Source: Octopus sinensis (taxonomy: Eukaryota). Taken from it: a stretch of DNA of 64,000 bases. A model generated the notes under the pieces. The model saw only the letters and a list, made by a program, of their open reading frames with translations, was not told where the DNA came from and searched no databases. The stretch spans positions 1 to 64,000 of the forward strand of contig NC_043011.1 in the NCBI RefSeq assembly GCF_006345805.1, written 5' to 3'. The position numbers and the translations under genes are program-made. The first letter of the stretch is position 1, and each line of letters starts with the position of its first letter. Positions 1-64,000 of the stretch are shown here, in pieces.

Positions 1-760
1 TTTGTTGATGTTATTCTCGCTCTCGTTGTTATTGTTACTGTTGTTGTTACTGTTACACTCGTTGTTGCTAATAATGTTGTTGTTGCTGTTATTGTTGCCA
101 TGTTTCTGTTGCTGATGTTGTTGTTACTGTCGAGGTTGATGTTGTTGTTAATAACGTTACTGCTATGCTGCTGCAGCTATTAATTAATGTTGCTGTTCGT
201 GCTGCTGTTGTTGTTATCGCTTCTGTCATACTTTCAGCTGTAGCCGCAACTGCTCTTCATGCTGTCACTCGTGTCGTTGGGGCAGCGGCTGTTATTCTCG
301 TTGTTATTGTTCGTGTTGTTCCGGCTGCTATTAACGTTCTTGTTGTAGTTACCATTATTCCTACTGTTGTTGTTGCTGCTACTATTGTTACTGTTAACCT
401 TGATGTTATTGTTGTTATTTATGTGGTAACTTCTAGATATCTCACAATTTTTCATTGACTTTTGATCTTCGTCTTGTTGTTAATATGATTCTTATTCATT
501 TTGATGTTGTTTTTTCGTTGTTGTTGTTGTCATTATTGTCACTGGTGATGTTGGTTTTGTAGTTTTTATTTTTGTTATTTGGTTTGTAGTCGCCGCTACT
601 TTGATGTTAATATTAAAGCTTTTGTTGTCTTCTTGTTTTTGTTGTTGCTGTCATGGTGTTCATCATCGTCATCGTTGTTGTTATTGCTATAGTTGTAATT
701 GACATTCCTGTATTGTTGTTTGTTTGTTTGTTTGTTCCTCCCCCTCATACTTGCTCTTCT
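1..760. repeat. Low-complexity (GTT/GCT/ATT)-rich trinucleotide region
   Basis: Degenerate gtt/gct/att triplets throughout. ORFs 165..458 and 234..455 are V/A- or N-rich by-products. Confidence 0.85.
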
Positions 761-940
761 CGTCTATCTTATCTAACTAGTTATCCTGCAACCAGATTTG
801 AAACTGGATTTTCAAATATTCGCCAAAAGTAACGTACCAGAGATTCATAGTACAAAACTACCTGTGACGAATACATGGATGGATATATATAGGTTGAGTA
901 TTGATAGACTGAGAGTCAGACAATTAGATAGATAAATAGA

Positions 941-1000
941 AACATAGATAGAAAGACAGACATAAAATGGATAGATAGATGGACAGATAGACAGGCAGAC

Positions 1001-1049
<49 letters not shown>

Positions 1050-1116
1050 CATACATACATACATACATACATACATACATAGACAAATTGATAGAGAGAC
1101 AGATAGATAGATAGAT

Positions 1117-1150
<34 letters not shown>
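941..1150. repeat. (AGAT)n/(ACAT)n microsatellite
   Basis: Tandem tetranucleotide units seen directly; a further (AGAT)n lies at 1503-1640. Confidence 0.95.
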
Positions 1151-1151
<1 letters not shown>

Positions 1152-1502
1152 TGTTTCTTTATTAGCCACACAGGGCTGCACACAGATAGAACAAATTACA
1201 AGGTAGTAGAACTTTTCTTTTGAAGGTATTAAAAAAAAAAAAAAAATAAAATAAAAAAAAAGGAAGGGGGAGGTTCGATCAAAAGGGATCGTAAAAGGAG
1301 AGAAAGAGGACAAAAATAAGGGGGGTTAAAAAAAAAAAAAAAAAAAAAGGGGGGGGGGGAGAGGAAAAAAAATGATCAATAGGGATCGTTATCACAGAAA
1401 TGTCAATATGAAGTGTAAAGGGGAGGACAGGTGAGGTTTACCCGTGGAAAGAAAAGCCTGCGGAAAAGACCACGGTAACCTCGGTCAATGAAGTCACATT
1501 TT
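1152..1502 (-). mobile_element. Probable LINE 3' end fragment (second partial copy at 1640-1790)
   Basis: Two related copies begin tttctttatt(a/g)gccacacagggctg, each next to an (AGAT)n tract. The terminal motif resembles the tail of SINE family A. Clade not determined. Confidence 0.45.
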
Positions 1503-1558
1503 AGATAGATAGATAGATAGATAGAAAGATAGATAGACAGACAGACAGACAGACATAC

Positions 1559-1640
<82 letters not shown>

Positions 1641-1899
1641 CTTTCTTTATTGGCCACACAGGGCTGAACACAGAGGGAACAAATACAAATGGAAAATGGA
1701 AAAGAAAAAGGGAAAAAAGGGAACAAATGGAAAATTCCGATCAAAAAGGATTGGGAAAAGAAAGCGATCGAAAGGGATCGTGTATCACAGATAGATAGAC
1801 TGACAGACAGATAGATGGATAGGTAGATAGATCTAATCGACTGGTCCCCTCCTCGCAAATTTCAGGCTTTGTGCCTATAGTAGAAAAGATTATATCATG

Positions 1900-2106
1900 A
1901 GGTGGTGAGCTGGCCACATCGTTCGGACACCAGGCAAAATGCTTCGCAGAATTTTGTCCGGCTTTAAGCTATGAGTTCAAATTCCACAGGGGTATACTTT
2001 ATTTTTCATTCTTTCGGGGTCGATACAATAAGTACCATTTAAGAACTATTATCACCTTGCACCTTCCCCTAAAACTTTAGGCCTTGCGTTTATAGTAGAA
2101 AGGATG
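1900..2106 (+). mobile_element. tRNA-derived SINE, family A
   Basis: Head ggtggtgagctggc, B-box-like gagttcaaattcc, central ggggtcgat..aagtacca, tail tagtagaaaggat. More than 15 related copies in the window. Confidence 0.8.
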
Positions 2107-2199
2107 ATACCTATCTCCTCTCTCTCTCTGTATATTTGTATATGTATATGTATATGTATGTGTATGTATATATATATATATATTTATATATACATGTAT

Positions 2200-3050
2200 A
2201 TGTACGATGTACGTTGAGTGGATAGTAACCCCAGCCTCCCTGCGCTTGCGAAATCATTTTTGCACCGGTAGGCCGCGTCAGTTCCTGGCTGTTATGCCTA
2301 GAGTACCGACGTGTGTGCAAGTCGGATTTTCATTGTTACGCATGATGACCGAACGCATCGAGCGGATGCCTCATCACCAGTGATGGTGATCTTGATGAAA
2401 TCTAGATCTTGTTCTGAGTCATCTCCATGCTGAGTTGTTTCAGCTTCTTGGCTAGTACCTTGAGGACAAAATTCGCCGTCGGCATTTTCTCCCATGTACA
2501 AATCCTGCATTAAAATGGAATATACTGATCCTGTGTTTATTTCCACTTCATGAAAGTCTCCCGAGACCACAAATGGCCTGAACTCTTTGCATGAACACCA
2601 CCCTGTACATAACTCCATGTCCCCCTACATGGCCTTGCTTTTTGCTTTTTGAGCCAAAAAATTAACTTAACTTAAATTATGACCAATTTCCTGGTTTAAC
2701 ACTCGATGATCTTCCGTAACTATTCGCTGAATTTTCTTAATAAGTTCATCCTTTCGCTTTGTGGATTATCTGCCTAAGCGTGTCTCGTTCTCCACTGAGG
2801 CGCGGCCATTTTAACTGTTTGAAAAGGTTGGCCACTCCTTGGTCTAAGTTTTGCCCATGGCTTCATCACCAAAGGTCTGCCGAATCTTCTGGATGGTTTA
2901 AGCTTGAGTTTCACCAAGCTATTGCAAAACTTAACTCCACCCGATGCTTTCGGTGAAAATATAAATCCGACCGAATAGCCACATCACGTCTGCAACCTAT
3001 TGGCGCGAAAATTTTGTCCACGTAGGATACTTCATAACGCTCCTCCGATA
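2200..3050 (-). mobile_element. Decayed mariner (N-terminal half of transposase)
   Basis: Minus-strand frames give LGETQA*TIQKIRQTFGDEAMGKT (HTH region), VEINTGSVYSILMQDLYM and FIKITITGDE (first catalytic D motif), with stops and frameshifts. Confidence 0.75.
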
Positions 3051-3074
3051 TATATATATACATATATAATATAT

Positions 3075-3123
<49 letters not shown>

Positions 3124-3129
3124 CTGTAT

Positions 3130-3180
<51 letters not shown>

Positions 3181-3778
3181 CTGTATATATATATATATAT
3201 ATATATATGTCTGTGTGTGTGTGTGTGTGGAGCGTATATATATATGTTTTTGGGAATAAACACATACATACGAAGTTTTACGTATTGATATATAGGTGGA
3301 TAGATACATAAATACATATATCATGAAATGCAATATATACGTACATATAGGAGTGTGTGTATGTGTGTATAAATATATCTGGGTATATTTCATGTTCTTG
3401 TTTACACATATGCATAAAGATGATATATTTTATGGAAGAAAGACAAAGAGACTACTTGTCACATCATAGAGGACATAATATATTCATTTAAACGGAATTT
3501 CTATCATATATATATATATATATATATAAATTATATACGTACATATATATAACGAACTAACTGTTACTTTCTCAGACGCAGCACGGATTTTTGTCAGTGA
3601 AGAGGTCGCTGTCTTAAAGCGACGAAAATATTTTGACAAATTAAACTTAAATGTTGAAGTGAATCGAACTGCTTTTGTGAGTTTCTTAAATGGCTTACAA
3701 ACACCTTCCACGCTGCAATTGTTTTTGTTCCAGCACACGATTTCAGATCAAATCACTTGCTATGCAAGTACATCTCTG

Positions 3779-3831
<53 letters not shown>

Positions 3832-3833
3832 TA

Positions 3834-3878
3834 TTATCTGAACTGGTGTTTCATGCCATTGCGATCTTCAGACAAAAA
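3834..3878 (-). ncRNA. Degenerate hammerhead-ribozyme-like motif
   Basis: Reverse complement UUUUGU CUGAAGA UCGC AAUG GCAU GAAAC ACCA GUU CAGAU. Both core boxes are intact, but helices I and II carry mismatches. Abuts a (TA)n tract. Confidence 0.4.
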
Positions 3879-4842
3879 CTACTTCTCACAGGTTGTAATC
3901 GCTATTACGACTTGAAAACTTTCCGTTGGATCATCTGTACTATTGTTTCTGTGTATATCATTACAATAGTTGCTTGTGTTTCTATGGTACCTTGTTTATT
4001 TTTTCGTGTATATTTCTAATTTTTTTGTTGTAGTTGTTGTTTCTCATAGGCTATTGTTATTTGCATTTAAGTCGATGTTTGCTGTAGTTTGATAACTTAC
4101 GATTGCAGTTGATATCGTTTTTATATTTTCGTCGCTGCACTACAATCTGTTTGTTTCATATATTTGGTTTTATATACGTTGTTGCTGCAGTTGTTACTCT
4201 TGTTAACTCTCTTCTTTCAAACAATATCATTACGGTTGGAAAATACGTTGGAGTTCTGCTTTATGGCTATAAAGCAAACATCAAGGCTGTTTCTGAACGT
4301 TTTTTATTTTTCTGATCTTAAGGTCAAACCAATGAAGCTGTGAAGCCTGTCCAAGCTTTTATCATTAACACACGGTTCACTGTTTTAGGAGAGAGAGATA
4401 TTTGAATTATGGCTACATCTATCTCCTATTCGTTTTTGTTCGCAACATTTCTCTCTCTCCCTCTCCCTCACTTTCTCCTCCACCCTGGCATTCTCTCGCT
4501 CTTAAATAATGAGCTTTGCATCGGATTCGTTTCATTATGAGATTCTGGACATTTAACGATATTATAATGCTGTTGTGAGCGAATGATTCCAGCTATTCAT
4601 GAAGCCACACCCTTAGTTGTATAGCACAGATTAACTGGGTGGAGAAATTACTTAGTGACACCTTCTGCAGAGAAAATAAATAGTCAGTGAATGTTAAGAA
4701 ACTTCTGCAGTGAATTAAATATCTCATGCAGCTATACACTTATACACTATTAACTTTATATGATTAATTCTGGTTAAAAAAAAGGGGAGTTAACTCTGAA
4801 ACAGAAATTAATCATAGTTTAAAAGCTACATTTGAAAAGCTA

Positions 4843-5026
4843 CACATACATATATCATCTCGAGTGTAACTGCCCGAAATAATCGTGTCTTCTGGGACTT
4901 GACTGATGAAAGACAATGTCTTTTTTTGCCTGTCCTTCTAATTGTTGTTTCTCTTGTCCGCCTTTGTATCGTCTATCTCCCCGAATGTTTTAATGCCCTC
5001 TATTGCGTTTTTGTTCCATTTATATA

Positions 5027-5082
<56 letters not shown>

Positions 5083-6058
5083 ATCCAGACATGAAAACGC
5101 AAAGAGAAAACACAACGCGAGGACGTGGAACAAGTATTCCTCGTGTGGACGGAATTCTTTATGCGTTCCATCGTAGGAAATTATATTTCTTGTAGTTTGA
5201 ACAAAAGTTAATATATTTTCTGAAAAATCTGAGAAAAATCCCGAACTGGTTTTCGAAAAATTATTATCAAGTAACGCTGAGTAATTACCTTAGTTTCGTA
5301 TGCCATAAGACAGTCTTAGAGAAGTGGGAATGATATCAAGAAATGACACCAATTAAAAAAAAAATAATATTCAGGTGACATGTCATGCTTAATAGCCAGC
5401 ATATTAAAAGATACCTTTAAAGGCTAAATTTATAAACAACTTATAAACAAGGGCAAAAGAAAAAAAATTCAATGCCAAATATGCCGAAATAGACTTAATC
5501 ATCAATAAGCACATAATTTATCACTATAAGCACGCGTCTCGAAAGCAAGAAATTTCTAAAAAATTAATAACGACAATAACGAAAATTTTCTAAAAAAAAT
5601 TTTGATAATAACGCCTTTAGTCGAACAAATTAACGCCAGGACTTATTCTTTGTAAGCCTAGTACTTATTCTATCGGTCTCTATTGCAACCATACTAACAT
5701 CAGTTGTCAAGTGATGATGAGAGGACAAACACAGATATACAAATATATACACACATACATATATCATCTCGAGTGTAACTGCCCAAAATAATCGTGTCTT
5801 CTGGGACTTGACTGATGAAAGACAACGTCTTTTTTTGCCTGTCCTTCTAATTGTTGTTTCTCTTGTCCGCCTTTGTATCGTCTATCTCTCCGAATGTTTT
5901 AATGCACTCTATTGCGTTTTTGTTCCATTTATATATGCATATATATATATATATAATATATATATATTATATATATATATATATTATATATATATAGTTA
6001 ATCCAGACATGAAAACGCAAAGAGAAAACACAACAACGCGAGGACATGAACAAGTATA
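4843..6058. repeat. Local duplication of a ~300-bp unit (4843-5130 and 5752-6058), each with an internal (TA)n
   Basis: Near-identical atcatctcgagtgtaactgccc...gttaatccagacatgaaaacgcaaagagaaaacacaac; the ORFs at 4899 and 5808 are near-identical. Confidence 0.9.
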
Positions 6059-6095
6059 GTGTTATTGGACGCTCAGGAAAGGAAAGAAAGAAGGA

Positions 6096-6135
6096 GGATT
6101 TAACGTTTCGAGCGGAGCTCTTCGTCAGAAACATA
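6096..6135 (-). ncRNA. Minimal type I hammerhead-like motif in a Penelope-type tail
   Basis: Reverse complement GUUU CUGACGA A GAGC UCC GCUC GAAAC GUU AAAU: canonical core, 4-bp helix II, ACGU palindrome in place of helix III, weak 4-bp helix I. Confidence 0.6.
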
Positions 6136-6503
6136 GGAAAAGAAAAAATCTAAGGAAGGGAAGACGGAGGACAAAATCGCCAACGGTACACACGCGGTCA
6201 CATTTTGAATGACCGGAAAGGAATGGGTGAAGAAAAAGTTCTTTCAAAGACAGGAGAGTGCAAGAGAAGGAGGTATGTGTGTGTATGTGTAGGTATGTGC
6301 ATGTGCGCAGGTCTGTGTGTGTGTGTGTGTGTGTAATGGTAGGACGTGTGTGTGCGTTTTGTTTGCAGTGTGTGGGTGTATATATGTATGTGTGTGTTCG
6401 TATTGTATGTTCGTATGTGTAGAGGATGTGTGTGGGAAATAACTTTGCTTTACTTTGTATATATATATATACATATGTGCGTGTGTGTATATATGTGTGT
6501 GTG

Positions 6504-6582
<79 letters not shown>

Positions 6583-6694
6583 GAAAGAAGGTTTGAAAAT
6601 GCAATTTTAAAAGATGTTTATTTACTTTACCGGTTTCACTCTTTGGAAAAAGATTGTCAAAAGTAACATGTAAAAGTTTGGTTGCGTTAATTAT

Positions 6695-7130
6695 TGGTTG
6701 TTACAAATTGCTACATTACATATATACAGTCTTTGGTGACAAGAACATGTTAAGGACATACGAAAGTTTAACAAGTTCCTTAAAATATTAGGCACAAAAG
6801 ATTACAACATAAATATACATTCAATATACATTCTCAAGAACATGTTAAAGATAGTTTCCAGAAGGAATTATTAAAAAGGTCAGTTTGATATTGGTATTGT
6901 ATCTGTATATTCATACACGCACAGAATATTGGTTGTCATAGAGTACTACAATACATATATATATACATTCTTTGGTGACAAGAGCATGTTAAGAACATAA
7001 AAAAGTTTAACAAGTTGATTGAAATATTGGGCACACAAGATTACAACAAATAGATACATTCTCACGATAATTTCCAAAAGGAATTATTAAAAAGTTCAGT
7101 GGAATATTGGTATACACGCACAGAATATTA
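6695..7130. repeat. Diverged tandem duplication (~235-bp unit)
   Basis: Two copies of tctttggtgacaaga(a/g)catgttaag...aagtttaacaagtt...ggaattattaaaaag...atacacgcacagaatatt. Confidence 0.8.
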
Positions 7131-7249
7131 TGAGTTCAAAACGGTTTACATTATAATAGTAGGGAAGCTAAAACTGACCTGTCCACCATGTTAACGTAAA
7201 AAAATATGATCTATTTCAAGGGACACTGTAGGTGTGTTTGGGTGGGGGG

Positions 7250-9532
7250 AAGGAGGAGTAATGTGGAACTGAAAAGAATTTCTCCTTTTTGTCTCTCCTT
7301 CACGCATCAATGATTTGGGGGATTGGTCTTTAGAGGTCAGGATGGTTTGAGTGTGTGTGTGTCTTTGTGTTTATATACATACATATGTGGTGTGAATAGA
7401 TGTGTCTGTGTGTTTGTAAAATCTGGTAGGATGGTGTGTGTATATGTCTGCCCGTTTGTGAACCGTGTGTGTGATTGGCTTGGTGTTGTGTGCGTGTGTG
7501 TGTGTATATATATGTGCGTGATTGGCATTTGGCATGGTGCCGTGTGTGTGCATGTTTGTGTATATGTGTGTCTGTATGGAGGTCAGAATGGTGTGAGTGT
7601 GTGTCTTTGTGTGTGTGTATATATGTATACATGTGTCTCTCTGTGTGGGGGGGGGCTGTTTTTGATTGGTCCCAGGGTCCATTGTGATGTAAATAGATGT
7701 GTGTTCTTTAGAAATTTGGTAGGATGGTGTGTGAATATAAATAAAACAAGTCTTTTACGTTTCGAGCCTACGCTCTTCAACAGAAAGATACACAGAAAAG
7801 AAACACGTAAAGAAACAAGGAGAGAAAAAATGCGTGCACATGTGTTTGTGTTTGTGGGCCGTTTTGATTGGTCCCGGTTCCATTGTGGTGTAAATAGATG
7901 TATGTTTTTAAGATTTGGTAGGAATGTGTGTGTGTGTATATGTGTGGTTAATGTTTGTTGGTGTGTTGCGTGTGTGTATGTGTTTTTCGTATGTGTGTGT
8001 GTTTATGCGTTTTGTGTGTGTTGGTATTGAGTATGTGTTTGTGTGTGTGCGTATATATGGTGCGAGTGTGTGTGTATTTGTGTGTTTGTTTTAGATGTGT
8101 GCCTGGGGGTATGTTAGAGTATGTTTAGTTGTCGTCTGTATTTTTTAATAAGATTATATTCCCTATTCATTCGTGTTTGGTCAGTGGTGTTGTCCGGGCA
8201 TTGGTATAGTGGGGAAACTAAGAATTTGGGGGACTTATCGTGTGCACAGAGGTCTAAGTGTCCACTAAGTGGTATCAGTCTTGTGGTGGGGTCCCTCAGT
8301 TGTTGGCGGTGAACTGTCATCCTTTCTCTGAGGATAAGGCTCGTTTGCCCTATGCAGTCTTCGTGGCACTTTTCACACCTTATGACATAGAGTAAATTTT
8401 TTGATGCGCAGGTGAAATTATTTTTTATGATAAAGGTGTGTCCTGACTGGAACTTGTACGTTGATCCCCCAATAAGGTGGATACAAGTCCTGCAGTTGGA
8501 ACGACCACATTTTTTGACGGTGGGCGGTGAGTTTGTGTTGTGTAATTTTGCATTGGTGAATAGATATTTTAGGGATTTAGGTTGTATCTTACTTTTTATT
8601 ATTTTATGAGCTGCGAGTAATTTTTTTAGGCGTGGGTCTTGATTTAGCTGTGGAATGTTGTTGTATATAATAGTGTAAGCTTCTGCATTTCTTGGGTTGT
8701 GTGTTGAGAGATAAGGGAGGCTATTTACTGTATTGTTGATGTGTTTTGGTTTTCGTAAGTCTTGAGTGTTATTTGATTTGGCCCGTTCTATTCCGTTGTC
8801 TACTAGTGATGCCGGATAATGTCTTTCGAGAAGAATTGCCCTTAGTTCTCGGAGTCTTCTATTTCGTGTTGTGTCATTTGAGACAATTATGCTGATTCTT
8901 CTCGCTAAGTTGAAGGGGATATTTGTCTTTGTGTGCTTTGGGTGACTGGAGGTGAATAGAAGGTATTGTTTAGAACCAGTGGGTTTCTAATGGATGTCAG
9001 TTTCAATGTTGACGCCTTTTTTAATGATTAGAATGTCAATAAAAGGGAGTTGATCCTGACTATGTTCAATTGTGAATTGGATGTGGTTATTTACACTGTT
9101 GATAAGGTTTTTGAAGTCAATAGGTTGGTCGAGTGTGTGGGACCATAGGATGAGGCAATCATCTCAGTAGCGTTTCCAGTTCTCCAACAGGTATTTGTGG
9201 AAAGACTGGCCGTACTTTATATTTGGATTTTTCATAAATATGTGATTCCAGGCGGGCCATCACCAGGTTTGCATAGGTAGGGGCAACTTTCGTACCCATT
9301 GCAGTTCCTGAAACCTGTCTGTAAGTGTTATTATTAAAATTCATAAAGTTGCTTTGCGAAATAAATTTGAGGCCCCCAATGATGAATTTTTTTTTTTATT
9401 CTTTCCGGGATCTCATTTGGATATTTATCCAGCCAGAATTTAATAGCTTCAAGTCCATATTCATGTGGGATTGTAGTGTAAAGGTTTATTACATCAAAGG
9501 AGACGATTAAAGTGTCTTTATCGGTATCATCT
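7250..9532 (-). mobile_element. Penelope-like retroelement (probably Neptune clade), 5'-truncated and pseudogenised; coding part 8114-9532
   Basis: Minus-strand translation gives RT motifs SFDVINLYTTIP, GTAMGTKVAPTYANL and RY*DD, linker CGRSNCRTC (Cx4CxxC), then GIY-YIG-like NLLYVIRCEKCHEDCIGQT...RMTVHRQQ...GH, stopping at 8114. It carries frameshifts and stops. A (TG)-rich 3' region containing a hammerhead-like motif follows. Confidence 0.9.
7751..7788 (-). ncRNA. Variant hammerhead-like motif (CUGUUGA core)
   Basis: Reverse complement UCUUU CUGUUGA A GAGC GUAG GCUC GAAAC GUA AAAGA: perfect 5-bp helix I, 4-bp helix II, ACGU palindrome; A6 is replaced by U. Confidence 0.6.
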
Positions 9533-9617
9533 CGCGGAATTCGAACTCAGAGCAGATAGGCAGACGAAATACTGCTAAGCATTTTGCCCGGTGTGCTAAA
9601 GTTTCTGCCAACTCGCC

Positions 9618-9619
<2 letters not shown>
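9533..9619 (-). mobile_element. SINE family A, 5' fragment
   Basis: Reverse complement of the head and B-box (ggaattcgaactcagag...ctgccaactcgcctt). Confidence 0.7.
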
Positions 9620-9698
<79 letters not shown>

Positions 9699-10075
9699 GA
9701 GTGAGAGAGCAGTGCATGTCATCAAAGTCACACTGGAGTAAAATATAGGAAGCCTAGTAAATTTTCTTCAGGTCGAGTAGCCCATGACGCTCAAAAGGTC
9801 CCTGAAGATAGGTTGTTTAAGGATGTTGAACGAAAGACCTATGATTCTAGAGGTGAACTATTCAAACCCCAAAGAATTCCACTCAAAACATACCTAAGAT
9901 GCTCCCCCACTACTTCTGCTCGTGATCAGAGATGCACATATCGTTAACCACAAGGGACATTGTCAACTGTTTAATGTCAAACAACTGACAAGCAAACTGT
10001 GGTACATAGCAGAATATTTGCTGTAGTCCGACTTCTATACCAAAACAAAACATGTACATGGTAACACTTCCAATC
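9620..10075 (-). mobile_element. Probable LINE 3' UTR remnant ending in a (TAA)n tail
   Basis: Complex sequence 9699-10075 runs directly into (TTA)n at 9620-9698. No ORF recognised, so the assignment rests on architecture only. Confidence 0.4.
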
Positions 10076-10077
10076 AG

Positions 10078-10310
<233 letters not shown>

Positions 10311-10312
10311 GC

Positions 10313-10718
10313 AGGTAGCGAGCTGGCAGAATCGTTAGTAGGCCGGTCGAAATGCTTACCAGTATTTCACCTGTCACTACGTTCTGAATTCAAATTCCGC
10401 CGAGGCCAGCTTTACCTGTTATCATTTCGGGGTCGATAAATTATGTACCAGTGAAACACTGGGGTCGATGTAATCGACTCGGACCCTCCCCACCAAATTC
10501 CAGGCCTCGTGCCTTTGGTAGAACGGATTAATTAGTAGTGGCAAAGAAGGCGGTGAGGTGTCAGAATGATTATCAGTCCGGAAAAAATGCTTAGCAGCGT
10601 GTCATCCGCCTTTGCGTTCTCAGATAAAATGTCACCGAGGTCAACATAGTCTTTCATGATTTCGAGGCCAGTAAAATAAGTACCAGCTGAACACTGGGGA
10701 TGGATGTAATCGAATTGT
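10313..10718 (+). mobile_element. Two adjacent SINE family A copies (10313-10530, 10549-10718)
   Basis: Each has a gagctggcagaatcgttag-type head, a B-box and gtaccag..actgggg. Confidence 0.8.
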
Positions 10719-10722
10719 CCAC

Positions 10723-11101
10723 TCTTTTACTTGCTTCATTCATTTGACTGCGGCCATGCAGGGGCACCGACTTAAGTCAAAGAAATCGACCCCGGGACTT
10801 ATTCTTTGTAAGTCTAGTACTTATTCTACCGGTCACTTTTGCTGAACCGCTAAGTTACGGGGACGTAAACACGCCAGCATCGGTTGTCAAGCATACAAAC
10901 ACACACACATATATATATACATACATACACATATATACGACGAGCTTCTTTCAGTTTCTGTGTACCAAATCCACTCACAAGGCTTTGGTCGGCTCGAGGC
11001 TATAGTAAAAGACATTTGCCTAAGGTGCCACGCAGTGGGAATGAACTCGGGACCATATGGTTGGTAAGCAAGCTACTTACCACACAGCCACTCCTGCGCC
11101 T
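10723..11101 (-). mobile_element. tRNA-derived SINE, family B, full length with internal microsatellite
   Basis: Reverse-complement head aggcgcaggagtggctgtgtggtaagtagcttgc (A-box), B-box-like gagttcattccc, internal (CA/TA)n, tail catggccgcagtcaaatga..gaagcaagtaaaaga. Confidence 0.85.
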
Positions 11102-11150
11102 AGAAACTGCTGGCCTCGTACCAAAATACGAAACCATTATTAGTCGTGTT

Positions 11151-11183
<33 letters not shown>

Positions 11184-11426
11184 TAGTAGTAGTAGTAATG
11201 GTTGTAATGAAAGCAATAATATATTTTATGGTAGCAATGCAGAATGTTCGTAAGATTATTAACAAAAAATGCTTTTGTACATTTAATAATAATGGCGTCT
11301 GAGTGAATATTTGGGTGTATAATATAAATGGATATCTGTATCAGAAGTCGTCTCTGTCTCTGTCTCTCTCTCTCTGTCTCTCTGTCTCTCTCTCCCCTCT
11401 CTCTCTCCTCTCTCTCCACTCTCCCC

Positions 11427-11490
<64 letters not shown>

Positions 11491-11635
11491 GTCTGTCTGT
11501 GTCTGTCTGCCTGTCCGTGTACATAATATATATGTGTGTGTGTATGTGTGTATGTGTGGTGTGTGGTGTACATTATTGATAATATGTGCGAATGTATATA
11601 TTGTTTATATATATATATATGTATATATATTTGTT

Positions 11636-11950
11636 TTTTACTTGTTTCAGTCATTTGATTGCGGCCACGCTGGAGCAGCGCCTTTAGTCGAACAAATCGC
11701 CCCAATGATTTATTATTTGTAAGCCTAGTACTTATTCTATCGGTCTCTTTTGCCGAACCGCTAATTTATGGTGACGTAAACACACCAACAAGGGGGGCAA
11801 GCGTTGGGGGTGGCGACAAACACATAAATACATATATACATATACATATATATATATATATGCATATAGTTACATATATATATATTTATATATATATACA
11901 CACACATATATATATACATATATATTATATATATATATATATATATATGT

Positions 11951-11988
<38 letters not shown>

Positions 11989-12129
11989 TATATACGACGG
12001 GCTACTTTTCGTCTACCAAATCCCGAGGCTATAGTACAAGACACTTGCCTAAGGTGTCATGCAGTGGAACTGAACCCAGAACCTTGTGGTTGGGAAGCAA
12101 GTTTCTTACCACTCAACCACTCCTGTGCC
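11636..12129 (-). mobile_element. SINE family B with expanded internal (TA)n
   Basis: Same head and tail modules as 10723-11101, with ~180 bp of internal TA/CA repeat. Confidence 0.8.
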
Positions 12130-12316
12130 AATATGTGTATATGTCTCTATGCATACATACGTATCAGCATACCTGCGTATATTATTTGTATGTTATTTGT
12201 GTCATAAATATAAGCATACAGTCACATATTCACATATACATTTGTGTGTGTCTATGTATATGTACGTATACATATATATCCATATAAACATATGTATGTG
12301 TTTATACATAGATGTA

Positions 12317-13598
12317 TTAGGTTGGCAACTAAGTTCCCGCCGGTTTTTTTTTAATTTAAACCTTTTAAAAGGTTTACTGAAAAATAGCAATTAATTAATC
12401 AATAATGTATTCACCCTTGTTGTTTACAACTTTTTCCCAACGTTCAACAAAATTTTCAATACCTTGTTGGTAAAAATCACCCAATTTCGACTCGAAAAAT
12501 TGATCCAACCAAGCTCTCAATTCTGTATCAGTATTGAACAAAACTCCGCACATGGCATTTGAAAGAGATCGAAAGAGGTGGAAATCCGTTGGTGCCAAAT
12601 CAGGAGAGTACGGCAGGTGTAGCAGCAATTCCGAGCCATGCGTTTGAATGGCTTCCTTGATCATATTGGCGAAATGAGGGCGGGTGTTGTCGCGCAGCAG
12701 AAGAACTCCGTGCTGACGATTAGATATTTTCTCTTGAATAGCCGTGTTTAGTCGTTCCATCTGTTGAACATAGAGTTTCGCGTTGACCGTTTGGTTCCGT
12801 TCAAGCAATTCGTAATGGATAATCCCTTCCCAGTCCCACCATACACACAACATCGTTTTACGCGGATGAAGATCTTGTTTCACGCGTGGTGTCGCTTGTT
12901 TACTGAGGCTAAACCATTCCTTACGCTGCTTCATATTGATGTACAGGCACAATTTTTCGTCGCCAGCAACGATTCGGTAAATAAATCGTTGCTTGTGTCC
13001 ATGAGTTGAGCGATGACGAGCAAGCAACCCAGCGAAGATTGTGGCTCGTTGATTTTTGCTGTTGTCACTTAAAACATGCGGAACCCATGCTCCAAACTTC
13101 TGAACCTTTCCCATCGAGTGAAGATGCTTCTCTATAGCGGTGTTGGAGCATTCCATTTCCTCTACCAGTTTCTTTGTCGTTTAACGAAAATGTTCGTGCA
13201 AAAGTCAGTTTAATGGCTTTTCAGGGAATTCAACTGGACGGCCAGAACGAGGTGTGTCTTTGAGGTCAAAATTTCCATTTTTCAACTTGGCATACCAATC
13301 ACGAGCGCTTCTTTCAGCTATGGCACCCTCTCCATACGCAACACAAATGTCGCGAGCAGCTTTTGCGGCCTTAGAACCTTGATTAAAAGCAAAAAGGAGG
13401 TGTCGAAAATGCTCGTATTTCTTAATTTGACATTCCATTTTAATGATCTGAAAATAAACAAAAATTAACTACAATTACCAAAATAGATTCCAAAATGATT
13501 CAAAAATAGAATTCTCGAAAAAGTAGATTTAAAAAATTTAAAAACGCAATAAATTCCAAACTTAAAAAAAAACGAAGCGAACTTAGTTGCCAACCTAA
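12317..13598 (-). mobile_element. Full-length mariner (DD34D) transposon, 1282 bp, inactive
   Basis: TIRs ttaggttggcaactaagttc at both ends, flanked by TA (12315-16 and 13599-600). The transposase is one reading frame with two internal stops. Confidence 0.95.
12395..13438 (-). pseudogene. mariner transposase, 347 codons, two in-frame nonsense codons
   Basis: Motifs WVPHVL, AGDEKL, DNTRPH and PYSPDLAPTD, with 34 residues between the second and third D. ORFs 13205..13438 and 12395..13156 share a frame, joined by KPLN*LLHEHFR*TTKKL. Confidence 0.92.
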
Positions 13599-13606
13599 TA
13601 TCTACA

Positions 13607-13968
13607 GTGGAGGCCCACTAGCCCTGTCGTTGGGGCAAGAGACTCACGATTGTGGGATTGCGGTTTCGATTCCTAGACAGGGCGTTGTGAGTGTTTATAG
13701 AGCGAAAACACCTAAAGTTCTATGAGGTTTCGGTAGGGTGTGGTGGCGAACCCTGCTTTACTCTTTCACCACAACTTTCTCTCAACTTTTCTTCTTGTTT
13801 CTCTTGTACATGTATTCCAAAGGACCAGCCTTGTCACACACTGTATAACGTTGAATCTCCGGGAGAACTACGATAAGGGTATACGTGTCTGCGGAGTGCT
13901 CAGCCACTTGCAAGTTAATTGAACGGATCAATCAGAGCCCACGTCGTCGTAACCGACGGATTGCCAAG
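13607..13968 (+). mobile_element. tRNA-derived SINE, family D
   Basis: Head gtggaggc..., B-box ggtttcgattcc, gttgtgagtgttta..gagcgaaaacacctaaag, tail gtcgtaaccgacgga. Related copies at 21110, 34793, 35716, 46083 and 54965. Confidence 0.8.
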
Positions 13969-14160
13969 ATGTATCTATAAACACACACCACACACACACA
14001 CCACACACACACACACACATCTATATATATATATATATATATAGATATATAATAAATTATAATTATAATAATAATAATAATAATATTAGGGAGTAAATCC
14101 AAATTTACAGGGAAAAATTAGATTTAGATTAAATCTAATTTTACAGTATAAATATAAATT

Positions 14161-14579
14161 AAATTAGAGATAAAACCACTATTAGGCAAATCAAACAGTG
14201 AAAACATAAACCAAAACATAGAAATAAAATTAATTAATATAATATACAAAATATATAAAATATAAAATTCAAAAAATTTAAATTATTTAATTTAAAGTAA
14301 AAATTTAAAATTATTAATTTATATTTATAAATTTTATTATATATATATATATATATATATTATCCTTATTTTTAGTTTTTATTTACTTATTTATTTATTT
14401 TTAAAAAATTATATAACTATCAAAAAGTATAAAAAGTTTAATGTTAAGATAACAAAGTATTTAAATTTTGAATTTTATATTTCATACATTTTGTATATTA
14501 TATTAATTAATTTTATTCTATGTTTTGGTTTATTTTTTCACTGTTTGATTTGACTAATAGTGGTTTTATCTCTAATTTT
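14161..14579. repeat. AT-rich fold-back: ~120-bp inverted arms (14161-14284 / 14459-14579)
   Basis: aaattagagataaaaccactattaggcaaatcaaacagtgaaa... matches the reverse complement of ...tttcactgtttgatttgactaatagtggttttatctctaattt. Confidence 0.9.
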
Positions 14580-14911
14580 AATATATAATATATATATATA
14601 TATATATTATATATATTTTTTTTCATCTAGTTCAGCTCACGAGGTATGGCCATGCTGGGGCACCGCCATTTGGTGTTGCTACATAATATTACTTCAGGAA
14701 AGCTTTTTAGGAATTGACATTTGGTGCATGGCAGAGTTTATATACACATATATATAAATACATATATATACGCACATATGAAAACGATATATTTATCGAT
14801 TGGTCCATAGTTACTAAGAATCATAGTGATAGTAGTACGAAAATTTCATCCTTTCAAACATTCTTAATAGCGGCAGTACCACCGTCATCATTGTCATAAA
14901 CCTCACTCAAA

Positions 14912-15122
14912 CTACGAACTGGTAGAATCGTTAACGCACCGGACAAAACGCTGGACGGCATTTCGGCCGTCTTTAGGATCTGAGTTCAAATTCCACAGGG
15001 GATGACTTTGCCTTTCATGCTCTAGGGGTCGATAATTTAAGTACCAGAGAAACACTGGGGTCGATGTAATCGATTAGTCCCCTCCCCACAATTCCAGGCC
15101 ACGTCGCTTTAGCAGAAAGGTT
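14912..15122 (+). mobile_element. SINE family A
   Basis: Head, gagttcaaattcc, central and tail modules present. Confidence 0.8.
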
Positions 15123-15189
15123 TATTTTTATTATTACTGGTTGTAGTAGTCGTAGTAGCAGTGATTATTGTTTGATTTGGCAGAATCTA

Positions 15190-15191
15190 AT

Positions 15192-15233
<42 letters not shown>

Positions 15234-15447
15234 TCTCTATACGCATGTCTATCTGTATATATTCCTGTGTGTATATATATATGTACACACACACACAAAC
15301 ACACACACACACTCACATACATAAAAGTGTGTCTGTGTATATATGTATGTATGTATAGATAGATAGATATACATACACAGACACGTATACATATATATAT
15401 GTACACGTATATATATGTATATATATATATACATACATACCTATATA

Positions 15448-15483
<36 letters not shown>

Positions 15484-15665
15484 ACATGTATAATATACAT
15501 ATACATACATATGTATAATCTACGTATGTATGTAGGTAATTAACGAATGTATGTTGTATAATATATATATAATATATATATATACATAAAATATGCAAAT
15601 ATACATTTATATATATGTTTAGATATATATATATATAGAGAGAGAGAGATAGATAGATAGATAGA

Positions 15666-15715
<50 letters not shown>

Positions 15716-16263
15716 ATATATACATATTACATATCATCTATTTATCTATTAGCTATCTATCTATCTCTATCTATCTCTATAATATATATATATATATATA
15801 GATATGAAACAGTACGAAACAGATGTATATACGTAATTTCTTTGTGATTGCAATATCAAGGAAAACAACTGGAAAATAAGCGAGGCAATAATAACAGCAA
15901 TAACAAGACCAACGTCATAAACCAGGAGAAACAACATCATCAATAAAAAGGGAATTAATTGCGATAAGAGTTTGATGATGATGATGATGATGACGACTAC
16001 GTTGGAGGGAAATAACTACAATGAAGATGGCGGCTACGATGATGACATTGACCGTTGCGAGGCCAGCGATGACAGACGTGATGGTGGGTGTGTGGGTGAT
16101 AGTTATGTGCATGATATGGATGATTGTAACGATGATGATGACGAAGACCATAGCATCAGCATCATTGTCATTGATCCGAAACGGACGCATTAGCAGGCCC
16201 CAAAAAACATACACACACACACACACATATATATATGTGTGTGTATATATATATATATGTATG

Positions 16264-16307
<44 letters not shown>

Positions 16308-16642
16308 CAATGCATTCATATATGTATGCATTAATATATTCATACATGTCCATACATACAGACATATGTGTATATGTATAACCACAAGCATTACATATCT
16401 ATTTATACATTCATATAACCATATTCCAATATATATATACATATATATACATATACTTACTTGCATACACATTCATTTAACTATATCTATCTATCTATCT
16501 GTCTATCTATACACACAGACACGTCAAGATATGATTATATGAATGCATAAATAGATACGTAATGCGTGTGGGCCTATATATAATACACACACACATATAT
16601 ATATATATTCATTTCGTATATATATTTACATATATATATGTG

Positions 16643-16686
<44 letters not shown>

Positions 16687-16800
16687 CCACATCCATATAT
16701 ATCCATATGTATACATACATACATACATACATACAACATACATACATAGATACATACATACATACATACATACATACATACATACATACATACACAGTTC
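15190..16800. repeat. Compound microsatellite field (CT, CA, TA, AGAT, GAT, TACA)
   Basis: Seen directly. Confidence 0.9.
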
Positions 16801-17624
16801 AATGAGGAAAGATAAAAGGTTCTTAAGCTGTAGGAATGATTAAATATCGGCTCGGCTCCTTTCAACCTTTTAACTAAATAATCTCGGAGAATGAGCGATA
16901 TATGAAGCAGAGAGAATATAAATGTACACCATAAAGTCTTGCCAATCTATGGCGATATTACTGTGGTTCAATTTGCTTGGACAATATCGTTTTTCACAAT
17001 ATCCGCAAATAATATAAACTATTTTGTCCGCCCGTCCGTCCGTTTGTCTGATCGTCCTTCTGTCCTCTGTTTTTCGTTTGTCCATGTCGCGGCGGTCACA
17101 AATTTGCCCAACAACTTTGTCCAGAAACTACATCGGCGCTGTAAGTTTGTTTGTTATGCTGGTGTATGTGTGAGTGTGTGTGTTTGTTTGTGTGAGTGTG
17201 TGTGATGTGTGTGTGTGGGGGAGTGTGTGAGTGTGTGCTTAAACACAATAATACGCGGTGTAGAGACAAAAGGTTTTTTTTTTACACCTAGACTGCCGTA
17301 TACACACACACACGCACGCACGCATATATATATATATATGTCTTTATGTACCTACCTATTTATGTAGGTATCTATCTATCTGTCTATCTATCTATCTGTC
17401 TATCTATATATTTGTCTATCTATCTATTTATTTTATGTATGTATGTGTTTGTGTGTGTGTTATCTTACAAAGTATACACACACACATGCGCACGCACGGA
17501 CGCACATATAATTGCATCTGTACATAAAAACATAAATGAAAATAAGTACTCGTGTATATGAGTTTGTGCTCGCACGCGCGCGCCTATATGTACGTATTTG
17601 TGTGTATGTGTATGTGCGTATGTT

Positions 17625-17668
<44 letters not shown>

Positions 17669-17729
17669 TAGGTAATGAAAATATATATGAGTTACAAGAA
17701 TAACAATAACTGACAATAACGGACAGCAT

Positions 17730-18480
17730 TAGCAGTAAAAACCATCGCCGCCATTACCAACACCTCCACCACCCCTCACTAGCAACAACAACAACAACAG
17801 GAACATCATCATTATCCTCATCATCATCATCATCATCGCCACCAACCCTACCGTTAACAACAACGACATGAAGAAGAACATCAAGAAAACAATTACTCGC
17901 ACCACGACCACTACCAACACCATCGGCACCGCTACCACCACTAACAGCAGACCACCACCACCACCACCGCCATCACCACCACCAGTACCAACACCACCAC
18001 CACCACCACTAGTACCACCACCACCACCACCAGTACCGCCACCACCACCACCGCAACTACCAACAGCCACCCAACACCACCACCGCCACCCTCGTTAACA
18101 TCAACAACTATATCAACAACGGCAAAAAACATACCACCACCACCACCAGCAGCAGCAACACCATTAGCACCGTTATCAGCAGCACGACCATCTCCGCCAC
18201 CAGCACCAGCAGAAGCAGCAACAGCAGCAGCATCAAACACCACCACCACCACCACCACCACCGCAATTACCAACTGCCACCCAAAACCACCACCGCCACA
18301 CTCGTTAACACCAACAACTATATCAACAACAACGGCAAAAAAGGTTTACCACTACCAACGTCACCACAAACACTATCACCAACACCACCACTATATCGAC
18401 CACCGCCACCATCACCACCACCACCACCGGAACCACCAACATACGTCAACAACAAGAACACAAACACCGCAAATAGCGAA
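17730..18480. repeat. (ACC/AAC/AGC)-rich low-complexity region
   Basis: Degenerate triplet arrays; poly-P/T/G ORFs are by-products. Confidence 0.85.
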
Positions 18481-18676
18481 CCATGTACACGGGCTGCCAT
18501 GTCAGCTTGACGTGTTTCCAAAGACGAACCAATCGCATTCCGCCAAAGAGAACCAAAAAAAAAAAAATAGAAAACACAAATATTTGTTTTTATTGGCCAA
18601 CCAACGGGAGGAATGAATATTGGTTTGTCAGAGAAATTCGCTCGCCCGTTCCTTTCATATCTCATTCTCTTTTCTC

Positions 18677-19105
18677 TCTTTTACTTGTTTCAGTCATTTG
18701 ACTGCGGCCATGCTGGAGCACCGCCTTTAATCGAACAACTCGACCCTTGGTACTTATTCTTTGTAAGCCCAGTACTTATTCTATCGGTCTCTTTCGCCGA
18801 ACCGCTAAGTGACGGGACATAAACACACCAGCAACGGTTGTCAAGCAATGCTAGGGGGACAAACACAGACACACAAACACACACGCACACACATATATAT
18901 ATATATATATATACATATATATATAGATATATATATATACATATATACGACGGGCTTCTTTCAGTTTCCGTCTACCAAATCCACTCACAAGGCTTTGGTT
19001 GGCTCGAGGCTATAGTAGAAGACACTTCCCAAGGTGCCACACAGTGGGACTGAACCCGGAACCATGTGGTTGGTAAACAAGCTACTTACCACACAGCCAC
19101 TCCTG
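18677..19105 (-). mobile_element. SINE family B, full length
   Basis: Head, tail and internal (CA/TA)n as in the other B copies. Confidence 0.85.
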
Positions 19106-19131
19106 GGCTATATATTCTTGTATCCTTTTAT

Positions 19132-19475
19132 TCTTTTACTTGTTTCAGTCATTTGACTACGGCCATGCTGGAGCACCGCCTTTTAGTCGAAGCAAAGTTG
19201 ACGACCTCCTAGACATATTCTTTGTAAGACTGGTACTAATTCTATCGGTATCTTTTTGCCGAACTGACGGTCGGGAAGGTGAGAAAATTTTACGTTTCGA
19301 GCCCACGCTCTTCAACAGAAAAGAACAAAAAGAAATATACAGAGAGAATTTTCTTTCAGTTTCCGTCTACCAACTCCACTCACAGGGAATCTGGTCGGCT
19401 CAAGACTATAGTAGAGGACACTTATCCAAGGTGTCACAGGTGGTGAGGAAGCAAGCATCTTACCACACAGCCATG

Positions 19476-19478
<3 letters not shown>
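19132..19478 (-). mobile_element. SINE family B interrupted by a Penelope-type tail fragment (~19270-19350)
   Basis: B tail at 19132-19265, foreign segment carrying the hammerhead-like motif, then B head at 19352-19478. Confidence 0.7.
19287..19323 (-). ncRNA. Variant hammerhead-like motif (CUGUUGA core)
   Basis: Reverse complement UUUU CUGUUGA A GAGC GUGG GCUC GAAAC GUA AAAU: same family as 7751, with a 3-bp helix I. Confidence 0.5.
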
Positions 19479-19539
<61 letters not shown>

Positions 19540-19587
19540 GTGTGTGTGTGTGTGTGCGTGTGTGTGTCTATATATTATATGTATGTT

Positions 19588-19644
<57 letters not shown>

Positions 19645-19652
19645 TAGTAGAT

Positions 19653-19700
<48 letters not shown>

Positions 19701-19788
19701 CGATAGATAGATGATGATAGGTAGGTAGATAGATAGATACATACATACATACATGCATACATACATAGATAGATACATAGATAGATAC

Positions 19789-19824
<36 letters not shown>

Positions 19825-20229
19825 GTAGATAGATAGATACATACATTCATACATACATACATAGACAGACAGACAGGTAGGTAGATGGATTGATAGATAG
19901 ATATATAGCTATCTGTGTGTATGTCTTTGTGTCCTTGTTTGTCCTCTACCACCGCTTGAAAAATGGTGTTGGTTATATACGTAAGTACCGTATATAAACG
20001 ATTCAATTAGAGAGAACGCCGGAATGAATAACAGGCTTAAAATAGAATACTCGAACGATTCATTCTACAGCAAAATTCTTCAAGGAGGTGCCCCAGCATG
20101 GCCGCAGTCAAATGACTGAAACTAATAAAAGAAATGATGTACGCTGGGGGAACGATTGAATTAACCTGGCAATTGAACACATAAGCAGTCAATTGCATCT
20201 CAGCACAAAATACCATAGGCCCAATATAA

Positions 20230-21085
20230 ATAAACGGTACGGCGAATCAAGTGCTGTCGAAATTAAAACAAAAATGAAAATAACACTGAAATCTCATTTT
20301 AACAGATTTATTTACTAAAACTGCATGAATATATCTTGAAATACTAAAGAGTAAATTTATTCAATAAGAGCGCCATTGACTTCACCCACGGTCTGCAGCC
20401 GACAACGAAATCTCCTGATCTTCTGTTTAAGTTGCTGAAAGCTGCCATAATCCTTGCCTTTGGTGTTACAAACAGATTTGTTTGTCTGTGGCTCAACTGC
20501 GCCCCACATATAATGATGAAGGGGGTTGCAGTTTGAGGAGTTAGGTGGTTAGATGTTAGGAGTGACGTAGTCGCAGAAATTGTCTGACAACCATGGGTGG
20601 GTTCTCTTGCTTGTGTGGCATCGTGCAGAGTCCTTTTGCCGGACAGAGGGTCTTCCAGCAGCCACTCTCTTCACCCAGGGCAGCACTACCTCCTCCAGGT
20701 ACTTGATGTAGGCCTCCGTGTTGAGTGCGTGGCCGTATGGAAAGATGTATGGAAAAATAAGGTCGCCATTATTAGTGATCACTCCAAACACCATAATGTT
20801 GACAGGATGTTTGATTTTTATCACTCTCGCTCCATGATCTGAAATTGCACTGTTCTCAAATTGACACCCAGACACTTTCAAATGTTAGAAATTCCGGCGC
20901 GAATGCCAAGCGGTACAGTGCGTCGTTTCCAATTTTCTGGCAGAGTGAATTGCGTCATGGTGCTGTTTTGCTCACAGACGGTGCCCAACTTACCCTACTA
21001 TACTGTGTAGTCGACAAAATCCAAAACAAACAATGCGCATGTGCGGAATGGAAAGTATAAAATACACACAATTCACCCAGTGTGT
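20230..21085 (-). mobile_element. Internally deleted maT-type (DD37D) Tc1/mariner remnant
   Basis: Translation KHPVNIMVFGVI...KDSARCHTSKRT...NI*PPNSSNCNPLH...WGAVE gives 37 residues between D and the (D->H) position. N-terminus MTQFTLPENWKRR...LGVNLRTVQ is joined directly to the catalytic region. Confidence 0.75.
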
Positions 21086-21109
21086 GTGTATATATATATA
21101 TCACCGTGA

Positions 21110-21330
21110 ACACCGTGACCGACCAGTCTCTCAGATGTTGCTACACATCGCTGGTCACAATGCGCTTTGTATTGTTTTAGCCTTCAAGTGACACCATCCC
21201 GCTGGCTGAGCGAGCTGGCCAACAGAAGAAAGAGTACAGCAGGGATCACCACCAACCCCTGCCGAAGCCTCGGGGAGCTTTAGGTGTTTTCGCTCAATAA
21301 ACACTCACAACGCCCGGTCTGGGAATCGAA
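21110..21330 (-). mobile_element. SINE family D-related fragment
   Basis: tttaggtgttttcgctcaataaacactcacaacgcccggtctgggaatcgaaa. Confidence 0.7.
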
Positions 21331-21379
21331 AAGATATATTTATATGCATACACGCACATATGTATATATATATATATAG

Positions 21380-21418
<39 letters not shown>

Positions 21419-21792
21419 GTGTGTGTGTGTGTGTGGTGTGTGTGTGGTGTGTGTGTTGTGTGTGTGTGTTGTGTTTGTGTGTTTACAATATAATATAATA
21501 TATATATATGATCAATTTTTTACTTACATATGCGCGCATATTACGCAAATGTAATAAGTAAACCTCATTCCAATATTTTCATGCCATTCCGTTTCCCAAA
21601 ATACTTTTTCCAAAAAGGGAATACATTTGAGGAAAATTTTCATATATACATATACTACATACATACGTACACACATACACCCACATATATGTATGTTTGC
21701 ATTTATATATGCATTCTGGCTAATGTATTATCTATAAAGGGAATAATAACTTTCTACTCTAGGTACAAGAATATAAAGAGAAACGAAATACC

Positions 21793-22021
21793 TATTTCTT
21801 TACTACCCACAAGGGGCTAAACACAGAGAGGACAAACAAGGACAGACAAACGGATTAAGTCGATTACCTCAACCCCAGTGCGTAACTGGTACTTAATTTA
21901 TCGACCCCGAAAGGCTGAAAGACAAAGCCGACCTCGGCGGAATTTGATCTCAGAACGTAACGGCAGACAAAATACCGCTAAGCATTTCGCCCGGCGTGCT
22001 AATGTTTCGGCCACCTCGCCG
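21793..22021 (-). mobile_element. SINE family A, full length with LINE-like tail
   Basis: Reverse complement of the head at 22021; tail tatttctttactacccacaaggggctaaacacagag. Confidence 0.85.
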
Positions 22022-22295
22022 CATTGATAGGAATAATAAATTGGATTATCACTGATAATTAATGAACGGGAAGAGAATTGTTTTAAAAATCCAACACATC
22101 CTAGAACGTCTACATTTATTTTCCTGGCTGTATTTTCTGTGTACGAAAAATATTTTCGGAAGTTGTCCTAAGTTATTTTGTTGAAGTTATTTCTACAGAT
22201 ATTCCATAGAACCTATATATAGAAGACAAATGTGGGTAATAAGTGCATATTCCATGATTCGGGGGTTGTGCCCCTTCTTCAGCACTCATCTAACC

Positions 22296-22526
22296 CAGTG
22301 GTTACCCCCACCCCAACTAAACACCACAACCATAGACCGCTTTCTGAAGCAAATTCAAAGCGACTGTATTTCACAAATAAAACTTAAACCTAATGAATCC
22401 ATTATTTTGCAGTTTTTTTTTTTTATATAACCGCTATCCCATTATTACCTTACTTTTCTTCAACACCCCCTTAGAACTTTCCACTGCTCCCAGGGGGAGC
22501 AATACTGCCCAATTTGGGAACCACTG
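22296..22526. mobile_element. hAT-type MITE (231 bp)
   Basis: Termini cagtggtt... and ...aaccactg, flanked by an 8-bp target duplication atctaacc / atctaact (7/8). Confidence 0.65.
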
Positions 22527-22929
22527 ATCTAACTATTGCCTCCGAAGACATTGCTTATATAGCCTCCGCATACAGCAATGTTAAGTTATTGGATACACCG
22601 ATTTGCATATTAGACGCATTCCTGGGGCTGGTATTGGGGCCGCCAAATCTTTAATGTTGTCCTAAGTAGTTTCGCTTGTAATCGTCGTTCGTCGACTTCG
22701 TTGTTACTGTTGTAGTTTTAGCCGTTACAGTTTAGCCCAAGGTCAATCTGTGATCAAGTGGATCTTTCATCAACATTGTTCCAATGAAGACCATCGTGTT
22801 TTATTCAAACTCAGTGTTACAAGTAGTGAAGTCTTTAAAGTGTTCTTTGACATTTACGACGGTCTGCTGTAATCTGTGAGTGAGAGTTTGGTACTGTTAT
22901 TCCTGACATGTACTCCTACCATAATTACA

Positions 22930-23047
22930 TCCCTCCTCCTCCTCCTCATCATCATCATCATCATCATCGTCATTATCGTCATCAACATCATCGTCATCAT
23001 CGTCATCATCGTCATCATCGTCGTCGTCGTTATCATCATCATCGTCG

Positions 23048-23079
<32 letters not shown>

Positions 23080-23184
23080 GTCATCATCATCATCATCATC
23101 GTCATCATCATCATCATCATCGTCATTATCGTCATCAACATCATCGTCATCATCGTCATCATCGTCATCATCGTCGTCGTCGTC

Positions 23185-23229
<45 letters not shown>

Positions 23230-23550
23230 CCACCGCCATCATCGTCACGATAGGAAGTTCGATGATGGTAACATCAAGAATAACTAATGACGGCGAAGAC
23301 GACGACGACGACGTCACGTCATCGACAACAACAACATCAACAACAACAGTTTTGGTGCCATCATAATACCACCACCACCACCACCACCACCACCACCACC
23401 ACCATCATCATCTCCCCCACCACCATTAATATCACAATACTCCATAATCACGAATCAGCCATCCGCACGACGCCACCATTATCGTTACCAAAACCACCAG
23501 CACAAACAGCATGCATTTCCTTCTCTAACTCTAACTACTACCTCTACCCC

Positions 23551-23618
<68 letters not shown>

Positions 23619-23850
23619 GCTGCTGCTGCCGCTGTACGTTCGAATGTTGCTAATAATATTATTATTATTAGCACGACTCACCCTCATCATTGTCATGATC
23701 ATCTTCCCCTCCTCATCGTCATCCTCTCCCTCCTCTTCCTCCTCTTAGTGTTCTCCCTTTCTGCTCCTCCTCCACAACCTCCTCCTCATCATCGTCATCG
23801 TCGTATCCAACGTCATCGTCGTGGCAATCGTCATCTTCATCATCATCATT

Positions 23851-23881
<31 letters not shown>

Positions 23882-25930
23882 CCATCAGCGTCATCCTCAT
23901 CGTCGTTTTCCTTGTCATTCATCTTGCTTCTCCTTGCTTCCCATCATCATTACTGTAAACATGAACATCATCATCTTCAGCAGCATCATTTTCCTACTCC
24001 TCCTCCTCCTCTCCTCATCGTATCATGTTCATCATCATCATTATCATCACCACCAGCAACCATCGTCAGCATTAACATCCTTAACCGCGTTATTTGGTAG
24101 CAAAACACCCCTAAAGCAGACCCTACCAAACTTGCAATGTCGGCAGAATACCATCAGTGAGGATATGCTTACCATTCCGACATATTTCTATCAGCAGAAA
24201 ACCAATGAACAAATCAGGCCCCATCAATCCGCCACAACTGCAACCACCGCAACCACTGCCACCACCACCACTACCACTACCACCAATGCAAGCACTAAGC
24301 CACAAACACCACCACCATCATTACAACCACAACCACCGCCACCCCCATCATCACCACCACCTTCACCACCACCACTACCACAACCATCAGTACCACCACC
24401 ACCGCCACCACTACCACCACCGCCCACAACCTTCACAACCACAACCATCAGTACCACCACCACGACCACTACCACAACCATTAGTACCACCACCACACCC
24501 ACAACCATCATTACCACCGCCACCGCCACCACTACCGCAGCCATTAGTACTACCACCACGACCACTACCACAACCATCAGTACCACCACCACCCCTACCA
24601 CAACCATCAGTATCACCACCGCCACCGACACTACCACAACAATCAGTACCACGACCACGACCACTACCACAACCATCAGTACCACCACCACCGAAACCAT
24701 CTCCGACAACCCCATCATTGAATACCATCAGTGAAGGACATGCTTACTATTCCAACATATCACTACCAGCAGAAAGTCAATTAACAAATTAAGCCCCACC
24801 ACCACCATCACTAACACCACCACTACCAACACTAACACCACCACGATCACAATCACAACCATCAGTACTACCACCACCACCACCATCCCCACTACCACCT
24901 GCTATAACCCCACCACCATCACGACCAACGCTACAACCGGCACGACATACACCACCACGACCACCACCGCCAACACCATCACCACCAATTTCGCCACCAC
25001 CAGCACAAGCAGCAGCACCACCACCACCACCACCACCACAACAACAACAAGAAGCCTCAGCACCAATACCATCACCAGCACCCCCACCCTTCACCTCCAT
25101 ACCAAACACAAGTCACGAATCCAAGAATAAAAGACTTGAACCTACCAAACTTGCTTCTTTTCTTAATAGTCTTTGCCGAAGAATTCCCGTTTGTGGCTGT
25201 TGTTGTTATTAACGTCGTCATCGTCATCGTTAGGCTTATTAATGACGTCGTCCATGTTATTATTATTATTATTATCATTATTGGTGTTGTTATTGTCATT
25301 GTTGTTGTAGCTTTGTTGATTATTTTCGTTTTTATCACAATCGCAATCTTCCTTTTTCTTACTCTTCTAATTAATGTTTCAATAATTGCTGTTGTTGTTG
25401 TTGTCATTATTAATATGATTGTTATTATTATTGTCACTCTCATTTACGCCCCTCTGGCTAATACAAGAAATTCTTCGTTTTCTTCTTCTTCTTCTTCTTC
25501 TTCTTCTTCATCATCTCCTTCTTCTTCTTCTTCTTCTCCTTCTTCTTCTTCTTCATCATCTTCTTCTTCATCTCCTCCTCCTTCTTCTTCTTCGTCTTCT
25601 CCTTCACCTTCTTCTTCTTCTCCTTCTTCTTCTTCTCCTACTTCTTCTTCATCTTCTTCATCTTCTTCTTCATCTCCTCCTCCTTCTTCTTCTTCGTCTT
25701 CTCATTCACCTTCTTCTTCTTCTTTTTCTTCTTCTTCATCATCTTCCTTCACCTTCTCTCCTTCTCTCTCTTCTTCTTCTTTTTCTTCTCCTTCTTCGTC
25801 TTCTCCTTCACCTTCTCCTCCTCCTCCTCCTTCTCCTTTTTCTTGTATTTTTATTGCTTGCTGTATACTTGTTACCATTCTTTTATGTTATTATTGTTGG
25901 TATTCTTGGTATTCTTGTAATTCTTATTGT
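22930..25930. repeat. 3-kb compound trinucleotide field (CAT, CAC, CTA, ACC, TTC) with a ~30-36-bp minisatellite at 24385-24700
   Basis: Seen directly; unit cagtaccaccaccacgaccactaccacaaccat and variants. Confidence 0.9.
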
Positions 25931-26789
25931 TAATGTCATTGTTGTTATTGTTCTTCTTGATGTCTTTAATAATTTTACTCTTCCTCTTGTCGTCTTCGTC
26001 GCTGTTGTTGGAGTATTTAAACGTTTATGGCTAAAACTTAACTAATAACGGAAGTGTTCTTGCTTGGCAAGCGATACAATCTAAACATTTAACATTTGTC
26101 ACCAAATAAAAAATAATAAATGTTTCGTGAAGTTAACAGTCTTTGCATGTCTTTCAATGGCTAAGATGTCTACTTTATGCTGTAATTAAGGAATTATTTT
26201 GCTTCAAGTTTTATCTCAACGATTTTGAATGTTGAATAAAGTACAGAGTTATGTATCCATGTCTTCCTTTAATCTGTTGTCCTCTTACCCTGAACCCAAT
26301 ACGATGAATATGTTATCGTATGCTTAGGCCTTTTCGTTCTACACTCATTTCTGTCATGACAATATGGAAATTTGAATACGAGGGTGCTAACTTAGCACCC
26401 ATGGCTATACCATCGCATTTCTTATTAAAGCATAACTCTCAAACATATGTTCTGAGAAGTGGAAATAATTTCATACATTCGTATATGTATGTATAGTAAG
26501 ATTATATTATATATATATATATATTATATAAAGGGCTTAGTAAAATAAATTACTTTGCCGCCATCTGAACTCATTGAAATAGCAGCCAAAAAAACTTTTT
26601 TAAAGCTATTTCTAAAAGTTTTTTGGCTGCTATTTCTAATGAGTTCAGTATGCGCAAGTAAATTTATTTTACTAAGCCTTTTATTAATGTAATAATTGAA
26701 TTCGCCTGAATGGTCCCTTTGCATACTGAACACTTGGTGAAATTGATTAATAATTAATTAATTTTGCCCTCAATTGTTGAAATTATTAT

Positions 26790-26849
<60 letters not shown>

Positions 26850-26851
<2 letters not shown>

Positions 26852-27007
26852 GGAAGTAAAACACATAATATGAAATAAGGTGGAAAAACGTGTACTCAAA
26901 TACAGAGGTAGAGTAATATGCTTTTTTAAAAGCAACAGAAATTTAACAAAAGCTGTTCCGTCGTCGGACAGTCTTGTTAAAACAAATTTCTGCTGCTTTT
27001 AAATAAA
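26850..27007. mobile_element. Penelope-type tail fragment with short fold-back, between (TA)n tracts
   Basis: Arms tttaaaagcaacagaaattt / aaatttctgctgcttttaaa. The upstream part is shared with 44705-44910. Confidence 0.55.
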
Positions 27008-27056
<49 letters not shown>

Positions 27057-27155
27057 TATATAAACATATATGTGTGGTGTATGGGGGTGTGTATAATTAT
27101 AAACACACACACACAAACGCGCACACACAAACACACACACACAAACGCGCACACA

Positions 27156-27191
<36 letters not shown>

Positions 27192-27220
27192 TATATATAT
27201 ATATATAATACTTATATATA

Positions 27221-28095
27221 CAGAGGTCGGACAAAATAAAAGAAACACCTTAAAATTTCAAACAAATTTATTTCAAAATGGGTCAGGACCGCATTTGGCA
27301 GTAGTTACAGCTAGAATTGTACGAGGTATGGACTCGTACAAAGTTTGAATTGTTTCCAAAGGAATCTTTGTCCATTCTTCAGCTAAAACAGTCTCCAGTT
27401 CTTGTAGTGAGGATGATGGAGGATATCGACTCCTTACTTGTTTTTCTAAAACGCACCATAAACATTCAATAATATTGAAATCTGGGGACTGTGGTGACCA
27501 GATAAGATGTTCAAATTCATTCGAATGTTCCTCGTGCCATTCAGTAACAAATCCAGCTGTCGGAATTGGTGCATTATCATCCTGAAAGATTGTTTTTGCC
27601 TCCGGAAACAGTTCCGCAACCATAAGATGAATTTGATCAGATAAAATGCTTAAGTAGTCTTGACTATTAATTCTGCCATGAAAGGAAACCATTGGACCAG
27701 CGGATTTCCAAGATATAGCCCCCCACCAGATCATCACAGATCCTCTTCCATGTATAACAGTTGAAAGAAGGCAGTCTGGATCAAATGCTTCCTTTGGCTA
27801 TGTCCACACGTATACTCGGCTGGGTGGTCGGAAATAAGGTAACGGATGACTCGTCCGAGAAAACATTCTTCCACCGCTCTAGGGACCTATTCTGTAGGTT
27901 TTTACTCCACTCTATACGCTGTGCAACGTCTGTTTTTGAAAGTAGGGATTTTCTGATTGCAGCCCTCCGGTCAAATCCGGCTTTTTGTAACTCCCGGCGA
28001 ACAGTTTTTGTAGAAACTGGGTTCTCGAGGTGGTTATTAAACTTTGCAGTAATTTTGGGAGGTGTACTTTTGTAATCCTTTCCAACAATTCGCGA
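27221..28095 (-). mobile_element. Tc1-like transposon with DD36E spacing (Incomer-type), 5'-truncated
   Basis: TA then TIR-like cagaggtcggacaaaata at 27221. Translation VSTKTVRRELQK...FSDESSVTLFPT and FQDDNAPIPTAGFVTEWHEEHSNEFEHLIWSPQSPDFNIIE gives 36 residues between D and E. Frameshifted. Confidence 0.85.
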
Positions 28096-28178
28096 TATAT
28101 ATATATATATATATATTATACATGCATGCATACATACATACATACATACATACATGCATACATACATACATACATACA

Positions 28179-28209
<31 letters not shown>

Positions 28210-28729
28210 GTATGTATGTATATATTCTTTCAGTGTTCTGTTCTGTTTTAACCAGAAATGATTCTGATGAAAGTAGGATTAATTTTATTTCGGTCGTTCA
28301 GTATTTCTCAAATGATCAATACACCAACTGAGTAAACCTATCAATAACGTACCTATAATTGTTGCTGGAAACATCTGTAAGCCAAATTTGCCCCAATAAA
28401 GGAAAAATATGTAGTAACCCTTATTTTTAAGTGGGTTTATATATCAGTGTCTGTAAATACCAGTTTGTCCGGAGCCCATCCACCGATTTGCAAAATAGAA
28501 TTGTGATAAACAATAACCCTGGACCCTTCCATAAGAATACCTGGAGTTCTTCACTAATCTAAATAAAATTGTTAGCCTGGTATTCTCACAGAATCCTTTT
28601 GTACGGATTGCTAATCCCTCACTATTTGTCCTAAAGAACTCTGGCCGAAATAAGATTAAGATTGATGTAAAAATTAAATAACACTGAAGCAAAGTAACAT
28701 TGGCTAAACTGGCAAAATGATCATTCCGA

Positions 28730-28740
28730 AATATAATAAT

Positions 28741-28798
<58 letters not shown>

Positions 28799-29888
28799 CT
28801 ATATATTACTTTTATAAATATACATGTGGGTATATATACTTATCTATACGAACATATATATATTATGTATATATTATGTATATATATATTGTATATATTA
28901 TGTATATGTATACACATACATTCATACCCACACACATAGGTATGTGTGCATGTGTCTGTGTGCGTATGTATTTATGCCTGTATATATTTCGTCATAGAGG
29001 GTTTCTTTTTGCAAAAAATCTATCGAATATCATTCCGATAAGTGTGCTTGTCAATGTTGACGATGGTGACGATGATGATGATGAGGATGATGAGGATGAT
29101 GATGATGATGATGATGATGATGTAATGAATGATGATGATGATGATGCTGATGATGATGCTTATGATGATGCTGATGTTGATGATGATGACGATGATGATA
29201 GTGATGATGATAGTGATGATGATGATGAGGATGATGATGATGATGGTGATGATGATGATGATGATGATGATGATGTTGATGCGGAGGATGGAGCCGTCAA
29301 GGAGGAAGAAGTAAAGGAGGCGGAGGAGACGAAAGAGTCGGAAGGAGGAGGAGGAGGAAGACGGGGCGGTGATGTTGACACTTATAATGACGATAATGGT
29401 GATCGTGCGAGCGATGACTTCGAACGTTTATAATAAAACCGAAAACGACTATGATGATGATGACGATGATGATGATGACGATGATGATGGTGAGGAGGAG
29501 ACAATGATGAAGGTCACGAAAACGTAATTAATTATGTTTTTGAAGCAGCCGTTGTTTTGTTTTGTTTTGTTTGCTTTCCTAGTCTTGTTTTTCTTGTCTT
29601 TGTAATCATTGTTGTTGTTATTTCCTATGATGGTGTTGTTGTTGTTGTGATGGTGGTTTTTTTTGGTGTTGTTTTTGATGATGTTGTTATTGTTGTCGTC
29701 TCTTCCGAAACGTTGATTGTGATTCAGTATTTGGTACAGATGTATTGATTTACAACAACAAGACTTACAAAATTTAGACACCACCACCACCACCACCACC
29801 ACCACCACCACCATCATCATCACCATCAACAACAATAACAAATAATTTTGTTATTAGTAATACTACAAAATGTCTCCGGTTCCGATAC

Positions 29889-29939
<51 letters not shown>

Positions 29940-29943
29940 CGAC

Positions 29944-30000
<57 letters not shown>

Positions 30001-30014
30001 AGTGATGATGATAG

Positions 30015-30109
<95 letters not shown>

Positions 30110-30110
30110 A
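28730..30110. repeat. (TA)n, (GAT)n, (GTT)n and (CAC)n arrays
   Basis: Seen directly; poly-D/M/H ORFs are by-products. Confidence 0.9.
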
Positions 30111-30117
30111 TGGTGAT

Positions 30118-32153
30118 GGAGTGTCATCTGGAGCAAAGACAAGTAGCACAAGAAGGATGTTGAATGGTTGCAAGAACTGAAACAAACAGAAGTCTGTCCA
30201 AAACAGAGAGAACTATTCATTTCAGTTAGGGAAGTGATGGAAATCAGCAAAGAAATGAGCAACTGGAAAGCCCCGGGACCAGATGGAGTTTAAGGCTACT
30301 GGATCGAAAGATTTGGTGAACTCCTGATAGAAAAAACTGTACTCAGAGACTGCAAGAGGAGGAAGAGTAACTTAGCCACGTCATGGATCGACTATCGTAA
30401 GGCTTACAATATGATCCCACATTCTTGGATTATGGAGAGTATGAACCTGTTTGGGATTGCATCGGTTGTTGAGCGATTGCTTGAAAAAAGTATGGCGAAT
30501 TGGAGGACGGACCTGACAGTATACAGAAGAAGTTTGGGGACAGTAGAAATTAGGAGGGACATCTTCCAAGGAGATTGCCTGTCCACGCTGATCTTTGCAC
30601 TGTGCTTGATACCACTAGCACTGATTCTGAGGAAAGCAAAAGCTGGATATGTATTCAAAAGCCACCAACAAATAGTCAACCATTTGTTATTCATGGATGA
30701 CCTCAAACTTTATGGTAAAGGTGAAGCCCAATTCAGTTCCCTCGTTGATACAGTGTATACCTTCAGTGCTGATATAAGAATGGAGTTCGGACTGAAAAAG
30801 TGTGGTGAGTTAGTCTTGAAAAGAGGCAAAATCAAATTTATGGACGGGCTAACGATACCGTCGGGGGAGGTTATGAAGCAGATAGAAGAGACAAGCTATA
30901 AGTACTTGGGGATTTTGGAAATGGATAAATTAATAGAGAAAGAAATGACAGAAAAATTTAAGGTGGAGTACTTACGCAGACTGAGACTGATCCTTAAGTC
31001 TAAATTAAACGGACGGAATAAGATCGAAGCTATCAACACCTGGGCGATTTCACTCTTTAGATATGGAGCAGAGGTAAACAGCTTAGGCAGAAAGACAAGG
31101 AAGTTGCTAACTAGATATGGTCACTCAGCCCAAAATGTGACATATACCAAGAAAAAGAGGGGGATATGACTTATTGGATGTGAACACAGCATTAGAGCAG
31201 AAGAAAACAACATAGCATGGTATGTAAAAATGCCACAGAACCGCTATTATCAGAAGAAGGTCAGGCTTGTGTAGGATGAAAGACTGCAAAGATAAAGCAC
31301 TATACAAGAAATTGAAAACGAATGAAACTGAAAATAGGTGGTTAAAGAAAAGAATGCCTGATCAATTACATAGGGCAGTTGAAGGTAAGAAAGACAGAGA
31401 AAAAAGATGGCTGTGGATGACTAAAATAGATTTAAAACCGGAAACAGAGGCTCCTATCTGTGCTGCCCAAGAGCAAGCACTAACAATAAACTACATAAAA
31501 TACAGAATAGACAACAAATCAGAAAGTGATAAGTGCAGAATCTGTGGACAAAACGGTGAAACCGTATGGCATATTTCCAGTCAATATACGCCACTAGCCC
31601 AGAAAGAACATGAGAGACGCCACGGCAATATAGCCAGGCTTGTCCATTGGACACTTTGCAACAAGTATGGACTTGACAGAGCAAAACATTGGTGCGACCA
31701 CCTGAAAGCATTGCCGAAAATAGAAATGCAAATATCCTATGGGATTTTATGATTCAGTGCGATCGTGAGTTGGAGAATAGGAAGCCGGACGTAGTGTTAA
31801 TTGAGAAAGAAAACAAGCTATGCTGGATCATAGACATAGCATGCCCAGCTGACTACAAGGTATGCGATAAGGAAGAAAGAAAAGTCGAATGATATGACAG
31901 GTTAGCTTGGGAAGTTATGCAGTTGTGGTCAATGAAAAAGGTGGTAGTAGTACCAATAATTGTCAGAGGCCTGGGAATAGTGGAAGAAATAGGGGCTGCA
32001 ATAAGAGTGGAGCACTTGCAGAAAACAGCACTGCTTGGAACTGCTCGAATACTCCGGAAGTTGCTCGAAAAATAAGAGGTGTTACCTTAGTTCCTGTAGT
32101 GAACACGCTGACACTGTAGTACATCTCCAGCGTAGAAGCTGTGCAAGGGCAAT
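30118..32153 (+). mobile_element. R4/Dong-type non-LTR retrotransposon (RT + CCHC-like + restriction-like endonuclease), 5'-truncated and decayed
   Basis: WKAPGPDG, DYRKAYNMIPHSW, IFQGDCLS, LFMDDLKLY (RT), CRICGQNGETVWHI (zinc knuckle), RKPDVVL...IIDIACP (PD..D endonuclease). Ends in (TAA)n. Confidence 0.88.
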
Positions 32154-32167
32154 ATAATAATATAATA

Positions 32168-32219
<52 letters not shown>

Positions 32220-32245
32220 TAATAATAATATTAATAATAATAATA

Positions 32246-32662
32246 ATGCCAACAGACCAGATATAGTTGTCAGAGACCATGAAGAAAAAAATGCTTTCTA
32301 ATTGATGTTCTCAATACTGGCAGATGACAACGTGTCTCTAAAAGAAATGGAGAAACTCTCAAAATACAAAGACCTGGAAATAGAGGTAACTAGAATGTGG
32401 AATCTGAAACAGAAACAATTCCTATCATAGTGGTGCATTAGGCATGATAAAAAATGTTCAGACAAATACATAACAAAAAAAACCAGGACTTACAAACACA
32501 TATAACATACAAAAATTGCACTACTAGGCACTGCACACATCCTCGCAGAACACTTTCCATACAATAACCATCAGAGCATCACACACAATCACAGCACATA
32601 CCAAGGCACACAGAGCTGCGCTCGGTAGTGAAGTGAAAGCACGCTATAAAAATAAACTACTG
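32246..32662 (+). mobile_element. Second R4/Dong-type family, 3' fragment (endonuclease domain + 3' UTR)
   Basis: ANRPDIVVRDHEEK..LIDV....DDNVSLKEMEKLSKYKDLEIEVTRMW...IALLGTAHIL, bounded by (TAA)n on both sides. Confidence 0.8.
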
Positions 32663-32874
32663 AATAATGATAATATAAAATAATAATGATAATAGTAATA
32701 GTAATGATGATGATGATGATGATGATGATGATAATATAATAATAATAATAATATAATAATAATAATATAAAATAATAATAATAATATTAATAATATAATA
32801 ATAAGAATAATATAATAATAATAATAATAATAATAAGAATAATAATAATAATAATAATAATGATAATAATGATA

Positions 32875-32969
<95 letters not shown>

Positions 32970-32975
32970 TAATTA
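32663..32975. repeat. (TAA)n/(TGA)n compound microsatellite
   Basis: Seen directly; also (TAA)n at 32154-32245. Confidence 0.95.
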
Positions 32976-33004
32976 TAGTTTCATATTTTGCAAAAAGAGC
33001 AGCA

Positions 33005-33175
33005 ATTTTGCGGGAGGGGATGAGTCCATTATATCAACCCCAGTGTTTCACTGTTACTAAATTTATTGAACCCCGAAAGGATGAAAAACAAAATCGACCT
33101 CAGCGGAATTTGAAGTCAGAGTGTGGAGACGGACTATATGCCAATAAGCATTTTGACCGGCGTGCAAATGATTTC
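33005..33175 (-). mobile_element. SINE family A fragment
   Basis: ccccagtgtttcactg, gacctcagcggaatttgaagtcaga, aagcattttgaccggcgtgc. Confidence 0.7.
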
Positions 33176-34016
33176 TTTCCTTTCAAGTTTTGGCGCAAAG
33201 TGAACAGTCCCAGGAACTTACTGATGCCTATTTTATGCACACGATCAATAATAATGATATTAATTATAAATAAATACGAAGAAAATAGATATGAAATACA
33301 GCAATCTCTATTTTCATAAGGTAGACACATATAAAGGTATATCAAATACTATACAGTATAAATTCTTGGTTTATTAAAATTGTCTCTGCCTGAAGAGGAT
33401 GTATCTTGATTATCAAATGGTTATGAGACCTAGCTGCACATAAGAAGGGGGAGGTGATCTCACGATTGAAGAATATTTCGCAATCGACATACTATTTAAG
33501 GAACGGCCAGGAATACTGTCTTGAGGACATTCGTGGACACCTGTTTAGTTTCATTTCGATATTCCTTTCCTCTTTTACTCATGAAGCGAGGTATAACATC
33601 CGTTTCTTTACAGATAATCCGAAACTCATGGGAATGCGGGAGGAAGCTAACCCCAAACCGAATGCCTGTAAAAGGGGAGACTCCTCTAAAAAGCAGAATC
33701 CAACTTGCTTCTGTACAGTTTGCATCTACTGAATTTAGTCCACATATAAAGGGTTCAACTCGACTCCATAGAAAATGGTATTCGACTAAGCTACCACACG
33801 AAAGGTTCGAACTGGAGACGTTGTAGTTGCGGTAGACTTTCTCATCGAAACGAACTCTGTTGGGCGGGAATTTTGCTATGCAGCCACCTGTTTTCAGTTT
33901 CAGTTCCACTGTGCAACATCTTCGAGTGCACCGGTGACCTATGCCTTGTGTGTAGTTTTCGTCGACGGAAACTGCATGGAAGACTGTTATATATTACATA
34001 TATATACATATATATA

Positions 34017-34081
<65 letters not shown>

Positions 34082-34133
34082 ATATTATATATATATACAT
34101 ACATGCATACCTTATGCATATATATATATATAT

Positions 34134-34166
<33 letters not shown>

Positions 34167-34733
34167 CTATATAATATATAGATATATATTTGTATTTATA
34201 GAGCGTTAATCACTTACAGTATGCAAAATAGGGACTCCCTCATGTAACTGCTACATTTGTTGAGTATACAAGCAGTCTGACTGCTTGTTTCTCTGGAGAC
34301 TGTCAGAATGATGTAGACGCCTCTGATGAAAACCCATTAAAGTTGTTTATTGTTTGTTTTTTACATTCAGCGAGAAATGGCTCAAATTTGCACTCTTTAT
34401 ATTTATACCTTATGTTACATATATATTATATCATACCTTGATACAGTGTGCACTAAGATCCCCTTTGACAGGTTGATGGTATTTATAGAGTTTTAAACAC
34501 TTTCGGTTTGCAAATGGGGGATTCCCTCATAGAATAACTGCTGCATTTATTGAGCATATAAACATTTTGGTTGCTTGTTTCTCTGGAGACTGCCAGAATA
34601 ACACGTAAATACACACACATACACATACTAAGTATGTCTACCTGCTGGAAATAACAGTCAAAACTCAATATATCTTCGCCAATTAGTTTTTCGTTAATTA
34701 TTTTCTTTCTAGTGAATTGACTAAATCGTATTG

Positions 34734-34789
<56 letters not shown>

Positions 34790-34792
34790 AAA

Positions 34793-35150
34793 GCACTCCG
34801 TCGGTTACGACGATGACGGTTCCGGTTGATCCGATCAACGGAACAGCCTGCTCGTGAAATTAACGTGTAAGTGGCTGAGCACTCCACAGACACGTGTACC
34901 CTTAACGTAGTTCTCGGGGATATTCCGCGTGACACAGAGAGTGACAAGGCCGGCCCTTTGAAATACAGGTACAACAGAAACAGGAAGTAAGAGTGAGAGA
35001 AAGTTGTGGTGAAAGAGTAGAGCAAGGATCCTCGTAGAGGTTTAGGTGTTTTCGCTCAATAAACACTCACAACGCCCGGTCTGGGAATCGAAACCGCGAT
35101 CCTATGACCGCGAGTCCGCTGCAGTAACCACTGGGCCATTGCGCCTCCAC
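34793..35150 (-). mobile_element. SINE family D, full length
   Basis: Reverse-complement head gtggaggcgcaatggcccagtggttactgcagcggactcgcggtcataggatcgcggtttcgattccc (A and B boxes) and complete tail. Confidence 0.88.
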
Positions 35151-35210
35151 ATACATACATACATATATATATATTATATAGATAGATAGTTATATATATG
35201 TATAGTTATG

Positions 35211-35242
<32 letters not shown>

Positions 35243-35247
35243 GATAT

Positions 35248-35295
<48 letters not shown>

Positions 35296-35524
35296 TCTGT
35301 ATATATATATATTAAAGAGACTTACATAAGTGGATATGTATTGTTTATAAACATAATGTATAAAGTCGAAACAAATTGTTGGCCATTTTGGTTTATTAAT
35401 GACTTTTATTTATTCTTATATTGTACTCACAGAATATTATGTCATATTATAACATAAATTGGATTGTCAATTGAATTCCTCTATCTAATTAATTGCTTAT
35501 ATATATATATATAAATATATATAA

Positions 35525-35997
35525 AGGTGCAGGAGTGGTTGTGTGGTAAGTAGCTTGCTTACCAACCACATGGTTCTGTGTTCAGTCCCACTTGTGGCAC
35601 CTTAGGCAGGTGTCTTCTACTATAGCCTTGTGAGTGGATTTGGTAGATGGAAACTGAAAGAAGCCCGTCGTATATATGAATATATATGTATGTGTTTGTT
35701 GTTTGTGTCTGTGTTTGTGGAGTCGCAATGGCCCAGTGGTTAGGGCAACGGACTCGCGATTGAGGGATCGTGGTTTCGATTCCCAGACCGGGCGTTGTGA
35801 GTGTTTATTGAGCGAAAACACCTAAAGCTCCACGATAGCTGCTGTACTCTTTCGCCACAACTTTCTCTCACTCTATCCTCTGTTGGCCTGTTGGCTTTAG
35901 CCAGCGGGGTGGCGTTATTTGAAACAATGCAAGCGCATTGTGACCAGCGATGTTTAGCAACATCTGATAGCTTGGTCGGTCACGCTGATCCGGTGAT
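35525..35997 (+). mobile_element. SINE B head (35525-35670) followed by SINE D (35716-35997)
   Basis: ggtgcaggagtggttgtgtggtaagtagc, then gtggagtcgcaatggcccagtggttagggc. Confidence 0.8.
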
Positions 35998-36599
35998 ATA
36001 ATATATATATATATATATATTATATAGACATATATATATATATATATATATATACTATACATATACTATATAATAATATATATAATGATACATATACATA
36101 TGTATATATAAATATATATGTGTACAGTACAGATATATACATATATATATGCGCTTGTGTTTCAGTAGACCTAAGGCCACATATTCAAATTGTGCATGTC
36201 GGATAGAGGGGACATTCCCTTCCCACGCAGAGTAAAGCAAAACACTAAAGACAAAAACAAAAATAATAAAAAATTTACGTAAAACAAAAGAAAGTATAAA
36301 CACGTTAAAAATTCCTTTGCAAGAAAATGAACTCCGATCTGCAACAAAGAAGACATCGGCGGATTGCAACGAAGAGAGGATGGCGGTGGCGGGGACAAGG
36401 AGTGTTTATGAAGAAGCGAGGAGAAGGACGAAGAAGATGGTAAAGAGAGCAAGAGTATTATAGGGCAGGGTGGAGGTGGGGTTAGAGGGGGGGATTAAAT
36501 GAAACAGGAAAGGAAAAGTAAAACGAGTTTCTAATAATTCTTTAGCCTTTAGGAAGTACATCGTCAATTCTCAGTAACAAACTCATCTATCAGCCGACA

Positions 36600-36907
36600 C
36601 ATTATTCCACCACCACCACCGCACCACCGCCACCACCACCGCCACCACCGCCACCACCGCTGTCGCCGCCGCTGCCACGACCACCACCTTCTATTACAGC
36701 CATTACACCATTCAAACCATCTTTAGAGTTCATGGCGATCACTGTCGCATCAACTCCCTTTTGCTACCATCAGTACCGATTCCTTGTCCAATGCTACCAC
36801 CACCACCACCACCACCACCACCAATTCCACCAATACTACTACGCCTGTTACTACTAATGCTACTACTGTTTTCTCTTAAGTCCACCATCTCTGATACCAC
36901 CCCACCC

Positions 36908-36981
<74 letters not shown>

Positions 36982-37200
36982 GCTACTTTTTCAGTGCTGA
37001 CAAGACTACCAACTGCACTCCATAATTTGCTATAATTCCGACATCAACACTAACGGCTGTCTCTATGACGACGGCGACGACGACGACGACGACTACGACG
37101 ACGAGAACAACGGCCACGAAGACCATGATGACGACCACGACCATCACCACCTCCACAACCACCACCTCCACCACCACTACTATCAATACCACAGAGCCAA
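36600..37200. repeat. (CAC)n/(CTA)n/(CGA)n low-complexity region
   Basis: Seen directly. Confidence 0.85.
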
Positions 37201-37439
37201 TGAAAGAGCCTGCCTTGTCTGCCTGATATAAATGTTTCGTTGTTTTGTAGAAGAGTTATAGGTACTCGTAGAGTAGAGCCAAGCGTATTCGCCAAAGAAT
37301 TCGGCAAAAGAAAGACCGATAACTTAAATATCAGGCTTAAAAATAATAAGTACTGCGTTTGATTTATTCCACTAAAATTTCTTCAAGTCGGTTCTCCACC
37401 ATAGCTGCAGTCAAACTTCTGAGGCAAGTACACTTAGAT

Positions 37440-38090
37440 AAACTTAGACATGTTTCGACCAAAGATTGATCCAGGCCATGACTAACTTAACAGCACCACC
37501 TGATAGGATTATCTAAATCCATTTTAATATAAGTTTTGTGGTATCATGGTCCATTCAAGTAGTGAGTCCTTGCTGGGTGAGTTGTATCCAGGTATGATTG
37601 GCTTATCTGGTGTTCGTTGAATGAATTTGTCCAGATTCCGTTTAAAGATGATGGGGTCATTTCCCTCTTTAATCAGTTTTGGGACAATGTTAAACAGAGA
37701 GGGCTGGTTGAGGAAAAGAAATTGTGTCACAGTGTGCCTATATGTTGTGATCCTGAATTGGGCAAGAGACTTATGGCCCATAATTCCTGCCTTACATGAA
37801 CCCTGAAGCTAATGTTCAGGTCGTTTGGGCAATGCTGGCGGTATATTCTCCACATCGTGCAAATGATGTACCGCTCGTGGCGGCACTGGAGAGAGTAGAG
37901 TTTCAAGGCTTTAAGGCGGCCCCAGTAACCGAGATCAGTCATGCCCTTAATTCGTTTGGAGAATGCCCTCTGGGGTGATTCAATTTTTGAGATGTATTGT
38001 ATGGGGAGACCACAAGGGGCAGCAGTATTCGAGTCATGGCCGTACAAAGGAAGAGAAAAGTGGAATGATGACACCTTGTTCTCTGGACCG
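37440..38090 (-). mobile_element. CR1/L2-like LINE 3' fragment
   Basis: ISKIESPQRAFSKRIKGMTDLGYWGRLKALKLYSLQCRHERY...FKRNLDKF resembles the C-terminal domain of CR1-group ORF2. Frameshifted. Confidence 0.75.
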
Positions 38091-38595
38091 TAGCGTCGGG
38101 TGAAATACCGCTAAGCAATTCGCTCGGCGTACTAACGATTCTGCCAGCTCGCACCCTTAATAATTATTTCAAATTTTTGCCTCAAGAGCAGCTTGAAGGA
38201 ATTGGGGATGAGTCAATTACATCGGTCCCAGTGTTCAACTGGTACTTATTTTATCGACCCTCGGCGGAATTTGAACTCAGAACGTCAATACGGACGAAAT
38301 ACCGCTGAGCATTTTGCAATGTGTGCCATCGATTCTGCCAGCCCACCGACCATCTCGTTGTCTTAATGATAAAAATTCTTTCAACTATCGGTAAAAAGCC
38401 TGAAATGTTGGTGGAGGGAGTGGTCAGTCGATTACACCGTGTCCCGTGCCCCAGGGCTGACAAAAGCTGGTACTTCTTTCATCAACCCTTTAAATATGAA
38501 AGATAAATGCGAACTCGGCGGAATTTGATCACAGAATATAAAGCAGGACAAAATGGCGTTAAACATTTTGTTCGACGCATAAACGACTCTGCTTG
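38090..38595 (-). mobile_element. Cluster of SINE family A fragments
   Basis: Repeated cggcggaatttga(a)ctcagaa and aaataccgct(a/g)agca. Confidence 0.7.
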
Positions 38596-38643
38596 CTCGA
38601 ATGCTGTTTTGCGCCATGTGTCTGTATTCTTCTATTCCTCGTT

Positions 38644-38862
38644 CTTTTACTTGCTTCTGTCATTTGACTGCGGCCATGCTAGAGCACCGCCTTTAGACGA
38701 CCAAATCGACCTCAGGAATTATTCTTTGTAAGCTTAGTACTTATTCTATCGGACTCTTTGCCGAACCGCTAACGAGGACGTAAACAAACCAACATCAGTT
38801 GTCAAGCGCTGATGGGGGCCAAACACAGACACACCAATACACACACACACACACACACACCA

Positions 38863-38924
<62 letters not shown>

Positions 38925-39075
38925 TCACGACGGTCTTCTTTCAGTTTCCGTCAACCAAATCCAGGCGCAAGATTTTTTGTCTGTCCGAGGCTATATTAGA
39001 AAACATTTGCCCAAGGTGCCACGCAGTGGGACTGAACCCGAAACCATTTGATTGGGAAGTAAACACACCCACCCT
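38644..39075 (-). mobile_element. SINE family B with internal (CA)n
   Basis: Tail and head modules flank a (CA)n/(TA)n tract. Confidence 0.8.
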
Positions 39076-39244
39076 GCGTCTAATATGTATATGTTTGTTT
39101 GTTCTCTTGTTTTCTACGCGTGTGTGTGTGTTTTTTTATGTGCGTGTGTGTGTGTATGAACCAATACTATGCCGACTTGTGCTTAGATACTTTTGACATC
39201 CTCCACGTCAGTTTTTGTGAAGAGTTGTCTCCTCTTGGTTTCTT

Positions 39245-39318
<74 letters not shown>

Positions 39319-39524
39319 TTTCTCTCTCTCTCTCACACACACACAGTATTGATGTGTGTGGATTGTCGCTCATAACACAATACCCCTACACAATACACAT
39401 AACCCCGCCACTCCACACCCGAAAACACTGCCGACACTACAAACCACATACTTAACTATATATATATATATATATTTATGTATGTATGTATATACATACA
39501 TATATATATATATATACACACCAC

Positions 39525-39560
<36 letters not shown>

Positions 39561-39639
39561 TACATATATATACATATATATATATACATACAATATATAC
39601 ATATACATATATATATGTAACATACATATATACATATAC

Positions 39640-39693
<54 letters not shown>

Positions 39694-39800
39694 ACATATA
39701 TATACATATACATATATATATAAATATATATATATATGTGTATATATATATGTATGTATGTATATAAAACAATACATCACACAGTACTCAGTACAACTGT
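39245..39800. repeat. (CT)n and (TA/TACA)n microsatellites
   Basis: Seen directly. Confidence 0.9.
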
Positions 39801-40370
39801 ATACCCACATACATAATGTCACAATACACCATATATACGCGCACGCGCACACGGATACATACACACACTACGCGCGCGCGCTCGCACATTCATGCGTTCA
39901 CTACATCACATTAAACAGTGACACTTTCGACGTGATACCTGCGAGGCAAATCATGAAACGAGACGAAATGAATGAAGGCGAATATGTTGAAGTGGCCTAA
40001 AAAAAAGAAACTATTGGAGGTGGAGGGGGAGAAGGAGGGGAAGAGGAGGAAGGATGATGATGATAATGATGATGATGATGATGATGAGGTGGAGGAGGAG
40101 GAGGTGGAAGAGTGATGGTGGAGGTGATGCTGGTGGTGGTATTGTGCTGGCTCTACTTGTGTGTTGGTCGAGAGGCTATTGTATGCTCGTTGGCGTGGTT
40201 GCAGTTTAGGTGCTCTATGATCAAAGACATTCCACTCATGACCATCACGACATTTTTTTTTCCAACGTACAGTGAAACAAAAACCATGTATAATTATAAC
40301 CACGAAATTTACCTCTAGCACAAACATCGCCATCATCACCGCAGCCATTCCCTTATACCACACAAATGCC

Positions 40371-40615
40371 TATTTCTTTACTACCCACAAGGGGATAAAC
40401 ACAGAGGAGACAAACAGATTAAGTCGATTACATCAACCCCAGTGCGTAACTGGTACTTAATTTATCGACCCCGAAAGGATGAAAGGCAAAGTCGACCTCG
40501 GCGGAATTTGAACTCAGAATGTGGCGGCAGACGAAATACCGCTAAGCATTTTGCCCGGCGTGCTAACGGTTCTGCCAGCTGGCCGCCTTACCGCCATCAT
40601 ACTCTGCACGTAACC

Positions 40616-40647
<32 letters not shown>

Positions 40648-41200
40648 CAACAACGAAAACAGCAACAATAACAGGCCCATCACCACCACCACCACCTCCA
40701 TGTATTCTTTCTTAAGATGGCAGGTTCTGATTTGAGGGAAATTCGACTGCTATATCAACCAAGCTGAACGACCAGAGATTGCCTCAATCAATGGCTGGCA
40801 TGATGAAAGAGTAGCGTGATGGTTTCGGTGGGGTGGCTAGTATTGGTGGTAGAATGTTGGTGTTATTTGCAAAAGTACTCTTTTCTACCCTAGGCACAAA
40901 GCCCGAAATTTTGGGGTAGGGGCCAGTCGATTAGATCGACCGCTGTACGCAACTGGTACTTAATTTATCGACCCCGAAAGGATGAAAGGCAAAGTCGACC
41001 TCAGAACGTAGCGGCAGACGAAATACCGTTAAGTATTTCGCCCAGCGTGGTAACGTTTCTTATTTCTTTATTGCACACTAGAGGCTAAACATAGAGGGGG
41101 CAAACAAGGACAGACAAATGGATTAAGTCGATTACATCGACCCTAGTGCGCAACTGGTTCTTAATTTATCGCTTCTGAAAGGATGAAAGGCAAAGTCGGT
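40371..41200 (-). mobile_element. Three SINE family A copies (40371-40588, 40873-41060, 41060-41200)
   Basis: Repeated ctggtacttaatttatcgaccccgaaaggatgaaaggcaaagtcgacc. Confidence 0.85.
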
Positions 41201-41649
41201 TGAGCGACTACCAAGATACTCCCTCAAACAGTTAGCCTTGATCAAAAGTATTCCAGCCGTGACGATCACGACATTTTATGTATCTGGGACATTAAATCGT
41301 CCTACACGATTTTTGTTGAAGGTGTTAGTGGAGTGAGACTGGAGTTCATTAGGCTGCTATTTCTACCATCCTAAGTGACTTCCTACTGGTTCCTTCCAAG
41401 ATGTGGTTGGGTTGACAATTCTTTTATTCTTTTATTCTTTTACTTGTTTCAGTCATTTGACTGCAGCCATGCTGGAGCACCGCCTTTAGTCGAACACGTC
41501 GACCCCGCCAGGACTTATTATTTGTAAGCCTAGTACTTATTTGTATCGGTCTCTTTTGCCAAACCGCTAGATAAGGGGGACGTAAACACACCAATATCGG
41601 TTGTCAAGCGATGTTGGGGAGGACAGACACAGAAACATACATATACACA

Positions 41650-42111
41650 CACATAATGGTGGTGGTTTTGGCGATGACGACGATGATTACGGTAACAAAG
41701 AGGATGATGATGATGGTGATGATGAGGATGAGGGTGGTGGTGGTGGTGATAATGAAGAGGAGGATAAGGATGAAGAGTAGAAGAATGATGTGGAGTAGGA
41801 GGAGGATGAAACGCCGGTGGCGATGTTGTTGATGATTATGATAGTGATGGTGATGAAGATGATGATGATGATGACGATGGCTGATCGGTGTTGGTGGTGG
41901 TGATGGTAGTGTTGGTAGCAGTGTTGAGGAGATGATGACGAGGAGGAGGACGAGGACGAGGAGGAAGGGGAGGAAGGGGAGGAAGGGGAGGAAGGGGAGG
42001 AGGAGGAAATGGAGAACGATCGCGTCAGTGACGATGTCGTTGTTCTTGATCATGATAATGATAACGATGATGATGATGGTGATAACAATGATGATGATGA
42101 TGATGATGATG

Positions 42112-42142
<31 letters not shown>

Positions 42143-42155
42143 CGATGACGATGAC

Positions 42156-42187
<32 letters not shown>

Positions 42188-42239
42188 CGATGATGACGAT
42201 GATGATGATGATGATGATGATGATGACGAGGACGACGAC

Positions 42240-42283
<44 letters not shown>

Positions 42284-42284
42284 C

Positions 42285-42322
<38 letters not shown>

Positions 42323-42461
42323 CGACGACGACGATGATGTGATGATGATGATGATGATGATGATGACGATGATGATGATGATGATGATGATGACGATGAT
42401 GATGATGATGACGATGATGATGATGATGATGATGACGATGATGATGATGTTGATGATGACA

Positions 42462-42492
<31 letters not shown>

Positions 42493-42541
42493 CGATGACG
42501 ATGACGATGATGATGATGATGATGATGATGACGATGATGAC

Positions 42542-42579
<38 letters not shown>

Positions 42580-42589
42580 CGATGATGAC

Positions 42590-42628
<39 letters not shown>

Positions 42629-42636
42629 GGTGATGG

Positions 42637-42675
<39 letters not shown>

Positions 42676-42751
42676 CGATGATGATGGTGATGATGATGAT
42701 GATGATGACGATGATGATGACGATGACGATGATGATGATGATGACGACGAC

Positions 42752-42786
<35 letters not shown>

Positions 42787-42859
42787 CGATGATGATGATG
42801 ATGATGATGACGACGATGATGATGATGATGACGATTACGATGATGATGATGATGACGAC

Positions 42860-42891
<32 letters not shown>

Positions 42892-42970
42892 CGAGGACGA
42901 TGAAGATGACGATGAAGATGATGATTTTGATGATAATGATGATGATGGTGATGACGGTGATGACGAAGCA
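41650..42970. repeat. 1.3-kb (GAT/GAC/GAG)n field
   Basis: Seen directly; ORFs 41604..42971, 41932..42342 and 42009..42977 are poly-H/M/D. Confidence 0.95.
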
Positions 42971-43844
42971 TATCTAATCGTTCGCCACCGTCATCGTTAA
43001 TGGCTGTTATGTCCGTTTGCCATCGTCATCGTCATCGTCACAGTGGTTCTGTTGCCGTCGGCGATGGCGACGTCGGTGGTAAGCGTTTGTTGTTGTCGGT
43101 GTCGGAGCCGGCGGCGGCGGTGGTGGTGACGGCGGCGGGGGCGGCGGCGGCAGGTAGTGCGTGGTATGTGTTTAGTTTAGTACGAGTAGTAAACACTGTG
43201 CGTTGGTGAATGGAGACGGTGGTGGTGGGGTGGGTGTTGGTGGTGGGGAAGTCTTAGATGTTGATGTTAACAATGATAAGACGGGCAAATGTCTGGGGGC
43301 GGGGGGTGGAGTATTGATGAGACGGATAACGTTTGTGGAGGGCTGGTAGTGGTAGTGGAGGTAGTAGTTATAGTAGCGGTGGTGGTGGTGGTGTGGTGGT
43401 GGTGGTGGTGGTGGCGGCTGAAGTTGGTGTTGATGTTCTTGTTGTTGGCGGTGTTGGGGTAACTAAGCTATTAATTAATGACTGGCTATTGTGTGTGTGT
43501 GTGTGTGTGTGTGTGTTTATGTCTATACATGTGATTGAATGGGTTTGTGAATGTGCATAAGTGTGTGTGTGTGTGTGTATGCTTGTGTGTATGTGTACGT
43601 ATACGCGTATTCGCGTGTATAAATGCATGCATGAAAAGATATGTGTGCATGTATGCGTCTACAGTGTATTGTATGTTTATTTCTGTATATATATGTATAT
43701 ACAAATACGTATATGCCTACATGTGTCCCTGTACATGTATGTACAGGCACACATGTATAGAGACAAAGCAATATACATGTATGTAGACTGCTTTGTCTTT
43801 AAAATTGCGTACTTGCATGCTACGAGTGTCTGTCTGTCTGTTTT

Positions 43845-43882
<38 letters not shown>

Positions 43883-44575
43883 ATATAATATATATATTAT
43901 ATATATATATATATATAGAATATATATATAATATTATTATTTATATATATATATATTATATATATATATATAGATATAATATATATTATATATATATATA
44001 TATAGTCACTATGAGGATATTTTGAATGTCTTACAGGGATATTTTTATCCAAGACACTTGTTTAATATATTATATTTTGAAGAGATATTTCTTCAATGAA
44101 TAATTTATATAAAATATCGTAAAATATCAAACATTATTATCGAGTTAGAAAACAGAGAGATCTAATGGATACAAATAAATTTACTAATTACTTAACATGT
44201 TCACCTACAATTGCTTCATTTCTCAACCAAAATTACAGCTACAAAACATATACAAATATATAATTTTGCATTTTAAAGTACCCTGGATGGAAACTCATCA
44301 GGGTGTACAGAGGAAAAAGAAGGATTACATTATGTTTTGTAGTTTTAAAACTTTCTTTGTGAAATGAAACAATTGTAGGTGAATATGTTAATTAATGAAT
44401 AAATCAATTTGTATCCTTTAGATCTCTTCGTTTTTGTTGCAGCTTGATAATGATATTATATATATATATATATATATATGCACATATACATATATGTATA
44501 TATATGTATATATGTGTGTATGTGTGTGTATAAATATGATAAATATGTATGTAAATATATATATATAAAACACAC

Positions 44576-44617
<42 letters not shown>

Positions 44618-44704
44618 AAATCCAGCGGGTAAAGTTCCATCTTTTTCAGCTGTTTGTTCTTCCTACTTGTGCAGAGTCGCTCAAACATTTACAAGGAGCG
44701 GGTT

Positions 44705-44772
44705 AGACCGGAGTAACACATAAATGTGAAACAAGGTGGAAAAAAGAGTACTCAAATACCAGTGGTAGAGTA

Positions 44773-44827
<55 letters not shown>

Positions 44828-44910
44828 TGGAGTAAACACATAAATGTGAAACAAGATGGAAAAAGTGTACTCAAATACCAGGGGTAGAGTAATATGCTTT
44901 TAAATAAAGT
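44705..44910. repeat. Two tandem copies of a Penelope-type tail fragment separated by (TA)n
   Basis: c(c/t)ggagtaa(a)cacataaatgtgaaacaag(g/a)tggaaaaa..gtactcaaataccag.ggtagagtaatat twice; a third copy is at 26850. Confidence 0.75.
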
Positions 44911-45184
44911 ATATATATATATATATGTACAGGTGCGTGCAAAAGATAGGTATACAGTAAGTATCACGCCAATGTTATAATAATTAATTCATTTAATTAT
45001 TAGCATATTAAATCAGTTTGGCTCATTTTTGATATTTTCAGTATCATTAATCATAATTATACATTAATGATAACTATGATAATACTTGTATCGTAACTTC
45101 TAATTTTTTTATAAAAACATGAGTATTGTACGCGTATTCTGTTTTCATAACTGTAACTTACATTTGTACCATCCTGTGTGTATG

Positions 45185-45230
<46 letters not shown>

Positions 45231-45239
45231 AATATATAT

Positions 45240-45278
<39 letters not shown>

Positions 45279-45469
45279 CAACAAGGATATCCAAATGTAG
45301 TGTATTACAATCGTTTCATACTACTTCATTTTATTAAACAATGTAAGTATTACATCAGTTTTAAAATATAGAGCAATCTTTAGTCGCATATGGAAATTTT
45401 TAATTAAATTGACAATACTCATTTTTATACTAATTCGTTCATTCTTTCAAATGTTTTAGTCATGTCACT

Positions 45470-45612
45470 GCTGCGTTTCTATCTGTGTCTGTCCACCCAT
45501 CATCGCTTGACAACCTGTGTTGGCGTGTTTATGTCCACGTAACTTAGTGGTTCGACAAAAGACTCCAATAGAATAAGTACCAGGCTTCAAAAGAATAAGA
45601 CCCTGGGTCGAT
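45470..45612 (+). mobile_element. SINE family B, 3' half, truncated
   Basis: cgcttgacaacc...gtaacttag.ggttcgacaaaagac..atagaataagtacc..gggtcgatt. Confidence 0.75.
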
Positions 45613-46036
45613 TTAAGTTCAACAAACTCTGGTCCTTCATTAAAAGAATACGTCCATCCATATCTCACCAAAATAGTCGATAAGACCTCCAAAGCCATTT
45701 CACTGTTTCCGCTGTCGAATCATTTTTGATGCAGTATGGAACGAAGATTATTGATCAACAGTTTGTTCTGAACAGAATTGCAGCGTCATCCATTGTTATT
45801 TATGCAATGGTCGGCTTTTATCTCGTTCATCAGGGCCTCTGGCTCAGAGAATTCTTCTGCTCAGCGTGAGAGTCCTATCTGTAATGTTTCCTGTGCTTAG
45901 GCGCTTGAAAATGCTGAGAATAAACTGAAAACTGCTCAAGATCCAGAATCTAAGAAACATTTCCAGAAAATATCATTGCTATCATGAGACAATCTCGAGA
46001 GATTTGTTGCTACAAAATCACCCACTGAGATTTTGA
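45613..46036 (+). pseudogene. ACADVL: Very-long-chain acyl-CoA dehydrogenase-like C-terminal fragment, intronless and frameshifted (probable processed pseudogene)
   Basis: Stitched frames read SGPSLKEYVHPYLTKIVDKTSKAISLF/SAVESFLMQYGTKIIDQQFVLNRIAASSIVIYAMV/LSRSS..LAQRI/SAQRESPICNVSCA*ALENAENKLKTAQDPESKKHFQKISLLS*DNLERFVAT/NHPLRF*. From memory this parallels the VLCAD C-terminus (VHP.L, EQF.L.R.A, YAM..VLSR.S, AQHE..LC, NPLGF*). ACAD9 is the less likely alternative. Confidence 0.75.
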
Positions 46037-46082
46037 TGAAGATTGTACCACTTAATGAAACACACACACACACACATATATT

Positions 46083-46382
46083 GTGGAGGCACATGGCCTA
46101 GTGGTTAGAGTAGCGGACTTGCGGTCGAGGGATCGCGTGTTCGGATCTCAGACCCGGGCGATGTGTGTGTTTACGAGCGAAACACCTCAGCTACACGCGG
46201 CTCCGGCAAAATGTAATGGCGAACCTCTGCTGAATCTTTCGCCACAACTTTCTCTCACTCTTTCCTCCTGCATCTTGTAGCTCACCTGCGACGGACCGGA
46301 GTCCAGACGAGGTGGGGAATCTATACGCCAAGGAAACCGGAAAACCGGGCCTATGAGCCAGGCATGGCTCGAGAAGAAACAA
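46083..46382 (+). mobile_element. SINE family D-related copy
   Basis: gtggaggcacatggcctagtggttagagtagcggacttgcggtcgagggatcgcgtgttcggatctc (tRNA-like head). Confidence 0.8.
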
Positions 46383-46572
46383 GCATATATATATACATAT
46401 GTAAAATTATTGTTAAATGTTTCATTTTTTTAAATGTTATTTATATATTTATTTTTAACCACTAATCTTCATACAGGGGACCCGCATTTATCATCATTAG
46501 CAGCAGCAGCAGTAATTGTAGTAGCAGCAGCAATATTATTATCAGCAGTAGCAGAGGCTGCTGCTCTTACAT

Positions 46573-47458
46573 GCCTTTCAGACATCAGATGATGGAGTGT
46601 TTCTGCTCAGTAGAAGTGACGGGAAACTGTTCAATCTCTCGCGCCTGCGTGCCAAGACCAAAATCAGAAGCGTCCTAATCAAGGAGATGCTATTTGCTGA
46701 TGATGCCGCTTTGGTATCTAACACAGAAGAAGCCCTACAAAGGCTCATCAACTGTTTTGGGCAAGCATGTAACGACTTTGGCTTAGTTATCAGGAAGACC
46801 AACATCTTGGGTCAGGCTACATCGGACATCCCAAACATACATATTGGAGACCACAGATTACATGAGGTGGAGAAGTTTATCTATCTTGGCTCTACCGTCA
46901 CCTACAACCTATCCCTTGACACTGAGCTCAATATACGCATTGGCAAGGCAGCTGCTGTGATGGCCCAACTCTGCAAACAGGCATGGGACAACAATAAGCT
47001 GACCAAGACCACAAAAATGAAGATTTACCAGGCATGTGTACTTAGCACTCTACTGTATGGAAGTGAGACTTGGACGCCATACACACGCCAAGAGCGTCGC
47101 CTCAATATCTTTCACCTGTTCTGCCTCCGAAAATCCTTGGCATCAAGTGGCAGAATCATGTCCCCAACAATGATGTCCTCAAGCAAGCAGGAATACAAGC
47201 ATGTTTGCACTCCTCCCACAAAGACGTATGAGATGGCTTGGATATGTTAGCCGTATGGAAGATGGCAGAATCCCCAAGGACATACTCTACGGAGAGCTTG
47301 CTAGGGGCACTAGGTCTGTGGGAAGACCGTTCTTACGTTACAAGGATGTTTGCAAAAGGGACATGAAGGCCTGCAACATCAATATTAGCAGTTGGGAAGC
47401 AATTGCCAGCAACCGTGGTGATTGGCGACGTACCGTAAAAGAGGGAATACAAAGGAGT

Positions 47459-47509
<51 letters not shown>

Positions 47510-47728
47510 AATGGAAAGACAAGAAAAGACGTCAACAAGAAACTATGGCATTACAACCAGCCAGGAACAGTCTTCACTACATTTGCGGCACCTGCCAGAG
47601 GGAGTGTTTGTCCAGGATAGGACTACACTGCCACAGCAGGAAATGTATCAGGACATGAAATGTAAAAGCCGGACTAGATTATTTTAGGCGCAACTCCATT
47701 ATCTCCCGGGACAAAAAGTATGCCAAAA
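46573..47728 (+). mobile_element. RTE-clade LINE 3' fragment
   Basis: RSDGKLFNLSRLRAKTK, EMLFADDAAL, FIYLGS, STLLYGSETW, RWLGYVSRMEDGRIPKDILYGEL, GRPFLRYKDVCKRDMK. One frameshift at ~47130 and a (GA)n insertion at 47461-47504. Confidence 0.9.
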
Positions 47729-48220
47729 ACATTAATATATATATACACACACACACGCACATATATATATATATATATACATACATACAGAGAGAGATGG
47801 CGAGTGACAGGTAGATAGGTATACAGATATATAAGATAGATTAATGGACAGATTGATAGCAGCGGTTTAAATGTCCAGACTAGGATAGCTGTATAGGATT
47901 TCCAGGCAGAGTTGAGGAAGCAAACCAAAGGACATAGTTGAAGAGACATAGTTGAAGAGAGATGCTTGTAAAATTGTGGAAAGTTACTTTAATCTAATTT
48001 GTAAAGAAATATAAGATAAAATAACATATTATTGAACGCAACTCCAGTAAAAGGGACCAAAAATGTTGGTGGGTAATGCCAATATCAGCAGAAGACACCC
48101 CAACACACAAGGGCACGCGCACATGTATAGATGTACGTGTATATGTAAGACCATGTGTAACTTCACATTTATGTTAAAAATCAATCAATCAATCAATCAA
48201 TCTCTCTCTTCCTCTTTCTG

Positions 48221-48265
<45 letters not shown>

Positions 48266-48895
48266 TTCTTTATATACGTGTAAACATGGTGGCTGCCCCC
48301 TCGTTATCGAGTATGGGCATTGCACGAAGCTTAACCAATGTTGTTATCGTGCAATGCCTGTGCAAGAGATTTTTTTAAAGTGAGGAAAGGCTGTGACCTG
48401 AGTCAATCTCACTCACTAAGCAACAGCAGCCATAATCTGAAAAGAAGAACAAGTCAACATCATCGGTAACCACTGAGCCGCAGGGTTTTATGTCGGAGTT
48501 ATCCCAGTTACCTGAGTTACCTTCTCCTAGAAGGATGCCCTAACAAAGGCTGGGAGTCCTTTACTCTCAATGGTTTAACCGCGCGATCGGGTATTGTGTC
48601 CGATTATTTCTATGTCCCCGCGCATGATACAGCTTTAAGGCATTTATTGACTCTCAAGAGTTCCTCCGCCCTTTGACGGGTTTTCTTTTTCATCCCGCAG
48701 GGTGTCCAATAAACACCCTCCTCACCAACCAAGCTTGGTGGGGTTGCCGGTTTAGTCGCCGACAACCCGACCATGCAACAGGTTGTACTGGGTTATATGT
48801 TACCAGTAGCGTTCTAAAGTGACTTGATATACATGCATACATACACAGAAACGCACATATATGCATATATATGTACGTATGTGCACACACACACA

Positions 48896-48926
<31 letters not shown>

Positions 48927-49499
48927 GTACGCACACACATACACACACACGCAGGCACACACACACCATATCTATGTTATGTGTTTTCAGAAAAGAGCAT
49001 GGTTAAGTTTATAACATATTGTTACGCTAAAATATAATTTTACGATTTCTCAGTATATATTGGCTTCCTCACATTTTCTCCCCCCCTCTCTCGCTCTCAC
49101 TCTCTGTCTCTCTCTCTCTCTCTCTTTTACTGTTACTCATTTTCAGTAACATATCTGTAACCCTCCTCTCCTCCTACTTCTACCTTCATTTTGTTTGTCT
49201 GATTTCCTTACTCTCTTTATTTTTCTCTCTCTCTCACTCTCCCACTCTGATATTTCTCTCACCTTCACTCTCCTTTATTATTCTACCTATTCCTCTCACT
49301 CACTATTTTGCTTTCTGTTTGTTTGTTTCTTTCTTTCTGTTAAAACATTATCTCATATTCTCTGGTTTACGACATCGAATTCTTAACTCCGAAGGACCGT
49401 TTCCATTAAACACACACGTAAACATTAGCCCTCCCACAGACACTCACACGCACACATGCATATACACACAAATACAAATTAACAACATCTATACACACG

Positions 49500-49882
49500 C
49501 ACACACAAAATGCATGTGCGTGTAGAAAGGCCTACACACACACAAACACATACAGTCATGTGTGTGTGTCTCTATACCTACATTCATAGCTACAAGTACA
49601 CATATACTCAATGGACTCATCTACATCCATCCATCCTTCCATCCATCCATCCACACACAAACACACACAAGCACACACACACACAAGCACACACACACAC
49701 CACACAGGCACACACATGTATGTATATATATGTATGTATATATGTATGTATGTATGTATGTTTGTATGAACGTATATATATATCTATATGTATGAGTGTA
49801 TATATATGTATGTATATATGCATATATGTATGTATGTATGAGTGTATATATGTATGTATATATATGTGTGTATGTATGAGTT

Positions 49883-49913
<31 letters not shown>

Positions 49914-50692
49914 TACTATGTATGGATGCATGTATGTATATATATATATATATATATACGTGTGTATGCATGAGTGCATGTATATATGTATGTATCTATG
50001 TATGTATGCAAGCATACATGTATGTATATATAGATATATGTGTGCGTATGCATGAGTATATGTATATATATGCTTGTATCTATGTATGTATGAGTGTATA
50101 TTTATATATGTATATATATGTATACATATTAACACACACATGAATTGTCACTTCGAGGAGTTAAAGTGAGAGAAACGTAACCGGATGACAGTAGTTGATG
50201 CACGACCCCTGGTGGTTGTTAGTAATGGTTACCATTTCATTTGTTGATTGGCTGGTTGGTTAGTTGGTTGGTTAACAAGCTGGTTGGTTCGTAGCCTTGC
50301 TGGCTGGCTGGCTGGCTGGCTGGCTGCATAGCTGGTTTATTGGTCGGTATGCGATGCTGGTGTTGGTGGTGGCGGTGGTCGTGGTGATGGTGGTGGTGTT
50401 CGTGGTGGTGGTCGTGGTGGTGGTCGTGGCAATGTTATTTCTGCGGCAGTAAATGGCGTAATCTTCGCCGCCGATGGATATTAATAAAAATATTCCTGTA
50501 ATGTTACGTTATGTGGTTTTCGGGCTTCAAAAAGACAAACCGTACATGAAACACGGAACCAAATTAAAATGTGATACACGTGCTTCTACACGCATGCGCA
50601 AACACGCAGGGATTTTGACATACAAGACATTCATTTGTAGATACGCTTACACATATGTATCCCGTTCTATGCTTACATGTCTATGTGTGTGT

Positions 50693-50728
<36 letters not shown>

Positions 50729-50768
50729 TTAAACACATATATATGCATATATACGTATCCATACATAT

Positions 50769-50805
<37 letters not shown>

Positions 50806-51095
50806 TATATGTATAGATACATATATGTGTGTATATATATATATGTATACACAAACACACAGATATATACATATATATAAATATATATATACATTTTTAC
50901 ATACAAAAATGTTATATACACACACACAAACATATATGCATATATAATATACGTAATATATATATTTATATATGAATACTCACATTTACATTCACACGTA
51001 TATATATATATATCGAATCCAAACAAAGAACAAACAATAAAAAACAACGCGAGAGCGTGGTGCGAGTACTATATGTATAAATATATATGTATATA

Positions 51096-51142
<47 letters not shown>

Positions 51143-51367
51143 GCACATATATATATATATATATAGATAGATACATAGATGGATGGATAGATAGATAAAT
51201 AGATAGATATGCATGTATACATATCTATAAATATGAATGTATGCATCATGGGATATGTATGTATGTATCTATCTGGTTATATATATATATATGTATACAC
51301 ACGCACACACATAAACATACACACCTATACATTTATATTCATATGTATTTACATATGTATACATATG

Positions 51368-51425
<58 letters not shown>

Positions 51426-51500
51426 AGTATGGGTTTGTGGGTGTGTGTATATATATATGTACTTCATACACACATTCACACACACACACACACGCACTCA
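49500..51500. repeat. Compound (CA)/(TA)/(TATG) microsatellite field
   Basis: Seen directly. Confidence 0.9.
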
Positions 51501-52014
51501 CACATGTATATACTAATACACACACTTCCAACCACACGCGCTGCTGCGTAGACATATTACTCTTTTCACAGCATTTGCATATTAACAGAGATACATAACG
51601 AAAGCGCATTACTACCATTCCTTATTCAATCTCATTCCTTGTCATGTGTATATATTTTATGACCCGAACTATATTAGCCAAAATACACAAACACACACAC
51701 ACCTTCCTATTACAGATTAATGCGTTGCTTACCGCTTCGGCCTCCAGCCCTCCACCCTCACCGTTCTTTCCTACTTGCATACATCGTTGTTTCGACTAAT
51801 ATTATCAGGTATTCATGTTTCTGCAGCTATCTTACTTAACCCTGGCTCTGTGTGGAAGCGGGTGGGTTGGACAACGGATAGGGTGGTTTGTGTGTGTATG
51901 TTTGCTTTCATTTTGCTACAGTTTTCCATTCTTTTTCTTCGTCAGTGTTATGAGTTCGAATCCATCTAACATAGATTGTAATTGAATAATTGTTTCTTTC
52001 TTCTTGGCATTGCT

Positions 52015-52315
52015 GTAGTGGTGCGGTAAGTAGCTTGCTTACCGCCCACATGGTTGTGGGTTCAGTCCCACTGCGTGGTACCTTGGGCGAGTGCCTTCTT
52101 CTATAGCCTCCGCCGACCAAATACTTGTGAGTAGATTTAGTAGATGGAAACTGAAAGAAGCCTGCCATATATACATATACATATATAGTCTTTATATTCT
52201 GTGTTCAAATTCCGCCGAGGTCGACTTTGCTTTTCGTCCTTTCGAGGTCGATAAATTAGGTACCAGTGAAACACTGGGGCCGATGTGATCGACTAGTCTT
52301 GTGCCTAGAGTAGAA
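52015..52315 (+). mobile_element. SINE B head (52015-52170) and SINE A fragment (52198-52315)
   Basis: ggtaagtagcttgcttacc...ggttcagtccc; gttcaaattccgccgaggtcgac. Confidence 0.75.
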
Positions 52316-52318
52316 ATA

Positions 52319-52349
<31 letters not shown>

Positions 52350-52769
52350 TGTATGTATGTATGTATGTATGTATGTATGTATATGTGCGTGTGTGCACCC
52401 GCGCCAAAATATACAAAAAGAATAGAATTTTCTAAAAATTTTATTATGGACAAAAGAAACTAGGTTTTTATGAAGATATTTCTATAGAATTTCTTAGTAA
52501 AGTTGTCGAAGCAGTTGCTTCTCTTCTCTCTTAGTGTTTTCAATTTCGATTCAGATCGTAAAAACGAACGAAATGCAGCTAACCACTTTGTCCGGCGAGA
52601 AGACGACGCTTCTGCGAGCTGGGTCACTTTAGTTATAATCTGTTTTTTTTTTAAATTTTATTACAGGCACGAAGTCTGAATACAGTTCTATATTTAAGAG
52701 ATGAGGAATTATGTACATTACTCATATTACTTACATTTGACGGATATTTATCTCGTCTTCTTTGTTGTT

Positions 52770-52815
52770 AACACTACGTTTCGGCTGATATACCCTCCGA
52801 CCTTCATCAGGTGTC
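52770..52815 (-). ncRNA. Type I hammerhead motif in a Penelope-type tail (~52665-52830)
   Basis: Reverse complement GACAC CUGAUGA A GGUC GGAGGGUAUAUC AGCC GAAAC GUA GUGUU: canonical core, 5-bp helix I (one G.U), helix II GGU/GCC, ACGU palindrome, GUA site. Confidence 0.7.
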
Positions 52816-53331
52816 TTGGGGGAAATTTCTGAATCTTTGGGCGGTGAGGGAGGAATTAAATAAATTACGACCCCGATGCTTGACTGCATCCACTCCAAAA
52901 TGATAAAAGGCAAAATCGGCCTTGGTGAGATTTGAACTCGGAACTATTTTATCCGGTGTGCTAACGATTCCACCAGCTTACAGTAGTGGCAGTAAGAGTG
53001 ACAATGCTTAGAACAACGAAAAGTCAGGCACTAGTATATCAATAACTTTAGTTGTAGACTAAACATGAAATTCTCTGATGATCAAACCATTACCGAACAT
53101 AGATATGAATAACACGATCTCTTTAATATATTAAAAATGATTGAGAGTTTGATACGAAACTCTACACTTGAAAGAAAGGCCATTTAATCCTTCCTACTTA
53201 TGTCCAAGGTGAATCTTTCCAGCGAAACAGCGAGAAATTACTTGAGCAAGGCTCCGTTAAATGGTGTATGAAGAACATTATGAAACTTTAAACAATATGA
53301 TGATATACGTACGAACATTAAAGCATCAAAA

Positions 53332-53545
53332 AAGGCGGTGAGCTGGCAGAATCGTAAGGATGCTGGACGAAATACTTAGCGGTACTTCGTCTGCCGCTAC
53401 GTTCTGAGTTCAAATTCTGCCGTGGTCGACTTTGCATTTCATCCTTTAGGGGTCAATAAAATAAGTACCAGTTGCGTACTGAGGTCGATCTAATCGACTA
53501 GTCCTTCCTCCCAAATTCCAGGCCTTGTGTCTATAGTAGAAAGGA
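53332..53545 (+). mobile_element. SINE family A, full length
   Basis: aaggcggtgagctggcagaatcg...gagttcaaattctgcc...tagtagaaaggattatt, running into (ATT)n. Confidence 0.88.
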
Positions 53546-53848
53546 TTATTATTATTATAATTATTATAATAATAATAATAATAATAATAATTATTATTAT
53601 TATTATTATAATTATTATAATTATAATTATTATTATTATTATTATAATTATTATAATTATTATTATTATTATTATTATTATAATTATTATAATAATTATT
53701 ATTATTATTACTATTATTATAATTATTGTAATTATTATTATTATTATATTATTATATTATTATAATTATTATTATTATTATTATTATAATTATTATAATA
53801 ATAATAATATAATAATAATAATAATAATAATAAATAATAATAATAATA

Positions 53849-53895
<47 letters not shown>
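53545..53895. repeat. (ATT)n/(AAT)n microsatellite
   Basis: Seen directly. Confidence 0.95.
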
Positions 53896-53896
<1 letters not shown>

Positions 53897-54964
53897 GATC
53901 GACCCCAGTACGCAACTCAACCGCCTTTTTCTGGTTTCAAATATTATCGAGGTTAAATATTATCAAGGTTACCCTTTCGTGATTGATAAAATAATGTAGC
54001 AATCAATGATATCGTTTAATCTCTTCCCTTCAAATTGCAGACCTCGAGTCAAGTTTGAAACGATAATTAACACTTTATTACCATTTCAGCAGTGATTCGA
54101 AAGCGAATACCTGGATAGGCAGCCAGGTATCACAAGCAAAGCACCATTGTCTCACATGATCGGTCTATTAACTGACCAGTCAGCGTGAAAGGATGCCGTG
54201 GACTGGTCTTTTGGAACATTAAAAAATTTGACTTCCGGCCCCCTTTAGAAACCGTTCGGCGCACGTTTTTACCAGCCACGCGACACGCGAAGACAGCTTA
54301 GAGAGATGACACACATGGATGACAGGTATCTCAGTCACCTCGAATATAGCACAATTGTTCCCAGCTTAGTTGAGCAACCCGCATGTTGTCGTATCCATAA
54401 TCTGCCGTAATCTCCGAGCAGTATCTCTCCCTCAGAATATAATTATAACGGACAGACTGAACAACTATTGAAAAGGTTGCAAGGCGCAACAAAAATGTTA
54501 GTAAAAAATAATTAAATGAGTGAAAATCAGACCGGTGAGTGTGTTAAATTAACAAGACATTAAAAGAGAATGACACTCCCTGGATACAATAAAGTAGTTA
54601 TAAATGTTATCTGTGAAAGGCCAACGCATTTTATCCTTATGTGCGATAAAAATCCTGTTAAATATTCGTGGGTGTTGTTTAGTTACTTCTTCTCGCAGCC
54701 CAAGAAACATATTTTCATTCATTAACTCAACCAGCTCCGACAGCAGCCGAAAAAACCCTTCAACACCAACGCGACACGATCACCGGAGAAAGCTTAGTCA
54801 ACGCAGGGCCTGAGCGGGGCCAAAATACTGAAATGTAAATATTGTCATCGCGTGCCAAAAAAAAAATAATAAAGGCCTAAAAGCCACAGAGATTCTCATC
54901 GTTTTCGCTTAACAGAAGATCACAGGTTCCACCTATGACCATCCAATCTTTTAGCTATCAGACA

Positions 54965-55305
54965 GCTGGCACTTTGTCGGCTCCACTTGATCCGATCAAC
55001 GTAACCACCTGATCGTGAAATTAACGACCATGTGACCGAACAAACCGCAAACATGTGTCCCCTAAATGTAGCTCCCAGGAAGATTCAGTGTGACACAGAA
55101 TGGGACAAGGCCGGCCCTTTGAATTACAGGTACTACTCGTTTTTGCCAGCTGAGTGGACTGGAGCTACGTGAAGTAAAGTGTCTTGCTCAAGGACAGGCT
55201 TCCATACAGTTTCCCTTTACCAAATTCCCCTCACAAAGCATTGTTTGGTTCGGGGCTCTTTTTGAAGCACTTGCTTAAGGTGTCGCGCACGGTGTTGCAA
55301 AGCGA
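54965..55305 (-). mobile_element. SINE D-type tail and SINE B fragment
   Basis: ttgatccgatcaacg, gtgacacaga..gacaaggccggccctttgaa, ttttgccagctgagtggactggagc; then taccaaatt.cctcacaa. Confidence 0.65.
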
Positions 55306-55309
55306 GCTT

Positions 55310-55981
55310 CATACACACACACATACATGCACTTACATGCATACACACATTCATACATACATACACACATACATACATACATACACACATACATACATAC
55401 AATACATACATACATACATACATACATACCATACATACATACATACATACATACATACATACATACATACATACATACACACATACATACACACACACAT
55501 ACATACAAACACACATAGATACATACAATACATACATACATACATACATACATACAATACATACATACATACATACACACATACATACATACATACATAC
55601 ATACATACATACAATACATACATACATACATACATGCAAACATACATGAATGCATGCATACATACACACATACATGCATACATACATACACACATACATA
55701 CGTACACACATATGTACATGCATACATAACTACATATGTATATATGTACATACATACATATATACATACATATATACATGCACATATACATACATATGTA
55801 CATACATACATACATACATACAAATAAAAATACCCTGTTGTTGATGTTGACATTCCAATGAAGGAGCCTTGGATCTAGGTTAGAAACCAGCTCTTTCCCT
55901 ATTGGTAAGAAATCTTAAAATAAAACCGAATGACACACACATTCATACATACATACATACATACATACATACATACATACA

Positions 55982-56012
<31 letters not shown>

Positions 56013-56250
56013 GTACATATATACATGCATGTATACTTACATAATACATACATACATATGTACTTACATACATACATACATACATACATATAAAATACAT
56101 ACATAATACATACATGCATACATACATACATACATACACACATACAAACATGCACTTACATGCATTCATACATACATACAGACAAACAGACAGAAAGACA
56201 GGCATACAAACAAACACACGCACATACACACACACACACACGCGTATATA
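55310..56250. repeat. (TACA)n microsatellite field
   Basis: Seen directly. Confidence 0.95.
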
Positions 56251-56709
56251 TAAACGTATACATGGACGCGTGTTCTCTTCCTGATCGTATCATTTACTGT
56301 TTATTCAAACATGGCGCCTTCTCCATGGTAAAGGTTACAAATGAGATAACATAAAATAAAGTGAAATAAAACGAAATAAAAATAGCGGAGGCGATTATAT
56401 TGTTCCTCACAATCCTTCTACCACACTCATTCGTTTCTTTACATTTTAAGAACGTCTCACAGATTTTTATGGTCATATTTATAGCGTTTTTATCTTTAAA
56501 TTCTGAATTAGTTAAGTTGTCTTTTCTCTTCCGCCATAACACAGGCTGGCTTATATTTTCAACCCGATACGATCGTTGGTATCTACAGGCATAAGGAAAA
56601 GAAGGTATACACTTACTTCATATGAGTGGGATGTATTTTCCATTTCTCTATTTCTTTTCTTAAACCTAAGTCAAGAACCTGCGGGAGATCCCTAATTCAG
56701 TGGAAATCC

Positions 56710-56740
<31 letters not shown>

Positions 56741-56884
56741 AGCAATAAAGATTCAAGTTAATTTTAAAAAATTTACTTGAATATGGTACCTAACTTAGAT
56801 GCACCAAAAAAAACTATACTGATTTAACAATACAGTAATGTGGGGTGATTATAAGCGAGAAAGAAGCAACAAGAATGGATAGGT

Positions 56885-56975
56885 TTTTAGTACGATCGTT
56901 TCATACAAGGACAGGTTTTATTAAAAGTTGCAAAGATTACAGCATATAAACGAGTCCCGTACTCATCAGCTAAAA
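56885..56975 (-). ncRNA. Type I hammerhead ribozyme, copy A
   Basis: Reverse complement of copy B: UUUUAG CUGAUGA GUAC...GUAU GAAAC GAUC GUA CUAAAA. Confidence 0.8.
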
Positions 56976-57599
56976 ACATGTAAGTTCTCTAGACATCCTA
57001 GTGTTTGAGGCTATACTCATGAAGTAATGTAGATAATTAAACAGATTTCTAAAGTTCATTAAAGTTCTTTAAAGATGATGTACAGTCTTATCACAGAATT
57101 TTAAAAAAGTTTTGATAGCATCACAGAGAAGGTGACCTAATCCATATGAATTTCCATAGATATGAAGAGGGATTATATACTCACAGAAGACAAATTTATC
57201 CATTGTTAATTACAACGAGGTGGGTCTCAATTCTGCTTATTAGCATTACAGAGAGGGTGAATTAATCCTTTGTATATATGCACAGATTCTGTGCATATAT
57301 ACAAAGGATTAATTCACCCTCTCTGTAATGCTAATAAGCAGGAATTGAGACCCACCTCGTTGTAATTACAATGGATAAATTTGTCTTCTGTGAGTATATA
57401 ATCCCTCTTCATATCTATGGAAATTCATATGGATTAGGTCACCTTCTCTGTGATGCTATCAAAACTTTTTTAAAATTCTGTGATAAGACTGTACATCATC
57501 TTTAAAGAACTTTAATGAACTTTAGAAATCTGTTTAATTATCTACATTACTTCATGAGTATAGCCTCAAACACTAGGATGTCTAGAGAACTTACATGTA

Positions 57600-57690
57600 T
57601 TTTAGCTGATGAGTACGGGACTCGTTTATATGCTGTAATCTTTGCAACTTTTAATAAAACCTGTCCTTGTATGAAACGATCGTACTAAAA
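57600..57690 (+). ncRNA. Type I hammerhead ribozyme, copy B
   Basis: Helix I UUUUAG/CUAAAA, CUGAUGA at 57606-12, long helix II (GUAC/GUAU, GGAC/GUCC plus AU-rich stem), GAAA at 57673-76, palindromic ACGAUCGU helix III, predicted cut after A57684. Confidence 0.8.
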
Positions 57691-57776
57691 ACCTATCCAT
57701 TCTTGTTGCTTCTTTCTCGTATATATATATATATATATATATATATACGAGAAAGAAGCAACAAGAATGGATAGGT

Positions 57777-57867
57777 TTTTAGTACAATCGTTTCATACAA
57801 GGACAGGCTTTATTAAATGTTGCAAAAATTACAGCATATAAACGTGTCCCGTACTCATCAGCTAAAA
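57777..57867 (-). ncRNA. Type I hammerhead ribozyme, copy C
   Basis: Reverse complement of copy D; helix III region ACGAUUGU. Confidence 0.78.
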
Positions 57868-58173
57868 TACATGTGAGTTCTCTAGACATCCTAGTGGTTG
57901 AGGCTATACTCATGAAGTAATGTAGATAATTAAGTAACATAAACAGATTTCCAAAGTTCATTAAAGTTCTTTAAAGATGATTTACAGTCTTATCACAGAA
58001 TTTTAAAAAAGTTTTAATAGCATCACAGAGAAGGTGACCTAATCCATAGTGCACATATGAATTTCCAGAGATATAAGGAGGGATTACATACTCACAGACG
58101 ACAAATTTATCCATTGTTAATCACAACGAGGTGGGTCTCAATTCCTGCTTATTAGCATTACAGAGAGGGTGAA

Positions 58174-58264
58174 TTTTAGCTGATGAGTACGGGACACGTT
58201 TATATGCTGTAATTTTTGCAACATTTAATAAAGCCTGTCCTTGTATGAAACGATTGTACTAAAA
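58174..58264 (+). ncRNA. Type I hammerhead ribozyme, copy D
   Basis: UUUUAG CUGAUGA GUACGGGACA...UGUCCUUGUAU GAAAC GAUU GUA CUAAAA; predicted cut after A58258. Confidence 0.78.
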
Positions 58265-58410
58265 ACCTATCCATTCTTGTTGCTTCTTTCTCGCTTATAA
58301 TCACCCCACATTACTGTATTGTTAAAACAGTATAGTTTTTTTTGGTGCATCTAAGTTAGGTACCATATTCAAGTAAATTCATTTAAATTAACTTGAATCT
58401 TTATTGCTTT

Positions 58411-58456
<46 letters not shown>

Positions 58457-58911
58457 ATATATATAGGTATAAAAATTATATATAAAGAAACAAGAACGTG
58501 AAATACACAAAGGGACGAACACAGAAAACAGACGGGTCATTCGAAGCCTTTAATCTTCAGTCAGAAACCGGATCATCATAGCAAATTTCGGCTGATTAAT
58601 TCTGATATTTGCTCCTACGCGGCCAGCCCCAATGAAAAACTAAGCTGTGAGCATTAGATTTCTTGGAAAAAGGAACGAATGCATACGAAACAAGGACAGA
58701 AAAACGGACGAAGCCACACGAATATAAATACAAAAAACGAAAACAAAAATAAAAATAAAAACAAGAATGGTAATAACAGGATAACAGCAGGTGTCTTACG
58801 ACTTTAGACAAATTGAGACAAATTTAACTTATCTAGCAGGCGTGTTTGGAAAAATTACCGTTTCGGCAGACGGGAACGATGTTGAACGGGCTGCGGTCAT
58901 ATATATATATA

Positions 58912-59243
58912 AAGGGTAAAGACCCCCTTCGGTCATGAATGACCATGGGATTGCACCTAGAAAGTTACCTTCCTAGACACAAGTCCGGGCAAGGTTGTTT
59001 ATGGAAGGCCAGCAGTCGCCCATGCATACCTGCCTCCCCTCTCCACGCCACCAGTGTTATCCAAGGGAAAGACAAAGGTCGATACAGCTTGGCACCAGTG
59101 ACGTCGCAACTCATTTCTACAGCTGAGTGAACTGGAGCAACGTGAAATAAAGTGCCTTGCTCAAGAACACAACACGCAGCCCGGTCCGGGATTCGAGCTC
59201 ACAACCTCACGATCGTAAGCTCGACGCTCTAACCACTGAGCCA

Positions 59244-59245
<2 letters not shown>
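58912..59245 (-). mobile_element. tRNA-derived SINE, family E
   Basis: Reverse-complement head catggctcagtggttagagcgtcgagc...gagctcgaatcccc, then gtgttcttgagcaaggcactttatttcac. Second copy at 59885-60205 (+). Confidence 0.82.
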
Positions 59246-59287
<42 letters not shown>

Positions 59288-59348
59288 TCATGATAGTTCG
59301 CTAGTCACTAAACCATTTTTTTTTTCTTTCACTGTTTATTTCTGTGCT

Positions 59349-59394
59349 CCTTTCTGTTGAAGAGCGTAGGCTCGAAATGTAAAACGTAAAAGAC
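59349..59394 (+). ncRNA. Variant hammerhead-like motif (CUGUUGA core), mutated
   Basis: CCUUU CUGUUGA A GAGC GUAG GCUC GAAAU GUA AAAC GUAAAAGAC: same family as 7751, with a small duplication at the cleavage region. Confidence 0.5.
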
Positions 59395-59487
59395 TTCCTC
59401 ACTTCCGAGCTTTAAACTAATACATCTGTCTGTTGTTTACACACCTGTCTTTGTCTTTTGTTTTTTTCGTTTTTTCGTAAATTCTCA

Positions 59488-59549
<62 letters not shown>

Positions 59550-59884
59550 CTGGGGTCTGAGTGAATGCTTGAGCCACAATAAGTACCAGTTGAATACTGG
59601 GGTCTATGTATTGCAGTTGGTCTTTGATATTCTTCAGTACATTTCCGTCTAACCATTTCTGCATTTTCCGTTTTCTACTTCTTCTTGATGATCCACTTTC
59701 GTTCATCGTTGGTCACATTTCCAGCCATATAATAAATACCTAAAATTAGGAATAATTATTCGAATTTAGAAAGAATTAATTAAAAAGAACACAGAATCTC
59801 ACAGAATTCTTATCCTAAAAAAGAGAAATAAAAGAAATGAAAAGAACATTCTATTCACATTAAACAACGGTATGTCTATCTTTT

Positions 59885-60205
59885 CTCGGCTCAGCGATAA
59901 AAGTTTCGGGCCTACAATTGGGAGGTTTTGAGTTCGATTCGCCGGCCAAGCTGTGTATTGTGTTCTTGAGGAAGCCACCTTATTTCACATTGCTCCAGTT
60001 CACTCAGCTGTGAATATGTGTTGTGACGTCACTGGTGCCAAGCTGTATCGGCCCCTTTGCCTTTCCCTTGGATAACATCGATGGCGTGGAAGGGGATGGG
60101 TGGTATGAATGGGCATCTGCTGGTCTTCCACAAACAGCCTTACCCAGACTCGTGCCTTGGAAGGGAACGTTCTAGGTGTAATATCACCATCATTCGTGAC
60201 TGAAG
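59885..60205 (+). mobile_element. SINE family E
   Basis: gagttcgattcgccgg, gtgttcttgagg..cacttatttcacattgctccagttcactcagctgt, gacgtcactggtgccaagctgtatcg. Confidence 0.75.
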
Positions 60206-60364
60206 GGGTCTTTTACTTTTACCTATGTATAGACGAAAGCTTTTTAAGGGCTGGATACCTAAATTTATCACCAAGGGCTTTATTAATGTCTATGGAATAT
60301 TGTAAATGTGTTTGAGGTCGCAGGAGAGGATTTCCAAACATTGTACGCTTATTAGACCCAAGGC

Positions 60365-60740
60365 GACGAACTGGTAAAGTCGTTAGCAGACAGGACAAGA
60401 TGCTTAGCGGCATTTCGTTCGTCTTTACGTTCCGAGTGCAACTTCCGCCTAAGTCGAATTTCTCTTTCATTAACATATGGTGTCCATAAAACAGGTACAA
60501 GTTGAACACTGGGTTCGATGGAATCGACTCATCCTCACCGCCCCGAAGCTGCCCTTGTAGCAAAAATTTGAAATAATTATTATCGTTGTTATTAGGTTGA
60601 GCTCAAATGACGAGGTGGTCGATTTTGCCTTTCATCATTTCGCAGTCGATAAATTAAGTACCAGTTGAATATTGGGGTCGATGTAATTGACTTAGCCCCA
60701 CCCTCGAAATTGCTGGCCTTGTGTCAAGATCTGAAAGCAG
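60365..60740. mobile_element. Two SINE family A fragments in opposite orientation
   Basis: Minus copy ~60365-60560 and plus copy ~60605-60735 share aagtaccagttgaa.actggg.tcgat. Confidence 0.65.
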
Positions 60741-61189
60741 TCTGTGGTCTCAAACTGAAATGATTCTGTATTTTAAATTGGTTGCTCATAATGAAATATT
60801 TAGGGTTCTGTCATTATTCTCTTTACACATCCATCTCAACAATAAGTACCAGTTGTATACTCGGGTGTTTGTAACAATCCCCCCCCCAAATCGCGTGTGC
60901 ATATAAACAAACAAATAAAGAAATATGTAAAAAAAAAACCAACGAAAGTAAAACTGTAGTATTGCGGTTAGTTAGCTAATTGTTAGTAAATTAATTAGTA
61001 AAGTTAATTAGTTGGTTAAATTAATTACTTGACTAATTATTAACTTGATAAATTAGCTAATATATATATATTTTTTGTAGTAAAAACCGTTTTCTTAAGA
61101 TGGAAGTTTTTAGTTGTGAGGCACGTTCACTGCTTCTTCTGTAACGAAGATAATGTCGCCGCTACGTCACTACCCCCTCCACAACCATG

Positions 61190-61686
61190 GAGCCATCACC
61201 GCCGCCACCACCACCACCACTACCAACAACAACAACAACAAAAACAACAACAACAACAACAACTACTACTACTACTACTACAACAATAACTACGTTACCA
61301 CTCACCTCCACAGCAATTCCACCTTTGCCAACATCACCTCGCTCTCATGAAGACCCCCTCCCCCACAATCCCACCAATAACAACAAGAACATCGATTTAA
61401 CGAGGAAAAAGCGAAGAGTGTTCCGACTTTGTAGAAATCGCAGCTAAATACATTCGAATGACAGCAATAATAACTACAATTACATTTTATAAAACAGCAT
61501 TATTAGAGTCATTATCATCATTGCCATCATGGTCGTCGTCGTTGTCGTTGTCGTCATCATCATCATCCTCATCATCGTTACCATCATCATCACCATCATC
61601 ACCATAATCATCATCATCATCACCACCACCACCACCACCACCACCATCATCATCATCACCATCATCATCAGCATCATCATCTTCAT

Positions 61687-61729
<43 letters not shown>

Positions 61730-61748
61730 TCATCACCATCACCATCAC

Positions 61749-61796
<48 letters not shown>

Positions 61797-61930
61797 TTAT
61801 AGCACTAGAAGCAGCGGTTTTTTTAATTACCCATCTCCGTTGCCACCACCAACACCACTTTCTCTGTAGTAACTACTCCTACAACCACCACTACCGTTAC
61901 AACTACTACTGTTGTTGTTGTTGTTGTTGC
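61190..61930. repeat. (AAC)/(CAT)/(CAC)/(TGT) trinucleotide arrays
   Basis: Seen directly. Confidence 0.9.
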
Positions 61931-62048
61931 TGTTTGTTTATTATTTAGTACCAAATCACCTCCGTCACATCATTCTATGATCAAAGATTTTCCATCCATG
62001 ATCATTCCGTCTTGTTTCTGCGCATAGAAATTATAAAGCCATATTCTA

Positions 62049-62613
62049 TTGGGTTGTCCGGAAAGTTTGTGCCGATTTATAGCAGTTTACCTTTCGACCT
62101 ATTTTAGAACATGGTTGAGTGCATAAAATAGGATTTGACAACATATCCATTTAGAGCACAGTTTAAGCTATCTTTTCGTGGAAGAAGTTTTATGTTCCTA
62201 TAACCTGTGTTAATTCTGTAACCCTTTAAAATGGAAGAGTAGAAAGTTCATTTACGGCACTTGATGCTTTGGGAATCAGGCAAAAATTGCTGCAGCTTGG
62301 CTGGGATGTGTTACCCCACCCTCCATATTCACCAGACATTGCTCCTTCGGATTTCCACTTATTCAGGTCTCTGCAGAATAGTCTCAATGGTGAAATTTCA
62401 ATTTCTTGGATGAGGTAAAATGATACCTTGATGAATTATTTGCCATGAAACCACTTCAATTCTGGGAAGTGGGTATTTTCAAGTTAAAGTAAAGATGGAG
62501 ACGCATTGTGCAACAGAATGGTTCATATTTGGCTGATTAAAAATGCAATGGCATGTATTTATTGACCTTTTTCTTTCCTTTAAATATCGGCACGAACTTT
62601 CCGGACAACCCAG
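62049..62613 (+). mobile_element. Internally deleted mariner (565 bp) with both TIRs
   Basis: TA-ttgggttgtccggaaagtttgtgccgat ... atcggcacgaactttccggacaacccag-TA. MEE*KVHLRHLMLWE joins directly to LQLGWDVLPHPPYSPDIAPSDFHLFRSLQNSL. Confidence 0.92.
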
Positions 62614-63164
62614 TACAATGCACCCATAAACAAGCGATCCGAAAGAGATTTGGCTGCTACTTCTAGCTGGCCGGTTACTACACATAACCTTCTTCCTGTC
62701 CTTATCGTTATTGTTGTTATATAGCCCAAGGCTTAGCTTTTTTGAGCAGCTTATGATCATCCTATAGTGTAGACAACATGGCTGCTGTTTTTTTTTTTAA
62801 TATGGCTGCCACAGCTATCAACGATTTAAGCTAATTTCTACAATCACCCCATTAACATTTTAGCCTTATCCAAGAACAAACCCGCTCACCACCACAACCC
62901 TCACACCACCGACACTTGCCTACTCTCCTCTCCCTTCACCTCCATGCCTACCCCTACTCTATCCACTTAATCCCCCCACCCCTAGTCATGACCGCCGCCG
63001 ATAGAGGGCGATAAAAACAGCGGGCACACAATAAACTGTCTACGGTCATAAAAGAGAACATTACACAGTGATATTAAGAGGAATCATTACCGACCAGTTA
63101 CTGTTCTTCATCAGTCTGTCTGCCTGCGTGTCTGCTTGCCTGTCTGTCTGTCAGTTTGTTTGTT

Positions 63165-63195
<31 letters not shown>

Positions 63196-63503
63196 TCGGT
63201 GGGCTGCTGTCTGTATATTTGTCTCTGGAGTTCTCTCTCTCACCACAGTTCCACAGCTTCTCCTACATTGTCTCAAGCTCTCCGGATTCATCGGCATATT
63301 TGGGAGTGTGTGTGTGTGTATGTGTGTATGAGTGTGTGCGTGTTTTGTGCGTAAGTATGTGTGAGTACTTCTCTGTCTGCACACACACACACGTATACAC
63401 GTATATGCCCATATATATATATATATATATATATGTAGGTCCCGGGTTGATTCGGGGTTAACCACAGTAAATAAGGTACTCAATACATAGCAGAGTAAAA
63501 TTA

Positions 63504-63645
63504 ATTTATTATATAGAAGGAGCTTCTACAGGACTAGAACTGTTTCATTCAAGAGAAATCTTCAGGAAGCTTCAGGATGCTTCCTGAAGATTTCTCTTGA
63601 ATGAAACAGTTCTAGTCCTGTAGAAGCTCCTTCTATATAATAAAT
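63504..63645. repeat. Perfect inverted repeat, 67-bp arms with an 8-nt spacer
   Basis: 63504-63570 is the exact reverse complement of 63579-63645; spacer ttcaggat; (TA)n follows. Confidence 0.95.
63579..63627 (+). ncRNA. Type I hammerhead ribozyme (mirror copy on the minus strand at 63522-63570)
   Basis: GCUUC CUGAAGA U UUC UCUU GAA U GAA ACAG UUCUAGUC CUGU A GAAGC: 5-bp helix I, 3-bp helix II closed by U.U, 4-bp helix III with CUAG in the loop, predicted cut after A63622. Confidence 0.75.
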
Positions 63646-63646
63646 A

Positions 63647-63687
<41 letters not shown>

Positions 63688-63827
63688 CTATATATAATGT
63701 ATGTATGTATATGTACAACTCTCTCTCTCTCTCTCTATCTCTGTATCTATCTATCTGTCTGTCTATCTACATATATCTATCTATCTATCTATCTATCTAT
63801 CTGTCTGTCTGTCTGTCTATCTATCTC

Positions 63828-63860
<33 letters not shown>

Positions 63861-64000
63861 TTATCTATACACACGCACGTAGACAAACAGACACACACGC
63901 ACATACACATATATATATATGTATGTATATATGCCTATACATTTCTACCTATCTATAGAAGCAATCACACGCAAGCACTCACACACACATACGCACACAT

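What the first reader, a model, noticed from the sequence alone, without database searches (positions are those of the whole stretch)
56741..58408. Four hammerhead ribozymes in alternating orientation inside a nested fold-back cassette inserted in (TA)n
Seen: a 1.67-kb non-coding cassette built as forward, inverted, (TA)n, forward, inverted arms. It includes an 864-bp near-perfect palindrome (56856-57719, one-base spacer at 57287). Each arm carries a complete type I hammerhead with a 6-bp helix I, an intact CUGAUGA/GAAA core, an unusually long helix II and a self-complementary helix III (ACGAUCGU in A/B, ACGAUUGU in C/D). A/B and C/D share different private variants, so two related copies each seem to have produced their own inverted mate. 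Each strand has two same-sense ribozymes: cuts after 57684 and 58258 would release a 574-nt RNA on +, and the minus pair would release ~892 nt. The B and D helix III segments can pair with each other over 8 bp. Established: Penelope-like elements and retrozymes carry minimal type I hammerheads with palindromic helix III that act as dimers, and Penelope insertions often have inverted partial ends. Inference: this may be a non-autonomous, bidirectionally self-cleaving retrozyme-like unit, or a long-dsRNA source for ADAR editing or small RNAs, in which fold-back competes with ribozyme folding.
Basis: partly seen in the sequence, partly recalled or inferred. Interest (0 to 1): 0.88.

Follow-up and report, generated by a model that had tools for sequence, protein, structure and literature searches.

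The report
Head-to-head hammerhead retroelement insertions
Two young, mirror-image insertions of a roughly 550-base retroelement that carries a hammerhead ribozyme motif sit side by side in one TA microsatellite; the four motifs are real, but the alternating layout looks like the usual by-product of how Penelope-like and retrozyme-type elements insert, not a special RNA device.

Summary
The described anatomy is present at the stated coordinates. Four copies of a 91-nt type I hammerhead (HHR) motif alternate in orientation between (TA)n tracts. All core nucleotides are intact. Rfam Hammerhead_1 is the best family match, but it scores below the gathering threshold. A relaxed HHR descriptor found nothing in 400 shuffled windows.

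The cassette is not nested. All 16 informative substitutions split A=B from C=D. It is therefore two adjacent events, each a head-to-head inverted pair of 5'-truncated copies with the 3' ends facing outward onto (TA)n. In each pair one arm carries a 118-121-nt 3' tail. The other arm stops at the same base, 35 nt past the cleavage site.

This matches published hallmarks of Penelope-like element (PLE) insertions: HHR-bearing repeats, an adjacent inverted 5'-truncated copy, a tail at one end only, and an AT/(TA)n target. No reverse transcriptase gene and no tandem array are present. No further family members could be retrieved, so the PLE/retrozyme link rests on this pattern match.

In read-through transcripts of either strand, every HHR nucleotide is predicted to pair with its antisense mate. 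A bidirectionally self-cleaving unit is therefore unlikely, and long dsRNA is a plausible by-product. I rate it an ordinary new member of a known kind.

The parts
56710..56737 (.). Left (TA)14 tract that abuts the 3' end of arm A
56738..57286 (-). Arm A: long-form copy of the unit, 549 nt, sense on the minus strand. The 3' tail is 56738-56855 (118 nt).
56885..56975 (-). HHR motif A. Predicted cleavage on the minus strand is after the A opposite T56891.
57287..57287 (.). Single-base spacer at the head-to-head junction of insertion 1. Both arms reach the same 5' position of the unit.
57288..57719 (+). Arm B: short-form copy, 432 nt, identical to A apart from three 1-nt indels. It ends ...CTTTCTCG, 35 nt past the cleavage site, and has no tail.
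57600..57690 (+). HHR motif B. Predicted cleavage is after A57684. Rfam Hammerhead_1: 22.0 bits, E=0.0018.
57720..57747 (.). Central (TA)14, the piece of microsatellite left between the two insertions. It is the same length as the left tract.
57748..58175 (-). Arm C: short-form copy, 428 nt, sense on the minus strand. It starts at the same ...CTTTCTCG end as B and lacks the first 23 nt of the unit. It shows about 4% substitutions versus A/B and two 9-nt insertions.
57777..57867 (-). HHR motif C. Predicted cleavage on the minus strand is after the A opposite T57783.
58174..58414 (+). Arm D: 5'-truncated long-form copy that begins at the 5' edge of the HHR. It is identical to C where they overlap. 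The 3' tail is 58294-58414 (121 nt). The junction with C at 58170-58175 shows 2-3 nt of microhomology.
58174..58264 (+). HHR motif D. Predicted cleavage is after A58258. Rfam Hammerhead_1: 18.4 bits, E=0.027.
58415..58448 (.). Right (TA)17 tract that abuts the 3' end of arm D
45277..45357 (-). Possible old, degenerate 3'-terminal relic of the same or a related family. It runs from mid helix II to ...CTTGTTGCT, and its 3' end again abuts a (TA)n tract (45243-45277).
   Evidence: nhmmer E=0.0084, marginal

Best explanation
The cassette is two independent, mirror-oriented insertions of one family of non-coding, HHR-bearing retroelement into a single (TA)n microsatellite. The unit is about 550 nt in its long form and 31.5% G+C. 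It is of the Penelope-like-element / non-LTR-retrozyme kind.

Each insertion is a head-to-head inverted pair.
- Shown by the anatomy: both 3' ends face outward and abut (TA)n. The 5' ends meet in the middle, at a 1-nt spacer in insertion 1 and at a 2-3-nt microhomology in insertion 2. One arm starts at a distal 3' site and so carries a 118-121-nt tail. The other starts at a proximal site, ...CTTTCTCG.
- Inferred from the PLE literature: an element-encoded or borrowed RT/GIY-YIG endonuclease cuts AT-rich DNA on both strands. It primes cDNA from both 3'-OH ends at two alternative internal start sites on the RNA. The two cDNAs are then joined.

The arms were copied from RNA that the ribozyme had not cleaved, because no arm ends at the cleavage site.

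The HHRs are inherited cargo. By analogy, they serve to process multimeric transcripts of master copies, as dimers through the palindromic helix III, and are possibly protein-assisted.

At this locus the HHRs need have no function. Read-through RNA would fold into 431-bp and roughly 124-bp perfect hairpins that lock up all four motifs.
For: HHR motif:
- All core positions are present, with a 6-bp helix I and a palindromic helix III.
- The descriptor gives 0 hits in 400 shuffled windows.
- Rfam Hammerhead_1 is the best of 4227 families on the isolated motif, matched over the full model 1-45.

Two events, each making its own inverted mate:
- A versus B shows 0 mismatches in 430 matched nt. C and D are identical where they overlap. 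A/B versus C/D shows about 4% substitutions plus two 9-nt indels.
- 16 of 16 informative sites split A=B from C(=D).

Retroelement-type ends:
- The 5' ends are variable (unit positions 1, 1, 24 and about 312).
- The outer termini are not conserved (GCTCTT versus GCTTTTTGAA).

Target:
- All four 3' ends, and that of the possible relic at 45277-45357, abut perfect (TA)>=14 tracts. Perfect (TA)>=10 tracts cover only 2.6% of the window.

Literature match:
- PLE insertions are 5'-truncated, often with an adjacent inverted 5'-truncated copy. A tail is often present at only one end. They show a (TA)n/microsatellite bias (PMC8557442).
- The PLE protein PAc cleaves and extends both DNA strands. It starts RT at two internal sites whose interval is the tail, and it uses uncleaved RNA (PMC11167929).
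- Minimal type I HHRs lie in PLE repeats, and HHR pairs 100-700 bp apart on opposite strands have been seen in Schistosoma (PMC4209133).
- Non-LTR retrozymes are pLTR-derived, with consensus lengths of 51-972 bp, and have dispersed monomers (bioRxiv 10.64898/2026.07.22.740005).
Against: - No RT/GIY-YIG ORF lies in the cassette or its flanks. The only RT fragments in the window, at 30.4-31.8 kb and 46.6-47.6 kb, match Pfam RVT_1, and I judged them LINE-like by eye; they lie far away.
- No head-to-tail repeat is present.
- No further family member was retrieved from JGI metagenomes, IMG/VR, GTDB genomes or the protein collection. The family assignment therefore rests on a pattern match to the literature, with no covariation data.
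- The tail is 118-121 nt, against 30-40 nt in described PLEs.
- The HHR has G10.1-U11.1 instead of the usually conserved G-C. It lacks the bulged base typical of PLE minimal HHRs (PMC4209133).
- The Rfam score is below the gathering threshold.
- The HHR fold is not the predicted MFE of the isolated motif.
- The (TA)n tracts could be element-borne tails rather than the target.
Confidence: 0.65

Rival explanations
1. DNA-level origin. An HHR-bearing repeat next to a hairpin-prone (TA)n tract was turned into palindromes by fold-back replication, template switching or break repair. Alternatively, the cassette is a fold-back or MITE-like DNA transposon with long inverted arms inserted at TA.
For: There are three palindrome centres, at 57287, 57733/4 and about 58172. 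The outer inverted arms are 266 nt long and 95% complementary, and are flanked by TA. The perfect identity within each pair is also what recent DNA-level inverted duplication or intrapalindrome gene conversion would give.
Against: The outermost termini differ between the two ends (GCTCTT versus GCTTTTTGAA). That is unlike TIR transposons, whose tips are their best-conserved part. The B and C arms end at exactly the same unit position although they come from sources about 4% apart. That points to a defined start site rather than random breakage. The tail is present in one arm of each pair only. The possible relic at 45277-45357 is a solo 3' fragment next to (TA)n.
Confidence: 0.12
2. A SINE-like element mobilised by a LINE, with twin-priming-type 5' inversions and its own (TA)n microsatellite tail. 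The HHR would be a passenger motif, as in Schistosoma Sm-alpha (that comparison is recalled from memory).
For: The inverted-plus-forward architecture with 5' truncation is also what L1 twin priming produces. RT ORF fragments that look LINE-like are present in the window. Every copy is followed by (TA)n.
Against: The unit shows no similarity to any other sequence in the window, including those RT-fragment regions. It has no tRNA-like head or B box. The two alternative 3' start sites and the one-sided tail are described as PLE-specific (PMC11167929). (TA)n tracts are abundant in the window without the element (54 perfect tracts). Pre-existing arrays are therefore the simpler reading.
Confidence: 0.1
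3. Assembly artefact. The two perfect palindromes (A/B and C/D) come from fold-back or chimeric long reads. The only differences between A and B are three 1-nt indels, which could be consensus errors.
For: A versus B shows 0 mismatches with only single-base indels, two of them in short homopolymer runs. PLE-type structures are known to trouble assemblies (PMC8557442).
Against: A simple mirrored read would carry B on into the tail and the left flank. Instead B stops at the same unit position as C, from which it differs by about 4%. Unique sequence continues on both sides. Two independent artefacts with the same biological architecture are unlikely.
Confidence: 0.08
4. The cassette is a working, bidirectionally self-cleaving, retrozyme-like unit that releases 574-nt (+) and 892-nt (-) RNAs, possibly as circles.
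For: Two same-sense complete HHR motifs lie on each strand at those spacings. The helix III segments of B and D are mutually complementary over 8 bp.
Against: There is no head-to-tail repeat. In each strand's read-through transcript every HHR is preceded by its own antisense copy, and all 91 nt of each are predicted to be paired to it. The 574-nt product would itself contain C antisense to D. The HHR fold is not favoured even in isolation, and cofolding does not give the extended helix III dimer. PLE minimal HHRs cleave poorly in vitro (PMC4209133, PMC11167929).
Confidence: 0.05

Closest known systems
Complex tandem/inverted insertions of Penelope-like elements (Penelope/Poseidon, Neptune, Naiad; PMC8557442, PMC11167929)
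   Same: An HHR in the repeat region. 5' truncation. An inverted 5'-truncated copy joined head-to-head. An extra tail at only one end of an insertion. Two alternative 3' start sites. An AT-rich/(TA)n target. Arms copied from uncleaved RNA.
   Different: No RT/GIY-YIG ORF and no direct pLTR tandem here. The tail is 118-121 nt rather than 30-40 nt. The HHR has G10.1-U11.1 and no bulged base after A9. No autonomous partner was identified.
Metazoan non-LTR retrozymes (PMC7229834; bioRxiv 10.64898/2026.07.22.740005)
   Same: Non-coding and low in G+C (31.5%). A type I HHR with a 6-bp helix I and a short palindromic helix III suited to dimeric action. A unit length within the reported 51-972 bp range. 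Dispersed, non-tandem monomer copies of such families are known.
   Different: Retrozymes are defined by head-to-tail tandem repeats that yield unit-length linear and circular RNAs. Here the copies are head-to-head, so HHR-to-HHR products would be mostly self-complementary. Expression and circles are untested.
Rfam RF00163 Hammerhead_1 and the minimal HHRs of PLEs (PMC4209133)
   Same: CUGAUGA and GAAA cores, a GUA cleavage triplet, helix I of 6 bp, and a helix III of ACGAUCGU against the model consensus ACGcgCGU. HHR pairs on opposite strands 100-700 bp apart were reported in Schistosoma.
   Different: A 54-nt insertion in helix II. Scores of 22.0 and 18.4 bits, below the gathering score of 34.
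L1 twin-priming inversions (recalled from general knowledge, not tested here)
   Same: One insertion made of an inverted and a forward segment of the same RNA, joined internally with microhomology. It arises because both target-site 3' ends prime cDNA synthesis.
   Different: L1 uses a poly(A) tail and an APE endonuclease. Here there is no poly(A), there are two defined 3' start sites, and the RNA carries an HHR.

Membership tests
Hammerhead ribozyme, type I (Rfam RF00163) | Conserved core C3-U4-G5-A6-N7-G8-A9, G12-A13-A14, the A15.1-U16.1 pair and H17 at the cleavage site | tested here: met
   CUGAUGA ... GAAA ... GUA is identical in all four copies. 10.1-11.1 is G-U rather than the usual G-C.
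Hammerhead ribozyme, type I (Rfam RF00163) | Three helices in type I topology: helix I open, helices II and III closed | tested here: met
   Helix I is 6 bp (8 bp in A). Helix II has 7 contiguous pairs from the core when G-U is allowed, and is 60 nt in total. Helix III is a minimal palindrome.
Hammerhead ribozyme, type I (Rfam RF00163) | Score at or above the Rfam gathering threshold (34 bits) | tested here: not met
   No hit at the gathering threshold or in a 1.95-kb E-value search. Searching the 111-nt motif alone gave 22.0 bits, E=0.0018 and 18.4 bits, E=0.027. It was the best-scoring family for B (22.0 bits); for D it had the lowest E-value but was marginally outscored by a CRISPR repeat model (18.5 vs 18.4 bits).
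Hammerhead ribozyme, type I (Rfam RF00163) | Covariation that supports the helices across diverged copies | tested here: inconclusive
   Only two sequence variants exist. The 5 differences fall in distal helix II and the helix III loop, and none is a compensatory pair. No outside copies were found.
Hammerhead ribozyme, type I (Rfam RF00163) | Self-cleavage activity | not testable with these tools
   Needs in vitro transcription. Thermodynamic prediction does not favour the HHR fold.
Penelope-like element (autonomous) | A single ORF with a telomerase-like RT and a GIY-YIG endonuclease | tested here: not met
   ORFs in the cassette are 60 aa or shorter. No ORF in the flanks looked RT/EN-like, but these were inspected by eye only, not scanned. 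The RT fragments elsewhere in the window match Pfam RVT_1 and I judged them LINE-like.
Penelope-like element (insertion anatomy) | An HHR within the terminal repeat region | tested here: met
   The HHR ends 35 nt before the short 3' end and about 155 nt before the long 3' end of each arm.
Penelope-like element (insertion anatomy) | An inverted 5'-truncated copy adjacent to the forward copy | tested here: met
   A/B and C/D are head-to-head pairs with 5' ends at unit positions 1, 1, 24 and about 312.
Penelope-like element (insertion anatomy) | A tail extension present at one end only | tested here: met
   In each pair one arm has a 118-121-nt tail and the other stops at ...CTTTCTCG. The tail is longer than the published 30-40 bp.
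Penelope-like element (insertion anatomy) | Direct partial tandem (pLTR) | tested here: not met
   There are no head-to-tail copies. Direct repeats are separated by an inverted copy.
Penelope-like element (insertion anatomy) | AT-rich / (TA)n target preference | tested here: met
   All four 3' ends abut perfect (TA)14-17 tracts. Perfect (TA)>=10 tracts make up 2.6% of the window. An element-borne tail cannot be excluded.
Metazoan non-LTR retrozyme | Head-to-tail tandem repeats, each with a type I HHR | tested here: not met
   Only head-to-head pairs are present.
Metazoan non-LTR retrozyme | Non-coding, low G+C, unit of a few hundred bp | tested here: met
   31.5% G+C, a unit of about 432-549 nt, and no ORF longer than 60 aa.
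Metazoan non-LTR retrozyme | Expressed as unit-length linear and circular RNAs | not testable with these tools
   No transcriptome data are available.
TIR / fold-back DNA transposon (MITE-like) | Conserved terminal inverted repeat tips and a fixed-length TSD | tested here: not met
   The outer tips differ (AAGAGC... versus TTCAAAAAGC... when read inward). The TSD cannot be determined inside (TA)n.

The most novel reading that the evidence does not exclude
The locus is not just insertion debris but a used hairpin-RNA gene. Read-through transcription would yield 431-bp and roughly 124-bp perfect dsRNA, a substrate for Dicer or ADAR. Co-transcriptional hammerhead folding would compete with zippering to the antisense arm. 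The ribozymes would then act as a kinetic switch between cleaved single-stranded RNA and long dsRNA.
Probability: 0.05. Interest if true: 0.6.

Novelty: new member of a known kind. Interest (0 to 1): 0.25.

Why it matters
The mechanism by which PLEs make tandem and inverted insertions is still only partly worked out.

This locus is a clean natural example of two features. First, both ends of the target appear to have primed cDNA. Second, two 3' start sites about 120 nt apart were used within single events. Three of the four arms reach within 23 nt of the same 5' end, which hints at a discrete non-autonomous RNA of about 550 nt. No arm ends at the ribozyme cleavage site. That agrees with the in vitro finding that uncleaved RNA is the insertion substrate.

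For genome annotation, the locus shows that clusters of alternating hammerhead motifs can be insertion by-products and need not be ribozyme devices.

It does not open a new question by itself.

Tried and rejected
- Rfam at the gathering threshold on the whole window gave nothing. An E-value search on 1.95 kb gave only spurious miRNA and hairpin matches caused by the palindromes. The hammerhead model appeared only when the 111-nt motif was searched alone.
- My first in-window pattern used too short a helix II gap and found nothing.
- Exact-pattern scans gave either no hit or hits that are chance matches, with no CTGATGA upstream and unrelated context. These covered JGI metagenomes, IMG/VR and GTDB genomes, and were checked.
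- I translated the 57/60-aa ORF that overlaps the HHR and searched the 5.8-billion-protein collection, hoping to catch ORFs called on eukaryotic contigs. It found nothing.
- I tried to identify the host through the mariner transposase ORF. The best matches were 77-86% identical, on TARA/ENA contigs that share only the transposon. The host remains unidentified.
I replaced it with a stop-to-stop ORF listing, which showed nothing that looked RT/EN-like on reading through it.
- I rejected the nested-insertion model on the arm identities.
- I rejected a tRNA-derived SINE head: no tRNA was found and no B box lies in the unit.
Full report
OBSERVATION

The region reads as described. Between (TA)n tracts lie four copies of one unit in alternating orientation.
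- Arm A: 56738-57286, sense on the minus strand, 549 nt.
- Arm B: 57288-57719, plus strand, 432 nt.
- Arm C: 57748-58175, minus strand, 428 nt.
- Arm D: about 58174-58414, plus strand.

A single base (57287) lies between A and B. (TA)14 (57720-57747) lies between B and C. The outer flanks are (TA)14 (56710-56737) and (TA)17 (58415-58448). The A/B palindrome has no mismatch and three 1-nt indels over 430 matched bases.

The string CTGATGAGTACGGGAC occurs exactly four times, twice per strand. The predicted cleavage sites are 574 nt apart on the plus strand (57684 and 58258) and 892 nt apart on the minus strand (57783 and 56891).

IS THE HAMMERHEAD REAL?

Each copy reads UUUUAG-CUGAUGA-(60 nt helix II)-GAAA-CGAUCG-UA|CUAAAA. 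All core positions are present. Helix I is 6 bp. The cleavage triplet is GUA. Helix III is an 8-nt self-complementary segment, ACGAUCGU in A/B and ACGAUUGU in C/D.

I wrote a relaxed type I / minimal-HHR descriptor that was not tuned to this sequence. It finds only these four sites in the window. It finds none in 400 dinucleotide-preserving shuffles of the window.

Rfam gives no hit at the gathering threshold. A 1.95-kb E-value search returned only hairpin artefacts. When the 111-nt motif alone is searched, Hammerhead_1 (RF00163) matches over its full length. For B it is the best of 4227 families, at 22.0 bits and E=0.0018. For D it scores 18.4 bits with the lowest E-value (0.027), although a CRISPR repeat model scored marginally higher in bits. 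Both lie below the gathering score of 34 bits. The loss comes from a 54-nt insertion in helix II and a non-consensus proximal helix II.

There are three weaknesses.
- 10.1-11.1 is G-U rather than the usually conserved G-C. The bulged base typical of PLE minimal HHRs is absent (PMC4209133).
- The HHR fold is 2.0 kcal/mol (C/D) to 5.3 kcal/mol (A/B) above the predicted MFE of the isolated motif. Cofolding does not give the extended helix III dimer.
- The only two sequence variants differ at five sites, in distal helix II and the helix III loop. There is no covariation evidence.

I conclude that the motif is a genuine hammerhead-family sequence. Its activity is unproven.

ARCHITECTURE: TWO SIDE-BY-SIDE EVENTS, NOT A NESTED ONE

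All 16 informative substitution sites split A=B from C(=D). A/B and C/D differ by about 4% substitutions and two 9-nt indels. A nested model, with an outer A/D pair and an inner B/C pair, predicts the opposite pattern.

Read in the sense of the ribozyme, each event is the same object: an inverted short-form arm joined head-to-head to a forward long-form arm. Insertion 1 (A+B) lies in minus orientation. Insertion 2 (C+D) lies in plus orientation.

In every arm the 3' end faces outward onto (TA)n. The long-form arms (A and D) carry an extra 118-121-nt tail. That tail ends in non-identical tips, GCTCTT and GCTTTTTGAA. The short-form arms (B and C) come from sources about 4% apart, yet both end at exactly ...CTTTCTCG, 35 nt past the cleavage site.

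The 5' ends vary, at unit positions 1, 1, 24 and about 312. The joints are a 1-nt spacer in insertion 1 and a 2-3-nt microhomology in insertion 2.

Fixed 3' start points, variable 5' ends and non-conserved outer tips are the signature of target-primed reverse transcription. They are not the signature of a TIR transposon.

No arm ends at the ribozyme cleavage site, so the templates were uncleaved RNA.

Three of the four arms reach within 23 nt of the same 5' position. This suggests, but does not prove, that the unit is a discrete RNA of about 550 nt and not a random piece of a longer element.

CONTEXT

The unit is 31.5% G+C and has no ORF above 60 aa. No other intact copy lies in the window.

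A marginal profile hit (nhmmer E=0.0084) at 45277-45357 on the minus strand looks like an old 3'-terminal relic. It conserves GUAUGAAACGAUUGUA, and its 3' end again abuts a (TA)n tract.

Perfect (TA)>=10 tracts cover 2.6% of the window. Having every 3' end on one is therefore not chance.

The window is a very microsatellite-rich animal sequence with mariner and Tc1 relics and reverse-transcriptase ORF fragments that look LINE-like. No ORF near the cassette looked RT/GIY-YIG-like; those ORFs were read by eye, not scanned. The host was not identified.

COMPARISON WITH WHAT IS KNOWN

Craig et al. (PMC8557442) describe PLE insertions as follows:
- highly 5'-truncated;
- often with an inverted 5'-truncated copy immediately adjacent;
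- with a tail often present at one end only;
- with a bias for (TA)n and other microsatellites;
- with HHRs in the pLTRs of canonical clades.

Frangieh et al. (PMC11167929) show that a purified PLE protein has these properties:
- it cleaves AT-rich DNA on both strands and extends both;
- it starts reverse transcription at two internal RNA sites whose interval is the genomic tail;
- it uses uncleaved RNA, with an HHR that is protein-assisted and dispensable for insertion.

Cervera and de la Pena (PMC4209133) found minimal type I HHRs with palindromic helix III in PLE repeats. They noted HHR pairs 100-700 bp apart on opposite strands, and low activity in vitro.

Metazoan non-LTR retrozymes are tandem, non-coding, low-GC repeats with type I HHRs (PMC7229834). 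A recent preprint argues that they are pLTR-derived non-autonomous PLE sequences, with consensus lengths of 51-972 bp and dispersed monomers (bioRxiv 10.64898/2026.07.22.740005).

The cassette fits the PLE insertion anatomy point for point, with three exceptions. There is no ORF. There is no direct tandem. The tail is roughly three to four times longer than described.

It fails the defining feature of a retrozyme locus, which is head-to-tail repeats.

WHAT THE LOCUS WOULD DO IF TRANSCRIBED

For the whole cassette on either strand, the predicted MFE is -1199.5 kcal/mol. All 91 nt of each HHR are paired with the antisense mate, which in each case lies upstream in the transcript. In the RNA spanning the B and D ribozymes, which contains the putative 574-nt plus-strand product, D is again locked to C (88 of its 91 nt).

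The reading of a 'bidirectionally self-cleaving unit' is therefore unlikely. A long-dsRNA by-product is physically plausible but untested.

VERDICT

Best explanation (confidence about 0.65): two mirror-oriented, head-to-head insertions of an HHR-bearing, PLE-type non-autonomous retroelement into one (TA)n array.

Rivals:
- DNA-level palindrome formation or a fold-back transposon (0.12);
- a LINE-mobilised SINE-like element with twin priming (0.10);
- an assembly artefact of the perfect palindromes (0.08);
- a functional bidirectional retrozyme (0.05).

It is a new member of a known kind, and of modest interest.

Noticed in passing
window 45277-45357 (-), next to (TA)n at 45189-45277: An 81-nt stretch aligns marginally (nhmmer E=0.0084; blastn 74% over 57 nt) with the distal helix II to short 3' end part of the unit. 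It conserves GTATGAAACGATTGTA and again ends on a (TA)n tract. It may be an old 5'-truncated copy of the same or a related family.
   Followed up: partly
window 56710-56737 and 57720-57747: The TA tracts on either side of insertion 1 are both exactly (TA)14, 28 bp each. This could be a long target-site duplication, but inside a microsatellite that cannot be told from coincidence.
   Followed up: no
window 12395-13156 (-): A 253-aa mariner-type transposase ORF (Pfam Transposase_1, E=1.8e-23). Its closest relatives are 77-86% identical and lie on eukaryote-like contigs in TARA Oceans and other ENA metagenome assemblies. Only the transposon is shared (89% nt identity with L001).
   Followed up: partly
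window 27273-28203 (-): A Tc1-like transposase relic split over two ORFs (HTH_Tnp_Tc3_2 and DDE_3), with an (ATAC)n array at its 5' side.
   Followed up: no
window 30411-31752 (+) and 46597-47620 (+); also 37727-38074 (-): Reverse-transcriptase ORF fragments that match Pfam RVT_1 and look LINE-like. None shows any similarity to the hammerhead-bearing unit.
   Followed up: partly
window 58968-59198 (-) and 59932-60072 (+), also about 60003-60212: A repeated element occurs in inverted orientation just right of the cassette. Its translated stretches are shared (...CVLEQGTLFHVAPVHSAVEMSCDVTGAKLYRPL...). It is probably a SINE-like repeat and is unrelated to the cassette.
   Followed up: no
whole window, e.g. 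42047-42963 (TGA)306, 55310-56240 (CATA)230, 50702-51402 (TA)n: Microsatellite density is extreme: 101 TRF rows at score 80 or above, and 54 perfect (TA)>=10 tracts in 64 kb. This produces many long spurious low-complexity ORFs.
   Followed up: no
unit positions 19-46 and 144-171 (e.g. window 57233-57263 versus 57108-57138); tail 56751-56782: The unit contains a short internal direct repeat (28-31 nt, about 70-86% identical, spacing 125 nt). Its 3' tail holds a hairpin-forming inverted repeat (TTCAAGT...ACTTGAA) close to the distal 3' end. That hairpin could be an RT recognition or start structure.
   Followed up: no
L012 899-917 and L013 5113-5131 (Pedobacter / Sphingobacteriaceae genomes): A 22-nt exact match to TTTTAGCTGATGAGTACGG plus flanking bases occurs in two related bacterial genomes. 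There is no further similarity to the unit, so it is most likely chance or an unrelated motif.
   Followed up: partly
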